Source: Escherichia phage 55
Reading direction: 5' to 3' (one strand)
Sequence record: OQ599310
DNA: 64,000 nucleotides
The number at the start of each line of letters is the position of its first letter. Position 1 is the stretch's first letter. The translations under genes and the position numbers were made by a program. This document shows, piece after piece, positions 1 to 64,000 of this stretch. The notes below the pieces were generated by a model. That model worked only from the letters and a program-made list of their open reading frames with translations, had not been told where the DNA came from and searched no databases.

Positions 1-7751: not shown

Positions 7752-10700
7752 TTATGCTAAACGAACGATATAGTTAAAAGCAACGTTTTTAACTGTGTTT
7801 TCTGTATTTCCTGTGGCATTTACAGTTATTGTATGTCCATGGGAACCAATTGCAACAGTATGAGAATGAGCACCAATACCTACCGAATGGGTATGAGCAC
7901 CAATACCTACCGTATGAGCATGGTTACCCGTAGAGCTAGTAGTTCCTGACCAACTATGGGTGTGGGCACCGTCATTTGATGTTTTACCGACCTTAGTTGC
8001 TAAAGTCGAACCAGTGATACCTGAGTTAATTTTAGCATATGAGTTTGCACCTATCGTAGTAACCCCGTCTCTAAACAAACCGTCTGCCCATGCAGCAATG
8101 ACCTGTGGACCTGAACGCGCGTGTTGGTGAGCTCCTGCGGAACTAGTATTACCACTCACTGTATGGGTATGGTTACCAGTGGTATTACTGGTCTTAGTAC
8201 CATAATCAAATCTTGAAGTCGTTTTGCTACCGTAATCAAAACTAGAAGTGGTCTTAGTACCCAAATCTGTGCTTGATGCACTTGCACTATGGCTATGTGA
8301 CTTAACACCGTCTGCTTCTGTACTTAATACAGCGCGCCCAGATGGTTTACCCTTGATAGTTTGACCACGCATATCAGGCAGAGCGCCAGAAGGATACACC
8401 GCAGCTAACTTAGGATACAAGCCAGTATCAAATGTTTGGCCTTCCATTATGGCATAACCTTCAGGAGGTGTATCAGTAGGCCAAGGAATCGGAGCACCAA
8501 TTGGATAACTTGAGACAATATCAGTTTTAAGTGATTCAATTGTACTATTTAAGTTGGCAAAATTACCAGAACCACCAGTAATGTTACCGTCTGTACCTAA
8601 ATAAACTGAACCCCCAGCAGAAATGCGCTTAGGAGATATAAAATCACCAGAACGTGTAAATTCCCAGCCTAAATCTTTTATAGTTGCGCCTGTTGAACTT
8701 CCGTCTCCACCTTCATGATAATGAACTCTGAAGTTACCGCCATTTATTAAAGTACCTAAAGAATAACAGCTATTTCCTTGAACATAACGTTGTTTTAAAA
8801 TAGGAACGTAAGTACTTGTATCTGTGCGATTAATATTCATATAGAACGGAGCACGAACGTTTTCATTATTTTGTGAAGCAAAAGACCCTGCACCAGCCGG
8901 GCGAACGGTGTCAGTACATTCAGCATCAATATAAGCTGCTTGTCCTACCTGCATACGGTAATTAGGAGAAATACGACTATGACTAGTAACAACAACAAGT
9001 TTGTTATCATTGTCCACAGTAATCATATTACCGCCAGCGCCATCATCGCCTAACGTGACAGAATGGCGCATTTGTACCATACCATTATTAAGACTAATAC
9101 TTAATGGACGGAGATTGCTTATTCCACCTGATTCTCCAGCATCTTTAGGAGTCGGGATAATATGCAATGCCGCCTCTGAACGACGGAAAATAGCACCATA
9201 TTCAGCATTCCAAATTCTTAACGCATCTGCAGTTCCGCCAAACTTAGCCTGGCCATTTACTGTCATGCCATTATTAACACTCAAAGAAGATTCAGTTGTA
9301 ATAGAACCAGAAGCAACAATACTACCTGAAGTTAATAAACCGCCATTAACTCGGAATTGAATAGGTCCGACAGTAGAACCTACACCAGGAGCAACTCGTT
9401 GAGAATAAAAATGGTAACCTTGTCCATCTGATACTTCAAAAACTGTTTCACGGGAATGATCGCCAGATGCGTTAAAGGCATTACCCCATGCTTTAACAGT
9501 TACATAACTCTTATTCTGGCCTGCTCGAGTGCCGCCTTCCCAAAGGATTTGTTTGGTGCCATCAATCGTGGTAGTTGCTGAAAAAGTCAAACCTGCTGTT
9601 GAGTTATTAGCTGCTAAATATACGCCGTTATATATTGAAAGCTGCTTAACAGATGTAATACCGCCATCAGCATAAAACCTTACATTATTAGCGCCTGTTA
9701 CTAGTTTAAGAACACCGGGGTTAATTTCCATACCTTCTTGGGTATTAATATTCATTTGGCCTTTACCGCGGAAATAGTGCGACATTTTTCCACCAGAGTT
9801 ATAGCCAATATGCGTCCGACCGTCCCCTGCGTTATTCACATCCGCTTGAGTTTGGACTGATAAAAATGCAGCATTAGTACCAGGCATAATCCATGTAGTG
9901 CCTTGGTCTTCTGAACGTCCAAATAACGCTTTACGAGTACTACGGAAACTGTCAGGAGTAATAGAAGCAACAGAATAACCACCGCCAACTAAATCATAAA
10001 CTCCTTGTTTAATATATTTCAGACCTGTTACAGTGTCACCGAGAACAAGATACTTATCGCCCATTACACCGACGTTACCATAATCGCTAGACGGGAAATC
10101 TGTAGTGAATGTACCTAATGCAAGGCTATTACGGCCAGCCATTCGACCATCATTACGAATACCATACTGTTTTGACTGTGGAGTATTACCTGTCCACCAA
10201 GACATTTCATCAGCTTGGCCTAATTGAGCAGTACAAAGCTCATGCCACATAGTGCCACCGGATTTGGCACGAACTCTACGAAGATAGTTTACACCATTCG
10301 TTTCACCGGTGCCTGGGTATACATAGTTAACTAATGAATCCGTATCATATACACCAAAGGCTTTTCCACCGTGAATAACTGTATCAACTGCAATGCGTTT
10401 AGTTACTAACGAATCTGATGCTAAAATACGGTTAGCCTGAAATTCGCCTCCATTTATAGAACGGAAATAGAATTCACTATTAGTAGTGCTTCCTGTTCCT
10501 TGTCTAACCCTAAGGCGTATTTCACCATCAGTTGTAGTTTGAGGACGAGCATATATAACGCCTCGTTCAGTGCCATCGGCATTTTCAAACCATAAATGGG
10601 CATTTGCAGTATCGTTTGTTGCTCTTGTATAAAATGAACCCTGTGTAGATCTGAAAACTTTTGCAGTTACGCCATCAGTAGAACCAATTGGTCCGTTTAC

Positions 10701-10943
10701 AGTCATTCCACCTGTTTGTACATAATCGCCATTTAATCTCAAAAGTCCGTTAATAGTAACGTTGCCGTCAACTTGCCCGCCCTTAGCAAAGCCTAGGCTA
10801 ATAATATTACCGAGGTCATCTTTAGTAAAAAGAGTTCGATCCTTTAAGTTTATCGCTAATTCGCCTTCGGCTAATTGTGCTGCAGTAGGATTAACTCCTG
10901 CCACTTTGCTTCTTTTAAATTGTATCTGTTTTAATGTAGCCAT
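7752..10943 (-). CDS. 37: gp37 long tail fibre distal subunit (receptor-binding tip)
   Basis: 1063 aa; C-terminal His-x-His repeats ([25 protein letters not shown]) as in T4 gp37; position between 36 and 38. Confidence 0.93.
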
Positions 10944-10951
10944 AAGTCCTC

Positions 10952-11617
10952 TTAATAATAGCCGAAATCTTGAACAGAATCTTTAATTACAATCTGGTCG
11001 AAACGAGGAACATGATTAGCCTCAGACGCCGGATTCTGTGAGAAAAAGTTTGGTGCTGTTAAAGTACCAGTCATGGTATCGCCTTTACGCAATACACGGG
11101 AATTTGCGTTATCCGTAACAATATTTATTCGTCCATCAACATAGTCCTTTCTAGTAAGGTCATTCGCTGCTATAGGAGCAGCTGCATCACTTCTTACTTG
11201 ACCTGCCGCAGACACAACACCTTTTGTATTAATATCACCATTACGTGCATTAATTACAACAGTTCGGGCTGCTGAACCTTGCGATGATTTAAAACCAATA
11301 CCATTCCATGAAACAATATCGATATTTGCTACAGCAAAAGTAGCATTATCACCGTTACCTGGATAAATACCGCACGGGTTTGTGTTGTTTACAGCATACG
11401 GGACTTGAACGCCGCCGTTAAATGTTACCTTTGATGCATACGTACCACCATTAGCTTTAGAAACGAAATCGTTATCAGCCGCTTGTGGTTTATTATATTC
11501 TGAATAGAGTTTAAACGTTTTATACAGGACGTCATCACCTGCTGGCATTAAAGGGAAATTACCTTGATGCCATATAACAGCACCGCCAGTTGTACTACCA
11601 GCTTTTAAATCGGCCAT
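10952..11617 (-). CDS. 36: gp36 long tail fibre hinge connector
   Basis: 221 aa, same size and position as T4 gp36. Confidence 0.88.
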
Positions 11618-11642
11618 AGTTGTCTCCTTATATGTATACCAT

Positions 11643-11650
11643 ATTTATAC
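11643..11650 (-). promoter_or_regulatory. late promoter TATAAATA for gene 36
   Basis: Reverse complement of tatttata 11643-11650, just upstream of the gene 36 start at 11617. Confidence 0.55.
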
Positions 11651-11656
11651 AAAAAT

Positions 11657-11674
11657 GGGAGACCGAAGTCTCCC
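11657..11674. terminator. hairpin GGGAGAC-cgaa-GTCTCCC after gene 35
   Basis: Perfect 7-bp stem with tetraloop; same hairpin sequence recurs at 59266-59283. Confidence 0.6.
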
Positions 11675-11679
11675 TAAAT

Positions 11680-12807
11680 TTATTCTGATGCTTCTTTAAA
11701 TTCTTGTCCAAATACCTTACCAGTATTAGTTGAAGATTGAGTAGGTAATGTCATTATGTCTGGAGCACTTAAAGATTCTGAAACATAATTTACACGAATA
11801 CCATTTATACCAAACTCAGCAGGTTTTGAAACGCTTCCATTGCATGATACTTCAGTGAATATAACGTTTCTTAATCCACCTTGCCCGACTGGAGCTGTAC
11901 GATAACAATAAATCGTGAACCCGTCAGCACCAGCAGGAATTTCTATGTAGTCTTCATATATCTTCCATTCACCTGCAGCCCCATCAAAGTTTGTATCCTT
12001 AAATGAAATAGGTGAAGTAGAAGGAGATTTAAAGAAACGAATAGAAAGTCGTGTCGTCCCTTGTGCTAACAAATCGGCATCAGCCATTAGTTGGAATTTC
12101 ATATAAAGGAAATCTCCAGGCTTCAATTTATACCCAGCGAGAGGTGTAATAACGGACGTTGTAGGCATCCTTTTAATTTCGTTATTAGTACCTCCAATGG
12201 CAGATAAAAATGTGTCTGACGATTCATATGTACGTCTAGGGAAGCCGGTCGCACCAATATCATCGATCGTGTCGTACACAACATCAAGTGGTGTACTATA
12301 GTCGGTTGAAGTTTTCTTATTACTATACTTAATATGTTCTAGCGCTATAGCATTCTTACCAGAAATATAAAATGCAGAATAAGAAATGTCCACTATATTT
12401 AAAACTTGTTGAGCTAATGGAATAGCAGAACTCCCAGCTTTAGTAAACCATGCAAGAACTTCTGGTGGAAAGTTTGTTTTAGCGTTAGTAACAAGAGCAA
12501 ATATAAAATTTGAAGCATATGTGTCCATGAAAGTAACAAATGCACTTGACGTGGCGTCGTTTTCAGTAGAGAAATTATATGACTTAGATTCAACTACTGC
12601 ACCTGTTGTAGGATTTATTACACGAACGTTTAATCCAACGGAAAAAACCTGGGACCCAAGTGGATTATCTTGGAACTTAATATAAGTAGGAGATGTTGAT
12701 AGCGGACAAGAGCCCGCTATGCTTAATTTAAATCGTACTGAATTGCTTTCCGATAAAAATGGCGTTTGGACGTATCCTTGTCCAAACTTAGCCATAAATT
12801 TTTCCAT
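11680..12807 (-). CDS. 35: gp35 long tail fibre hinge
   Basis: 375 aa; size and position as T4 gp35. Confidence 0.88.
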   Translation of the reverse strand: MEKFMAKFGQGYVQTPFLSESNSVRFKLSIAGSCPLSTSPTYIKFQDNPLGSQVFSVGLNVRVINPTTGAVVESKSYNFSTENDATSSAFVTFMDTYASNFIFALVTNAKTNFPPEVLAWFTKAGSSAIPLAQQVLNIVDISYSAFYISGKNAIALEHIKYSNKKTSTDYSTPLDVVYDTIDDIGATGFPRRTYESSDTFLSAIGGTNNEIKRMPTTSVITPLAGYKLKPGDFLYMKFQLMADADLLAQGTTRLSIRFFKSPSTSPISFKDTNFDGAAGEWKIYEDYIEIPAGADGFTIYCYRTAPVGQGGLRNVIFTEVSCNGSVSKPAEFGINGIRVNYVSESLSAPDIMTLPTQSSTNTGKVFGQEFKEASE

Positions 12808-12815
12808 AATACCTC

Positions 12816-15800
12816 TTATTCAATCCACTCAAATTTAACAGATTTATTCACAGGGTCTGGAATAATGCGGACATTACCAATCCTTAAGAAATCCCTTATT
12901 GTCAAGTTTCCGATTGTTGCATTATCAGAAGGTAAAGCACCAATATCAGAAGGTTGAGGAGGGTTTCCACCATCAAATACCTGAACAAAACTTGACCAAG
13001 AATTTTTAGTTTTCTGCCATGTACGAGTCCAACGGGTTGTACGTGCTTCCGGTGTCGTTGGATAAGTAATCCAATCTTGGTAAAGAGAATCAAGCGTATT
13101 ACCAAATTGAGTCAAAGTACCAGGAGATTTAACTTCTTCACCACGTTCTAAATATGGAAGCCCAGTCACTTCATTAGTTTTTTCAACCATTTTAAAATAA
13201 CCCGGGAACTGGTTATAAGTGGCTGAATCGTTAATATCGATTGACCAGAATCCTACATTATCAGATGTTGGCGCACGGGTATATAAATCGGATGTTTTAG
13301 TACCCTGAGAACGAATTCTCGAGTTAACAGTCAAACCGCCAGAATTTATAGTAGCACCATTGGCAATGATTAAGCCTTCACCAATTGTAATCTGACCGGA
13401 TTTGTTATTAATTGATAATGGACGTAATCCATTAAATCCACCAGTCTGATCACCAGATGCAGTAAGCATAAAATATGTGCTGCCGCCATCATTGCGAATA
13501 AAGAATCCGTAATCACCACTAATTACTCTGAAAGCATTTGCAGACTTGCTAATGAATTCACCATTGGCTGTAACTGAACGACCAAATGTTGCAACGCCAT
13601 TCGCATTTAACGTGCCTGAAGCGTTAACATTTATTGGCATCACAGTACCATTGATACTAAACGTTATATTCCCAGCTTTATTACGTTGAGAATAAAAGTG
13701 ATTAGATGTTTCATCGCCGACTTCAAATACAGTAGAACGCGTTGTATCTGAACCACCACCAAATTCATTTCCCCAAACTCTGATAGTCATCGTTTGAGCA
13801 GGATTTGTTCCAGTTTGAGGTCCTTTCTCAAAAATCAGACGAGTTGCCGTTCCAGTATTAGAAATAGTTAATGTACTATTTGCCGAAACTGAACCACCAA
13901 ACGTAGCAGTACTAGATGATACAAGAGGGGCACTCAGATTCGTTTGTTGGGTTAAGGTTAGTGAACCATTAACCGTCTGTGCAATGTCCCTACGAATGAA
14001 CTGAGATGAATCTAGACCATCTAATAAATTACTATCTACGGCTTTAGCTTTCAATGGCAAATAGTTAGCAAGTACACGGTTTAATTCATATGGAGATATA
14101 GCATAGCTATTTTTTTCATATGATTCTAAAGGTTGTGTTGAACCAACTGTATCATTACCAACGAATGTAATAGAACCAGATGAAGTTTTAACGAATCCAC
14201 GAATCGCCGTAGTAGCAGCCCATGTTGGTTCAGACTGGACAATCCATTTTAAATTCTTAGGAGATACAGCAGTATTAGCAGAAGTTCCTGTTACAGTTTC
14301 AGCCCGAGTAGCAACCTTAATTACGCCTTCAGACGTTTCAGTGGACTTAGTCCCTAAAAGCTTTTTAGGAGTAATAAGAACATCATCTAAAGTTCCTGCA
14401 TTAGATTCTGCCTGGGTCGCTACGCGAAGCGTACCACGTTGTGTTTCATTTGCTTTAGAAATATCAAGAGTATAATGGTTCCACAAGGTTCCTTCTTCAA
14501 TAAGTCCGGAATCAGAATTAACACTGGTACGGTCAGAAGAATCAAAATGAGTTTTAATTTTCAGTGGAGTTGAGATACGAGTATCGTCAGTTCCAGTATC
14601 AAATTCAACTTGCGTAGCAAGTTCGGCTATGCCGGATAATCCTTCCGTAGCTTTCCTATCATTTAATGTCTTAGGCGTTACTGCACGTGTATAATCAGTC
14701 CCAGCATTAGTTTCTGCTTGCGTAGCAATTTCAATTAAACCAATACGTCCATCAGTAGAAGTTTTCTTATGTAGTGTTTCAGGAGTTACTACAGCGTGAG
14801 AATAACCTGCTTGTGATTGACCAGCAATTACTTCACTATCAACAGCTAAAATTACTGCACCTTGTTGAGCATAAGTTGCTTTATATTGGTCAAGGGCTTT
14901 AGGAGAAATAGTTAACGTGGTTGTGTCTTTATTATAAACATTAGTGCCTGCAGCTCCACGAGTCGCGGCAGGTGTAGCAGAAGTAGTTGATACATATTTA
15001 ACTATACCAGATAGTGTTTCAGAACCCTGACGTGCCTGTAATTTCTTAGGTGTAATAATCGTTGTGTCATCAAGACCAGCATCTGTTTCAACCTGAGTAG
15101 CAATTTCAGCAAGACCGCGACGAGTTTCAGTTGCTGTACGCTCATTTAGTTTTTTAGGCGTAACAATAGTATCATCTACAAATGTTGCTGTGGAATTCTG
15201 GTTAACTTGTGCTGTTGTAGCAATTTTAGCGATACCACGTCGAGCTTCAGTTGCTGTACGATTTGCCAATGTTTCAGGAGTAATAGCCACTTCTTTAGCT
15301 GGAGTATTCTCTAAATCAACATTTGCTTGCGCTTGAGTAGCAAGAGCAATAACACCTAAACGAGCTCGTGTAGCATCAGTTCCAGCATCAACACGTTCTA
15401 CCGTAGGGACATTCTGTTGCACAACCCAATAACGTGTACCAGCAACGGTGTCTTCGATATACGCTAATTCTAATACAGGAACATATGAAGTAGTGCCATT
15501 GAATTCTAGTTCAGTAACAGAGACCCATTGAGCATCAGGTGGATATTCAGAACGTTTAGGGAACTGAAGCAATGCAACAGTGGAAGCAATTGTATCACCT
15601 TCGGCAGCTTTAATTTTTACTGTTTGGCCTTTACGCATGTAGTTCATTGAAATTTTAACAGTGTCACCACTCAAAATTCCGGTAGGCAGCGTAAGATTAA
15701 TAGTTCCGGTTGTAGCGTTATTTGTGCCAAAGATAAGAACTTCTTCATTTGGACGAATATTTGAATCCGCACGGATAATACGAAGACGCGATTTCTGGTC

Positions 15801-16691
15801 GCCTTCCCATATACGCCATAAACTATTTGCAGCATCAAAAACAAAAAACGCGTCAGAGTCATTTCTGCCTTCGGCAATATGAGTCCCGACTTCACCAATA
15901 GACGTTGTATCATCAAATGTTTTAACAATTGTATGATACAGTGGGTTTAATCTATCTAAATCGACTAGGCTGATTATATCACCATTGTTAGCATTACGTG
16001 GAAGTGTAATGTTGATTGGTGCTGCACTAGTAAAACGACGAACGATAAAATCATTTGCTTGTGCTTGATATGGTGTCGCAGGTGTAACAGTGATTGATTC
16101 TTTACCATAATCGGTAATATACATCTGCCACAAACGATTACTAAACACAAACAATAGTTGTGAACGTGGGCGCGTCATTAAAACCGTACGAACTTGTTCA
16201 CCTCTAAAGTTTAAAATACTCTGTACAGACGCGTTAATCTGTACTTTAACTGTCCCGGTTCGTCCACCAATATCAGCCAAAACAACAGTATCACCATCAA
16301 CTGGAGTATTTGGCAATGTAAAAACCATATCATTGCCGGCACCAGTGTTAACCGAAATCGATTCACCTGAAGAAAGTTGACAAGTCCCAGAAGCGACAGT
16401 TATCCATTGTGCATCAGTACGAACTGCACGCCATTGTAAAAGGTTAAATGCCCCGGAAGGAGACACGATATCATTTATTGCTTGATATAAACGGTTGTCA
16501 TAAAGAACAACAAATCCTTTGTTATATCCACGCGTAGAATCATATACTTGAACGGTGTTTTCTTGTACCAGGAAGTCAACGTTTACGCCATCAGTACCTA
16601 CTGTACGGTCGGCTAATGCTACGTTAACAATCTTGTCGCCACCGGCGTCCAGACCGTCTTCGGCTCTGAACTTACGTTTGATGTCGGCCAT
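12816..16691 (-). CDS. 34: gp34 long tail fibre proximal subunit
   Basis: 1291 aa; size and position as T4 gp34 (about 1289 aa). Confidence 0.93.
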   Translation of the reverse strand: MADIKRKFRAEDGLDAGGDKIVNVALADRTVGTDGVNVDFLVQENTVQVYDSTRGYNKGFVVLYDNRLYQAINDIVSPSGAFNLLQWRAVRTDAQWITVASGTCQLSSGESISVNTGAGNDMVFTLPNTPVDGDTVVLADIGGRTGTVKVQINASVQSILNFRGEQVRTVLMTRPRSQLLFVFSNRLWQMYITDYGKESITVTPATPYQAQANDFIVRRFTSAAPINITLPRNANNGDIISLVDLDRLNPLYHTIVKTFDDTTSIGEVGTHIAEGRNDSDAFFVFDAANSLWRIWEGDQKSRLRIIRADSNIRPNEEVLIFGTNNATTGTINLTLPTGILSGDTVKISMNYMRKGQTVKIKAAEGDTIASTVALLQFPKRSEYPPDAQWVSVTELEFNGTTSYVPVLELAYIEDTVAGTRYWVVQQNVPTVERVDAGTDATRARLGVIALATQAQANVDLENTPAKEVAITPETLANRTATEARRGIAKIATTAQVNQNSTATFVDDTIVTPKKLNERTATETRRGLAEIATQVETDAGLDDTTIITPKKLQARQGSETLSGIVKYVSTTSATPAATRGAAGTNVYNKDTTTLTISPKALDQYKATYAQQGAVILAVDSEVIAGQSQAGYSHAVVTPETLHKKTSTDGRIGLIEIATQAETNAGTDYTRAVTPKTLNDRKATEGLSGIAELATQVEFDTGTDDTRISTPLKIKTHFDSSDRTSVNSDSGLIEEGTLWNHYTLDISKANETQRGTLRVATQAESNAGTLDDVLITPKKLLGTKSTETSEGVIKVATRAETVTGTSANTAVSPKNLKWIVQSEPTWAATTAIRGFVKTSSGSITFVGNDTVGSTQPLESYEKNSYAISPYELNRVLANYLPLKAKAVDSNLLDGLDSSQFIRRDIAQTVNGSLTLTQQTNLSAPLVSSSTATFGGSVSANSTLTISNTGTATRLIFEKGPQTGTNPAQTMTIRVWGNEFGGGSDTTRSTVFEVGDETSNHFYSQRNKAGNITFSINGTVMPINVNASGTLNANGVATFGRSVTANGEFISKSANAFRVISGDYGFFIRNDGGSTYFMLTASGDQTGGFNGLRPLSINNKSGQITIGEGLIIANGATINSGGLTVNSRIRSQGTKTSDLYTRAPTSDNVGFWSIDINDSATYNQFPGYFKMVEKTNEVTGLPYLERGEEVKSPGTLTQFGNTLDSLYQDWITYPTTPEARTTRWTRTWQKTKNSWSSFVQVFDGGNPPQPSDIGALPSDNATIGNLTIRDFLRIGNVRIIPDPVNKSVKFEWIE

Positions 16692-16721
16692 TCGTTTTTC
16701 CTTTATTGTTTCAATAATACT

Positions 16722-16729
16722 TATTTATA
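16722..16729 (-). promoter_or_regulatory. late promoter TATAAATA for gene 34
   Basis: Reverse complement of tatttata 16722-16729, about 30 bp upstream of the gene 34 start. Confidence 0.55.
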
Positions 16730-16732
16730 CCA

Positions 16733-16762
16733 GTTTACGCTTTCAAATGAGTGTGTTACTAT
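16733..16762 (+). promoter_or_regulatory. T4-type early promoter for rnh (GTTTAC, 18 bp, TGTGTTACTAT)
   Basis: GTTTAC 16733-16738; TACTAT 16757-16762; divergent from the gene 34 late promoter. Confidence 0.55.
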
Positions 16763-16794
16763 AGTCAAGTTGACTAACTGAACAAGAGGTTCAT

Positions 16795-17712
16795 ATGGAT
16801 TTAGAAATGATGTTGGATGAAGATTACAAAGAAGGTATTGCACTTGCTGACTTTAGTAACATTGCATTGGCAGCCGCATTAAACAACTTTGAAGACGGCG
16901 ATAAAATTACTGTTCCAATGGTTCGACATGTAATCTTGAACTCAATTCGTAAAAACGTAGTGATGTTCCGTAAGCAAGGCTACACAAAATTTGTATTGTG
17001 TATGGATAATGCTACTTCAGGTTATTGGCGTCGTGACTTTGCTTACTATTACAAGAAAAATCGTAAAACCGATCGTGAAGCTTCAAAGTGGGATTGGGAA
17101 GGATATTTTACTGCACTCCATCAAGTTGTTGATGAGATTAAGAAATACATGCCATACGTTGTAATGGATATTGACAAGTATGAAGCGGATGACCATATTG
17201 GTGTATTAACTAAATATTTGTCATTAGCTGGTCATAAGGTATGTATTGTTGCATCAGATGGTGACTTTACACAATTACACAAATATCCTAACGTTAAACA
17301 GTGGTCGCCACCACAGAAAAAATGGGTTAAAATTAAGAACGGTTCTGCTGAAATTGATTGCATGACTAAAATTCTTAAAGGTGACCGTAAGGATGGTGTT
17401 GCATCTGTTCGAGTTCGTGGCGACTTCCGGTTTACCAGAGTTGATGGTGAACGAACTCCAAGCATGAAAACATCAATTATTGAAGCAATTGCTAATGACC
17501 GTTCTCAAGCTGAAGTATTATTAAGTGCAGAAGAATATAAACGGTATCAAGAAAATTTGGTTCTCATTGATTTTGATTATATCCCTGATAATATTGCTTC
17601 AACCATTATAGAGTATTATAACTCATATAAACAACAACCTAAAGGCAAGATTTATTCATACTTTGTAAAATCTGGTCTTTCTAAATTAACAAGTGTAATT
17701 AATGAATTCTGA
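16795..17712 (+). CDS. rnh: RNase H (5'-3' exonuclease)
   Basis: 305 aa; same size and position as T4 RNase H. Confidence 0.9.
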   Translation: MDLEMMLDEDYKEGIALADFSNIALAAALNNFEDGDKITVPMVRHVILNSIRKNVVMFRKQGYTKFVLCMDNATSGYWRRDFAYYYKKNRKTDREASKWDWEGYFTALHQVVDEIKKYMPYVVMDIDKYEADDHIGVLTKYLSLAGHKVCIVASDGDFTQLHKYPNVKQWSPPQKKWVKIKNGSAEIDCMTKILKGDRKDGVASVRVRGDFRFTRVDGERTPSMKTSIIEAIANDRSQAEVLLSAEEYKRYQENLVLIDFDYIPDNIASTIIEYYNSYKQQPKGKIYSYFVKSGLSKLTSVINEF

Positions 17713-17719
17713 GGTAAAC

Positions 17720-17989
17720 ATGGCTAAGAAAGAAGCAGTTGAATTTAATCAAGATGTGCATGGTGAAGAACTGGCTAAACTAGTCAAGGAAGCTTCCGAT
17801 AACAAACTTAAAATTTCTGGTTATAATGAACTGATTAAAGACATTCGTACTCGTGCTAAAGAAGAGCTTGGCGTCGATGGAAAAATGTTTAATCGTTTGT
17901 TAGCTCTTTATCATAAAGACGCTCGTGACCAATTTGAAGCTGAAAACGAAGAGGTAGTCGAGCTTTATGACACAGTTTTCACTAAGTGA
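17720..17989 (+). CDS. dsbA: DsbA, double-stranded DNA-binding protein
   Basis: Start moved to internal ATG 17720 (SD gaggt); MAKKEAVEFNQDVHGEELAKLVKEASDNKLKISGYNELIKDIRTRAKEELGVDGKMFNRLLALYHKD matches remembered T4 DsbA. Confidence 0.85.
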   Translation: MAKKEAVEFNQDVHGEELAKLVKEASDNKLKISGYNELIKDIRTRAKEELGVDGKMFNRLLALYHKDARDQFEAENEEVVELYDTVFTK

Positions 17990-18305
17990 TATTAAACCGG
18001 TTGATGAGGCCGGTTTATCTGAACAAGAATTAGCAGTAAAACACGATAAAGATGATATCGCTAAATTGCTTGACCGACAAGAAAACGGATTCATTATCGA
18101 ATCCATGGTTGAACAATTTGGTATGTCTTATTTAGAAGCAACAACTGCTTTCTTGGAAGAAAATTCTATTCCAGAAACACAATTTGCTAAATTTATTCCT
18201 ACAGGAATTGTTGAAAAAATTACAAGCGAAGCAATTGACGAAAACATGCTTCGCCCATCAGTTGCTCGTGGTGAAAAAACTAATACGTTAGATTTCTTAT
18301 TATGA
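17967..18305 (+). CDS. 33: gp33 late transcription co-activator
   Basis: 112 aa; size and position as T4 gp33. Confidence 0.88.
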   Translation: MTQFSLSDIKPVDEAGLSEQELAVKHDKDDIAKLLDRQENGFIIESMVEQFGMSYLEATTAFLEENSIPETQFAKFIPTGIVEKITSEAIDENMLRPSVARGEKTNTLDFLL

Positions 18306-18985
18306 AATACGTTGTGTATAAAACTACCAATAAAATAAATGGTAAAATTTATATAGGCGTACACAAAAAACATAAAGAGAAAGATTGGTATATTGGATCA
18401 GGCCGCGCTATATTAGCGGCCAAAGCTAAATATGGACTAAAAAATTTTTATACCGAAATTCTTTATGAATATGATAATGACAAGGACGCCTATAAAAAAG
18501 AAGCAGAATTGGTTAACGAAGATTTTGTTTTGCGAGATGATACTTATAACTTAGTTCCCGGTGGTAAAGGTGGTCCTGGTAAAAAACAAAGTGATGAAGC
18601 TAAAAGGTCTATTTCACTTTCTAAATTAGGTAAACCTAGATCTGAAGAGACTAAGGCTAAAGTATCTAAAACAAGACTAGAAAGAAAAATACCGTCACCT
18701 AATAAGGGTAAGAAACTATCTGAAGCTCACAAATTGGCCTTGAGTAAAGTCCGAAAAGGGCGAAAAACGAATAAGCCGATGCCTGATTCAACCAAAGAAG
18801 CTCTTAGAATAGCAAATTCAAAGCCGCATTCTAAAGAAAGAACTATTAAAAAACAAAAACCTATAATTATTGATGGTATAAAATACGCCTCGTGTAAAGA
18901 AGTTTCAAATGTTTTTAATATTTCTGCGTCTTTAGTTACATATAGACTTAAATCTTCAAAATGGTCCGGATGGAAATATGATTAA
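18302..18985 (+). CDS. GIY-YIG homing endonuclease (Seg/I-TevI-like), free-standing
   Basis: N-terminal GIY..YIG motifs (NGKIYIGVH ... WYIGSG), central Lys/Ser-rich NUMOD-like repeats, C-terminal helix-turn-helix-like segment; ATGA overlap with gene 33 stop and 8-bp overlap with gene 59 start. Confidence 0.85.
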   Translation: MKYVVYKTTNKINGKIYIGVHKKHKEKDWYIGSGRAILAAKAKYGLKNFYTEILYEYDNDKDAYKKEAELVNEDFVLRDDTYNLVPGGKGGPGKKQSDEAKRSISLSKLGKPRSEETKAKVSKTRLERKIPSPNKGKKLSEAHKLALSKVRKGRKTNKPMPDSTKEALRIANSKPHSKERTIKKQKPIIIDGIKYASCKEVSNVFNISASLVTYRLKSSKWSGWKYD

Positions 18986-19631
18986 AATACGCATGCCTCC
19001 TGATGGAGAACGTTATATTAATGGAAAATCGGTATATAAACTATACTTGATGTGCAAAAACCATTTTGGTGGTCGGTATGACGTAATCAAATATAACTGG
19101 TGCATGCGTGTTTCGGATAATGCGTATCAAAAACGCCGAGATAAATATTTCTTTGAGAAACTAGCAGAGAAATATAAGTTAAAGGAACTCACCTTGATAT
19201 TCATCAGTAACTTAGTTGCTAACCAAGATGCATGGATTGGTGAGATATCAGACGCTGATGCATTAGTTTTCTATAGGGAATATATTGGACGTCTCAAACA
19301 AGCCAAGGAGACGTTTGCCGAAGACATACGTAACATCTACTATTTCAGTAAGAAAGTGGAAGTTAGTGCGCTTCAAGAGATATTTGATTATAATAATAAA
19401 GTTCAGTCGAGCTACATATTTAAATTGCTACAAAGCAATATAATTTCATTTGAAACCTTCTTGTTGTTGGATTCATTCTTGAATATTATAGATAAGCATG
19501 ACGAACTTACTGACAATTTAGTCTGGCAAAATTATTCTACCAAATTAAAGGCATATCGAAAAATACTTCAAATCGATGGAAATGCTGCTAAGAAATTGTT
19601 CATAGAAACAATCAAATCATGTAAGTATTAA
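18978..19631 (+). CDS. 59: gp59 helicase loader
   Basis: 217 aa; near-identical to remembered T4 gp59 (DVIKYNWCMRVSD..AYQKRRDKYFF...SNLVANQDAWIG). Confidence 0.93.
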   Translation: MIKIRMPPDGERYINGKSVYKLYLMCKNHFGGRYDVIKYNWCMRVSDNAYQKRRDKYFFEKLAEKYKLKELTLIFISNLVANQDAWIGEISDADALVFYREYIGRLKQAKETFAEDIRNIYYFSKKVEVSALQEIFDYNNKVQSSYIFKLLQSNIISFETFLLLDSFLNIIDKHDELTDNLVWQNYSTKLKAYRKILQIDGNAAKKLFIETIKSCKY

Positions 19632-19660
19632 GCTTTATTTCTTGTGTGTTAAAATTACTT

Positions 19661-19668
19661 TATAAATA
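19661..19668 (+). promoter_or_regulatory. late promoter TATAAATA upstream of gene 32
   Basis: Exact TATAAATA at 19661-19668. Confidence 0.5.
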
Positions 19669-19678
19669 AATCATACCA

Positions 19679-19747
19679 GCTACGAGGTATAAGTGTCGTA
19701 GCAACCAACTGTAAATAAATTAAATAATCTAAATAAAGGTAAATATA
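19679..19747 (+). promoter_or_regulatory. gene 32 5' leader: hairpin (GCTACGA/TCGTAGC) plus A/U-rich repeats (UAAAUAAAUUAAAUAA), candidate translational operator
   Basis: Stem 19679-19685/19696-19702 followed by an unstructured A/U tract ending at the ATG; resembles the T4 gene 32 autoregulatory operator. Confidence 0.5.
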
Positions 19748-20695
19748 ATGTTTAAACGTAAATCTACTGCTGACCTCGCTGCTCAAATGGCTAAACTGAA
19801 CGGTAACAAAGGTTTCTCTTCAGAAGATAAAGGCGAATGGAAGCTGAAGCTAGATGCATCCGGTAATGGTCAAGCGGTAATTCGTTTCTTGCCAGCAAAA
19901 ACTGATGATGCACTACCATTTGCAATTCTTGTTAACCATGGTTTCAAGAAAAATGGTAAATGGTATATTGAAAATTGCTCTTCTACACATGGTGATTATG
20001 ACTCTTGTCCTGTATGTCAGTACATTATTAAAAATGACCTGTACAATACCAACAAAACTGAATATTCTCAACTGAAACGTAAAACTTCTTATTGGGCTAA
20101 TATTCTGGTTGTTAAAGACCCTCAAGCTCCAGATAATGAAGGTAAAGTATTTAAATATCGTTTCGGTAAAAAGATTTGGGACAAAATCAATGCAATGATT
20201 GCAGTTGATACCGAAATGGGTGAAACTCCAGTTGATGTTACTTGTCCGTTTGAAGGTGCTAACTTCGTTCTGAAAGCTAAGCAGGTTTCTGGTTTTAGCA
20301 ACTATGACGAATCTAAATTCTTGGGTCAATCTGAAATTCCTCGTATTAATGACGAAGCATTCCAGAAAGAACTATATGACCAGATGGTAGACCTTACTAC
20401 TTTGACGGCTAAAGACCAGTTCAAATCCTTTGAAAAATTAAATGAATCTTTCGCTAAGGTTCTTGGTACTGCCGCTCTTGGTGGTGCAGCAGCTGCAGCA
20501 GCTTCTGTTGCAGCAGCTGCAGCAGCTTCTGTTGCAGCTGCTGCAGCTTCTGTTGCAGATAAAGTTGCTTCTGACCTTGACGATTTTGATAAAGACATGG
20601 AAGCCTTTAGTTCTGCAAAAACTGAAGACGACTTCATGAGCTCTACCTCATCTTCTGATGACGGCGACCTCGATGACCTGTTAGCTGGTCTATAA
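19748..20695 (+). CDS. 32: gp32 single-stranded DNA-binding protein
   Basis: 315 aa; near-identical to remembered T4 gp32 with an expanded Ala-rich linker; acidic C-terminus ([12 protein letters not shown]). Confidence 0.95.
20486..20554 (+). repeat. in-frame tandem repeat, about 2.9 copies of a 24-bp unit (GCAGCAGCTGCAGCAGCTTCTGTT) encoding AAAAASVA
   Basis: Copies at 20486-20509, 20510-20533 and a 21-bp third copy 20534-20554, inside gene 32. Confidence 0.85.
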
Positions 20696-20701
20696 TAAAT
20701 T

Positions 20702-20719
20702 GGGAGACTTCGGTCTCCC
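20702..20719 (+). terminator. hairpin GGGAGAC-UUCG-GUCUCCC followed by TTTT, after gene 32
   Basis: Perfect 7-bp stem, UUCG loop, T-run. Confidence 0.7.
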
Positions 20720-20751
20720 TTTTGAGTATCTGTAAATTGCCGAAAAAAGTT

Positions 20752-20780
20752 GTTTACTTCTTTCCTAGATGTGTTACTAT
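20752..20780 (+). promoter_or_regulatory. T4-type early promoter (GTTTAC, 17 bp, TGTGTTACTAT)
   Basis: GTTTAC 20752-20757; TACTAT 20775-20780. Confidence 0.55.
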
Positions 20781-20810
20781 AGACCTATCAAAACAAATGA
20801 GGAAATCATA

Positions 20811-21173
20811 ATGGAAACCGGAAAAACGTACATCATCAACCCTGCATTTAAAGCTACCTTCGCTAACGAATGCCCACAAAATGCTGAAATGCTGTCTTTG
20901 ATTGAGCTTCATGGCCCTAGTTTTGTTGTAAAAGACATGAACACAGAGTACGACGATGATAAATGTGTAACACGTGTAACTATGCGAGACGGCACTGAAT
21001 TGGGTTTTGACGGTAAGCCGGGTTCATATTTTGAGCTTTATGACGATGAGTTCAAATACTTCATCGAGGTATCCCCAGAGTCTATTTCTAAACAGTCACT
21101 CATCTTTGAAGTTACTGAAGATAACGCCCGTGATGTGATTGCAGAAATTAAAGAAATTTTTGGAATAAAATAA
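20811..21173 (+). CDS. hypothetical early protein, paralogue A (120 aa)
   Basis: Start moved to ATG 20811 (SD gaggaaatcataATG); shares LIELHGPSFVV and FKYFIE motifs with the next gene. Confidence 0.55.
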   Translation: METGKTYIINPAFKATFANECPQNAEMLSLIELHGPSFVVKDMNTEYDDDKCVTRVTMRDGTELGFDGKPGSYFELYDDEFKYFIEVSPESISKQSLIFEVTEDNARDVIAEIKEIFGIK

Positions 21174-21198
21174 GTACAGCACAAATGAGGAAATCAAA

Positions 21199-21603
21199 AT
21201 GGAAATCGGAAAATCTTATATCATTAGCCCTTTATTTAAAGACGACTTTGTTCAAGAAGCACCACATAATAACGCTAAGATGTTAAAACTGATTGAACTC
21301 CATGGGCCTAGTTTTGTTGTAAACGGAATGGAACCTGATTATGATAGCGATACGTCAAACGTAGTAAGTGTAACTATGGAAGATGGTACTGTATGTTCTG
21401 CCGGTGGTGGAATTGAAACTTATTTTGAGATTTATCCTGACGAGTTTAAATACTTTATTGAGTACTTTACTGAGGTAGATTTAGTAAAGCCTCAACCTAC
21501 TAACGAAGGTATAACTTTAGGTGTAACAAAAATCCATTGTATCGTAGATGAAACCAACGTCGACGAAATCATCAAACTTTTGCAAAAAACTTTTAAAAAG
21601 TAG
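21199..21603 (+). CDS. hypothetical early protein, paralogue B (134 aa)
   Basis: Same RBS context (aaatgaggaaatcaaaATG) and shared motifs with 20811-21173; tandem duplicate. Confidence 0.55.
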   Translation: MEIGKSYIISPLFKDDFVQEAPHNNAKMLKLIELHGPSFVVNGMEPDYDSDTSNVVSVTMEDGTVCSAGGGIETYFEIYPDEFKYFIEYFTEVDLVKPQPTNEGITLGVTKIHCIVDETNVDEIIKLLQKTFKK

Positions 21604-21640
21604 TGTACAATCAGATAGGGCTATGTTATAGTAGCCCTAT
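21604..21640 (+). promoter_or_regulatory. promoter cassette with palindrome (TGTACA ... ATAGGGCTA-tgttatag-TAGCCCTAT)
   Basis: 9-bp inverted repeat 21615-21623/21632-21640 around an A/T-rich core; same family as 266-302. Confidence 0.5.
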
Positions 21641-21665
21641 CAAATCAAAAGTGAAGGAGAATAAA

Positions 21666-21914
21666 ATGAGATTGCAACGACAGAGCATCAAAGATTCTGA
21701 AGTTAGAGGTAAATGGTACTTCAACGTCATTGGTAAAGATGCTGAACTCCTTGAACAAGCTGAAGAAGCTTTACGTGAAATGGGATGGAATGAAGAATGT
21801 GATGGATGTCCGCTCTACGAAGATGGTGAAAGCGCAGGATTCTGGATTCACCATTCTGATGTTGAATCGTTTAAAGCCGATTGGAAAGTTGTTAAGAAAA
21901 ATCTGAGGAAATAA
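21666..21914 (+). CDS. hypothetical early protein (82 aa)
   Basis: Start moved to ATG 21666 (SD aaggagaataaaATG). Confidence 0.45.
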   Translation: MRLQRQSIKDSEVRGKWYFNVIGKDAELLEQAEEALREMGWNEECDGCPLYEDGESAGFWIHHSDVESFKADWKVVKKNLRK

Positions 21915-21916
21915 TT

Positions 21917-22109
21917 ATGATTAACTGTCTATTTTTCCGTTATCTTAGAACTTTGCTTTCAGAAATAGAAAAGAAACAATATCATGAACTTGCGTTTGGA
22001 TGTTCAGCTGTACGATTAAATGAATGCCCAAGAAAACAAATTTTTGTTATTGATTCAAGAATGTTTGAATTCCAATACTATATGATCAAAAAATATCTGA
22101 GGAAACAAT

Positions 22110-22126
<17 letters not shown>
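21917..22126 (+). CDS. hypothetical protein (69 aa)
   Basis: ORF track; SD gaggaaataattATG. Confidence 0.35.
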
Positions 22127-23792
<1,666 letters not shown>

Positions 23793-23793
23793 A

Positions 23794-24048
23794 ATGATTT
23801 TACGTTTTATTAATTCATATGGCACCACAATTTTTGAAATGAAAAATCCAAGTGAACTGGATATCCCTTCACCGAATAGTGAAATCACAGTTAAAGGTGA
23901 ACGATTCATTTGCCATTCACATGAACGAATTTATGAATATCGTGAATTCTGTGGTGGATTCGGTATGGAAAAAGAGCCTCTGGTTTATTTCGATATTACA
24001 GTCTTGACTCCTAAAGAATATGAAGAAATTATTGCTGAGGATAATTAA
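23794..24048 (+). CDS. hypothetical protein (84 aa), nrdA.x-position
   Basis: Start moved to internal ATG 23794 immediately after the td stop. Confidence 0.4.
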   Translation: MILRFINSYGTTIFEMKNPSELDIPSPNSEITVKGERFICHSHERIYEYREFCGGFGMEKEPLVYFDITVLTPKEYEEIIAEDN

Positions 24049-24135
24049 CGCTTCAGTTTAAAAGTGTATAATAAATTAACGGGATAAATACTATCCCGTT
24101 TGGAGTAATGTCTATCAACCTATACTGAGGAATAT

Positions 24136-26391
24136 ATGCAAGTAACTAAGAGCAGTGGTGTATCCCAAAATTTTGATGCACAGAAAATTATTCAAGTCTT
24201 AACTTGGCAATGTGAAGGAACACAAATTGACCCATATGAATTGTACGAAGAAATTAAGACCCATCTTGTCGACGGGATGAGCACCAAAGATATCCAGAAG
24301 ATTTGTATTAAAGTTGCAGCTAACTTGATTTCTGTCGAAGAACCTGACTATCAATATGTTGCCGCTAAAGGATTAATGTTTGCACTTCGTAAAGATGTGT
24401 ATGGGCAGTTTGAACCGCCTGCTTTTATCGACCATATTTCTTATTGTGTTAATGAAGGCAAATACGACCCTGAGCTGTTGTCTCAATATTCAGCAGAAGA
24501 AATCATTTATCTCGATTCACAGATTAAACATGAACGAGACTTTGACCTGACTTATGCTGGTGCTATGCAGCTTAAAGAAAAATATCTAGTTAAAGATAAA
24601 ACAACTGGGAAGATTTATGAAACTCCACAGTTTGCTATCATGGCTATTGGCATGGCCTTACATCAAGACGAAACTCATGACCGTTTGAAACATATTATTC
24701 GTTTTTATGATGCCGTTTCTACTCATCAAGTTTCATTGCCAACCCCAATTATGGCAGGTGCTCGTACTCCAACTCGCCAGTTCTCTAGTTGTGTAGTTAT
24801 TGAAGCCGGTGATTCGTTAAAATCTATTAACAAAACTTCAGCATCAATTATTGAATATATTTCTAAACGAGCTGGTATTGGTATCAACGTTGGTATGCTT
24901 CGTGCAGAAGGTTCTAAGATTGGTATGGGTGAAGTTCGACATACAGGTGTTATTCCATTCTGGAAACATTTCCAAACTGCAGTAAAATCTTGTTCTCAAG
25001 GTGGTATTCGTGGTGGTGCTGCTACAGCATATTATCCGATGTGGCACTTAGAAGTAGAGAACCTATTAGTTCTGAAAAATAACAAAGGTGTGGATGAAAA
25101 CCGTATTCGACATATGGACTACGGAATTCAGATTAATGACCTTATGATGGAACGCCTTGGTAAAAATGATTATATTACTTTATTTAGCCCTCACGAAATG
25201 TCAGGCGAACTATACTACTCGTTCTTTGAAGATCAAGATAAATTCCGTGAGCTTTATGAGAAAGCTGAAAAAGACCCAACAATCAGAAAGAAAAGAATCA
25301 AAGCACTAGAACTCTTTGAATTGTTCATGACTGAACGCTCTGGTACTGCTCGAATTTATCCACAATTCGTTGATAACACGAACAACTACACTCCATTTAT
25401 TCGTGAAAAAGCTCCAATTCGACAGAGTAACTTATGTTGTGAAATCGCTATTCCAACTAATGATGTGAATGGTCCTGATGCTGAAATTGGTTTATGCACA
25501 TTATCTGCATTCGTGTTAGATAAATTTGATTGGCAAGACCAAGATAAAATTAATGAACTTGCTGAAGTACAAGTACGTGCACTTGATAACCTGTTAGACT
25601 ATCAAGACTATCCGGTTCCAGAAGCTTTAAAAGCTAAAAAGCGTCGTAATCTTGGTATTGGTGTTACGAACTATGCTGCATGGTTAGCTTCTAACTTTGC
25701 TTCATATGAAGACGCTAACGATTTGACTCATGAATTGTTTGAGAGATTGCAATATGGCCTTATCAAAGCATCAATCAAACTCGCCAAAGAAAAAGGACGT
25801 TGCGAGTATTATTCAGACACTAAATGGTCTAGAGGCGAATTACCTATCGACTGGTACAATAAAAAGATTGACCAAATCGCAGCCCCAAACTATGTCTGTG
25901 ACTGGGAAGAACTTCGAGCTGAACTCAAAGAACATGGAATTCGTAACTCAACGTTATCTGCACTCATGCCTTGTGAGTCAAGCAGTCAAGTATCAAACTC
26001 TACAAACGGGATTGAACCGCCGCGTGGTCCAGTAAGTATTAAAGAATCTAAAGAAGGCAACTTCCGACAAGTAGTTCCTAATATTGAACACAACATGGGT
26101 CTTTATGACTATGCGTGGAAACTCGCTAAGAAAGGTAATAAGCCTTATCTGACACAAGTTGTTATCATGTTAAAATGGGTGTGCCAATCTGCTTCTGCTA
26201 ATACATACTACGACCCTTCAGTCTTTGAGAAAGGCAAAGTGCCAATGTCTGTAATGCTTGATGACTTGCTTTACTTCTGGTACTTTGGTGGTAAGAACCT
26301 TTACTATCATAACACTCGAGATGGTTCTGGTACAGATGACTATGAGTTAGAAACGCCTAAAGCTGAAGATTGCTCCGCTTGTAAGCTTTAA
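24136..26391 (+). CDS. nrdA: ribonucleotide reductase large subunit
   Basis: 751 aa; class Ia NrdA features (N-terminal ATP cone, active-site Cys/Glu/Cys region NLCCEI, C-terminal Cys pair). Confidence 0.95.
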   Translation: MQVTKSSGVSQNFDAQKIIQVLTWQCEGTQIDPYELYEEIKTHLVDGMSTKDIQKICIKVAANLISVEEPDYQYVAAKGLMFALRKDVYGQFEPPAFIDHISYCVNEGKYDPELLSQYSAEEIIYLDSQIKHERDFDLTYAGAMQLKEKYLVKDKTTGKIYETPQFAIMAIGMALHQDETHDRLKHIIRFYDAVSTHQVSLPTPIMAGARTPTRQFSSCVVIEAGDSLKSINKTSASIIEYISKRAGIGINVGMLRAEGSKIGMGEVRHTGVIPFWKHFQTAVKSCSQGGIRGGAATAYYPMWHLEVENLLVLKNNKGVDENRIRHMDYGIQINDLMMERLGKNDYITLFSPHEMSGELYYSFFEDQDKFRELYEKAEKDPTIRKKRIKALELFELFMTERSGTARIYPQFVDNTNNYTPFIREKAPIRQSNLCCEIAIPTNDVNGPDAEIGLCTLSAFVLDKFDWQDQDKINELAEVQVRALDNLLDYQDYPVPEALKAKKRRNLGIGVTNYAAWLASNFASYEDANDLTHELFERLQYGLIKASIKLAKEKGRCEYYSDTKWSRGELPIDWYNKKIDQIAAPNYVCDWEELRAELKEHGIRNSTLSALMPCESSSQVSNSTNGIEPPRGPVSIKESKEGNFRQVVPNIEHNMGLYDYAWKLAKKGNKPYLTQVVIMLKWVCQSASANTYYDPSVFEKGKVPMSVMLDDLLYFWYFGGKNLYYHNTRDGSGTDDYELETPKAEDCSACKL

Positions 26392-26441
26392 GAATTTTGT
26401 TTATAATTGACTCATGGATGAGTCACTATTGAGAGAATATA

Positions 26442-27620
26442 ATGAGTACAGTTTTTAATACCCAAAAAGTTGATGTTTTGAATGAACCAATGTTCTTTGG
26501 TTCCGGTCTTGGCCTTGCGCGTTACGATATTCAACGCCATAAAGTTTTTGAAGAGCTTATTGAAAAGCAATTGTCGTTTTTTTGGCGCCCTGAAGAGGTA
26601 AACTTGATGTTGGACTCTGCGCAGTTCAATAAGCTTCCACAGTTCCAACAGAACATCTTTACGAACAACCTTAAGTATCAATCATTATTGGATTCTATCC
26701 AAGGCAGGGCACCATCTGCGGTACTTATGGCATTGCTTTCCGACCCTTCATTAGATACATGGGTTGCTACATGGACATTCAGTGAAACCATTCACTCTCG
26801 TTCATATACTCATATCATGCGAAATCTTTATACTGATCCATCGAAGGTATTTGATGAGATTGTATTAGATGAAGCAATTATGAAACGTGCGGAATCAATC
26901 GGCAAATATTATGATGATGTTCTAGTTAAAACACGTGAATGGGAAAATGCTAAAGAAATTTTTAAATGTTTTTCCGAAAATGAATATGATTTGGATGCAT
27001 ATTCAAATAGTCTTATGCATGTGGAAGAATGTAAACGTGCATTAATGAAGTCTCTTTATCTCTGCTTACACGTTATTAACGCCTTAGAAGCTATTCGTTT
27101 TTACGTATCATTTGCATGTACTTTCAACTTCCATAAGAACATGGAAATCATGGAAGGTAATGCAAAGATTATGAAGTTTATCGCTCGTGACGAACAACTC
27201 CACCTTAAAGGCACTCAGTACATTATTCGACAGCTCCAACTTGGTGTTGATGGGGATGAATGGGTTCAAATTGCTAAAGAGTGTGAGCAAGAAGCAGTAG
27301 ATATCTTTATGGAAGTAAATAGTCAAGAGAAGGAATGGGCTGCACACCTCTTTAAAGACGGTACATGTCCAGGTATCAATACGCAGAGTATGTGTGCTTT
27401 TGTTGATTACTTGACTGTGTCTCGTATGAAACAGTGCGGTTTGCCATGCCCAATCACTGATGCTCCGACCAAGCATCCGTATCCTTGGATTCGTGAATAT
27501 CTGAACTCTGATTTAGTTCAAGCAGCTCCTCAGGAAGTTGAAATCAGTTCTTATCTTGTCGCACAAATTGATAATGATGTAGACCAAAATGTAATCAATT
27601 CATACAAAAAATATTTCTAA
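26442..27620 (+). CDS. nrdB: ribonucleotide reductase small subunit, uninterrupted (no intron)
   Basis: 392 aa continuous ORF; di-iron/tyrosyl-radical NrdB family. Confidence 0.95.
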   Translation: MSTVFNTQKVDVLNEPMFFGSGLGLARYDIQRHKVFEELIEKQLSFFWRPEEVNLMLDSAQFNKLPQFQQNIFTNNLKYQSLLDSIQGRAPSAVLMALLSDPSLDTWVATWTFSETIHSRSYTHIMRNLYTDPSKVFDEIVLDEAIMKRAESIGKYYDDVLVKTREWENAKEIFKCFSENEYDLDAYSNSLMHVEECKRALMKSLYLCLHVINALEAIRFYVSFACTFNFHKNMEIMEGNAKIMKFIARDEQLHLKGTQYIIRQLQLGVDGDEWVQIAKECEQEAVDIFMEVNSQEKEWAAHLFKDGTCPGINTQSMCAFVDYLTVSRMKQCGLPCPITDAPTKHPYPWIREYLNSDLVQAAPQEVEISSYLVAQIDNDVDQNVINSYKKYF

Positions 27621-27624
27621 GGAC

Positions 27625-27638
27625 GGGACTTCGGTCCC
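27625..27638 (+). terminator. hairpin GGGAC-UUCG-GUCCC after nrdB
   Basis: 5-bp stem, UUCG loop; T-rich tract downstream. Confidence 0.5.
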
Positions 27639-27646
27639 ACTTTATT

Positions 27647-28057
27647 ATGAAAGATATTGCCGCCGAATATTCCTTTATTAAATATACAGAATTGGAGCTA
27701 TTAGAAGATGCAACAATTAAAACAGTTGATGTCCCTAATAAGAAAAATGTCATATATGCTATTGCTATAGACGATGAACTTGTGTATATTGGTAAAACCA
27801 AGAATTTAAAGAAACGCATTAACTATTATCGAACAGCCATAAATCGAAAAGACCAGACTTCAGATTCAAGAAAATCACTTATGATTTTGGATGCCTTAAT
27901 GCAAGGCAAAAAGGTTGAATTCTGGGCCCGCCAATGTTTTGACCTTTCAGTCACCAACGAACTTGGTTCAATGACCATCGCAACAATGGACCTTGAAGAA
28001 CCGCTTTTTATCAAAAAGTTCAACCCGCCTTGGAATATCCAACATAAGAAAAAGTAG
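27647..28057 (+). CDS. denA: endonuclease II (DenA)
   Basis: 136 aa, same length and position as T4 DenA; GIY-YIG-like core (VYIGKTKNLKKR). Confidence 0.8.
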   Translation: MKDIAAEYSFIKYTELELLEDATIKTVDVPNKKNVIYAIAIDDELVYIGKTKNLKKRINYYRTAINRKDQTSDSRKSLMILDALMQGKKVEFWARQCFDLSVTNELGSMTIATMDLEEPLFIKKFNPPWNIQHKKK

Positions 28058-28086
28058 TTTACACACCACAAGGATTGTGGTACAAT
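28057..28086 (+). promoter_or_regulatory. T4-type early promoter (GTTTAC, 18 bp, TACAAT) with CCACA/TGTGG mini-palindrome
   Basis: GTTTAC 28057-28062; TACAAT 28081-28086. Confidence 0.5.
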
Positions 28087-28102
28087 TTAAAAAACTAACT
28101 GA

Positions 28103-29236
<1,134 letters not shown>

Positions 29237-29238
29237 TG

Positions 29239-29268
29239 GTTTACAAACACCAAGGAAGGTGTTACTAT
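29239..29268 (+). promoter_or_regulatory. T4-type early promoter (GTTTAC, 18 bp, TACTAT)
   Basis: GTTTAC 29239-29244; TACTAT 29263-29268. Confidence 0.5.
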
Positions 29269-29298
29269 GGCTTTTATCAATAACACGAGGAGAAAATT

Positions 29299-29799
29299 AT
29301 GAATATGCAATTGATTACTAACGATATGGTCGTAACCGCTTTTGGAGACACAACTGACGGAATCCGGGTCTTTAAGAAAGGACGTCCAGTTGGTTATCTT
29401 ACTGACCTACGTGTTACACTGGCCAAAAATCTTAAAAAGAAAGTAAAACAAAAAGAGTATTCCACCCGATACGTTGAAGAGAAACGTGAAGCAATGCCGG
29501 AAGCAGTTAATGCTATGGTAGAATTTCTTCAAAACAATTTGACTAAATATGACGCTAATGTGTTCATTAATATTAGTCAACCAAACGTACATATCGCAGG
29601 TATAAAATTCTACATTATTTGCGACCCTCTTACTGACAAATTTAATCGTCTTGGAATCTCAAGTCCATATCATACAGCAGAAGAGTTGTGTGTATTGTTT
29701 GAATCATACAAAATCCAGTGTGATGGGCCTAAAACGGTTCTTATCAATGGATTATCCCGAGACGAAATCATTGAGATTATTCAAACATGCTTAAAGTAA
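29299..29799 (+). CDS. alc: Alc-like protein (host transcription shut-off), by size and position
   Basis: 166 aa (T4 Alc about 167 aa) between rnlA and the spanin pair; no motif verified. Confidence 0.45.
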   Translation: MNMQLITNDMVVTAFGDTTDGIRVFKKGRPVGYLTDLRVTLAKNLKKKVKQKEYSTRYVEEKREAMPEAVNAMVEFLQNNLTKYDANVFINISQPNVHIAGIKFYIICDPLTDKFNRLGISSPYHTAEELCVLFESYKIQCDGPKTVLINGLSRDEIIEIIQTCLK

Positions 29800-30143
29800 A
29801 TGCATCATATATTGTAGTGGCAGCTTTTGCGGTTGTTGCTACTGTAACAATAGCATTTCTGAACCATAAAGTCGATTCGCTGAATACCGAATTGGCTACA
29901 GTAAAAGAGACTGCTAATAACAACGCTAAAGCGTTAGATGACTTCAAAGCTCAATATCAGTCAATCGAAGAAATGACTTATAAGAATCGTGTTTTAGTTG
30001 ACCAACTTAAGGCTGAAAATGAAAAGCTCCGTAAGGATTCGAAGAAGAAGAACGTGGTGGCAAGTAAACCAGGATTGGTCGAAAAACAAATCAACAAGTC
30101 CTTCGATTCCTTTGCAGAAGACCTCAGGAAGCTCTCAGAATGA
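29787..30143 (+). CDS. pseT.3: i-spanin (inner-membrane spanin subunit)
   Basis: 118 aa; N-terminal TM helix (IVVAAFAVVATVTIAFL) then coiled-coil; overlaps the o-spanin gene. Confidence 0.7.
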   Translation: MLKVNASYIVVAAFAVVATVTIAFLNHKVDSLNTELATVKETANNNAKALDDFKAQYQSIEEMTYKNRVLVDQLKAENEKLRKDSKKKNVVASKPGLVEKQINKSFDSFAEDLRKLSE

Positions 30144-30430
30144 TTAAATTAACCGCAGTTGTATTATCTATTGGTATTTTGGCTGGATGTGCCCAGGCTG
30201 TGCCCTTAAGCCCTAAAGAAACTTTACATCCGCCATGGCCTGAATCTATTGTTGAATATAACCAGAAATGGCAAGTAAAGGTTATTGATGGTAATCCATG
30301 GGTTGGAATGCCATTTGAAGACTCTCAAGAATTTCGTATCTGGTTAAACGACGTAAAAAGATATGTACATGACCAGAAGACTATGTTATGTTATTATCGT
30401 AGTGGTTTAAAAGAGGAAAAATGCCAATGA
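30140..30430 (+). CDS. pseT.2: o-spanin (outer-membrane lipoprotein spanin subunit)
   Basis: 96 aa; signal peptide with lipobox (ILAGC); Pro-rich periplasmic part. Confidence 0.72.
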   Translation: MIKLTAVVLSIGILAGCAQAVPLSPKETLHPPWPESIVEYNQKWQVKVIDGNPWVGMPFEDSQEFRIWLNDVKRYVHDQKTMLCYYRSGLKEEKCQ

Positions 30431-30645
30431 CTAAAGAACAGCATGAATACATTAAAGGGCTTATCTATGAATCTGAAATGGCGGCTATGATTTATGGGCG
30501 CCAGATTCAACGATTAGAATCTTTGCCTCCGACTAATGACCGATTGTTAGTTCAGTCTCGTGCTAATCTGAAAAATGAATATCAGAATAAGTGGGCAGTA
30601 GCGACTAAAGCTCTTCACGAGTATATTGAATCTTTAGTAAAATAG
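30421..30645 (+). CDS. hypothetical protein (74 aa), pseT.1-position
   Basis: ORF track; overlaps the o-spanin stop. Confidence 0.45.
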   Translation: MPMTKEQHEYIKGLIYESEMAAMIYGRQIQRLESLPPTNDRLLVQSRANLKNEYQNKWAVATKALHEYIESLVK

Positions 30646-30680
30646 TTTACAAACTCTCAGGAGCAGAGTATAATGCTCCT
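30645..30680 (+). promoter_or_regulatory. promoter cassette with palindrome (GTTTAC ... AGGAGC-agagTATAATgc-GCTCCT)
   Basis: GTTTAC 30645-30650; TATAAT 30669-30674 in the loop of inverted repeat 30659-30664/30675-30680; homologous to 1039-1074. Confidence 0.55.
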
Positions 30681-30702
30681 ATGGATAATTGAGGAAATCT
30701 AA

Positions 30703-31001
30703 ATGAAAACATTACTAGAGAATTACATCAAACGGTCTGATGAGTATATTGTTATCTGTCGTGGAATGTCACTTGGCAATTATGACAAAGATGCAGCAAA
30801 GGCACTAGATGAAGCAGGTAAAGCTCTTCGTAAAGCTGCTAAAGAAAAAGGGTTGGATTTGCAACAACTCAAAAGTCATATGATTAAATTTATTTCTTCA
30901 AACGTTAGAAGTACGTCAATTAATAAAAACGTTGCTGAAATTAATAAAGACCGGCGCGAGCATAACATTCGTATTCTTGAAATTTTCTTAGGAATAAAAT
31001 A

Positions 31002-31002
<1 letters not shown>
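30703..31002 (+). CDS. hypothetical early protein (99 aa)
   Basis: ORF track; SD gaggaaatctaaATG. Confidence 0.45.
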
Positions 31003-32088
<1,086 letters not shown>

Positions 32089-32089
<1 letters not shown>

Positions 32090-32280
32090 TGAAACGATTA
32101 TATGAAGTGATTGAGGACATCGAACAGCATAAAGAATATTTGTTTGTAGCCTGGCCTTTAGTAAATGGACAGTTCGGTATTGATGTGCTGGACTATGAGC
32201 ATGAAGAACGTTTGGACGGTGGTATATTTGATAACGTCGACCAGGCAATTGAATGGTTAAATGAAAACTATGTACGATAA
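32089..32280 (+). CDS. hypothetical protein (63 aa)
   Basis: ORF track. Confidence 0.4.
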
Positions 32281-32485
32281 ACATCATGAAATCGAAGATG
32301 AAGCATACAAAATGCTTCGTAAACTAGTGGGACTTAATATGAGTCCTACATTAATCAACAAACTCGCAGGAATTCGTAATGATCTGAATACTCGTTACAA
32401 AGGCGAATATCATGTAGAGTTTGTTCCTGTAGGTGAACCGACCGAGCGATTTGTTGTTCGAGTTAAAGTAAATACTGTACACTGA
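32261..32485 (+). CDS. hypothetical protein (74 aa)
   Basis: ORF track. Confidence 0.4.
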   Translation: MKTMYDKHHEIEDEAYKMLRKLVGLNMSPTLINKLAGIRNDLNTRYKGEYHVEFVPVGEPTERFVVRVKVNTVH

Positions 32486-32492
32486 GGTAATT

Positions 32493-32768
32493 ATGTTCCC
32501 AACTTATTCTGAAATTGTAAAGGTAGTCTTCAGTCAGATTATTGCTAATAATATGTTTGAAGTGCTTGATAATGCAGCCGAACTCAGAGTTCATGCTCAA
32601 CTAACTCATGTACTCAATGCTTTGCTCCCAGACCAAGTAGATTCTATTGCTATTACTCTTCTCCCTGGGTCTGCACACGTCATAGTGGTATTTGATCTTG
32701 ACGGCGATTTAGTTATCCAATGTGATATCAATTTCGGTACACAAAAAATTGAATGCAAAGCAATTTAA
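32493..32768 (+). CDS. hypothetical protein (91 aa)
   Basis: ORF track. Confidence 0.4.
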   Translation: MFPTYSEIVKVVFSQIIANNMFEVLDNAAELRVHAQLTHVLNALLPDQVDSIAITLLPGSAHVIVVFDLDGDLVIQCDINFGTQKIECKAI

Positions 32769-32770
32769 TG

Positions 32771-32800
32771 GTTTACAACATGGTGGAGTTGTGATACTAT
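32771..32800 (+). promoter_or_regulatory. T4-type early promoter (GTTTAC, 18 bp, TGTGATACTAT)
   Basis: GTTTAC 32771-32776; TACTAT 32795-32800. Confidence 0.55.
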
Positions 32801-32828
32801 AACTCTACCAACAAATGAGGAAATAGAA

Positions 32829-33065
32829 ATGCTAAGTGAAAACCCAATCACAGTACACGAATTTCAGATTAAAGTAAAAGAATTTGCTCAAGCACTCATC
32901 AATAAAGTGTCTGAACGTTTCCAAGATGCAACATTACGAGTTATTCAAGAATCTCCACGTTCTTTTCTCATAATCGTTAATCCTAAAGATGGTGACCAAA
33001 TTACTAATCTTAAATTAGGCAGTGACGGTCTTGTTGAAGCAACTCGAGTATATGGAACACTATAA
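32829..33065 (+). CDS. hypothetical protein (78 aa)
   Basis: ORF track; SD gaggaaatagaaATG. Confidence 0.45.
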   Translation: MLSENPITVHEFQIKVKEFAQALINKVSERFQDATLRVIQESPRSFLIIVNPKDGDQITNLKLGSDGLVEATRVYGTL

Positions 33066-33185
33066 TGAGAGCTATCTCATTACTATCGAGAATGGTCATA
33101 AATCTGAGCACTACCAACTTAGCCTGTCTAATCCGGTTAAAGGTATTGTTGAATCAGAATCTGTTTATATCTCCTAAGGATTGTT

Positions 33186-34178
33186 ATGTTACCTGTCGTC
33201 GGAAAACTTATTTCTCCAAAAGAACTGGCTGAGATTATTCCTTTGTCGGAAGCTTACGCATCACAAGTGGCTTCTCATCGCGAACAAGTTAATTCGATTA
33301 TGAACGGTGAAGACCCACGCAAACTTATTGTTGTAGGTCCTTGTTCAATTCATGACCCTATTGCTGCTGTTGAATACGGCAAACGTCTGGCTGAACTTCA
33401 AACTCGTCTTCCTAATGTTCTGTTAGTGATGCGCGTTTATTTTGAAAAGCCTCGAACTACCGTAGGTTGGAAAGGTCTTGTAAATGATCCATATCTTGAC
33501 GGAAGTTTTGATATGAACCACGGTCTTATAGTTGCACGAACATTGTGTCGTAAACTTCTACGTATGGGACTTCCATTAGCAACTGAAGTATTAGACCCAT
33601 TCACGATTAAGTATCTTTCTGGTATTTTCTCATGGGTTGCTATTGGCGCACGTACGACTGAAAGTCAGACACATCGTGAAATTGCTTCAGGTCTACCGAT
33701 GTGCGTAGGCTTCAAGAACGCAACCAATGGTTCTATTAAAGTAGCTACAGACGCGATGTATAGTGCCGCCTGGCCTCATCGGTATATGGGTATGGACGTC
33801 GATGGTACTGTAGGCATTGTTGAAGCTGAAGGTAATCAGAATACGCATATCGTATTGCGTGGCGGGACCAACGGCCCGAACTATCATTCTTCTGATATTC
33901 AAGAAGCTTCTAACAAAGCAAGGGCAGTAGGTCTGAATCATTATGTAATGGTTGACTGTAGCCATGCAAACGCTGATGGGCATTATATCAATCAAATTGG
34001 TATTGGTAAAAATTTAGCAGCTAATGATTTGGTCAAAGGAATTATGATAGAATCGTTCCTACATGAAGGAAATCAAAAAATTTCTGATAATATGTCCTAT
34101 GGCGTTTCCGTTACCGATGCGTGCATCAGTTGGGAACAAACTAAAGAGCTGTTAACTTATATTAATAAGGTTCAATAA
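33186..34178 (+). CDS. 3-deoxy-D-arabino-heptulosonate 7-phosphate (DAHP) synthase, class I (AroG/AroF/AroH-like)
   Basis: 330 aa; alignable along full length to E. coli AroG from memory: LIVVGPCSIHD, LLVMRVYFEKPRTTVGWKGL, AIGARTTESQTHRE, GFKNATNGSIKVA, HIVLRGG, ESFLHEGNQ, VTDACISW; metal-ligand Cys/His/Glu/Asp present. Confidence 0.85.
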   Translation: MLPVVGKLISPKELAEIIPLSEAYASQVASHREQVNSIMNGEDPRKLIVVGPCSIHDPIAAVEYGKRLAELQTRLPNVLLVMRVYFEKPRTTVGWKGLVNDPYLDGSFDMNHGLIVARTLCRKLLRMGLPLATEVLDPFTIKYLSGIFSWVAIGARTTESQTHREIASGLPMCVGFKNATNGSIKVATDAMYSAAWPHRYMGMDVDGTVGIVEAEGNQNTHIVLRGGTNGPNYHSSDIQEASNKARAVGLNHYVMVDCSHANADGHYINQIGIGKNLAANDLVKGIMIESFLHEGNQKISDNMSYGVSVTDACISWEQTKELLTYINKVQ

Positions 34179-34759
34179 TGAAAGCTAGCACATACCTTCA
34201 GATTGCATATCTGATTTCTCAAGAATCAAAATGTTGTTCATGGAAAGTTGGTGCCGTCATTGAAAAAGATGGACGCATTATTTCTACAGGTTATAATGGC
34301 TCTCCTTCAGGTGGTGTTAACTGTTGTGAACATGCATCCGAAAACGGTTGGTTGAAGAATAAACCAAGCCCGGTCATCGTTGCTGGGCATAAAGAAGGCA
34401 CTACAGCATTTGGACGGGTGGATAATTTTGTTTTGGCTAAAGAACATCGGGCTGCTCATAGTGCATGGTCCGCTAATAACGAAATCCATGCGGAACTGAA
34501 TGCAATTTTGTTTGCAGCTCGTAAAGGTAATTCTATTGAAGGTGCTACGTTATATACTACGCTTTCTCCGTGTCCTGATTGCACTAAAGCTATTACACAG
34601 TCAGGTATTAAAAAGGTTGTATATGCAGAATTATATGACCGATCTCCTGAAAATTGGGCAGACATTCTTAAACAAGCCGGTATTGAAGTAATTCAGTACT
34701 CTCGTAATAATCTTCGTTCTCTGAATTGGGAACAAATCCGAAACTTTTGTGGTGAATAA
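34178..34759 (+). CDS. cd: dCMP deaminase
   Basis: 193 aa; zinc-binding cytidine/dCMP deaminase motifs (HAELNAI, SPCPDC); same length as T4 Cd. Confidence 0.92.
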   Translation: MKASTYLQIAYLISQESKCCSWKVGAVIEKDGRIISTGYNGSPSGGVNCCEHASENGWLKNKPSPVIVAGHKEGTTAFGRVDNFVLAKEHRAAHSAWSANNEIHAELNAILFAARKGNSIEGATLYTTLSPCPDCTKAITQSGIKKVVYAELYDRSPENWADILKQAGIEVIQYSRNNLRSLNWEQIRNFCGE

Positions 34760-34760
34760 T

Positions 34761-35057
34761 ATGATTTTAACTGAACAAGAAACTATGGTTCTTCGTGAAC
34801 GTATTAAAACTATTCTGTCTGTAGGCGTTCATTGTGTTGTATTTGAAAAGGCTAACGGTGATGTTCGTACGATGTTTGCCTCCCGTGATGAACTTGAAGT
34901 CAAATACGAAAATAACAATCCGGCAACAGAAGTTCGTTATGAACCTCGTGAATCAGTTCGAGCATTCGATACCAAGTTAGGCCAGTGGCGTTCTTTCCGC
35001 CTTGATAAAGTAATTTCGGTTGATGGTACTCCGGTAGAACGTTTGCTTCTTATGTAA
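34761..35057 (+). CDS. hypothetical protein (98 aa), 31.x-position
   Basis: Start moved to ATG 34761; track start at 34749 is a GTG overlapping cd. Confidence 0.4.
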   Translation: MILTEQETMVLRERIKTILSVGVHCVVFEKANGDVRTMFASRDELEVKYENNNPATEVRYEPRESVRAFDTKLGQWRSFRLDKVISVDGTPVERLLLM

Positions 35058-35114
35058 TATGCTTTATGAATAGTATGGTATTATTAATCTATCGTCAAAC
35101 AACAAGGAAATAAG

Positions 35115-35447
35115 ATGTCTGAAGTACAACTCCCAATTCGTGCTGTTGGTGAATATGTCATTCTGGTTTCTGAACCCGCTCAAGCAGGTGATGAAGAAGT
35201 TACCGAATCAGGACTTGTGATTGGTAAACGTGTTCAAGGTGAAGTTCCTGATCTATGCGTAGTTCATTCTGTAGGCCCTGATGTTCCTGAAGGTTTTGTT
35301 GAAGTCGGTGATTTGACTCCACTACCAGTTGGACAAATTCGAAATGTTCCACATCCATTTGTGGCTTTGGGACTTAAACAACCTAAAGAAATTAAACAGA
35401 AATTCGTAACATGCCACTATAAAGCTATTCCGTGTCTTTATAAGTGA
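35115..35447 (+). CDS. 31: gp31 co-chaperonin (GroES-like)
   Basis: 110 aa; size and position as T4 gp31. Confidence 0.88.
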
Positions 35448-35455
35448 TATAAATA
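35448..35455 (+). promoter_or_regulatory. late promoter TATAAATA upstream of rIII
   Basis: Exact TATAAATA at 35448-35455 immediately after the gene 31 stop. Confidence 0.45.
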
Positions 35456-35571
35456 ACTATATGAAGAGAACACTCTTCTAAGCGGTAGCCTACAACTGAG
35501 AGACTTGTCGAAAGAAGGTGAAATTCAGACGAACGTGGCTACTAAATATTATCTCGAATTGAGAATTTAAA

Positions 35572-35820
35572 ATGATTAAACAATTACAACACGCTCTTGA
35601 ACTGCAACGCAACGCATGGAATAACGGTCACGAAAACTACGGCGCGTCAATTGATGTTGAAGCCGAAGCACTGGAAATCCTGCGTTATTTCAAACACCTG
35701 AATCCTGCTCAGGCTACTCTGGCTTCTGAACTGGAAGCTAAAGATGAATTGAAATATGCTAAGCCTCTGGCTTCTGCAGCACGCAAAGCAGTTCGTCATT
35801 TTGTTATTACTTTGAAATAA
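35572..35820 (+). CDS. rIII: RIII lysis-inhibition accessory protein
   Basis: 82 aa, same length and position as T4 RIII. Confidence 0.8.
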   Translation: MIKQLQHALELQRNAWNNGHENYGASIDVEAEALEILRYFKHLNPAQATLASELEAKDELKYAKPLASAARKAVRHFVITLK

Positions 35821-35983
35821 TTGCTATCATGCGTCAGCAAAAGGTTAGCTGTGTAAGTCATGGTAGGTATGATGACGGGTTTATGGTTATCCTGTCGTTA
35901 AATACCCAAAACCTATGTTCCCCTTGAGGGCTTGCGCAGGCAATGTCAATAAGTCCTGCATTTTCATTTAAAGAGAATTTATA

Positions 35984-36163
35984 ATGGCAAAACAAGCTAA
36001 AGCAAAGAAAGCAGTTGAAAAGAAAGTTGATGGTACCTCTAAACGCGCTGGATACAAGCGTGGGTCGAACTCTCGTATTAATCAAACAGTTGAGAAGATC
36101 ATGCGCAGAGCACGTGCAGTTCTTCGAGATGATGCTTCTCGTTTTGGAAAGGTTGTTGCATAA
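35984..36163 (+). CDS. small basic protein (59 aa; MAKQAKAKKAVEKKVDGTSKRAGYKRGSNSR...), 30.9-position
   Basis: Not in ORF track; SD-like aagagaatttataATG; highly basic, likely nucleic-acid binding; followed by a terminator. Confidence 0.35.
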   Translation: MAKQAKAKKAVEKKVDGTSKRAGYKRGSNSRINQTVEKIMRRARAVLRDDASRFGKVVA

Positions 36164-36168
36164 TTTTA

Positions 36169-36186
36169 GGGAGACTTCGGTCTCCC
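36169..36186 (+). terminator. hairpin GGGAGAC-UUCG-GUCUCCC followed by TTTT
   Basis: Identical hairpin to 20702-20719. Confidence 0.7.
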
Positions 36187-36223
36187 TTTTGTGCGTTTAG
36201 GGCAGAAAAAGTTTAAAAAAGAT

Positions 36224-36252
36224 GTTTACTCTCCTGTAGGATGTGTTACTAT
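36224..36252 (+). promoter_or_regulatory. T4-type early promoter (GTTTAC, 17 bp, TGTGTTACTAT)
   Basis: GTTTAC 36224-36229; TACTAT 36247-36252. Confidence 0.55.
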
Positions 36253-36293
36253 AGACTTGTACCACCTAATCAATAAAACAACCGGAGAATAAA

Positions 36294-36665
36294 ATGAACA
36301 CTATCAATTTAAATGCTACAATTAAATGCCGTGACCATGACGGATATAAATCTCAAGTTGTTAATGAGTTACAGTGGATGGTTCGTTCAGTTCAAGGTGA
36401 TGTGGTTTATTGTACAACTCCTGATGGCCCTTCAGATGATTTTTGTTATCATATCGAAATCGAAAACTTTTTCACTGGTGAAATTTACCGTCTGAATTCT
36501 ACAGTTTATGGCTGTATTCGTTCTAAAACTTATGAAGATGAAGAAACTGGTTACTCTGAAGATGTTGTATGGTACGAAAATGCCAGAAATCGCGCAGAGT
36601 CATTAATCGAGAAGATTAAAGCAAAAGGTGTTATTGATTCAGCTAAGTGGACAAAAATCAAATAA
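36294..36665 (+). CDS. hypothetical protein (123 aa), 30.x-position
   Basis: ORF track; SD ggagaataaaATG. Confidence 0.5.
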   Translation: MNTINLNATIKCRDHDGYKSQVVNELQWMVRSVQGDVVYCTTPDGPSDDFCYHIEIENFFTGEIYRLNSTVYGCIRSKTYEDEETGYSEDVVWYENARNRAESLIEKIKAKGVIDSAKWTKIK

Positions 36666-36669
36666 AAAT

Positions 36670-36709
36670 GTTTACTTTGGTACAGGATGTGTTATTATAT
36701 ACCTGTACC
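36670..36709 (+). promoter_or_regulatory. early-promoter cassette with palindrome (GTTTAC ... GGTACAGG-atgtgtTATTATata-CCTGTACC)
   Basis: GTTTAC 36670-36675; 8-bp inverted repeat 36679-36686/36702-36709 flanking -10 TATTAT 36693-36698. Confidence 0.55.
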
Positions 36710-36739
36710 AACAAACAACTTAAACATCTGGAGAATAAA

Positions 36740-37105
36740 ATGAACTACACCAACTTCGAACGCAAATATGTTTCTAACGGTATCCCAGGTTCTATCGATA
36801 TGGTTTGTTTGTGGAAGCATAAAAATGGTGCAGTTTGTGAAATCGAACAGTGCATGACTCCTAATTACGTTTATATGCGATTTGAAAATGGCATCACGGT
36901 TTCAATCACGATGGAAGGTTCCAACTTCAAAATTGCATTAGATGACGATTTCCGTCAGCGTGATTTAGGTACTCATCCTTGCTGGAATGGTGATAATCGT
37001 AAACTTCTGGTTAAAACTTGGATTCGTCATATCCTGAGTAACCGAGCTAAACCTGAACATCTCGAAGCAATCTTTGATGTAGTTCTTAATGAATTCGATA
37101 TCTAA
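36740..37105 (+). CDS. hypothetical protein (121 aa), 30.x-position
   Basis: Start moved to ATG 36740 (SD ggagaataaaATG) downstream of the promoter cassette. Confidence 0.5.
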   Translation: MNYTNFERKYVSNGIPGSIDMVCLWKHKNGAVCEIEQCMTPNYVYMRFENGITVSITMEGSNFKIALDDDFRQRDLGTHPCWNGDNRKLLVKTWIRHILSNRAKPEHLEAIFDVVLNEFDI

Positions 37106-37112
37106 TTTAACT

Positions 37113-37128
37113 GGGAGCTTCGGCTCCC
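37113..37128 (+). terminator. hairpin GGGAGC-UUCG-GCUCCC
   Basis: Perfect 6-bp stem with UUCG loop after the stop at 37105. Confidence 0.6.
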
Positions 37129-37141
37129 TATTGAGGAAATT

Positions 37142-37756
37142 ATGTTTAAAGTTAATACTTTTTATAAAATGAATTTTAAAAATGGGGATATTACTCCACG
37201 CCTTAAAAACATGTTCTCATATGACCTTATCGAGCCTTTTGAAGTTTTAGAAGTTACTGATGCCGGCTCGGTTTGTGAAATTAGAACTTCTGAAGGTAAA
37301 ATTTATCAGGCAGGTGTTGGTAAATTTAGTAATTGTTTTTCTTTAATATTCTCGACCGATTTAGATGAGCATTTTATTGAATGTCCTAACCCTAAGGTCC
37401 ACGAAGTTCCGCATCAAGAAACTAAGAAAAATGGCCCGCATGAATATACGAAGGTTGAAACTCCTCACGGCGTTATGTGGCGACATAACTCTCCTTTCGG
37501 AAGTAAAGGAACATTTGCTCAACTGCCTAAACCTTATGACGATGAAAAATACATCGTCGCCTTTTTATCTGAACAGGGTACTCAAGACCGTGGATGTCAA
37601 CGAAGTGGTTTACTAAGTGAACTTGAAGCTCATAACCAAGCACGTGAATTCGTTGAGAAAAATCCTGGTTCTGAAGCTCTAGTCATGAAAGCAATTACTC
37701 AATATATCACTGCTCAACCTGTTGTTCATCCGGTAGAAATTAATTTCATTAAGTAG
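37142..37756 (+). CDS. hypothetical protein (204 aa), 30.x-position
   Basis: ORF track; SD gaggaaattATG. Confidence 0.5.
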   Translation: MFKVNTFYKMNFKNGDITPRLKNMFSYDLIEPFEVLEVTDAGSVCEIRTSEGKIYQAGVGKFSNCFSLIFSTDLDEHFIECPNPKVHEVPHQETKKNGPHEYTKVETPHGVMWRHNSPFGSKGTFAQLPKPYDDEKYIVAFLSEQGTQDRGCQRSGLLSELEAHNQAREFVEKNPGSEALVMKAITQYITAQPVVHPVEINFIK

Positions 37757-37786
37757 TTTACATCCAAGGACGGATTAGAGTATAAT
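37756..37786 (+). promoter_or_regulatory. early promoter (GTTTAC, 19 bp, TATAAT)
   Basis: GTTTAC 37756-37761; TATAAT 37781-37786. Confidence 0.45.
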
Positions 37787-37810
37787 GATTTCTTTAGTAA
37801 GTGGAAAAAT

Positions 37811-38008
37811 ATGAAATTTTTAATAGCACAAACAGTCCAATTAAAAGGTGTTGGAATTCCTGGGGTGATTTTTAAAGTTCTCCCTGAATTTAAAACCGGC
37901 GCTGGAATTATCAATGAAGCGTATGCTGTTCAATGGGTTGATTGGACTTCTGACATACGTATGGGTAAAGAGTTATCTCCTATTAAAGGGTTGAAACATG
38001 TTGAATAA
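37811..38008 (+). CDS. hypothetical protein (65 aa)
   Basis: ORF track. Confidence 0.4.
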   Translation: MKFLIAQTVQLKGVGIPGVIFKVLPEFKTGAGIINEAYAVQWVDWTSDIRMGKELSPIKGLKHVE

Positions 38009-38210
38009 ATTAATCCAGAAATTGTTAGGTACAGAAATGGTTGAAGTTACGTATCGTGTGACTGATGTAAGCCCATGGACCCGAAAAGTTGAACCATATA
38101 CTAAAACAATTAAAATGCTGAAATATGACGGTGGATTATCTATCAAAGACCGTCTACCGGCTTATGGTCATTGGGCTGATGTTGAAATTATAAGTGTTAA
38201 AGATGTCTGA
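37998..38210 (+). CDS. hypothetical protein (70 aa)
   Basis: ORF track. Confidence 0.4.
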   Translation: MLNKLIQKLLGTEMVEVTYRVTDVSPWTRKVEPYTKTIKMLKYDGGLSIKDRLPAYGHWADVEIISVKDV

Positions 38211-38661
38211 GTTAGAGATTAGAAGCAATTTCAAATGGCCGTCATGTGCATTAAGTAATTTCGCCCAATGGCCTTTTGTTATGGATGGTATTCAATTCGG
38301 AGGTCTTGAAGGATTTCTCCAAGGATGTAAGGTGAAAAATGTTGAACAACAAAGACGTATATTTGGGCTGTCAGGACTGGCCGCACAGCAAGCTGGAAGG
38401 TCTTATGCAAGAGCTCAGGACCATGGGACTCTCTTCTGGTTAGGAGTTCCATTTTCAAGATACTCTGAAGCATGGAAAGAATTATATACAAATGCATATT
38501 TTGAAGCAGCGATCCAAAACAAGGGGTTTCGCGATGCCTTACAAGCCTCTAAAGGAAAAATTTTGAAGCACAGCATGGCCAGCCACCTAACAAAAGATGA
38601 TACAATATTAACTGAAGCTGAATTTATTGATGTGTTAAACCTATTAAGAGACTCTTTATGA
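38194..38661 (+). CDS. NADAR / YbiA-like (DUF1768) domain protein
   Basis: 155 aa; LSNFAQWPF followed by an acidic/aromatic and Lys segment (GGLEGFLQGCKVK) resembles the E. coli YbiA FSNFAAWP...EHYFQAQKF core, recalled from memory. Confidence 0.55.
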   Translation: MLKMSELEIRSNFKWPSCALSNFAQWPFVMDGIQFGGLEGFLQGCKVKNVEQQRRIFGLSGLAAQQAGRSYARAQDHGTLFWLGVPFSRYSEAWKELYTNAYFEAAIQNKGFRDALQASKGKILKHSMASHLTKDDTILTEAEFIDVLNLLRDSL

Positions 38662-39482
38662 AGCCTACTATTTTGACTGATATTGATGGTGTATGTTTAA
38701 GCTGGCAATCTGGACTTCCTTATTTTGCCCAAAAATATAATCTTCCATTAGAACATATTTTAAAAATGATTCAGGACGAAAAATTTATTTCTCCTGGTAA
38801 ACTGTTCAATACCGACGATAACCTTGGTAAACAATTAATAGAAAAATATAATCGCTCTGATTTTATTCGTTACTTAGCGCCTTATTCGGATGCTCTTCGA
38901 GTTATCAATAAACTAAAAGAAGACTATAATTTTGTAGCCGTGACGGCGCTAGGTGATTCAATTGATGCTCGATTGAATAGACAATTTAATTTGAATGCTT
39001 TGTTCCCAGGCGCTTTCTCTGAAGTAATGATGTGTGGTCATGATTCTTCAAAGGAACAATTATTCGAACTAGCTAAAACAAAATATAACGTGATTTGTTA
39101 CGTTGACGATTTAGCTCATCATTGTGACCATGCGGCAGAAATTCTTAATGTACCGATTTATTGGTTGGCTCGTGGTGAACGTGATGATATTCCTCGCACT
39201 GCACAACGTGTACACACGTGGGATGATATTGAATCTCGTTTGGTTCTGCCTAAGAATAATTCAGATTCAGATCGTGAAGACCTTTTAAAACGATTGGCGG
39301 ATTTGCTTAAAGAATCTGGTGCAACAAGTCCAGGTGCATGGCCTAATCAAATTGGTGGCCCCTCGACAACACGTACTCCATATACCTGGCGAACCCCAGG
39401 ACCAACTGATATGCAGCCGTGGTGGACGATTCAAAACTTTCCTTTAGATTCGTCTAAATGGACTTGGTCTATAAATTGTTAA
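38658..39482 (+). CDS. HAD-superfamily hydrolase-like protein with Trp/Pro-rich C-terminal tail
   Basis: 274 aa; N-terminal DxDGV motif (ILTDIDGVCLSW) and later VDD motif; last about 50 aa low-complexity (PGAWPNQIGGPSTTRTPYTWRTPGPTDMQPWWTIQNF). Confidence 0.5.
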   Translation: MKPTILTDIDGVCLSWQSGLPYFAQKYNLPLEHILKMIQDEKFISPGKLFNTDDNLGKQLIEKYNRSDFIRYLAPYSDALRVINKLKEDYNFVAVTALGDSIDARLNRQFNLNALFPGAFSEVMMCGHDSSKEQLFELAKTKYNVICYVDDLAHHCDHAAEILNVPIYWLARGERDDIPRTAQRVHTWDDIESRLVLPKNNSDSDREDLLKRLADLLKESGATSPGAWPNQIGGPSTTRTPYTWRTPGPTDMQPWWTIQNFPLDSSKWTWSINC

Positions 39483-39491
39483 GGGTTAATT

Positions 39492-39761
39492 ATGTTTGTA
39501 GTTCATGATATTACAGATGGCAAAAACACCACACGTGACTACGGTCATGTTAACATGTTCTTTCGAGACTGGCCGGTGTTTCGTTCAGTAAAAGACGCAG
39601 AAATATTTAAAGAGTGTGTTGAACAAGGGTTCATCTACATTTCAGAATATTATGTTGAAGGACTCGGTAAATGGATTACCACTTATCAGAAAACGCTGAA
39701 ATCGCTTCTAGATGAAGTGGCTTATAATAGAACCGTAACCAAAATCGAGGACATCAAATGA
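39492..39761 (+). CDS. hypothetical protein (89 aa), 30.1-position
   Basis: ORF track; overlaps the ligase start (ATGA). Confidence 0.45.
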   Translation: MFVVHDITDGKNTTRDYGHVNMFFRDWPVFRSVKDAEIFKECVEQGFIYISEYYVEGLGKWITTYQKTLKSLLDEVAYNRTVTKIEDIK

Positions 39762-41251
39762 TTTTAGATATTTTAAACCAAATAGCTGCGATCGGTTCTA
39801 CTAAAACAAAACAGGAAATCCTTAAGAAAAATAAGGACAACAAATTACTTGAACGTGTGTATCGTTTAACATATGCACGTGGTATTCAGTATTATATTAA
39901 GAAATGGCCGGGACCAGGTGAAAGGTCCCAAGCATATGGTCTTCTTGAATTAGATGACATGTTGGATTTTATTGAGTTCACATTAGCCACTCGTAAACTC
40001 ACTGGTAATGCTGCAATTAAAGAGCTCATGGGTTATATCGCTGACGGTAAACCTGATGATGTAGAAGTCCTTCGTCGTGTAATGATGCGAGACCTTGAAG
40101 TAGGTGCTTCAGTGTCTATCGCGAATAAGGTGTGGCCTGGACTTATTCAATTGCAGCCACAGATGTTAGCATCTGCATATGATGAGAAATTGATTACTAA
40201 AAATATTAAATGGCCTGCATTTGCCCAATTAAAGGCAGATGGTGCTCGTTGTTTCGCTGAAGTTCGCGATGATGGCGTTCAATTCTTTTCTCGTGCCGGT
40301 AACGAATACCATGGTCTTACTCTATTAGCAGATGAACTAATGGAAATGACTAAAGAAGCTCGTGAAAGACACCCTAATGGGGTTTTAATCGACGGTGAAT
40401 TAGTTTATCATTCATTTGATATTAAAAAGGCTGTGAGCTCAGGAAATGACCTGTCGTTCTTATTTGGCGATAATGAAGAATCCGAAGAAGTACAAGTTGC
40501 AGACCGTAGCACTTCAAATGGTTTAGCAAATAAATCTCTTCAAGGGACTATTTCTCCTAAAGAAGCGGAAGGTATGGTTCTTCAAGCCTGGGACTATGTT
40601 CCTTTAGATGAAGTCTACTCTGATGGCAAAATTAAAGGTCAGAAATACGATGTTCGTTTTGCTGCTCTTGAAAATATGGCTGAAGGCTTTAAGCGAATTG
40701 AGCCAATTGAAAATCAGTTAGTTCGTAATCTTGACGAAGCTAAAGTGGTTTATAAAAAATATGTTGACCAAGGTCTTGAAGGTATTATCCTTAAAAACCG
40801 TGATTCATACTGGGAAAACAAACGCTCTAAGAACCTAATTAAATTTAAAGAAGTTATTGATATCGCTTTAGAAGTTGTAGGATACTATGAACACTCTAAA
40901 GACCCTAACAAATTAGGTGGTGTCGAACTCGTATCACGTTGTCGTCGTATTACAACCGATTGTGGTTCAGGGTTTAAAGATACAACTCATAAAACAGTTG
41001 ATGGTGTAAAGGTTCTTATTCCTTTAGATGAGCGTCATGATTTGGACCGTGAACGATTAATGACCGAAGCTCGTGAAGGTAAATTGATTGGACGTATTGC
41101 CGATTGTGAATGCAATGGTTGGGTTCATTCTAAAGGACGTGAAGGCACTGTAGGTATTTTCCTTCCAATTATTAAAGGGTTCCGTTTTGATAAAACAGAA
41201 GCGGATTCATTTGAAGACGTATTTGGACCGTGGTCCCAGACAGGTTTATAA
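39758..41251 (+). CDS. 30: ATP-dependent DNA ligase (gp30)
   Basis: 497 aa; adenylation motif KADGAR; size as T4 ligase (487 aa). Confidence 0.93.
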   Translation: MILDILNQIAAIGSTKTKQEILKKNKDNKLLERVYRLTYARGIQYYIKKWPGPGERSQAYGLLELDDMLDFIEFTLATRKLTGNAAIKELMGYIADGKPDDVEVLRRVMMRDLEVGASVSIANKVWPGLIQLQPQMLASAYDEKLITKNIKWPAFAQLKADGARCFAEVRDDGVQFFSRAGNEYHGLTLLADELMEMTKEARERHPNGVLIDGELVYHSFDIKKAVSSGNDLSFLFGDNEESEEVQVADRSTSNGLANKSLQGTISPKEAEGMVLQAWDYVPLDEVYSDGKIKGQKYDVRFAALENMAEGFKRIEPIENQLVRNLDEAKVVYKKYVDQGLEGIILKNRDSYWENKRSKNLIKFKEVIDIALEVVGYYEHSKDPNKLGGVELVSRCRRITTDCGSGFKDTTHKTVDGVKVLIPLDERHDLDRERLMTEAREGKLIGRIADCECNGWVHSKGREGTVGIFLPIIKGFRFDKTEADSFEDVFGPWSQTGL

Positions 41252-41439
41252 TGAAAGCTTATTTAGAAACAGTTATTGTAGCTAAGAAGGATGGTGGAGA
41301 TGTTTCCACCTCTTGCTCTCAGATTATATTAGATTTTCCTAATGAAAATTCGTATCGGGTTTTCGTAGATAACGTTAATGGGTACGAAAAAGGCCCTAAT
41401 TTTGAAGTTTATCGTACTTTGCTCCCGATTGTGGATTAA
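41251..41439 (+). CDS. hypothetical protein (62 aa), alt.-1-position
   Basis: Start moved to ATG 41251 (TAATG overlap with the ligase stop). Confidence 0.4.
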   Translation: MKAYLETVIVAKKDGGDVSTSCSQIILDFPNENSYRVFVDNVNGYEKGPNFEVYRTLLPIVD

Positions 41440-41454
41440 GAGCCTTCGGGCTCT
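41439..41454 (+). terminator. hairpin AGAGCC-UUCG-GGCUCU followed by TTTTT
   Basis: 6-bp stem, UUCG loop, T-run. Confidence 0.6.
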
Positions 41455-41494
41455 TTTTGGCATAAATATAAATTATTACTAAAAGGAAAACACT

Positions 41495-43582
41495 ATGTCT
41501 GAACAATTAAATGAAGTGTTTGAATCTGAAGGCAGTCTTCCTGTCGTCAATTTGAACCCTAAAGCTAAAGTTCCACAAGTCTGGAAAATTGGTGATATCG
41601 ATACAAACATCGTAGTTCGTTTATTCTCTTACCTTTCCGAAGGCGACGCTGTAAAACAAGTTAAACTTGGCGACAAATACGCTCATGTTGTTATTATGAG
41701 TCTGTCTGAAAAGGGTAATCTCGCTGAATTGAAAAATGGCCTTGGTCCTGCTCCTATTGATGCAATCAACACTATTTTCAATACAGTATATGAACAGGTT
41801 AAAGCTCTTCGTATGGATGCAGTTCTGTTCCGGTTCCCTACCAAGAAATTGAAAGGACGTGGACAACAGCTTCAAACTCTTCTTGCTCGTTTAGTTTCTT
41901 CTAAAACCGGTGGTCGTTTTAAAGTATTGTCGGCAATGTATCAATTCACAGGTAAACACACCTATGTGATGATGGTTCGTAAAAATGCCAACATTGAAGA
42001 TATTAAAGGCATCCCTAACATTAACACAGAGTTGTACACGAAAGTAGATTCTGATGTTGGCGAAGTTTATGTGAGTAAAAAGACTGGTGAAAAGGTCACC
42101 AAAGAAACGGCTATCGCTGGTTCTATTGCTGCTGTAGAAGAAAAACGTAAAGATAAGCCTGTTATTGCTCGTACTAAAATTTCTCGTCGTGCTATTGCAG
42201 CAAGTCAATCTTTAGAAGCTGACCGACAAGAAGGTGAGTTATTCCAGAAATACGAAAATTCTGCTAAAGAAGTTAGTGGCCCAGCTACAGCCGAATTACT
42301 TCCTGAAGCATATGAAATTGTACTAGCCCAAGCATCGTCCACAGCAAAAGGCACTTTAGTTGCTGATATCGAAAATAAGATTTATAATCGTATTGATGAA
42401 TCCTTTAAATTTGCCGATGAAGTTTCTTATGGTAGTGTTATTAAGCCGACTTTAGAAAAGTTTGCTAAGAAAATTAAAACTGAAAAAACAACATCTGTTA
42501 AAGCATTAGCTGCTTTTGTTGAAGCTGCAAATGAAATTGCAGACTCTATTAAAGACGAATGGTTTGAAGATTTTAGACGTGATAATTTCCAACTGCCTGA
42601 CGACGTTTTAGCTGAAGTATCTGAAAGAACTTGGAAACAACGTAAATCAGCGTTCTTGTCTAATGTGATGTATACTTATGCCCGAGAATCGGCTAGAGGC
42701 ACCTTTAATATAACAATGAATCGGGACCCTAAACAATACTCTGTTGCTGAAAAACGAGCTATTCGTGAATATGCCTCTTCTGCATATACAGATATCAATA
42801 ATATGTTGTTAGGTCGTTATAAACCAGATTTTTACGATGTTGCGGATGAAGATGAAGTTAAACGCGCTATTGATGGTCTTGATTCGGCGTTTTTAAATGG
42901 AGACCGTTTACCTGAAGGACTAACGTTATATAGAGCTCAGTCTATCAGAATGCCTATTTACGAAGCAATGGTTAAAAATAAGGTATTCTACTTCAGAAAC
43001 TATGTTTCCACTTCACTAGCTCCTATTATTTTCGGTGGGTTTAAAGAGAACGTTGCCCTTGGACTTGCTCCTGAAGAAGTTCGCAAAGAGCTTAACATTG
43101 ACAATAATGACGAAGGTGTTACTATTTCTCCTAGTCAAGTAAGAACAGCTATGCATGCACCAGAACAAATCCGTGTTAACGTTGGATGGGCTATCGATGA
43201 CGCCCATAAAGTTAACGTGATTTATCCAGGACAGTTGAGTAATCACCCTAATGAGCAAGAAATTATTTTGCCTAGAGGCATTCTCTTGCAGATAAATAAA
43301 ATTACAGATGCGTCATCTGACACCGGTGCAGGTTTAGAATCCAACCTTAAATTTATTCAAGCTGAAGTCATGTCCTCAGACCAGTTGGATGAAGCCGTCA
43401 TTTATGATGGTGATGTTCTCATGGAAACAGGCGAGGTGGTTGCTATGACGGGTGAAATCGAATCGGATGAGCCGGTATCGTTCTCCTCATTTGTAGAAAA
43501 AACTAGTGCACCTAAAGGTTTGAAATTGTTAGCATCTTTAATGGATTTAGAATCAGTTCCGTTTAAATTTGTCCAAGGATAG
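41495..43582 (+). CDS. alt: Alt-like ADP-ribosyltransferase (head-packaged)
   Basis: 695 aa; size and position as T4 Alt (682 aa) between gene 30 and gene 54; catalytic motifs not verified. Confidence 0.75.
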   Translation: MSEQLNEVFESEGSLPVVNLNPKAKVPQVWKIGDIDTNIVVRLFSYLSEGDAVKQVKLGDKYAHVVIMSLSEKGNLAELKNGLGPAPIDAINTIFNTVYEQVKALRMDAVLFRFPTKKLKGRGQQLQTLLARLVSSKTGGRFKVLSAMYQFTGKHTYVMMVRKNANIEDIKGIPNINTELYTKVDSDVGEVYVSKKTGEKVTKETAIAGSIAAVEEKRKDKPVIARTKISRRAIAASQSLEADRQEGELFQKYENSAKEVSGPATAELLPEAYEIVLAQASSTAKGTLVADIENKIYNRIDESFKFADEVSYGSVIKPTLEKFAKKIKTEKTTSVKALAAFVEAANEIADSIKDEWFEDFRRDNFQLPDDVLAEVSERTWKQRKSAFLSNVMYTYARESARGTFNITMNRDPKQYSVAEKRAIREYASSAYTDINNMLLGRYKPDFYDVADEDEVKRAIDGLDSAFLNGDRLPEGLTLYRAQSIRMPIYEAMVKNKVFYFRNYVSTSLAPIIFGGFKENVALGLAPEEVRKELNIDNNDEGVTISPSQVRTAMHAPEQIRVNVGWAIDDAHKVNVIYPGQLSNHPNEQEIILPRGILLQINKITDASSDTGAGLESNLKFIQAEVMSSDQLDEAVIYDGDVLMETGEVVAMTGEIESDEPVSFSSFVEKTSAPKGLKLLASLMDLESVPFKFVQG

Positions 43583-43611
43583 TTTACAAACACATGGATG
43601 TGTGATACTAT
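43582..43611 (+). promoter_or_regulatory. T4-type early promoter (GTTTAC, 18 bp, TGTGATACTAT) with GGATG/CATCC palindrome
   Basis: GTTTAC 43582-43587; TACTAT 43606-43611. Confidence 0.55.
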
Positions 43612-43640
43612 CATCCCATCAACAACATGAGGAAAACGTT

Positions 43641-43934
43641 ATGAAATCTATGCTTCGCTTTAATGGTCAAGAACTAGTAGTTGAAGATGTTATCCCGGCA
43701 GATGATGTTTTTAACGAAGCTGTGATTGACGAATTGAATCGAGTATTCCCAGGTGCATTCCATATTGCTATGGAACCTCTTAAAAACTTTCGTGACCCTG
43801 AACACACTGATCAAATTTTTATCGGTGTACTGACAGGTCATTTAGAAACAGAGGTACCAATGGTCGTATTAGTTAAATACTCTAAAGATGATACTCCATT
43901 CCGAGCACCAGCATTCCTTTCATTCCGTAAATAA
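43641..43934 (+). CDS. hypothetical protein (97 aa), alt.1-position
   Basis: Start moved to ATG 43641 (SD gaggaaaacgttATG). Confidence 0.45.
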   Translation: MKSMLRFNGQELVVEDVIPADDVFNEAVIDELNRVFPGAFHIAMEPLKNFRDPEHTDQIFIGVLTGHLETEVPMVVLVKYSKDDTPFRAPAFLSFRK

Positions 43935-43943
43935 ACCCCTAAA

Positions 43944-43960
43944 GGGAGACGTTGTCTCCC
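43944..43960. terminator. hairpin GGGAGAC-guu-GUCUCCC flanked by A-run and T-run, likely bidirectional
   Basis: Sits between convergent genes (plus-strand gene ending 43934, gene 54 ending 43967). Confidence 0.65.
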
Positions 43961-43966
43961 TTTTTC

Positions 43967-44929
43967 TTATAGTCCTAAAACTCTTGACGCAGAATTCACC
44001 ACACCTGTCAATGTGTTTATATTAGACACACCTCCAGCAGTCCCACCTAATCTAGAAAGTCTTGATACTGCACTTCCTAGACCAGAATCATTCTGATTAT
44101 TTCCAAACATTCCTGAAACACTACTAATAAGTCCTGATTCTAACCATTCTAAAGCAGCCTGTCTATTTACAGCACCTGATTGCATAACGCGATAAGCAAA
44201 TGTTACGTCAAAAACTGTTATCTGATTATCACCATCATATGTTAACTCAGGAGAAGAGACACTAACAGGAATACATCCAGTGAACATGACAGCGGTATGT
44301 GGTAAACCATTTCGTGCATGTAAATTAACCTGAATATCCGCTTCGACGTCTTGTGGTAAAGCGCGAAGACCTGTTACAGGGTCTTGGACCGAGTTTACCC
44401 AGTCTTGCATTGCTCTAAAGTTAGATGCTTCAGAATCCATTCTAAAGCTTATTACTAACGGGTCCATTTCTCGGCCGGTAATTCGGATGTTCGGTGAGTT
44501 ATAGTTGAAATCCGTTTCATAAGATAATCGGTTCTCAGGCATTTTTACAGAATAAATCATTAAACCTGTATTATTATATGCCATATTGAAGAAGTCTATC
44601 AGATAAGCTCCTACTGTGAACTCACCTAACAAGCTTTGTACCGTACGTTGGCTCATTGCTCCAATCAGATATTTACTTATACCTGATTTTCGAATTAATT
44701 TCTGTGTTCCTGCTGTAATCAGGGTTGTTACGCCCTGATTGATATCACCTTGAGTTAATCCTAACCAATCAGAATCCAACCCTAAGTTATTATAAGCAAA
44801 ACTACCAATTGACGAAATTAGTGAAGATGATTTAGTCGATGGTGTAGTAGCAAATACACAACTAAACATATTGTTTCGTTGGAAATCTGCATTTATAGCT
44901 TGGTTATTAAATTCTTCTAAAGAGTACAT
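43967..44929 (-). CDS. 54: gp54 baseplate tail-tube initiator
   Basis: 320 aa, same size and position as T4 gp54. Confidence 0.88.
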   Translation of the reverse strand: MYSLEEFNNQAINADFQRNNMFSCVFATTPSTKSSSLISSIGSFAYNNLGLDSDWLGLTQGDINQGVTTLITAGTQKLIRKSGISKYLIGAMSQRTVQSLLGEFTVGAYLIDFFNMAYNNTGLMIYSVKMPENRLSYETDFNYNSPNIRITGREMDPLVISFRMDSEASNFRAMQDWVNSVQDPVTGLRALPQDVEADIQVNLHARNGLPHTAVMFTGCIPVSVSSPELTYDGDNQITVFDVTFAYRVMQSGAVNRQAALEWLESGLISSVSGMFGNNQNDSGLGSAVSRLSRLGGTAGGVSNINTLTGVVNSASRVLGL

Positions 44930-46038
44930 TAGAAAGTCCCCGCATAAAGTGAAGAACGGTTTAATGTAATAATTTCTCGCATTGTTATCTCTAACGTAAA
45001 TGTTGACGGTAAGTTAGGAGCAACAGCAAGACCATTAAATTGTCCATTTGGAGTTTTATCAAAACGTACGCTTTGAATTTGACATGGGCCAAATACATCA
45101 GTTAACCCGTCAAATTTAGATGTATAACCAAAGTTTTTAACCATCCAAATTGTAGGGTTACTTACAACTAATACATTTGTTAATGACGCAGTAATCTTTT
45201 CAAACAATGTCTTATTTTTTACTGCATCGTCTGGCGTCATAGGCTCAATAAACGTTGAACGGTACCATTCGTCTAAATAACTTTTAATCTCTTGGGCGTA
45301 CTGTGATTTACCGGTCTCACCATATGAGAAATAGTTAAAATACTGGTAAATGTTTATAATAGCCATAAGGTCTTCAGTTGAACGCGGAGTTAAATCCCAT
45401 GTAAAGACTTTAGTACGGTTCTCGGCACCACCATACATACTACGAGAAGTCGTATAAATCTGCTCGTTATTATCAGCCATAAGCCCTTGAGTAATAGAAT
45501 CTAATGCACCAAAAACTGCAGTAGAAGCAATGTTACTTAAAACACCTGTAGCAGTACCTCCACCTTTAGTAATAAGGCTATCACCGATATCATTAAAACG
45601 ATGTGAAGTTGTATCAACGTCAGATTTGGAACGTGGCAAAAGTATATTAGCAACAGGAGTTTTATTTATAGTAGATTTATTAGCTCCGGCAGGAAGCAAC
45701 CCATTAGAGAATTTAGTCACTGCATCTTTCACGTTATCAGTTAAATCTGATATGATACCATTAGATGAAGTTCCGGCGTATGCCGGACGTAAATTCCTGA
45801 GGGATCCTGAATCGCGTGCAGACATATTGTACGCGGTAAATAATAATCCATTCTTATAAAGGTCTGTTACCTGGAAGTCTCCTGTGGAGTCATTTCCGGC
45901 TGCTCTTCCTGTAGGAAATTGAGCAACATAAGTTTTAGTAGTTGTTTCGGTTTTAGTGCTTTGCCCAGCACTTTCTGAGACTGGGATTGCTTTATTTAAA
46001 TCCTTTGCATCTACTACTATTTCTTTTACACTAATCAT
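44929..46038 (-). CDS. 48: gp48 baseplate tail-tube junction protein
   Basis: 369 aa; size and position as T4 gp48. Confidence 0.88.
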   Translation of the reverse strand: MISVKEIVVDAKDLNKAIPVSESAGQSTKTETTTKTYVAQFPTGRAAGNDSTGDFQVTDLYKNGLLFTAYNMSARDSGSLRNLRPAYAGTSSNGIISDLTDNVKDAVTKFSNGLLPAGANKSTINKTPVANILLPRSKSDVDTTSHRFNDIGDSLITKGGGTATGVLSNIASTAVFGALDSITQGLMADNNEQIYTTSRSMYGGAENRTKVFTWDLTPRSTEDLMAIINIYQYFNYFSYGETGKSQYAQEIKSYLDEWYRSTFIEPMTPDDAVKNKTLFEKITASLTNVLVVSNPTIWMVKNFGYTSKFDGLTDVFGPCQIQSVRFDKTPNGQFNGLAVAPNLPSTFTLEITMREIITLNRSSLYAGTF

Positions 46039-46046
46039 AATAATCC

Positions 46047-47819
46047 TTAATTAACACCGGTGGCATGGAAAATTCCAGGAGCCGTTGTACTTGTTACAGG
46101 GGTCATATTCTGGACTACGGTATTCTTTTTGACGACGTTATTTGTGTTACTAATCGCCGCTACCGGTTGCTGTTGTTTAGATTCAGAAGCACGTCCTTTC
46201 TCTATTGACTGAACTTGTTTTGCTTCCGGAGATTTAGTCGAAGATTCAGGCTTAACTGTTGTCTGAGCCTTTTTGGCTTCAGCCATTTTATTATTTAGCT
46301 TTTCAAATCTAGCGTCTATTTCCTTTTTAACAACAGGAGTTTTATTAAGTTCAGGGTCTTTAATAAGTTTACTTAAATCAGCATAAGACTTCTCGACGTT
46401 TTTAGCATTTTCCGGATTAGTCATATCGATTTTATCGATATAATCCTCAAATCTAACCAGTGCCGCACGAGTTTCATTAGCTTTTATATACGCCTCTTTA
46501 CGCTCCTCTTCAGGTAACTCTTTTAATTTTGCTGATTCCGCAGCACGCTCATCGCTTGTACTAAACTCTTCTTTATTGTCATTACCACGAACCCAGTTAG
46601 TAACGAATGTTTTGCCGCGTTGTAACATATCAAGACCTTTAGAAACGGTTCCTAATTCCCCATCGTCACGCTTCATTTGATATTTAGCGACTTTCTCTTG
46701 GTCTTCTTTCTTTAATTTGTTCCCAGTAGTTTCTTGGAATCCTTCCAAAGCACGTCCTTCTATTTCGTCCGCGGTATCACCAAAACCTATAGCACGCAAT
46801 ATAGATGCGGAGAGTTTAGCCATTCCTAATTGAATTAGTTCACCTAAGTTCATTAATGCTGTTCCTACACCTTTGACAATAGCAACGGTTAAACCACCCC
46901 AGTCTCCAGCTTCCCACAATTGTTTTATCGAGTCAATAGAAGTGAATATATCACTTAAGAATTTACCCCACTCTTGAGCTTCATCGGAGAATTTAGTAAA
47001 GTTTTCATCAAATAAATCCCAGGCAGAAGTGAATTTGTCTGTCCAATATTTGAAATGGACTATCAATAAATCAATACCGATAACAATACCAAGAATAAGC
47101 GCGGCCATTTTTGCTGCTTCAATAGCGGCCGTTATAGTGTATTTGAAAAGCATTCCAGCAATTCTGTCTGAAATTGATATTGATTTATTAAACCCGGTTT
47201 GAACTGTTTTGGTGAGCATTGCGATTTTATCGCTCAATTTAAAGCTAATTCCGCCTTTAGAATCGGAAGTAGAATTAGCACTTTCTTGAACCGGGGCTGG
47301 GAAGAAATCTTCGTCTGGCTTATTATCAATCTTTTCAGGTGTAGGTAATGCTTTAAACAACTCATCAGAAGTTTCATTCTCAACCACTTTAACAGGTATT
47401 GCGTTCTCAATTACTTCAAGAGAGGTGCCTCCTGTATTTTGAATAGCGGTAGATGTTTGTAATTTTTGCTCTAACAATGTAGCTAATCGGTCTAACTTAG
47501 AGCTTATTGCACTAGAAACTTCGTTTATACTTTTAGTGACTTCAGTTTGTTTTTCAATAACTTCTGCGATAAGCTCTGTGCCTTCAGCAGTATTATCTGT
47601 CGAATTCTTTAAGTCTCCAATTGATTCAATAATTCCATTGCCTTTATCTTCTACACTTTGCGATGTGAGTTCAGACGCGGCTTGGACATCGTCTAGTTTT
47701 GATGAAATATCATTCAATGCTTCTAATGAATCGGTAGCTGCTGTTGCAGCTACTTTTTGTGGTTTATTATCGGCAATGACCTTATTTCTACGCATGGATT
47801 TCATTTCTTCAGGTTTCAT
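46047..47819 (-). CDS. 29: gp29 tail tape-measure / baseplate hub protein
   Basis: 590 aa, same size as T4 gp29. Confidence 0.88.
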   Translation of the reverse strand: MKPEEMKSMRRNKVIADNKPQKVAATAATDSLEALNDISSKLDDVQAASELTSQSVEDKGNGIIESIGDLKNSTDNTAEGTELIAEVIEKQTEVTKSINEVSSAISSKLDRLATLLEQKLQTSTAIQNTGGTSLEVIENAIPVKVVENETSDELFKALPTPEKIDNKPDEDFFPAPVQESANSTSDSKGGISFKLSDKIAMLTKTVQTGFNKSISISDRIAGMLFKYTITAAIEAAKMAALILGIVIGIDLLIVHFKYWTDKFTSAWDLFDENFTKFSDEAQEWGKFLSDIFTSIDSIKQLWEAGDWGGLTVAIVKGVGTALMNLGELIQLGMAKLSASILRAIGFGDTADEIEGRALEGFQETTGNKLKKEDQEKVAKYQMKRDDGELGTVSKGLDMLQRGKTFVTNWVRGNDNKEEFSTSDERAAESAKLKELPEEERKEAYIKANETRAALVRFEDYIDKIDMTNPENAKNVEKSYADLSKLIKDPELNKTPVVKKEIDARFEKLNNKMAEAKKAQTTVKPESSTKSPEAKQVQSIEKGRASESKQQQPVAAISNTNNVVKKNTVVQNMTPVTSTTAPGIFHATGVN

Positions 47820-48349
47820 TCAAGCAATCCAATAATTTCTGCTATACCCTTAATAGGGCCATTAGGGCCTGGAATAGCAATGGTTGTCGAAAGGTCTTCT
47901 GCCCATTTGATTACAAAAGCAGGCATCTCAAGGAAAGAAATTTCTTTCTCTTCGTCATTAACTTTTATTAAGCAATTTGATAGCATTTCACTGATTGTAG
48001 CGAATTGTTCAAATTTGCCTGGGGGTCTAAAATAAAAAGTATTACCTTGAAATTGGAATTCTGTTCGTTGGCATACATAGACGTCATCTAGTTTATAAGT
48101 GAATCCATCTTTTTCAACTTCAGACTTAAGTTTGTTATTAAATTCCAATATGTGTAGACATGCAAAATCAAAATCTGCCGGACTCATATTTTTACAAATA
48201 GAATCAGCTAAGATTTTCATGTTTTCGTCAGGACCTTTAACGTCCTTTAAAAGATTATAATGTTTGAGCCCCAATTTGGGAATCATTACCTTTTTATTAG
48301 ACTGTGGTAGAATTATTTTCTTTAGAGGTAGAATCAGATTTAAGTTCAT
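47816..48349 (-). CDS. 28: gp28 baseplate hub distal subunit
   Basis: 177 aa as in T4. Confidence 0.85.
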
Positions 48350-49469
48350 TTTTAACCTTAACTGGGTTAACAGGTTCTAACACCATTGAGTTGGTAAACA
48401 TGTACAGATGAGTTTGTGAGTTGTTATTTGATAACTCATGAATAACTTCATCTACGTAAAATTCGGATTTGAATTGGTTCTTTTGGTCGACAAATATAAT
48501 TTTAGTAGCAGGCGTTATGTTAAAATTACCTGTAGTAGTGCATTTAGCATATCCGTCATATTGAGCCATTGTCTGAAGACGACTTGCTTCTTCAAATCCA
48601 TTACGATAGGTCATTTCGGAATATCCACCAGATCTTGACACAACAATAGCATTATCACCATCGCCTGTAACAATAACCGGAATAGATGTATCTAAAAATG
48701 AATGGGCGAATATCGTGGCGTTTTTAATAGGGTCTCTTGTAAATTGGTTAGCTTTAGTCATCCAGGTGAAATCCCATACTAATGGATACTCAAGCTCTTG
48801 AATATACTGGCCTACGGTATTTGGCTCGCCTACAATCATCTTAATGCCTTCCTGGCCAATAAGAGTATCGTAGTCAATCATGTTTACGCCTAAAATATCT
48901 TGCCATACGAATACGAACTTATCACTCGCTGTAGCAAGTCCTAATTCTCTGACATATGCCAAATAATCATCAAATGTGCTTGTCCAAGGAATATCAGGAA
49001 CATAAGCATTAATAGTGTTTATTGGCGGAGTAATTAATGTACGGTCTTTATATATGACACCTAACATTTCACGTATAGATTCTCCTGCGTCTGGGAAGAA
49101 TGGTCGCCCAAATTTAAGGTTCTCTATAGAATGTATTGTTCCAAGCTCAATTGCAATAATATTGTCACCTTTTGAGTCCACAGACACAGAATAATGTCTA
49201 CATCCGTAAATTCGAGTTCTAACTTGGAGAGGTGTGTTTGAATTTGAAACAGAGATTTGGACTATCTGTCTACCATCCATTTTAGTGTGGATGTTTTTAG
49301 TGTCATAAAATTGAAGAATCCCTTCATTTCTTCCATATAGCGAATCTCGCATGGTTAAAGTTGTTATTGTTGCTGCGAGTTCAACGTATCTATTTTCTTG
49401 CCAAGCCGAATAATCTTGGTATAATTTAACGCTTAAGTTAGGATATCCTGGACGTTGGAATACTGTCAT
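48297..49469 (-). CDS. 27: gp27 baseplate hub subunit
   Basis: 390 aa; size and position as T4 gp27. Confidence 0.88.
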
Positions 49470-50218
49470 TTTTTATGGTCCTTTTCTACTAATGTTAAAG
49501 CAATACCACGTTCAACAGGAATCATTTGCATAATAGAATCCAATGTGTATTGACTCTTTACTAGTGAATGGTTTATCTGATAGAATGTAAAAATCTCATC
49601 AGGGTTAACTAACAATTTAAAAACCTCTAAGATATCAGTATATGTTTTAACATGACGTTCACAACAACCTAATCTAAGGGTCAAATTAATAGGGTTCATA
49701 GAAGCAATAACCTTCTCGAGCGAGTCAATGTCTATTGCTTCTATTACTTGGATTTGGTTCTCTTCAGTCAAATCATTCCATGGGTACCATTCATCATTAT
49801 AATATATTTCTTTTATGTTTTCACTTATCATTAATGCTTTATTGTCATAAAACTTTTCAGGGAAAGAAAAACGTATTTTTATACCAGCAACATCAAGTTC
49901 AGGTTCGACTAGTTCTTTTTGATATATCTCAAATGGTGCAGTTTTTTCTTTAGAGCATTTAGGGCAAGTGAAAATAACGGGAACTTTTGTTTTGCCTATA
50001 GAGCCTGCAAAAACTTGCAGGAATATAAATGGTTGCCATGTTTTAGGGTACTCGCCAAAATAATCATCAATCAGATCGGCAATTATTTCTTTTTGTTCTT
50101 GCGGCGAACGATGTTCGATATCATTTCTAACTAGTAAAAAGTCTCTATAATCCGCCACAGTGAACGGCTTAAAACGATGAACACCATCCGGTAATTTACA
50201 ACGAATTATATTAGCCAT
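49466..50218 (-). CDS. 51: gp51 baseplate hub assembly catalyst
   Basis: 250 aa; size and position as T4 gp51. Confidence 0.85.
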
Positions 50219-50235
50219 AATTACTCCTTTTCTAT

Positions 50236-50247
50236 TATTTATAAATA
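50236..50247. promoter_or_regulatory. overlapping divergent late promoters (TATTTATAAATA) for genes 51 and 26
   Basis: TATAAATA 50240-50247 on plus (gene 26 ATG 50266); reverse complement of 50236-50243 is TATAAATA for gene 51 (start 50218). Confidence 0.6.
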
Positions 50248-50265
50248 CACAATAAAGGAGTTAAC

Positions 50266-50892
50266 ATGTACAAATATACGTTTACCGTACGTTTAGGCGA
50301 TAAAGAAGTGAATTGTAGAGCCTTTACTTTAAAAGAATATTTAGGACTCATAGGTGCGCGGGCTACCGGTACTATTGAATCAGCAGTGAACAATATTATC
50401 ACTAATTGCTCTAATGCTAAAAACTTGACTAAACAAGAAGCCGAGTTATTGTTGGTAAATCTGTGGGCACATTCGTTAGGTGAAGTGAATCAAGAACACA
50501 CCTGGAATTGTTCCTGTGGGCATTCATTTCAAGTCTATATGAATTTATTGCACACTCAATTGGATGAACAGGCCGACCCCTGGTATTCGTTTAGTGGTAT
50601 TAAAATTAAGTTCCGACAACCTAAATTATTTGATGATAAAAATATCGCATTAATGATTGCTTCATGTATTGAGGCCGTTTTTGTCAATGGAGAGTCCATC
50701 CCTGTTGAAGATTTAACTGAAGCAGAAATAAACGACCTTTACGGCCTTATAACAGAAGATGACATGATCAATATTAAAAATCTTTTGGTATCGCCGTCAA
50801 TTTATCTGGCAACCCCTATTAAATGTCCCAAATGTGGGGCGTCACACGTTCACACAATACGAGGCCTCAAAGAATTCTTTGAGTTATTATAA
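50266..50892 (+). CDS. 26: gp26 baseplate hub subunit
   Basis: 208 aa as in T4. Confidence 0.85.
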   Translation: MYKYTFTVRLGDKEVNCRAFTLKEYLGLIGARATGTIESAVNNIITNCSNAKNLTKQEAELLLVNLWAHSLGEVNQEHTWNCSCGHSFQVYMNLLHTQLDEQADPWYSFSGIKIKFRQPKLFDDKNIALMIASCIEAVFVNGESIPVEDLTEAEINDLYGLITEDDMINIKNLLVSPSIYLATPIKCPKCGASHVHTIRGLKEFFELL

Positions 50893-51290
50893 TGTCTAAT
50901 ATCAATAAACTTTATTCAGATATCGACCCAGAAATGCGTATGGATTGGAACAAGGACGTTGCTCGTTCTGTAGGACTTCGTTCTATTAAAAATAGTCTTC
51001 TTGGCATAGTGACAACTAGAAAAGGCTCACGCCCCTTCGACCCTGAATTTGGATGCGATTTGGTTGATGAACTTTTCGAGAACATGACACCGCTTACAGC
51101 TGATACGATTGAGCGTAATATCCAGGCAGCCGTCCGTAACTATGAGCCACGCATCGACAAACTTTCTGTAAGTGTAACGCCAGTATATGATGACTATACG
51201 GTTATAGTAGAGATTAGATTTTCGGTCGTAGATAACCCTGATGATATCGAACAAATCAAACTTCAGTTAGCATCAAGCAATAGAGTGTAA
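50892..51290 (+). CDS. 25: gp25 baseplate wedge subunit
   Basis: 132 aa as in T4 gp25. Confidence 0.88.
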   Translation: MSNINKLYSDIDPEMRMDWNKDVARSVGLRSIKNSLLGIVTTRKGSRPFDPEFGCDLVDELFENMTPLTADTIERNIQAAVRNYEPRIDKLSVSVTPVYDDYTVIVEIRFSVVDNPDDIEQIKLQLASSNRV

Positions 51291-51315
51291 TGCTTCAAGG
51301 CAACCTATGTATAAT
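51289..51315 (+). promoter_or_regulatory. MotA-dependent middle promoter upstream of uvsY (MotA box aaTGCTTCA, 12 bp, TATAAT)
   Basis: TGCTTCA 51291-51297; TATAAT 51310-51315. Confidence 0.55.
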
Positions 51316-51370
51316 GGTTTTAGGTCCTTCCGATACAGCCGGGAGATTATTAGTTAAAAGAGAGAATATT

Positions 51371-51784
51371 ATGAAGCTGGAAGATTTACAGGAAGAGTTA
51401 GACGCAGACTTAGCTATTGATACGACAAAGTTGCAATATGAGACGGCGAATAATGTTAAGTTATACAGCAAATGGCTACGTAAGCACTCATTTATTCGTA
51501 AAGAAATGTTGCGTATAGAGACTCAGAAGAAAACTGCTCTAAAAGCAAGATTAGACTACTACTCGGGACGAGGTGATGGTGATGAATTCAGTATGGACCG
51601 ATACGAAAAATCTGAAATGAAAACTGTCCTGGCCGCAGATAAAGATGTGCTTAAAATAGAGACTACTTTACAATACTGGGGAATTTTACTTGAGTTCTGT
51701 AGTGGTGCACTTGATGCAGTTAAGTCTCGTAGTTTTGCACTTAAACATATCCAGGATATGCGAGAATTTGAAGCGGGGCAATAA
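51371..51784 (+). CDS. uvsY: UvsY recombination mediator
   Basis: Start moved to internal ATG 51371, giving 137 aa, the length of T4 UvsY. Confidence 0.85.
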   Translation: MKLEDLQEELDADLAIDTTKLQYETANNVKLYSKWLRKHSFIRKEMLRIETQKKTALKARLDYYSGRGDGDEFSMDRYEKSEMKTVLAADKDVLKIETTLQYWGILLEFCSGALDAVKSRSFALKHIQDMREFEAGQ

Positions 51785-52008
51785 TGCGTTATTCAATTGA
51801 AGATGCCTTTAATAATGATGAAGAATTTGAAACTGAAATTAAATTCTTAATGGAAAAGTATCGTCTACGACGTCAGGATATTCGTATTCTGGCCGACCAT
51901 CCTTGTGGCGAAGACGTCCTTTATATTAAAGGGAAGTTTGCTGGGTACATCGACGAGTATTTTTATACAAAAGATATGGGTATCGATATGTGCATGCGAA
52001 TGGTATAA
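51784..52008 (+). CDS. hypothetical protein (74 aa), uvsY.-1-position
   Basis: ORF track; start overlaps the uvsY stop. Confidence 0.45.
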   Translation: MRYSIEDAFNNDEEFETEIKFLMEKYRLRRQDIRILADHPCGEDVLYIKGKFAGYIDEYFYTKDMGIDMCMRMV

Positions 52009-52040
52009 ATAGATATGTAATTTCAACTTAGGAGGCAATC

Positions 52041-52208
52041 ATGTCAGATAAGATTTGTGTTGTCTGTAAAACTCCAATCGATTCTGCATTGGTTGTTGAA
52101 ACAGACAAAGGTCCAGCACATCCTGGTCCTTGTTATAATTATGTCCAACAATTGCCGGTTTCAGAAAGTTCAGAAGAGCAATTGAACGAAACCCAACTTT
52201 TACTATAG
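52041..52208 (+). CDS. small Cys-containing protein (55 aa), uvsY.-2-position
   Basis: Not in ORF track; strong SD ggaggcaatcATG; CVVC motif. Confidence 0.4.
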   Translation: MSDKICVVCKTPIDSALVVETDKGPAHPGPCYNYVQQLPVSESSEEQLNETQLLL

Positions 52209-52235
52209 TGTTACCTTTTTTTGCCTATGGTTTTT

Positions 52236-52257
52236 GGCCCTTCCAAAAGGTCGGGCC
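52236..52257. terminator. hairpin GGCCC...GGGCC flanked by T-runs, between convergent genes
   Basis: Stem 52236-52240/52253-52257 with flanking TTTTT and TTTTTT. Confidence 0.55.
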
Positions 52258-52265
52258 TTTTTTAA

Positions 52266-52499
52266 TTAGAAGTCTTCTTCCTCATCCTCATCATCGTCGC
52301 CTTCAAGTTCGGCACGCTTACCTGCTAAGGCATCCCTGACAGAAATATCGTCTGTATCTTTTAATTCCGTTTCTTTTATACGTTTCTTATAATAAGCTTC
52401 CAATTCTTCAAGCCCTTCTAAGGTATGACAACTAGCAATTTTACCCATGAATTCGTCAATAGATGCTTCGTATAAAAATTGTTTAAATTCAAGTACCAT
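52266..52499 (-). CDS. uvsW.1: UvsW.1 (separate small acidic protein)
   Basis: 77 aa ORF directly downstream of uvsW; acidic C-terminus. Confidence 0.75.
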   Translation of the reverse strand: MVLEFKQFLYEASIDEFMGKIASCHTLEGLEELEAYYKKRIKETELKDTDDISVRDALAGKRAELEGDDDEDEEEDF

Positions 52500-52510
52500 T
52501 TTTATCTCCT

Positions 52511-52526
52511 AAGGGCCGAAGCCCTT
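52511..52526 (-). promoter_or_regulatory. hairpin AAGGGC-cgaa-GCCCTT at the uvsW/uvsW.1 junction
   Basis: Perfect stem overlapping the uvsW stop; precedes the uvsW.1 SD. Confidence 0.4.
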
Positions 52527-54039
52527 ATAAATTAATTGTTTTCATTACATAGTTAAATTTCTCATCAGCGTAACGTTGGATACGATCAATACCGTGTTTT
52601 AACAAGTAATTAAGATGAGTATACTTCTTTTTAGTATTTAATGATTTAGGTTTTACACCTGCGTCATCGATGAGATCCCAAACTGTAGCAACAGCTTTAG
52701 AACCATGCTTACGAAGCACACGACCTACTGTTTGAAGTACGATAATTTTTGATTTAACACCATGGGCAAAAATAACATGATGAAGATTCTTGACTGAAAT
52801 ACCAGTAGAGAATACTCCATATGATGCGACAATAATAATGCCTTTACCATTTTCTGCCATGACTTTAAGCGCGTTACGTGTTTCAGTATCAACTTCACCT
52901 GATACGTAATAAACTTTTTCGTATCCAAGCTCTTTAATAGCTTCAAATATTTCTTTACCGTGTGTAACGTGTTTAAACATTACAAAGGCGTTCTCGTCTT
53001 TCTTGGCCAATTTGACTGAAAGTTGGGCAATCCACTTTGTACGTCGTTTTAGTCCGGTAATAATTTTAACTTCTTCTTGGTATGTTTTACCTTTTAATTT
53101 AGTGGCGAATTCGTCCGGATAACGAAGGAAAATACTATTAATCTTAAGCTCAGTTACCTGTCCGTCTTCCATTAATTTAGACGTGCTAACAGGACGGAAG
53201 ATTTCGCCGAACATACCTACGTACTGCATTACATTGGCTTTTCCGTCTCTTAATGAGCCGGATAAACCGAATTTAAACATACAATTATTTAATCCTGAGA
53301 TGATTGAAGAAATACTTTTGCCTGTTGCTAAGTGGCATTCATCGTTCATCATCATACCGAACTGAGAGAACCATTCTTTAGGCTGCTTAACTACCGTTTG
53401 CCATGTGCCAACAATAATTGGAGCGTCGTTTTTAGATTTGTCCGCTTTATCGGCACCACCGCCAATTTTCTTAATCATCGAATGACTAAACAAGCGATAA
53501 TCAACAAAATCATTAGCCATCTGGGTTGTCAATGCTGTTGTAGGGACGATAATGAGAATTTTACCTTCATAGTTCTCTAGATAATATCGAGCTAAAAGTG
53601 CTTGGATTAGTGATTTACCTGCTGATGTCGGAAGGTTTAAAATTCGACGACGATTAACTAGTCCTTCATATACTGCATCTTTTTGATACCAATGTGGTTC
53701 GATTTTGGTGTTGCCCGAATAAATTTCTTGTTTAGAAAGCCATGCGTCAAAATCTTCCCTAGTAAGGTCTTCAGTCTCAAAGATTTTAGGGTCAATCCAT
53801 ACAGAATAACTCATATTGTTACAGAACTTTTTTATTTGTCCTACAAGTCCATATGGTAACAAACGATTGTAATCTAAAAGTCGAATTCTACCATCCCATT
53901 GCCCATAGCGATATTTTGGGTTAAATTTATACCCGTCAGCTTCAAAGCTAAAAAAGTCACGAAGTTCGTAAAACGTACTTTCGTCGCATTCAATGCGAAC
54001 GTGACTAAAATCATAAAAATGTACTTTAATGTCAGTCAT
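52525..54039 (-). CDS. uvsW: UvsW DNA/RNA helicase (SF2)
   Basis: 504 aa; Walker A (PTSAGKS) and DExH-like (MNDECH) motifs. Confidence 0.92.
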   Translation of the reverse strand: MTDIKVHFYDFSHVRIECDESTFYELRDFFSFEADGYKFNPKYRYGQWDGRIRLLDYNRLLPYGLVGQIKKFCNNMSYSVWIDPKIFETEDLTREDFDAWLSKQEIYSGNTKIEPHWYQKDAVYEGLVNRRRILNLPTSAGKSLIQALLARYYLENYEGKILIIVPTTALTTQMANDFVDYRLFSHSMIKKIGGGADKADKSKNDAPIIVGTWQTVVKQPKEWFSQFGMMMNDECHLATGKSISSIISGLNNCMFKFGLSGSLRDGKANVMQYVGMFGEIFRPVSTSKLMEDGQVTELKINSIFLRYPDEFATKLKGKTYQEEVKIITGLKRRTKWIAQLSVKLAKKDENAFVMFKHVTHGKEIFEAIKELGYEKVYYVSGEVDTETRNALKVMAENGKGIIIVASYGVFSTGISVKNLHHVIFAHGVKSKIIVLQTVGRVLRKHGSKAVATVWDLIDDAGVKPKSLNTKKKYTHLNYLLKHGIDRIQRYADEKFNYVMKTINL

Positions 54040-54068
54040 GTCAAATTACCATGTAATAAATATAGTTA

Positions 54069-54076
54069 TATTTATA
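54069..54076 (-). promoter_or_regulatory. late promoter TATAAATA for uvsW
   Basis: Reverse complement of tatttata 54069-54076. Confidence 0.45.
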
Positions 54077-54089
54077 ATGAGGAAATACC

Positions 54090-54758
54090 ATGATCGATAA
54101 AGACTATATTGAAGAGTTACGTGCTCTTTCTGATAAAAAGGAAGCCAAAGCTAAACTGTTTGAATATGCGGAACAATTTGGCATTAGTGTTAAGAAAACA
54201 AAATCATTCGATAATATTGTTATTGATATCGAAGAAGCTCTTAACGCACTGGCTGATGAACCATTACCTGAAACTGATGGATTATCTATCACCGATTTAA
54301 TTACTGCCGCAGATGATGTGGACGGTGTTAATTTCACCAACGAAGAAGTTAAAGAAGAAGCTATTCTGTTGTTTGATTCTCCAACAGAACAAGTTGAAGT
54401 ATTAGAAGTTGTCGAACAAGAAAAAGAATTCGACCATGATAAATTCGAAGAAGCAATTACTCAGGTTGTTGAATCTGAAAAAGAGCCTGAGTCAGAGGTA
54501 AATAAAGAAGTAAATTTTGTTCTGCCTGAAAATTTTAGTCCTACACTTATTAAATTAGGCAAAGGCCCAGGGTATGTTACTGTTCCTTGGTGGATTTATC
54601 AATGGATAGCCGAAACACCTGATTGGAAATCTCGCCCAACTAGTTTTGTGCATGCTTCTGCTCACCAAACATTATTTAGCTTAATTTATTATATTAATCG
54701 CGATGGATCAGTTCTAATTCGTGAAACTCGTAATTCTTCTTTCGTAACATTAAAATAA
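54090..54758 (+). CDS. inh: Inh-like protein (inhibitor of prohead protease), by position
   Basis: 222 aa acidic protein between uvsW and hoc, as T4 Inh. Confidence 0.6.
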   Translation: MIDKDYIEELRALSDKKEAKAKLFEYAEQFGISVKKTKSFDNIVIDIEEALNALADEPLPETDGLSITDLITAADDVDGVNFTNEEVKEEAILLFDSPTEQVEVLEVVEQEKEFDHDKFEEAITQVVESEKEPESEVNKEVNFVLPENFSPTLIKLGKGPGYVTVPWWIYQWIAETPDWKSRPTSFVHASAHQTLFSLIYYINRDGSVLIRETRNSSFVTLK

Positions 54759-54767
54759 GGATAACTT

Positions 54768-55898
54768 ATGGCTTTTACAGTTGATATAACTCCTAAAACA
54801 CCTAGTGGAGTTATAGATGAGACTAAGCAGTTTACTGCTACTCCCAGTGGTGAAACTGGAGGCGGAACTATTACATATGCTTGGACTGTAGATGATGTTC
54901 CACAAGATGGAGCTGAAGCAACTTTTAGTTATATACTAAAGGGACCTGCCGGTCAAAAGACTATTAAAGTAGTTGCAACAAATACAGTTCCAGAAGCTGA
55001 AGCTGAAACAGCAGAAGCTTCTGGAACTATCACAGTTCAAAACAAGACACAAACGACTACCTTAGCCGTAACTCCTGCTAGTCCTTCAGCTGGAGTAATT
55101 GGAACCCCAGTTCAATTTACTGCTGCCTTAGCTTCTCAACCAGCTGGAGCGTCTGCTACGTATCAGTGGTATGTAGATGATTCACAGGTTGGTGGAGAAA
55201 CTAACTCTACATTTAGCTATACTCCAACTACAAGTGGAGTAAAAAGAATTAAATGTGTAGCCCAAGTAACTGCGACAGATTATGATGCAAAGGAAGTTAC
55301 TTCGAATGAAGTATCATTAACGGTTAATAAGAAGACAATGAATCCACAGGTTACATTGACTCCTCCTTCTATTAACGTTCAGCAAGATGCTTCGGCTACA
55401 TTTACGGCTAATGTTACGGATGCTCCAGAAGAAGCGCAAATTGCGTATTCATGGAAGAAAGATTCTTCTCCTGTAGAAGGGTCAACTAATGTATATACCG
55501 TTGATACCTCGTCTATTGGAAGTCAAACTATTGAAGTTACTGCAACTATTACTGCAACTGATTACGATAGCAAAACTATTACAGCAGAAGGTCAAGTTCA
55601 GGTAACTGATAAAGTTGCTCCGGAACCAGAAGGTGAATTACCTTATGTTCATCCTCTTCCACATCGTACTTCAGCTTACATCTGGTGCGGTTGGTGGGTT
55701 ATGGATGAAATACAAAAAATGACTGAAGAAGGTAAAGATTGGAAAACTGACGATCCAGATAGTAAGTACTACTTGCATCGTTACACTCTCCAGAAGATGA
55801 TGAAAGATTATCCAGAAGTTGATGTTCAAGAATCGCGTAATGGATACATCATTCATAAAACTGCTTTAGAAACTGGTATCATCTATACCTATCCATAA
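54768..55898 (+). CDS. hoc: Hoc, highly immunogenic outer capsid protein
   Basis: 376 aa; near-identical to remembered T4 Hoc (MAFTVDITPKTP.GVIDETKQFTATPSG ... ELPYVHPLPHR). Confidence 0.93.
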   Translation: MAFTVDITPKTPSGVIDETKQFTATPSGETGGGTITYAWTVDDVPQDGAEATFSYILKGPAGQKTIKVVATNTVPEAEAETAEASGTITVQNKTQTTTLAVTPASPSAGVIGTPVQFTAALASQPAGASATYQWYVDDSQVGGETNSTFSYTPTTSGVKRIKCVAQVTATDYDAKEVTSNEVSLTVNKKTMNPQVTLTPPSINVQQDASATFTANVTDAPEEAQIAYSWKKDSSPVEGSTNVYTVDTSSIGSQTIEVTATITATDYDSKTITAEGQVQVTDKVAPEPEGELPYVHPLPHRTSAYIWCGWWVMDEIQKMTEEGKDWKTDDPDSKYYLHRYTLQKMMKDYPEVDVQESRNGYIIHKTALETGIIYTYP

Positions 55899-55903
55899 TC
55901 GTA

Positions 55904-55917
55904 GGGGCTTCGGCCCC
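55904..55917 (+). terminator. hairpin GGGGC-UUCG-GCCCC followed by TTT
   Basis: 5-bp stem with UUCG loop after hoc. Confidence 0.6.
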
Positions 55918-55991
55918 TTTCTTCGTTTTAAAGCATATAAAACACAACTTGAGATTGATGTATATAATGGCACAAACCAAATAATACGGGA

Positions 55992-56192
55992 TTGATTATG
56001 AGAGCTGAAGTTGAAGTTTATACATTACATGAGGCGGGATTTTCATTCGTAGAAATTGCTCAAAAAATTGGTTTACAACCTAAAGAAGTTGGATTACTAT
56101 GGACTAAAGCCGAGACAGCTCGGTCAAAGTTTAAAGCAAAAGAAAAAGTTGTATACCGTAAACGTTTGATTAACAAAAAGGTGAAGAAATGA
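55992..56192 (+). CDS. hypothetical protein (66 aa), 24.3-position
   Basis: ORF track. Confidence 0.4.
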   Translation: MIMRAEVEVYTLHEAGFSFVEIAQKIGLQPKEVGLLWTKAETARSKFKAKEKVVYRKRLINKKVKK

Positions 56193-56440
56193 GTTTTGCA
56201 CAGGAATTAAGAGAAAGGGCACTGGCCACTAAAGCTAATTTGTTGAGTGATTTTATTACTAACTTCTCTGTGATGGCAGAGAAAGCCGCTGATAAAGGCC
56301 AGACACAATTCACGTACTACCCGTCAAAGAACGATTTAACTATAACTGAACAAGTCGGTCAATGGCTTCGTGATAACGGCTTTCAGTATAAAATTAATCA
56401 CGACCAACGTGATGGGCACTGGATAGAAATCAAGTTCTAA
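56189..56440 (+). CDS. hypothetical protein (83 aa), 24.2-position
   Basis: ORF track. Confidence 0.45.
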   Translation: MSFAQELRERALATKANLLSDFITNFSVMAEKAADKGQTQFTYYPSKNDLTITEQVGQWLRDNGFQYKINHDQRDGHWIEIKF

Positions 56441-56441
56441 T

Positions 56442-56468
56442 ATGCTTTACAATTTTTGATGGTATAAT
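56442..56468 (+). promoter_or_regulatory. MotA-box middle promoter upstream of rnlB (aTGCTTTA, 13 bp, TATAAT)
   Basis: TGCTTTA 56443-56449; TATAAT 56463-56468. Confidence 0.5.
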
Positions 56469-56505
56469 GAATCTAGGTTCTATCCATTCAAATTAAACAT
56501 CTGGT

Positions 56506-56522
56506 CAGAGACAGAGTCTCTG
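56506..56522 (+). promoter_or_regulatory. perfect 7-bp hairpin CAGAGAC-aga-GTCTCTG in the rnlB 5' leader
   Basis: Inverted repeat seen directly; function unknown. Confidence 0.4.
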
Positions 56523-56559
56523 CTAATTATTTTGATATTATTATTTATAATGGTGATTT

Positions 56560-57567
56560 ATGTTTAAGAAATACAGCAGTCTTGAAAACCACTACAACTC
56601 TAAGTTTATTGAAAAACTCTACACTAATGGTTTGACTACTGGTGTTTGGGTAGCACGTGAGAAAATCCATGGGACCAACTTCTCGTTAATAATTGAACGT
56701 GACAACGTCACATGCGCCAAGCGCACAGGCCCTATTCTTCCAGCAGAAGATTTTTATGGTTATGAAATCGTACTCAAGAAGTATGATAAAGCTATTAAAG
56801 GCGTTCAAGAAGTCATGGGCAGCATTTCAACTTCAGTGTCGGTGTCATATCAAATCTTTGGTGAATTCGCTGGTGGTGGAATCCAGAAAGGTGTTGACTA
56901 CGGTGAAAAAGATTTTTATGTGTTCGATATCCTTATCAATACAGAAAGTGGTGATAATACGTATTTGACCGATTACGAAATGCAAGATTTCTGTAATGAA
57001 TTCGGTTTTAAAATGGCACCAATGCTTGGCCGTGGAACATTTGATTCTCTTATCATGATTCCAAATGACCTTGATTCCGTCTTAGCCGCTTATAATGCTA
57101 CTGCGTCAGAAGACCTTGTCGAAGCAAATAATTGCGTATTTGATGCTAATGTTATTGGCGATAATACTGCGGAAGGTTATGTTCTGAAACCTTGTTTCCC
57201 TAAATGGCTGCCAAACGGTACTCGTGTAGCTATTAAGTGCAAGAACTCTAAATTCAGTGAAAAGAAAAAGTCTGATAAGCCTATTAAAACTCAGGTTCCA
57301 TTAACCGAAACTGACAAAAACTTGCTTGATGTTCTAGCTTGTTATGTTACATTAAATCGTGTTAATAATGTTATTTCTAAGATTGGGACTGTAACGCCGA
57401 AAGATTTTGGCAAAGTGATGGGATTGACTGTTCAAGATATTCTGGAAGAAACTTCTCGTGAAGGTATTGTATTAACATCATCTGATAATCCTAATCTTGT
57501 TAAGAAAGAATTAGTCCGAATGGTGCAAGATGTTCTGCGTCCTGCATGGATTGAATTAGTATCATAA
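56560..57567 (+). CDS. rnlB: RNA ligase 2
   Basis: 335 aa; nucleotidyltransferase motif I KIHGTN; size as T4 Rnl2 (334 aa). Confidence 0.92.
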
Positions 57568-57575
57568 CGAAAAAA

Positions 57576-57591
57576 GGGACCGTAAGGTCCC
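57576..57591. terminator. bidirectional hairpin GGGACC-guaa-GGUCCC flanked by A5 and T6
   Basis: Between convergent rnlB (+) and gene 24 (-). Confidence 0.7.
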
Positions 57592-57600
57592 TTTTTTCGT

Positions 57601-58884
57601 TTATTCATCTATAATAATTTTAGGCAATTTAACACCTAGTAAAACAGACAAGTCTGAACGTCCTGCCATTTTATCCATGTCCCCGCCATCAATTATTCTC
57701 GCTTCTTTTTCGTCTTTTGCTACTGTGTAAGGATTTGCTGATAAAGCATATCTAACCAATAATCCGATAGACGGTTGCAAGCTTTCTGGATCAACTACAA
57801 CTTTAAATGCACCAACATGTTCCGGGTCATCTAAATCCACTCCTTCGGTGTATGGAGCATAAAAGATGGACCCTACAATTTCTTTTTCGCCGAGATTTTC
57901 TACAACACCCACAATAACATAATCTAACGGGCTGTTGGTATCGCAGTAAAGAGGTAATCCATTTGCCAAGAATCCATAAGCATTTTGTGAAAGATACTTG
58001 TCATCTTCTGGCTTATGTTTTAACCAACCGGAAGCAGCAAGAATAGCAGCTGCACGAGCTGAGGCTACACAAAACGTTGCAGTATAAGTTGTCTCTTTTT
58101 GAATGTGCGATACCATTTCACACACCATTCGATATAATGAACGACCTGCTTCTGGAGCGGATGCATAGCTCAAGTCAATAAATCCAGTGTCAGTAATTCC
58201 AGTAACTTTATAACGTTTCGATACAGTAATTAAAGACTGAAGAATATCTTTATTAATTTCATCAGCCATTTCAGTAGCAAGCAAATCTTCTAAGAAGTTA
58301 GGGGCATCAAATCCATTCGCTTCCAAATCTTGCGCTAATTCAACCGTGAGACCAGTTTTAAGTTTACGAGATTTGACTGAAGTTTGCCATTTATTAATCT
58401 GGAATCTTGCATCAGAAATTTCGCTACCAGAGCTTTCAAATTTGCTTGTTACCGCTGCATCTGAAAATAACCGTACCTTTAAATGAACGACTGCAATCTG
58501 AAGAGCTAATTCTAGATCACTTTCTTGAATATCTGCAAATGGTGTATCTTCTAACACCTTATAGACGATATTATTATATTTGAAAAAATCACCTTTATTT
58601 AGTGTGGCTTTTGATTCTTCTGTGAGCTCAGTAATTTTTTCTCGGTCTACATATCCAGCTTCGCCTGCATAAGTAGCACCAGTTTTAAATGTGAATTCGT
58701 TATCTGGGTTAAGATATTTGATACCATAAAAAGCAGCAACAGGTTGATTAGTTCTTTGTGTTGCTACAATGTCAGAATATATTAATTTAGTCGTAGCGCG
58801 AGTCAAAGCAACGAGATTTGGGCGACCGATTGAGTTGCTAGTAGACGTTGTAGATTCACGCAATAATTTTTGGATTTTACTCAT
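57601..58884 (-). CDS. 24: gp24 head vertex protein
   Basis: 427 aa as in T4 gp24. Confidence 0.92.
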   Translation of the reverse strand: MSKIQKLLRESTTSTSNSIGRPNLVALTRATTKLIYSDIVATQRTNQPVAAFYGIKYLNPDNEFTFKTGATYAGEAGYVDREKITELTEESKATLNKGDFFKYNNIVYKVLEDTPFADIQESDLELALQIAVVHLKVRLFSDAAVTSKFESSGSEISDARFQINKWQTSVKSRKLKTGLTVELAQDLEANGFDAPNFLEDLLATEMADEINKDILQSLITVSKRYKVTGITDTGFIDLSYASAPEAGRSLYRMVCEMVSHIQKETTYTATFCVASARAAAILAASGWLKHKPEDDKYLSQNAYGFLANGLPLYCDTNSPLDYVIVGVVENLGEKEIVGSIFYAPYTEGVDLDDPEHVGAFKVVVDPESLQPSIGLLVRYALSANPYTVAKDEKEARIIDGGDMDKMAGRSDLSVLLGVKLPKIIIDE

Positions 58885-58911
58885 TGCATTTTTTCCTTAT
58901 GTGATATAGAT

Positions 58912-58919
58912 TATTTATA
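58912..58919 (-). promoter_or_regulatory. late promoter TATAAATA for gene 24
   Basis: Reverse complement of tatttata 58912-58919, about 30 bp upstream of the gene 24 start. Confidence 0.55.
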
Positions 58920-58925
58920 AAGATT

Positions 58926-58955
58926 GTTTACAACGTATTTGGTATGTGATACTAT
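58926..58955 (+). promoter_or_regulatory. T4-type early promoter (GTTTAC, 18 bp, TGTGATACTAT) driving the orphan gene between 24 and 23
   Basis: GTTTAC 58926-58931; TACTAT 58950-58955. Confidence 0.55.
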
Positions 58956-58985
58956 AGACTTATCAACTACAGAGGAGTAAACAAA

Positions 58986-59255
58986 ATGACTAAAGCACGT
59001 TTCTTACGAGATACTTTAAAAGTTCTAGAAGCTGAAGCAGTTAAGTTAGTAGAAAAATATGGTGCAAAAGTTAATGGTAATGCCTTCAACAAAGTATGGA
59101 TGAAAGTTGATTCTGAAGCTCGAGCTAAAGGTTATTGGGCCACTGATAAACTTGCATCATTCAAAAACAAAGACGGTTCTCCGGCATATGTCCAAGAAGG
59201 TATGCCTAATTGGCAAAATATTTTGAAAACTTACATCGAAATTGCACAGAAATAA
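58986..59255 (+). CDS. orphan hypothetical protein (89 aa) inserted between head genes 24 and 23, opposite strand
   Basis: ORF track; own early-type promoter and SD (gaggagtaaacaaaATG); followed by a terminator hairpin. Confidence 0.55.
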   Translation: MTKARFLRDTLKVLEAEAVKLVEKYGAKVNGNAFNKVWMKVDSEARAKGYWATDKLASFKNKDGSPAYVQEGMPNWQNILKTYIEIAQK

Positions 59256-59265
59256 AACCAAAAAT

Positions 59266-59283
59266 GGGAGACCGAAGTCTCCC
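59266..59283. terminator. hairpin GGGAGAC-cgaa-GUCUCCC
   Basis: Identical to 11657-11674; between convergent orphan gene (+) and gene 23 (-). Confidence 0.65.
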
Positions 59284-59312
59284 ATAAGGTTATGTATTTT
59301 AACGTTAAAGCA

Positions 59313-60881
59313 TTAAATTCCTTTAACGTAGACGCGTCTAAAGTAAGCGTTCTTACCAAGGCTGTTCAGGATAGACGGCATACCGGACTGGATGCGAGCA
59401 CCTGGAGCCTGCAGGGAACTTTCAGCAAACGGGTTAACACCGATACCGTAACGAGTTTTAAAGCCCATTACCGGCTGGAAGTTCTTAGGATCGGAACCAC
59501 GCAGTGGGGTAAGTGCAACGTAAGGAGCATAGTAAATACCTGCATCCATTTCGTTAGCGCCTTTGTAACCAACGGTGAAGTAATCCTGTTTAGCATACTG
59601 GTCGATGTATACGCGGTATTTACCACCAAGTACACCGGCAAATACAGACTTAGTAGTGTCGGTATTAAACCCAGAAGCCAGACCCTGTGCAGCGTAAGAA
59701 ATACCAGTATCAACTGAAGCCAGTACGTTAACTACGTTACGGGAAGCGATAATGAAGTTACCTTCACCACGACCGGTTTGACGAGCAATTTCAACTGCTT
59801 CTTTATCAATCTGGAACAACAGAGATTTAAAGCTTTCACCGGCCCAACGAGCACCACGGATATCAATCGGGTCCTGGAAGTCAAATACACCGGCTTTAGA
59901 ACCCGGAGTCAGGGTCATACCAGATTTACCAACCTGTGCAGAGTAGTTAATCCAATCAACAACTTCACGGTTGATTTCTAGCATAATTTCCGTAGCCAGA
60001 ATACCGCTCAGTTCAGCATCAGCATCCATACCGTGTACTGCACGGAGGTCTTGTGCTAATTCGATAGAGTAAGCAGCTTTCAGCTGGCGAGATTTAGCTT
60101 CGATAACTTGTTTATCGATACGGAAGCCCATTTCATTCCATGGGTTATCGGTAGAACCGTTGAAACCTTCCTGGAGTTCAGCGATAGAAGTAGCCATACC
60201 TTCAGCGATTTCTACCAGTGCACCAGCTTCCATTTGTTTCTTAACTTCTGCATCTAATTTAGCTGCATCAGTTGCACCAGAATCAAGTGTTACGACAGCA
60301 GAAGCTTGCAGATATACAGTACCAGTTTCTTGGAAGAAGTGAGTATAGATATCACCTACAACAGTAGTAGTGTCAGCAGCCAGAGCTGGGAATTTCTTAG
60401 CAGCACCCTGACCAGAGAACATCGCGTCTGGGGCATACATCGGATGGAAAGCTTCTTTAGCGCCAGCAGCGATAGGGTCTTTACCATATACTGCACGGAG
60501 AGCAAATACCTGACCGGTCGGGCTGTTCATAGGCTGAACACCACAAATATCAAAAGCGATCAGATTAGGAATAGCACGACGAACCATACCCATAACTGCC
60601 GGCCCAATTTGGGTTACTGCGCCAGAGGTTTGACCTGCTGCGATGTTCTGAGCATTATAACCATGGTCACCACCAATTTCAGCTTCGGTCAAGAAAGAAC
60701 CAAATGCCTGAGCGATTTTCTCGTCTTTATATTCAGGGGATACTTCGAAATCTTTTTCCTGGTTTTCGAAGATTTTAGCGATAATAGCCTGCTTGCTATT
60801 AGCGATTTCCGGCAGGCCTTCACCTTCCAGCAGTTCTTTCCATTTGTCTACGAGCTGAGCTTTAGTTTTGATAGTAGTCAT
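59313..60881 (-). CDS. 23: gp23 major capsid protein
   Basis: 522 aa; near-identical to remembered T4 gp23 (MTTIKTKAQLVDKWKELLEGEGLPEIANSKQAIIAKIFENQEKDF...). Confidence 0.96.
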   Translation of the reverse strand: MTTIKTKAQLVDKWKELLEGEGLPEIANSKQAIIAKIFENQEKDFEVSPEYKDEKIAQAFGSFLTEAEIGGDHGYNAQNIAAGQTSGAVTQIGPAVMGMVRRAIPNLIAFDICGVQPMNSPTGQVFALRAVYGKDPIAAGAKEAFHPMYAPDAMFSGQGAAKKFPALAADTTTVVGDIYTHFFQETGTVYLQASAVVTLDSGATDAAKLDAEVKKQMEAGALVEIAEGMATSIAELQEGFNGSTDNPWNEMGFRIDKQVIEAKSRQLKAAYSIELAQDLRAVHGMDADAELSGILATEIMLEINREVVDWINYSAQVGKSGMTLTPGSKAGVFDFQDPIDIRGARWAGESFKSLLFQIDKEAVEIARQTGRGEGNFIIASRNVVNVLASVDTGISYAAQGLASGFNTDTTKSVFAGVLGGKYRVYIDQYAKQDYFTVGYKGANEMDAGIYYAPYVALTPLRGSDPKNFQPVMGFKTRYGIGVNPFAESSLQAPGARIQSGMPSILNSLGKNAYFRRVYVKGI

Positions 60882-60898
60882 TTGTGTTAACCTTTAAA

Positions 60899-61711
60899 TT
60901 AGAAACGAGATGCGACTTTCGCATATAAACTTACATTAGAATTCTGTTCTACCTGAGTTGTGGTAGTGTCAACTGCTTCGGCAACAAAATTAAGACCGGC
61001 AGCGTCATTGTCAACTGTATTTATACTTTCGGTAATAGCGGCTTCTTCTTTAGTAGAACCTTTAACCATTTCTACAATAGCAGTTAACTTAGTACCAAAT
61101 GCGTCAGAATAATCCATACCTTCAACCAGGCCAATAACTTTTTCTTTCTGAGATTCAGTCAGGTCTTTTACGCTTTCATTAATAGCGGTTTCACGCTGAA
61201 CGTAATTGATATATGCATCACGTTTGGTAACTTCTTCGAACAAACGAGCGGTTTCTTCTTTATGTTCGGCCAGCTCTTCTTCCATTTCTGCTACAACATC
61301 TACAGATTCTTCTGGAACAACAACGTTATGTTCAACAAACAGTTCTTTCAGACCACCAAGCATGGATTCGAACAAATCAGCTTTAATGCCTTTATCAACT
61401 GCGATTTGGTTTTCTGCGAGCCATTCTTTTGCAAGATGGTCTAGGAATTTAGAAGCTTGTTCAGCCAATTTTTTATCAGCTTTCTCTTCAGCATCTTCTT
61501 TGGCCTTTTCAACTTCTTCTTCAGCCTTTTCGGCGATGGCTTTGATATGAGATTCAGCCAGTTTGACTGCTTCCTGCTTAACGGTGGCTTCGAATACAGT
61601 GCTGAAATTAGCTTTAACGTCCGGAGACAGTTCTACTGATTCGAAAACACTATTAAGAGCAACTGAAGTCTCGATGTTCTGAGCTTCTTTCAAAAGTTGT
61701 TCTTTGATCAT
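60899..61711 (-). CDS. 22: gp22 prohead core scaffold protein
   Basis: 270 aa; Glu/Lys/Ala-rich helical protein; size and position as T4 gp22. Confidence 0.9.
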   Translation of the reverse strand: MIKEQLLKEAQNIETSVALNSVFESVELSPDVKANFSTVFEATVKQEAVKLAESHIKAIAEKAEEEVEKAKEDAEEKADKKLAEQASKFLDHLAKEWLAENQIAVDKGIKADLFESMLGGLKELFVEHNVVVPEESVDVVAEMEEELAEHKEETARLFEEVTKRDAYINYVQRETAINESVKDLTESQKEKVIGLVEGMDYSDAFGTKLTAIVEMVKGSTKEEAAITESINTVDNDAAGLNFVAEAVDTTTTQVEQNSNVSLYAKVASRF

Positions 61712-61744
61712 TTTAGTGTCCTGTGGTTTAGATTACATTATTAT

Positions 61745-62386
61745 TTATAATGCTTTTAAACTCTCTGCGAGAGCTTTAAATGCTTCGTCAGCACTGTTTT
61801 TGGTGATTTCCACCGAATTTTCTGATTCTGATATTTGTTTAGGAGTAACCCAAGCATCTGGAGCAGAAGGTCCCCATACGGCATCTACACCGACGGTTAA
61901 TTTAAATCCTTCGTTCACGATACGGTACCCTTTATTGGTGTCGGTTAAAGAACCAAGACCACGAGAGGAAACACCTGGAATCCAACCAGCTCGTATATTA
62001 GCAGCTAATTTATCGCCGGGACCATGGTCGCCTTCAATAATTCTAGCACGTCCATATACATCGTTTCCTTTCCACCACATATCTTCAATAATGATAGCGG
62101 CTTGCATAGGGTCAACATTTGCACGAGGTGGATGGTTTAATTCTCCAAGGGCTTGTTTGGTTGCGACTTGTTCTTTAATATAGTCACTTACTGCTTTTTC
62201 CAAAACGCGTTTAGGATATAAACGTTTATTTCGGTTAACAACCTCTGCCTGAAGAAAAATACCTTCTATATAAAGCCCTGGTTTTAAGCCAGAATCTTTT
62301 CCATCATGAGATTCCAACATTGGAACGCCATCAATAATCTCACCGGGTTGACCCCAAGTTTCAATAAGTAACTCGGGTTTATTCAT
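61745..62386 (-). CDS. 21: gp21 prohead core protease
   Basis: 213 aa; size and position as T4 gp21. Confidence 0.9.
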   Translation of the reverse strand: MNKPELLIETWGQPGEIIDGVPMLESHDGKDSGLKPGLYIEGIFLQAEVVNRNKRLYPKRVLEKAVSDYIKEQVATKQALGELNHPPRANVDPMQAAIIIEDMWWKGNDVYGRARIIEGDHGPGDKLAANIRAGWIPGVSSRGLGSLTDTNKGYRIVNEGFKLTVGVDAVWGPSAPDAWVTPKQISESENSVEITKNSADEAFKALAESLKAL

Positions 62387-62811
62387 TAGCTTAATCCTAA
62401 TGCTTTACGACGTTTAAGAGCCTTTTTACGCTTACGCAGGCCTTTAACTTGGCCTGAAGGGTTAGCTTTTTTAGCTTTAACGACCTTACGAGCGATTTGT
62501 CTACGTTTTGCTTTAGAAAGACCAGTGGTTTGGAACGCGTTACGTTCACGAGTTTTACGGTCTTTAGTGCGGGTGACTTCACCACGAGAAGAAACATGTT
62601 TAACGATAAACTCATTTAACTGTTCTTCATTAATAATGGAAGCCATTGCAACAGCTAAATCCGTTTCAGTTTCAAGCATGTTCTCGATAATAGTATTTAT
62701 ATCGTCAATATCGAGAGCAGAAGACAATGCATCGATTCGGCCCTGTGCTTCAGGAATAAGTGCTTCGACATTTTCGAGTACCAATTCATAAGATTCAGGG
62801 ATAAGATACAT
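62386..62811 (-). CDS. 68: gp68 prohead core protein
   Basis: 141 aa, as T4 gp68. Confidence 0.85.
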
Positions 62812-63046
62812 TATTCATCGTCCTCATCATCTTCGTCTTCGTCGTCATCGCCTTCATCAGCGTCGTCTTCCGAAGCTTTAGCTTTCTTTTCTTCTTCAGG
62901 TTCTTCGCCTTCAATCAAAAATTGAGAAGCGATTTCTGCTTTGCGTGCTTCAATCAAACGAACCGTTTTTTCTGCCATTGCACTTTCAAAAAACTTTCGA
63001 GTAGCAACGAGGTCGTTTGATTTAATAGCTTGAATTAAATCGTCCA

Positions 63047-63047
<1 letters not shown>
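62811..63047 (-). CDS. 67: gp67 prohead core protein
   Basis: 78 aa with poly-acidic C-terminus ([15 protein letters not shown]); size and position as T4 gp67. Confidence 0.85.

Positions 63048-64000
<953 letters not shown>

Follow-up and report, generated by a model that had tools for sequence, protein, structure and literature searches.

A middle promoter at the gp25/uvsY junction of a Mosigvirus phage is the positional counterpart of the T4 oriF promoter and marks a possible replication origin, by homology

The window analysed here is a whole stretch of 64,000 nucleotides from Escherichia phage 55 (record OQ599310), a Mosigvirus, i.e. an RB69-like T-even phage. Positions 50892-52300, which contain the uvsY locus, are 98-99% identical to many Mosigvirus genomes (LNA2, HX01, SHSML-52-1), with T4 being more distant. 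The plus strand of the window corresponds to the minus strand of T4, and the order of the genes around uvsY is alike in both. The locus comprises the following features, with the basis of each assignment in parentheses:

50892-51290, plus strand: gene 25, encoding the baseplate wedge protein gp25 (list of open reading frames; Pfam GPW_gp25, E = 4.8e-19; T4 synteny)
51288-51290, plus strand: TAA stop codon of gp25
51288-51297, plus strand: MotA box TAATGCTTCA (sequence; consensus (a/t)(a/t)(a/t)TGCTTtA, PMC2988021)
51298-51309, plus strand: 12-bp spacer AGGCAACCTATG between the MotA box and the -10 element
51310-51315, plus strand: sigma-70 -10 element TATAAT (sequence)
51322, plus strand: predicted transcription start, an A, the 7th base past the -10 element (alignment to the T4 PuvsY start at 115371)
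51327-51345, plus strand: GC-rich leader hairpin CTTCCG-ATACAGC-CGGGAG, followed by ATTATTAGTT (fold and terminator-like scan; Mosigvirus)
51346-51375, plus strand: A/T-rich patch of 30 bp, the only candidate unwinding element (nearest-neighbour stability, 0.4th percentile of 30-bp windows)
51371-51784, plus strand: uvsY, 137 aa, first in the transcript (Pfam UvsY, E = 1.1e-48; start codon aligns with that of T4)
51784-52008, plus strand: uvsY.-1, downstream and co-transcribed (T4 synteny; no Pfam match)
52004-52011, plus strand: late promoter TATAAATA ahead of uvsY.-2, inside the end of uvsY.-1 (motif)
52041-52208, plus strand: uvsY.-2 (DUF2685), downstream and co-transcribed (list of open reading frames; Pfam)
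52266-52499, minus strand: UvsW.1 (Pfam)
52525-54039, minus strand: uvsW helicase (Pfam UvsW_N, E = 6.5e-45)
54069-54076, minus strand: late promoter TATAAATA upstream of uvsW (motif)

The window holds 15 late-promoter motifs versus 7.2 expected; an overlapping divergent pair lies between genes 51 and 26 (50236-50243, minus strand; 50240-50247, plus strand). Between the convergent uvsY.-2 and uvsW.1 genes, a GC-rich hairpin, GGCCCTTCC-AAAA-GGTCGGGCC, is followed by TTTTTT (52237-52265) and probably ends transcription of the uvsY operon; the simple terminator scan did not flag it, probably on account of an internal mismatch that makes the stem imperfect. An Rfam scan of positions 50800-52600 at E <= 1 gave zero matches. 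GC/AT skew between 40 and 64 kb was considered as an origin signal and rejected, as it merely tracks gene orientation.

The start of uvsY is given differently in related records. RB69 NP_861890 lists a protein of 164 aa that starts at the gp25 stop (ATG 51290 of the window), and the SHSML-52-1 record lists one of 156 aa that starts at the ATG inside TATAATGG (ATG 51314 of the window). Both of these starts lie upstream of the predicted start site of the middle promoter. As the T4-homologous uvsY start with a Shine-Dalgarno sequence is the ATG at 51371, both annotations are probably over-extended, and for annotators the value of the present analysis lies in a true uvsY start at 51371 and a middle-promoter start near 51322.

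A sequence-only reading of the window had described a MotA box 12 bp upstream of TATAAT just before uvsY. Indeed, TGCTTCA (51291-51297), a 12-bp spacer and TATAAT (51310-51315) precede the uvsY ATG at 51371. The nonamer AATGCTTCA occupies 51289-51297, with TGCTTCA as its core. The same reading had placed the box within the last codons of gene 25, which is not the case: TGCTTCA begins directly after the TAA stop, and it is this stop codon that provides the three A/T positions with which the MotA-box consensus begins. Middle promoters carry the consensus (a/t)(a/t)(a/t)TGCTTtA at 12 +/- 1 bp from the -10 element, centred near -30 (PMC2988021). The uvsY site combines a MotA box that fits this consensus exactly with an excellent -10 element at a permitted spacing, and both MotA and AsiA are encoded. 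A loose pattern (TGCTTNA-N11-13-TANNNT) matched 13 times in the window versus 4.2 expected, and a strict one (TGCTTYA-N11-13-TATAAT) matched three times versus 0.11 expected, with 0/100 shuffles reaching at least three. The three strict-pattern sites are the homologues of the known T4 middle promoters P34i, PuvsY and PrnlB.

The same element is found at the same gp25/uvsY junction in T4 and in every genus of the Tevenvirinae that was aligned. Its GCTT core and TATAATG are invariant across 18 aligned loci from six genera (Mosigvirus, Tequatrovirus, Karamvirus, Winklervirus, Gaprivervirus and the genus of Citrobacter phage CF1), and the -10 element is alignable in Jiaodavirus, Dhakavirus and RB43, too. 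The first ~20 transcribed bases are better kept across genera than the remainder of the uvsY leader. RB69 does not differ from the window anywhere between the gp25 stop and the uvsY ATG, and a middle promoter, Pm:117605, was already predicted there, scored low at 8.1 and with no claim of an origin (Nolan et al. 2006, PMC1524935, Additional file 4). Pm:117605 covers 117565-117605 on the minus strand and spans the gp25/uvsY junction at 117598. Another listed element, Pm:112073, was considered as the uvsY promoter and rejected, as it is the rnlB promoter. The promoter is thus already catalogued in this genus, and the uvsY site is the expected orthologue of a textbook element.

T4 is the only phage in which the MotA/AsiA-dependent start of uvsY has been mapped; it lies at 115371, seven bases past the -10 element (PMC2988021, Table 1). 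The T4 record places the rep_origin oriF at 115321, 50 nt downstream of the PuvsY start. Judged by position and sequence, the 51291-51315 site and the oriF promoter of T4, PuvsY, are positional orthologues. The earlier claim of a T4-equivalent middle promoter at uvsY is therefore borne out, given the same gp25/uvsY junction and a TGCTTCA and TATAATG identical to those of T4, and we consider it very probable that the site is a real MotA-dependent middle promoter of uvsY.

The sequence-only reading had also assumed that the A/T-rich unwinding region downstream of the T4 promoter is conserved, and this part is not borne out in the form given. The leader (51316-51370, 55 bp) has a GC content of 38.2%, compared to a window mean of 37.9%, and the 50-bp T4 leader has 30%. 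When 30-bp windows are ordered by duplex stability (nearest-neighbour calculation), the first 30 bp past the -10 element (51316-51345) come out at the 94th percentile, and identity to T4 amounts to 58% in 51316-51341 and 48% in 51342-51370, with indels. The easily melted patch at 51346-51375 covers the Shine-Dalgarno sequence GAGAG (51360-51364) and the uvsY start codon. On a larger scale, 50-bp and 100-bp windows beginning at 51316 lie at the 44th-54th stability percentile, and 100-bp windows range over the 15th-44th percentile here versus the 6th-17th at T4 oriF. GGAG in the 3' arm of the leader hairpin (51342-51345), not at the Shine-Dalgarno sequence, matches what we take to be the recognition motif of RegB.

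We also modelled supercoil-driven opening, using a simplified Benham-type model. In the native 5-kb context, the opening probability was ~1e-3 at the uvsY site and at T4 oriF alike, because more A/T-rich neighbours win, so that the positive control failed. Placed in a neutral background of 52% GC, the uvsY and T4 oriF inserts opened at the same superhelical density in the model, with maximum opening probabilities at sigma -0.0525 of 0.41 here and 0.24 for T4 oriF and with modelled opening peaks at TSS+36 and TSS+43, respectively. However, 36% of random 160-bp fragments of this genome unwound in the model as easily as the uvsY site and 45% as easily as T4 oriF. Given the failed native-context control and these fractions, we rejected the model as a discriminating test; it suggests that the uvsY site and T4 oriF unwind about equally readily, a property that does not discriminate. 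The energy of the RNA-DNA hybrid minus that of the duplex over the first 50 nt was +1.9 (83rd percentile) here and +1.1 (75th percentile) in T4, rough values that would be unremarkable for both phages.

In T4, oriF and oriG each need ~100 bp, with the middle-mode promoter forming the upstream half of the minimal origin (Kreuzer and Brister review, PMC3016281). The second half of oriF, downstream, is an A+T-rich unwinding element of ~50 bp; it is not sequence-specific, and heterologous unwinding elements can replace it (PMC3016281). RNase H, gp59 and gp32 process and use the R-loop primers, and UvsW unwinds the origin R-loops late in infection (PMC3016281). All trans-acting factors of this T4 R-loop pathway, namely RNase H, gp59, gp32 and UvsW with its late promoter, are encoded in the window, together with the two regulators of middle transcription:

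3734-4366, plus strand: motA, the activator reading the MotA box (Pfam MotA_activ, E = 1e-39; MotCF, E = 5e-9)
6228-6500, plus strand: asiA, the co-activator of middle transcription (Pfam AsiA, E = 2.4e-32)
16795-17712, plus strand: rnh, RNase H (Pfam)
18978-19631, plus strand: gene 59, helicase loader (Pfam)
19748-20695, plus strand: gene 32 (Pfam)

Between genes 33 and 59, the window has an open reading frame of 227 aa for a GIY-YIG / I-TevI-like homing endonuclease (18302-18985, plus strand), whereas the two genes abut directly in T4, with no reading frame between them.

The other two strict-pattern promoters bear on the question of how widely R-loop origins may be used in this lineage and of how distinctive the uvsY site is:

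14451-14476, plus strand: homologue of P34i (the oriG promoter), TGCTTTA-13 bp-TATAAT, antisense inside gene 34 (12816-16691, minus strand) and at the homologous position
56443-56468, plus strand: PrnlB, a perfect middle promoter, TGCTTTA-13-TATAAT, upstream of rnlB and equivalent to RB69 Pm:112073 and T4 PrnlB

T4 P34i, which starts at 153011 (T4 rep_origin oriG, 152947), is the promoter of oriG and is read antisense to gene 34 (PMC3016281, PMC2988021). The promoter is conserved in 11/13 gp34 loci. Among 11 gp34 loci from several genera, 4/5 of the third-codon positions that fall within the P34i MotA box and -10 element show no variation, versus 25/130 (19%) elsewhere (binomial P ~0.006, for sequences that are not independent). 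We know of no role for the antisense P34i beyond origin priming. Maintenance of a promoter whose only known role is priming suggests that R-loop origins are maintained and in use in this lineage. The 160 bp downstream of PrnlB are in the model the most easily unwound of all candidates, within the top 0.4% of random fragments, and the DNA downstream of another middle-promoter site, at 17595, ranks at the 1.4th percentile, much more easily unwound than that of uvsY. By architecture alone, as modelled, PrnlB at 56443 would be a better origin candidate than the uvsY site.

A short pyrimidine-rich motif at the start of the transcript is common to both T4 origin promoters and their homologues here. 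It reads TA(A/G)GTCC(A/T)TCC in uvsY leaders and GTTCCT in P34i, and can be written for both origin-type promoters as TATAATG R W T Y Y ... G T Y C C W T. We located it in the window at 51322-51341, 14483-14505 and 56475-56495, and in T4 after PuvsY, P34i and P42; in the non-coding uvsY leader it is kept in 6/8 genera. The motif is not exclusive to origins, as a similar one follows T4 P42 and PrnlB of this phage; the PrnlB transcript begins with GAATCTAGGTTCTATCCATTCAA, which is similar to GAATCTAAGTCCATCCAATAAC of the T4 PuvsY leader. Moreover, its enrichment is marginal, with 3 observed versus ~0.8 expected among 33 T4 middle promoters (taken from the first 50 kb of the genome and from the regions around uvsY and gene 34), and it was noticed post hoc. 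That it represents a genuine feature of T4-type origin promoters is, in our view, very unlikely.

Taking T4 as a guide, we infer the start site, the MotA dependence and every replication step at uvsY as follows. A MotA/AsiA-dependent middle promoter would start a transcript at ~51322 and drive uvsY, uvsY.-1 and uvsY.-2, which need a pre-replicative promoter of their own because they lie behind the late genes 26 and 25. Over the A/T-rich stretch from ~+25 to +55 (51346-51375), the transcript would stay paired with its template. RNase H would trim the annealed uvsY-leader RNA, gp43 would extend it rightward as the leading strand, and gp59 would load gp41 onto the displaced strand. UvsW, expressed late, would eventually remove the R-loop at uvsY.

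The main alternative is that the element serves as a MotA-dependent promoter of the uvsY operon without origin activity, replication starting instead from elsewhere, for instance the P34i/oriG homologue or oriE/oriA-type sites, and by recombination; we give this reading somewhat less than an even chance. It would fully explain the conservation of the promoter, which is expected with or without an origin because uvsY follows late genes. Furthermore, the part of the leader that corresponds to the unwinding element shares only 48-58% identity with T4, is of genome-average GC content and opens with a stable, GC-rich hairpin region, and the DNA downstream of PrnlB and of the 17595 site unwinds far more easily, so that architecture alone does not single out the uvsY site. 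Most T4 middle promoters are not origins: plasmid origins were recovered for only two of nearly 60 (PMC3016281, PMC2988021), and architecture alone is therefore no predictor of an origin. Against a role as promoter only stand the positional orthology to a proven T4 origin, the tolerance of the T4 unwinding element for heterologous replacements (PMC3016281), modelled unwinding equal to that of T4 oriF, the better conservation of the first ~20 transcribed bases across genera compared to the rest of the leader, and the retention of the oriG promoter in this lineage.

Two further explanations question the promoter or its leader. A fortuitous combination of MotA box and -10 element, with uvsY expressed by read-through or from another promoter, is hardly credible to us: about four chance occurrences of the loose pattern are expected in 64 kb, and some of its 13 matches do lie inside genes with no downstream reading frame, but the strict pattern is expected only 0.11 times, the position and sequence are kept across six genera in a non-coding gap, the site is homologous to an experimentally mapped T4 promoter, and the genes upstream are late genes with late promoters. 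It is also highly improbable that the Mosigvirus hairpin and the U-rich tract behind it (51327-51354) act, unlike in T4, as a pause site or attenuator that limits uvsY or defines a short primer RNA. The hairpin is present in the minimum-free-energy fold, was flagged by the terminator-like scan (a 6-bp stem with 4 GC pairs, then ATTATTAGTT) and is identical in RB69 and in a metagenomic relative. However, the whole leader RNA folds no better than shuffled sequences (z = +0.89; 164/200 shuffles fold as well), 1.6 such sites are expected by chance in the 1.8-kb stretch scanned, the U-tract is poor, and conservation of the hairpin does not extend beyond the genus, T4 having none.

A literature search for origin mapping in RB69 or other Mosigvirus phages found only a guess from GC skew for phiC120. 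By analogy with T4, we see an even chance that the 51.3-kb site is both the uvsY promoter and an active R-loop origin, the counterpart of T4 oriF. The sequence-only reading had called it a likely origin. Positional orthology to T4 oriF and the set of trans-acting factors speak for that view, the unwinding half gives it no clear support, and as the conservation can be explained by the promoter alone and only two of the nearly 60 T4 middle promoters yielded plasmid origins, we weaken "likely" to "possible origin, by homology". Should the site prove to be an active origin, the design of T4 oriF would reach beyond Tequatrovirus and would tolerate a near-complete rewrite of its unwinding element, including a GC-rich hairpin, which would help to narrow what an R-loop origin requires. 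In practical terms, the site offers a candidate origin in phages of the RB69 type, which find use in therapy and in polymerase research.

Among known systems, the uvsY site is closest to T4 oriF/ori(uvsY). The two share the position at the junction of the gp25 stop and uvsY, the TGCTTCA heptamer preceded by the TAA stop (TAATGCTTCA in both), TATAATG and the predicted start base, as well as the downstream uvsY, uvsY.-1 and uvsY.-2, the convergent uvsW and the set of trans-acting factors. They differ in the spacer, which is 12 bp here and 13 bp in T4 with a different sequence, and in the leader after the -10 element, which is 55 nt here and 50 nt in T4, only about half identical, with a GC content of 38% versus 30%. 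The GC-rich hairpin at +6 to +24 is found here and not in T4, whereas a 10-bp tandem duplication in T4 (CCAATAACAA x2) is absent here. This duplication in the oriF unwinding element is also absent from five other Tequatrovirus loci, so that even phages closely related to T4 differ in how long the element is. Origin activity is proven in T4, whereas the site described here is a candidate by homology. With T4 oriG/ori(34), the uvsY site has in common the two-part design of a MotA-dependent promoter and a downstream unwinding region; oriG lies antisense inside the late gene 34, while the uvsY site also has an obvious role in gene expression. ColE1 RNA II and E. coli oriK differ in lacking MotA/AsiA activation and any sequence homology, and ColE1 in addition relies on a specific RNA II fold, a G-rich/C-rich hybrid and host Pol I. 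The likeness to these systems lies in a template-hybridised transcript that is cut by RNase H activity into a leading-strand primer (PMC3016281).

Follow-up and report, generated by a model that had tools for sequence, protein, structure and literature searches.

A conserved C(UUCG)G hairpin at the junction between the separate genes uvsW and uvsW.1 in the RB69-like Escherichia phage 55

Does the uvsW region of a T4-like phage hold one long gene or two, and what might be the role of the hairpin that lies at the point of division? Both questions are raised by the locus at positions 52,266 to 54,039 of Escherichia phage 55 (OQ599310), which was analysed within a window of 64,000 nucleotides, that is, the whole stretch of DNA under study. 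The window comes from an RB69-like Mosigvirus of the T4 family. Its uvsW–uvsW.1 region, to which roughly 536 phage records were matched, is 99.1% identical to that of Mosigvirus ATK47; identity is 98–99% with further RB69-like phages and about 79% with T4-type phages. Both genes are encoded on the minus strand. The uvsW gene (52525..54039, stop codon included) encodes an SF2 DNA helicase of 504 aa and terminates with TAA at 52527–52525. Immediately downstream on the same strand lies uvsW.1 (52266..52499, stop codon included), which has its own ATG at 52499–52497 and whose 77-aa product is helical and carries an acidic tail with Phe as its last residue. The spacer between the uvsW stop codon and this ATG is 25 nt long (52500–52524), the frame of uvsW.1 is offset by one relative to that of uvsW, and a Shine-Dalgarno (SD) sequence GGAG is found at 52506..52509 on the minus strand, 6 nt before the ATG. 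Among the neighbours, inh and hoc are divergent, whereas uvsY.-2, uvsY.-1, uvsY and gene 25 are convergent, and the same neighbours are found in RB69 and T4. T4 differs from the window in carrying segE between inh and uvsW. The analysis bears out in full a first-pass annotation of this DNA, which had placed the end of the helicase ORF at 52525, a distinct 77-aa ORF 25 bp further on and a perfect hairpin over the uvsW stop codon, and had seen in this the corrected two-gene layout of T4.

The identity of the two products is clear from comparison with known structures and families. Alignment with T4 UvsW and UvsW.1, which the first-pass annotation had proposed as a check, reveals that both products match separately solved T4 proteins. 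Residues 3–504 of UvsW align end to end with residues 2–502 of PDB 2OCA (1027 bits), and both the window ORF and the PDB sequence end in the C-terminus ...KT(I/V)NL, before the sequence of UvsW.1. Pfam domains PF21241 UvsW_N (151.9 bits), ResIII, DEAD and Helicase_C are matched, and a Walker A-type PTSAGKS motif and a DECH motif are present in the translation. The 504-aa protein is the RecG/Rad54-like SF2 helicase UvsW. UvsW.1 aligns from its own Met with PDB 2JPN (E = 3e-39) and matches Pfam PF11637 as a stand-alone protein with 93.3 bits (gathering cutoff 25). All of the 74 UvsW.1 homologues that were found are small proteins, nearly all of 74–79 aa, and their alignment contains 28 invariant columns, the C-terminal F among them. 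In a later review, UvsW.1 is termed a trihelical potential DNA-binding partner of UvsW (PMC7824862). Amino-acid identity to T4 amounts to 87.5% for UvsW and 89.5% for UvsW.1. Compared with T4, uvsW shows a pN of 0.09 and a pS of 0.77, and uvsW.1 a dN/dS of about 0.03; across both genes pN is about 0.09–0.10 and pS about 0.74–0.77, with synonymous sites near saturation. Because pN is low against a high pS, uvsW and uvsW.1 are real, constrained genes.

The T4 uvsW/uvsW.1 gene pair was reportedly treated by Sickmier in 2004 and by Kerr and colleagues in 2007. In all five T4-like genomes of one comparative study, the counterpart of the T4 'uvsW' region had proved to consist of two ORFs, and this layout was then confirmed for T4 by crystallography and resequencing (Nolan et al., 2006, PMC1524935). 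In the GenBank record of RB69 (AY303349), uvsW and uvsW.1 are annotated separately at matching positions. Since the RB69 annotation, the study of Nolan et al. and the T4 structures (PDB 2OCA and 2JPN) agree, as does resequenced T4, the two-gene reading is established knowledge, and the first-pass annotation was right to invoke it. A sequencing artefact behind the split, by which an error would hide a single long frame, is excluded: among many T4-like genera, each of some 45 independent loci at which the ends of both genes could be located also has two ORFs, and the offset between their frames is 0, 1 or 2. No fusion of UvsW with UvsW.1 was detected by HMMER among 1.84 billion representative proteins, and no protein with a UvsW.1 domain exceeds 295 aa there. 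A fusion produced by programmed frameshifting or readthrough was also rejected, because the frame offset varies by lineage, every uvsW.1 comes with an SD and an ATG of its own, and a fused representative is missing from that search.

A fused uvsW of 587 aa is nevertheless still present in the T4 RefSeq record NC_000866.4. This record reads TTTAATAAGCTTCGGCCC, whereas resequenced T4 (KJ477684) and other tequatroviruses read TTTATAAGGGCTTCGGCCC. Two G are missing and one A is extra in the RefSeq version, which gives a net change of –1 base, and the discrepancy falls within the 5' arm of the junction hairpin. Gel compression in the GC-rich stem would fit as the natural cause of this error. The sequence of KJ477684 is correct, with neither uvsW nor uvsW.1 annotated, and many phage records label UvsW.1 as 'DNA helicase'.

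The junction hairpin itself (52510..52527, minus strand) is a perfect inverted repeat with a 7-bp stem and a 4-nt loop. Its arms of 7 nt, UAAGGGC and GCCCUUA, are 100% complementary (7/7 pairs) and enclose a UUCG tetraloop that is closed by a C–G pair. The 5' arm opens with UAA, the stop codon of uvsW, and the 3' arm is directly abutted by the GGAG of uvsW.1. For the isolated hairpin, a free energy of –10.1 kcal/mol was computed. The hairpin is retained in both the MFE and the centroid folds of its 76-nt context, and since the z-score of the whole context is only –1.36, the signal is that of a local hairpin and not of a larger fold. A search of positions 51900–54200 against Rfam (E ≤ 1) returned no family. 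A possible pairing of the AUG region with codons 6–9 of uvsW.1 through an AU-rich inverted repeat was considered and dropped, being absent from the predicted folds. The downstream structures predicted for T4 and for two metagenomic lineages (L077 and L081) differ from one another.

This hairpin is a member of the T4-type C(UUCG)G class, whose members are set just after stop codons. The class is said to have been first described in T4 mRNA by Tuerk and colleagues in 1988. Unusually high thermal stability and a block to reverse transcriptase are its hallmarks. Relative to 100 dinucleotide-preserving shuffles of the window, perfect UUCG-loop hairpins are strongly over-represented, with 7 observed against 0.05 expected at a stem length of 7 bp or more and 10 against 0.23 at 6 bp or more; the string CTTCGG was counted 29 times where 15.7 were expected. 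The window contains ten C(UUCG)G hairpins, whose stems measure 5–9 bp, and all ten are intergenic, although only about 6% of the window is non-coding (94% coding). Nine of the ten lie on the sense strand, with start points that range from 3 nt inside the stop codon of the upstream gene to 27 nt past it. By comparison, the UUCG-loop hairpins without a C–G closing pair (n = 3) lie inside ORFs, as expected of chance. A T-rich tail follows about six of the ten. Terminator-type members with a U-tract are located, for example, at 11657–11674, 20702–20719 and 59264–59285, and members that abut the ribosome-binding site of the next gene at 52510–52527 (the uvsW/uvsW.1 junction), 37113–37128 and 27625–27638. 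The junction hairpin resembles the T4 class in its C–G-closed UUCG loop, its GC-rich stem, its intercistronic position on the sense strand and its over-representation. Unlike the terminator-type members, it overlaps the stop codon, abuts the next SD and has no U-tract. The class as such is regarded as a general folding or stability element with no single assigned function (PMC4371310).

Comparison with T4 indicates how closely this junction has been kept. While 58% of the four-fold sites of uvsW differ between the window and T4, the 28-nt junction from stop codon to ATG shows 3 differences, and its 16-nt core AAGGGCTTCGGCCCTT shows none; under the divergence of four-fold sites, an identical core has a probability of about 1e-6. 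The junction DNA is identical to that of RB69, base for base, and both RB69 and T4 share with the window the gene order and the succession of stop codon, hairpin, GGAG and ATG, which in T4 is seen in the resequenced genome. The stem has 7 bp in the window and 6 bp in T4, where U·U takes the place of the outer U–A pair. A block TAAGGGCTTCGGCCCTT(T/A)GGAGA was also found in the two metagenomic lineages L077 and L081, in which the sequence from SD to ATG differs, and the hairpin core is identical in T4, RB69 and these two lineages. The GGAG of uvsW.1 is kept in every hairpin-bearing lineage. In every lineage that bears the C(UUCG)G hairpin the stem is likewise invariant, and because it never varies there is no compensatory covariation, so selection could act on the sequence rather than on the structure. 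Another hairpin offers a local comparison: between the convergent genes uvsW.1 and uvsY.-2, a GC-rich hairpin of the form GGCCC...GGGCC is predicted at 52236..52257, and relative to T4 its stems are kept but its loop has diverged, which indicates that unconstrained intergenic bases do change at this distance. Judged from these comparisons, the junction hairpin is under strong purifying selection. A pattern scan of IMG/VR for Tequatrovirus/Mosigvirus junctions yielded 8 loci, all of which were already in the comparison. The idea that the hairpin was imported by the homing-endonuclease cassette of some relatives was rejected, as the endonuclease ORF ends with ...KTVNL ahead of the hairpin. Since this ORF ends in old uvsW codons before the hairpin is reached, the hairpin predates the endonuclease insertion.

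Signals for transcription were found on either side of the gene pair. A T4-type late promoter motif TATAAATA is located at 54069..54076 on the minus strand, 30 nt upstream of the uvsW ATG. No second TATAAATA occurs on the minus strand between this site and uvsW.1, no excess of sigma-70-like sites was detected in the region, and a scan of 51700–54300 returned 0 terminator-like sites. Because the late motif stands only before uvsW, with no promoter or terminator-like site between the two genes, uvsW and uvsW.1 probably form one late transcription unit. In the window, the stem of the junction hairpin is followed by GGAGAUAA, without a U-tract, and for this reason the hairpin is not a canonical intrinsic terminator. 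The hairpin at 52236..52257, downstream of uvsW.1, has been called a conserved bidirectional terminator (Nolan et al., 2006, PMC1524935). In its 76-nt context the predicted fold reaches –18.3 kcal/mol (z = –2.5), and a T-run (52258–52263) is present on the plus-strand side only. In the literature on T4, a search for 3'-end or Term-seq data found nothing usable.

Across the T4-like genera, the junction between the two genes takes several forms. At most loci there is no hairpin; the two genes either overlap, in the form ATGA or TAATG, or are separated by a spacer of 5–9 nt, with the SD lying over the stop codon. Overlapping or near-abutting junctions of this kind are exemplified by JS98 (Dhakavirus), CHI14 (Winklervirus), Marfa and RB16, and a metagenomic relative whose UvsW.1 is 82% identical has a spacer of 7 nt. 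Coupling by ATGA or TAATG overlap is used at this junction in JS98, CHI14 and many other loci; the window differs in having a 25-nt spacer, a hairpin and a separate SD. Because most genera use overlaps or spacers of 5–9 nt, the hairpin is not needed to express uvsW.1 as such. The C(UUCG)G junction hairpin is restricted to Tequatrovirus, Mosigvirus and close relatives. Unrelated GC-rich hairpins are found 0–6 nt past the uvsW stop codon in Krischvirus ECD7, Yersinia phage TG1 and Pectobacterium phage PM2, and all three pass the terminator-like scan on the sense strand. From the distribution of these sequences, a strong stem-loop just past the uvsW stop codon appears to have arisen repeatedly.

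What, then, does the junction hairpin do? The two genes are separate cistrons, probably of one late unit, and in the most likely reading, to which we assign a probability of roughly 45%, the hairpin acts as an mRNA 3'-end or decay barrier that decouples the two segments. The late unit would begin at the TATAAATA promoter and end at the hairpin that it shares with the convergent uvsY.-2. The junction hairpin would fold once ribosomes and RNA polymerase are past, and the folded stem would then constitute a 3' end, or a barrier to 3'->5' exonucleases, for the uvsW message. As a result, the uvsW and uvsW.1 segments of the mRNA could accumulate independently, with uvsW.1 being translated from its own GGAG and ATG, and the hairpin would stand in for the direct stop/start overlap coupling of most other T4-like genera. 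That the hairpin, like its class, directly follows a stop codon suggests that it acts on the 3' side of the uvsW message. The co-transcription of the two genes is proposed from the single late promoter motif, and the decoupling by a decay barrier from position and by analogy. The intercistronic stem-loops known as REP sequences in the malEFG operon of E. coli are said to have been found by Newbury and colleagues in 1987 to stabilise the upstream mRNA. REP-type stem-loops share with the role proposed here their stability, their position between co-transcribed genes and their lack of terminator features, but the window hairpin has no sequence relation to REP and is much shorter, and the likeness concerns the proposed mode only. 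Moreover, as the window hairpin lacks terminator-like features in the scan, its role as a barrier would need a further, unproven step of downstream cleavage or 3'-end formation. It is plausible, as the first-pass annotation suggested, that coupling or RNA stability could be modulated by the hairpin.

Other explanations place the action of the hairpin in translation or in transcription. The hairpin could tune translation, by controlling termination and reinitiation or by presenting the SD of uvsW.1, and so make uvsW.1 depend on, or be insulated from, the ribosomes of uvsW. The stop codon is inside the 5' arm, so that every terminating ribosome must melt the stem, and GGAG comes right after the 3' arm; in addition, the classical coupling at this junction in other genera suggests that the UvsW:UvsW.1 ratio matters. 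Accessibility of the ribosome-binding site, calculated as partition-function unpaired probabilities for the native junction, for 200 shuffles of the 15 nt past the stop codon and for a deletion of the hairpin, points the other way. With the native hairpin the unpaired probability is 0.60 for the SD and 0.49 for the AUG, values at which 35% and 30% of the shuffles, respectively, are at least as open, and both sites are less accessible than when the hairpin is deleted. The idea of an 'RBS presenter' is thus unsupported, as in the modelling the hairpin does not open the SD or the AUG, and a consensus GGAG at 6-nt spacing should permit independent initiation. Tuning of translation is therefore considered unlikely. 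Rather less likely again is a weak or partial intrinsic terminator, an attenuator that would let fewer transcripts reach uvsW.1. The terminator-like junction hairpins of ECD7, TG1 and PM2, the T-rich tails of about six of the window's ten C(UUCG)G hairpins and the UUU that follows the T4 hairpin are consistent with attenuation, yet the GGAGAUAA behind the window stem and the empty terminator scan argue against it, and no promoter motif was found that could re-start transcription for uvsW.1.

The hairpin might instead position or protect a processing site, either for a RegB cut in GGAG or for an RNase E cut upstream, in which case the stem would be the protective 5' hairpin of a monocistronic uvsW.1 mRNA. 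The sequence GGAGAUAAAAA matches 9 of the 11 positions of the RegB/S1 consensus GGAGRAYARAA (PMC1702504) and is predicted to be largely single-stranded, in line with the unpaired probability of the SD, and AU-rich sequence lies 5' of the stem. However, consensus positions 6 and 7 deviate, and RegB cuts the intergenic GGAG of early transcripts while sites in late mRNAs are cut not at all or very poorly (PMC1702504), whereas uvsW carries a late promoter motif. Processing is accordingly regarded as improbable. Finally, the hairpin could have no function, being a neutral remnant or owing its identity across genera to recent recombination. T-even phages exchange DNA freely, and this very junction is a site of homing-endonuclease insertions. 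Nevertheless, both flanks are synonymously saturated while the 16-nt core is identical, the block is kept in four lineages with differing sequence after the SD, and the loop of the neighbouring intergenic hairpin has diverged. A functionless hairpin is on these grounds very improbable indeed, and the reading as a 3'-end or decay barrier is preferred.

Both the two-gene arrangement and the hairpin class were already known and are found here in a phage closely related to RB69. What is new is minor: that the T4 reference error falls within the hairpin, how strongly the hairpin is conserved and how varied the junctions are among genera. Given how long the two-gene layout and the class of hairpin have been established, the finding is of small biological importance, and its practical value lies in annotation. 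The overlapping and hairpin-bearing junctions also provide a clean natural experiment on the balance of expression within an operon in T4-like phages. A wider and rather doubtful proposal is that the hairpin may be a selected cis-regulatory RNA that sets the UvsW:UvsW.1 ratio and that such elements arose in at least four separate acquisitions (in Tequatrovirus/Mosigvirus, Krischvirus, the Yersinia TG1 group and Pectobacterium PM2), each replacing ancestral overlap coupling. If this were true, uncoupling the helicase from its small partner would be adaptive in some hosts.

The fused 587-aa uvsW is still annotated in the T4 RefSeq record NC_000866.4 (1678-3441 of the T4 locus compared here), and the sequence discrepancy in that record falls within the 5' arm of the C(UUCG)G hairpin at the uvsW/uvsW.1 junction. 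In the resequenced T4 'wild' (KJ477684) the sequence is correct, yet both uvsW and uvsW.1 are unannotated. Annotation of uvsW.1 is also missing in the Mosigvirus ATK47.

Some relatives carry a homing-endonuclease-like ORF of ~230 aa between uvsW and uvsW.1, immediately 5' of the conserved hairpin. It was observed in phage vB_EcoM_G8 (L007:1783-2475) and likewise in locus L004, as well as in a metagenomic lineage (L081:388-1077) and likewise in L082. The ORF contains a NUMOD3 domain (Pfam) and, by eye, an HNH-like motif. In G8, its final codons (...KTVNL) are those of the former uvsW end, and uvsW itself has gained a new end, ...MKEVKL. A further insertion at this junction is suggested in Yersinia phage fHe-Yen9-01, a TG1 relative, where the DNA upstream of uvsW.1 bears no relation to the 3' end of uvsW and the BLAST match breaks into two pieces, with additional hypothetical ORFs. 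Upstream of uvsW, T4 has the homing-endonuclease gene segE between inh and uvsW (1058-1675 of its locus), whereas segE is absent from the corresponding interval of the window (54040-54089).

Besides the junction hairpin, the window contains nine more C(UUCG)G hairpins, all intergenic, at 3304-3321, 11657-11674, 20702-20719, 27625-27638, 36168-36187, 37113-37128, 41438-41455, 55903-55918 and 59264-59285. The stem GGGAGAC/GTCTCCC, within which GGAG lies, is common to four of the nine. At 3304-3321 UUCG is on the antisense strand; read on the plus strand, this hairpin has a CGAA loop and resembles a terminator. The hairpin between the convergent uvsW.1 and uvsY.-2 (52236-52263) has been described as bidirectional (PMC1524935). 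Since its T-run is found on the plus-strand side only, it is predicted from the sequence to be a canonical terminator for uvsY.-2 alone, and not for the uvsW/uvsW.1 transcript. The late-promoter motif TATAAATA occurs on the plus strand at the extreme end of uvsY.-1 (52004-52011); uvsY.-2 starts 30 nt downstream of it, at 52041.

As for the UvsW.1 protein, its domain was detected at the N-terminus of three proteins of ~290 aa (P0094, P0095 and P0096; 70-78 bits), in two of which it is followed by a cytidylyltransferase-like region scoring slightly under the Pfam cutoff. To our knowledge, such a domain combination has not been described. The C-terminus of UvsW.1 (52266-52298) is the acidic tail DDDEDEEEDF, and among 15 diverse homologues the last Phe and one earlier Glu are invariant. 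This acidic tail with its invariant final Phe recalls SSB proteins, whose C-terminal tails are likewise acidic.

Follow-up and report, generated by a model that had tools for sequence, protein, structure and literature searches.

The spacer between genes 24 and 23 of Escherichia phage 55 contains a genuine protein-coding gene that is under purifying selection. The gene encodes an 89-aa protein of PHROG 6003, and the promoter in front of it belongs, judged by its sequence, to the early-promoter class of the phage. Comparison with related phages indicates that alleles of the gene are exchanged between genera as a block, which extends from the promoter and Shine-Dalgarno sequence to the terminator of gene 23. 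The picture that we favour is that of an early, dispensable accessory protein, small and basic, which acts by binding and for which a component of the host or of its defences is the likeliest target. We give this whole picture about an even chance of being right. That the protein serves counter-defence or host takeover specifically is a clearly weaker proposition, which we put forward tentatively.

All positions refer to the window, the stretch of 64,000 nucleotides of sequence record OQ599310 that was analysed, and the coordinates of the features are collected in Table 1. A stretch of 3.3 kb around the locus was 98–99% identical to many Mosigvirus (RB69-like T-even) coliphages. The spacer itself measures 428 bp, and the 89-codon ORF lies within it on the plus strand, antisense to both neighbours. 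The ORF list and the annotation of the near-identical phages agree with the initial annotation that the genes flanking this plus-strand ORF, 24 and 23, are late genes of the minus strand. Base composition gave no signal of foreign origin (G + C content 35%, versus 38% for the window).

Table 1. Positions of genes and signals at the 24–23 junction in the window
Feature	Position	Strand	Details	Basis or remark
Bidirectional terminator	57572-57598	both	AAAAAAGGGACC-GTAA-GGTCCCTTTTTT, symmetric	Between convergent rnlB (+) and gene 24 (-)
Gene 24, capsid vertex protein	57601-58884	-	Late, flanking	ORF list and annotation in 98–99% identical phages
Gene 24 late promoter	58912-58919	-	TATAAATA	Exact match; left boundary of the slot, outside the cassette
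Early-class sigma-70 promoter (by sequence)	58926-58955	+	-35 GTTTAC 58926-58931; extended -10 TG 58947-58948; -10 TACTAT 58950-58955	
Shine-Dalgarno sequence	58972-58977	+	GAGGAG, 8 nt 5' of the ATG	Read from the sequence
89-aa protein gene, PHROG 6003	58986-59255	+	Start codon is the first ATG that follows a stop codon	ORF list
Gene 23 intrinsic terminator (by sequence)	59254-59285	-	Stem-loop AUGGGAGAC-UUCG-GUCUCCCAU 59285-59264; U-tract 59263-59254	Shared 3' boundary of the slot
Gene 23, major capsid protein	59313-60881	-	Late, flanking	ORF list and annotation in 98–99% identical phages

An antisense gene of a conserved family

The length of the ORF is by itself only suggestive, as 63 of 5000 shuffles (1.3%) of the spacer gave a closed ORF of 89 codons or more. 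Conservation is decisive. Homologues with 30–38% identity occupy the same place in Gaprivervirus (VR20), Dhakavirus (VR5, 04086 and IME08) and Tequatrovirus (KIT06); the ORF is intact in these three other genera, and homologues antisense between genes 23 and 24 were also found in uncultured T4-like contigs. By the Nei-Gojobori method, dN/dS was 0.06–0.12 among the Dhaka-type alleles, at an unsaturated dS of 0.4–0.6, and approximately 0.10–0.16 in comparison with relatives at 62–71% identity. Conservation of the protein persists at 30% identity although the DNA is by then saturated with change. The initial annotation had made its reading depend on conservation of the coding frame in relatives, and with dN/dS values of 0.06–0.16 the frame is indeed conserved.

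The same annotation had called the gene unrecognisable, which proved to be incorrect. The protein matches the profile of PHROG 6003 (function unknown) with an E-value of 2.1e-45, residues 1–89 aligning with positions 1–90 of the 90 in the profile, and is thus a full-length member of this family that does not differ from it. The exact 89-aa sequence was present on 262 contigs and was named 'hypothetical protein' by every source that gave a name; the ORF carries this annotation in more than 200 phage records, many of them from Mosigvirus. The family members VR7 gp190, JS10 EpJS10_0170 and RB69ORF188c/189c are 'hypothetical proteins' as well. The locus tags of the family were not mentioned in any paper that we found.

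Transcription signals and the boundaries of the slot

Scanning of the region upstream of the ORF identified the promoter TTTACA-17-TACTAT with an extended -10 TG, from which transcription of the ORF would start near position 58962. The 64-kb window has 20 sites of the format GTTTAC-N16-18-TANNNT, compared to 3.2 expected, and 19 of the 20 lie on the plus strand. Because the format exceeds chance and is biased to this strand, we assign the promoter of the ORF to the early-promoter class of the phage. It has the features of a T4-type early promoter, namely a GTTTAC-like -35 box, a spacer of 17 ± 1 and TAnnnT with TG. Dhakavirus and KIT06 keep the GTTTAC and TACTAT boxes in front of their homologous ORFs, and the promoter is missing at the empty site of Tequatrovirus phage NBG2; it travels with the insert. 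The GAGGAG sequence is kept in 6 of 8 aligned loci. Both the early-type promoter and the strong Shine-Dalgarno sequence of the initial annotation were therefore confirmed. No transcriptome of a Mosigvirus or a Dhakavirus was found in the literature.

The 18 further plus-strand sites of this format are located at positions 266, 778, 3347, 3668, 4255, 6164, 16581, 16733, 20752, 28057, 29239, 30645, 32771, 36224, 36670, 43582, 44393 and 56071, and the ending GTG(A/T)TACTAT is common among them. Near-copies of the promoter of the ORF include the sites at 32771 and 43582. The plus-strand set as a whole looks like a map of the early promoters of the window.

On the left, the slot is bounded by the late promoter of gene 24. 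Its motif TATAAATA was kept in all 8 aligned phages, the T4 locus included, and it is also present at the empty site of NBG2. The late promoter stands back to back with the early promoter of the ORF, on the opposite strand and 6 bp from its -35 box. The same layout is seen again at 16722-16762, where TATAAATA on the minus strand (16722-16729) is separated by 3 bp from an early-type GTTTAC...TACTAT motif on the plus strand (16733-16762). Further to the left, plus-strand transcription from rnlB should end at the bidirectional terminator between rnlB and gene 24, and the ORF therefore needs a promoter of its own. The simple terminator scan missed this bidirectional terminator.

On the right, the initial annotation had placed a hairpin directly after the stop codon of the ORF. 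The position was correct (59264-59285); the assignment of the hairpin to the ORF was not. Folding energies were -17.8 kcal/mol on the plus strand (z = -5.3) and -19.2 kcal/mol on the minus strand, and the terminator scan called the hairpin as an intrinsic terminator on the minus strand only, where GGGAGAC-UUCG-GUCUCCC is followed by UUUUGGUUUU. The U-tract of this terminator overlaps the stop codon of the ORF by 2 nt. Read on the plus strand the hairpin has a CGAA loop and the tail AUAAGGUUAUG, without a U-tract, so that the ORF strand lacks the combination of a GC-rich hairpin and a U-tract that makes an intrinsic terminator. In T4, a UUCG-loop hairpin of the same kind lies 3' of gene 23 and was called as a terminator on the strand of gene 23. 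In NBG2 the 23–24 spacer is 83 bp and its only contents are TATAAATA and the UUCG-loop hairpin, and in phage MM02 the hairpin is annotated as a minus-strand terminator. Hairpins with a cUUCGg tetraloop are of a type known from T4 messages. Since the hairpin is also present in T4 and at the empty site of NBG2, we read it as the terminator of gene 23 and the fixed right boundary of the slot, and not as a part of the cassette. A search of Rfam gave only sub-threshold noise around the terminators.

In T4 the slot holds the gene segD, antisense between genes 23 and 24, as the initial annotation had stated; segD encodes a free-standing homing endonuclease of the GIY-YIG type. The two loci resemble each other in the slot and in the orientation of its gene, and in both the boundaries are the gene 24 late promoter and the UUCG-loop terminator of gene 23. 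The genes within are unrelated: the ORF of phage 55 encodes 89 aa, has no Pfam nuclease match and has a different fold according to its model. The likeness does extend to the promoter. Positions 6254-6282 of the T4 genome (NC_000866, minus strand) align with 58926-58955 of the window and read ATTTAC-N17-TGaTATTAT upstream of segD; the promoter scan of this T4 site returned TTTACA-17-TATTAT with TG and a score of 10/12. The start codon of T4 segD aligns with that of the ORF of the relatives.

According to a review from 2010, a promoter specific for segD could not be identified, and segD transcripts were guessed to be vanishingly rare (PMC2988022). The supplements to a T4 omics study from 2022 list segD as 'early RNA, middle protein' and the SegD protein as detected (PMC9697503). 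Early segD RNA in T4 would follow from the conserved early-class promoter, homologous to that of the ORF, that precedes the gene. By analogy, the early segD RNA lends indirect experimental support to the view that the orthologous promoter of the window is active early. The question of how segD is expressed, a small but standing one, may be answered simply by the position of T4 segD behind the promoter that drives the ORF in relatives.

Distribution and exchange of the cassette

The contents of the slot were surveyed by probing the 23–24 junctions in a phage collection of 50,697 records. The slot was empty in at least 588 records, from Tequatrovirus and T4-like phages of Klebsiella, and 53 records had segD alone in a T4-type junction. 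The ORF family was present in the slot in 239 records; 120 of these copies were at least 80% identical to the copy in the window and 119 were less than 60% identical to it. In 38 of the 239 records the ORF was followed by segD, starting 4 nt after the stop codon of the ORF. The ORF and segD are not alternatives to each other, because they stand in tandem in these 38 phages. The slot thus has four states but only two gene families, and the initial annotation was too generous in regarding it as a hotspot for accessory genes. Its description of a self-contained cassette holds for the unit of promoter, Shine-Dalgarno sequence and ORF, which is missing from most T4-like phages, is absent at empty sites and is exchanged as a block; it does not hold for a terminator, which the unit does not have of its own.

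Two other observations concern the surroundings of the slot. In Shigella phage JK36 (MK962754.1) the match to the 24–23 region of the window extends over 4121 bp versus 3281 bp, and the annotation 'major capsid protein' appears two times, which suggests an insertion of approximately 840 bp in or adjoining gene 23. Beside the slot, gene 24 is present as two paralogues in tandem (for capsid vertex proteins I and II) in Gaprivervirus, Dhakavirus and uncultured relatives, compared to a single gene 24 in the window and in T4.

The exchange of alleles is apparent from two mosaic loci. The gp24 of KIT06 is 95% identical to that of the window, and its ORF product is 34% identical to that of the window and 95% identical to that of VR5. 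The gp24 of VR5 is only 71% identical, although its ORF matches that of KIT06 at 95%. In Mosigvirus LF82-5 both flanks are 93–100% identical to the window per 60-nt window. Between its Shine-Dalgarno sequence and the terminator of gene 23 there is an insert of approximately 960 bp, with a Dhaka-type ORF and segD, which in 60-nt windows mostly matches Dhakavirus IME08 at 90–100% identity, with four such windows at 60–83%. The GAGGAG sequence itself forms the left recombination junction in this phage. Because the ORFs of KIT06 and LF82-5 are incongruent with their flanks, the segment from the promoter and Shine-Dalgarno sequence to the terminator of gene 23 is regarded as an exchangeable cassette.

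The ORF is probably dispensable. In the reference sequence of RB69 (NC_004928, positions 9292-9532) the copy has a +1 and a -1 frameshift approximately 150 nt apart, together with a cluster of mismatches, and the annotation divides it into the fragments ORF188c and ORF189c. Either this copy is truly a pseudogene, or the sequence of 2003 is in error. A split copy of the ORF is present in phage mogra. At least two phage records (RB69 and mogra) thus have a broken copy, and the ORF is most likely non-essential.

Outside the T-even phages, the family was found in the Vequintavirinae phage ABPH49 and similar large contigs, within arrays of small ORFs. Among uncultured contigs, one member is accompanied by NinX, primase-helicase and Ead/Ea22 genes, and another lies at the boundary of a tail-fibre and a replication module; one contig with the family has siphovirus-type tail genes and one has P22-type accessory genes. 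No neighbouring gene was conserved outside the T-evens beyond the synteny of a lineage.

The cassette resembles the morons and other accessory cassettes of phages: it is present or absent between core genes, has a phylogeny incongruent with its flanks, carries its own promoter, is patchily distributed and is horizontally exchanged, and the ORF would be transcribed independently of the flanking core genes. Unlike morons, it lacks a terminator of its own and uses the reverse side of that of gene 23. It also belongs to a strictly lytic phage, in which it would be expressed early in lytic growth and not from a prophage.

Properties of the protein and its possible roles

Modelling with AlphaFold2 on an alignment of 25 sequences gave a pLDDT of 94.8 and a pTM of 0.81, superseding an earlier model from 5 sequences (pLDDT 68). 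The predicted fold consists of helix 3–25, helix 31–48, a β-hairpin (52–60/66–70) and helix 76–88. Seven columns were invariant across the 25 sequences (M1, K3, F6, G31, N32, N35 and Q70), and N30 and L14 were nearly so. The protein has a pI of 9.6, and 24 of the 25 members are basic (pI 9.2–9.9, net charge +3 to +9). No Cys or His is conserved among the 25 members, and there is no acidic catalytic pattern.

Relatives of known function were not detected. Searches of Pfam returned only a sub-threshold match to DUF4859, and no Pfam family matched consistently across the 25 members. The protein does not match the nuclease domain families of Pfam either, which means that it does not qualify as a GIY-YIG homing endonuclease. 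NCBIfam and PADLOC gave nothing meaningful for the family. A profile search of the PDB found only coiled or designed helices (E > 0.2), Foldseek against the PDB gave only E-values of 1 or higher, and Foldseek against the viral structures of BFVD recovered only a member of the family itself. An exhaustive HMMER search of 1.8 billion cluster representatives yielded approximately five clusters (at 50% identity) of true relatives. Two other HMMER matches, P0013 (655 aa) and P0014 (Ig-like repeats, eukaryotic), were rejected as long repeat proteins, because their E-values were taken to be inflated by summing over the repeats. The repeats of P0013 look cytochrome-b5-like, and each of them begins with a stretch similar to residues 40–70 of the ORF product (W-x-T-D-K-L-A-x-F-x-N-K-D-G-S-P-A-Y-V); the resemblance was judged spurious. 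A third protein, P0033 (160 aa), was set aside because it looks like the product of a chimeric contig.

In the course of infection that we envisage, host RNA polymerase would transcribe the ORF in the first minutes, and the early message would end at the shared hairpin or just past it, its 3' end perhaps being stabilised by this hairpin. Convergent transcription of gene 23 would take over the region late in infection. The product most likely binds a macromolecule stoichiometrically and does not act as a catalyst; we consider it a binder and not an enzyme because it is small, consistently basic and without conserved Cys, His or an acidic catalytic pattern. The target would most likely be a component of the host or of its defences, because of the accessory, mobile behaviour of the gene and its presence across phage types. 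In this respect the protein is comparable to the T-even takeover proteins Alc, Ndd and MotB and to Emp/Gp94 of Mosigvirus AV110, which are likewise small, expressed from early-class promoters and non-essential, with host-macromolecule binding presumed. No similarity in sequence or fold between these proteins and the ORF product was detected.

The conserved basic charge would suit a nucleic-acid-binding regulator equally well. Such a protein would act on the phage's own programme (transcription, translation or the state of the nucleoid) rather than on host defences, and several small early proteins of T4 bind DNA or RNA. With the charge conserved in 24 of 25 members, the helical architecture of the model and the early-class promoter in its favour, we regard this role as unlikely, yet as a serious competitor. 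A tie to the segD mobile element has to be considered on account of the tandem arrangement: the ORF could be a helper of this element, or cargo that provides a promoter and translational coupling, spread by co-conversion without independent benefit for the phage. The short distance of 4 nt to segD in 38 records, the joint import of ORF and segD in LF82-5 and the start of T4 segD at the ORF start position behind the same promoter all speak for such a tie. On the other hand, segD is missing from about 200 of the 239 records that have the ORF, no copy of the Mosig-type allele of the window was found with segD in the phage collection, the relatives outside the T-evens have no adjacent nuclease gene or conserved neighbour, and the ORF protein itself is under purifying selection. 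We therefore think it improbable that the ORF is simply a part of the segD element.

Two further roles would follow from the position of the ORF. Its early promoter faces gene 23 and the plus-strand hairpin has no U-tract, so that some transcripts may enter gene 23, and 'anti-late' early transcripts are known in T4. It is however highly improbable that the antisense RNA is the functional product, modulating the messages of gene 23 or gene 24, with the ORF being incidental: dN/dS is about 0.1 and the protein is conserved at 30% identity with the DNA saturated, the Shine-Dalgarno sequence is strong and optimally spaced, and homologues occur in contexts without gene 23 or 24 nearby. The least probable role is that of an accessory factor in head assembly that would serve gp23 or gp24, for example as a chaperone or regulator. 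Apart from the location between the two genes, all that points to it is a very weak profile match to an 'internal virion protein' PHROG (E = 0.09); against it, the ORF runs opposite to the head genes behind an early-class and not a late promoter, is missing from most of the phages whose capsid genes are nearly identical, and has relatives in phages with unrelated capsids.

For the favoured accessory protein, a further proposal can be made, which is doubtful at present. The 89-aa protein may be the founding member of a new fold family of counter-defence or takeover factors in T-even, Vequintavirinae-like and siphovirus-like coliphages, carried on a promoter-bearing cassette, sometimes together with segD, and the same promoter may explain the expression of segD in T4. 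A screen of early proteins of Mosigvirus AV110 comprised 45 proteins, with candidates picked by homology to early proteins of T4; the ORF falls outside this screen because it has no T4 homologue. The natural allele swaps in LF82 phages and the natural knock-outs in RB69 and mogra should make testing easy. Should the protein turn out to inhibit a host process or a defence system, the repertoire of counter-defence or takeover factors would gain a family without known fold relatives, and one that hundreds of therapeutic-candidate coliphages already carry. Otherwise it would be a routine accessory gene. Hundreds of genomes already list it as hypothetical, and it is a reasonable candidate for functional screening.
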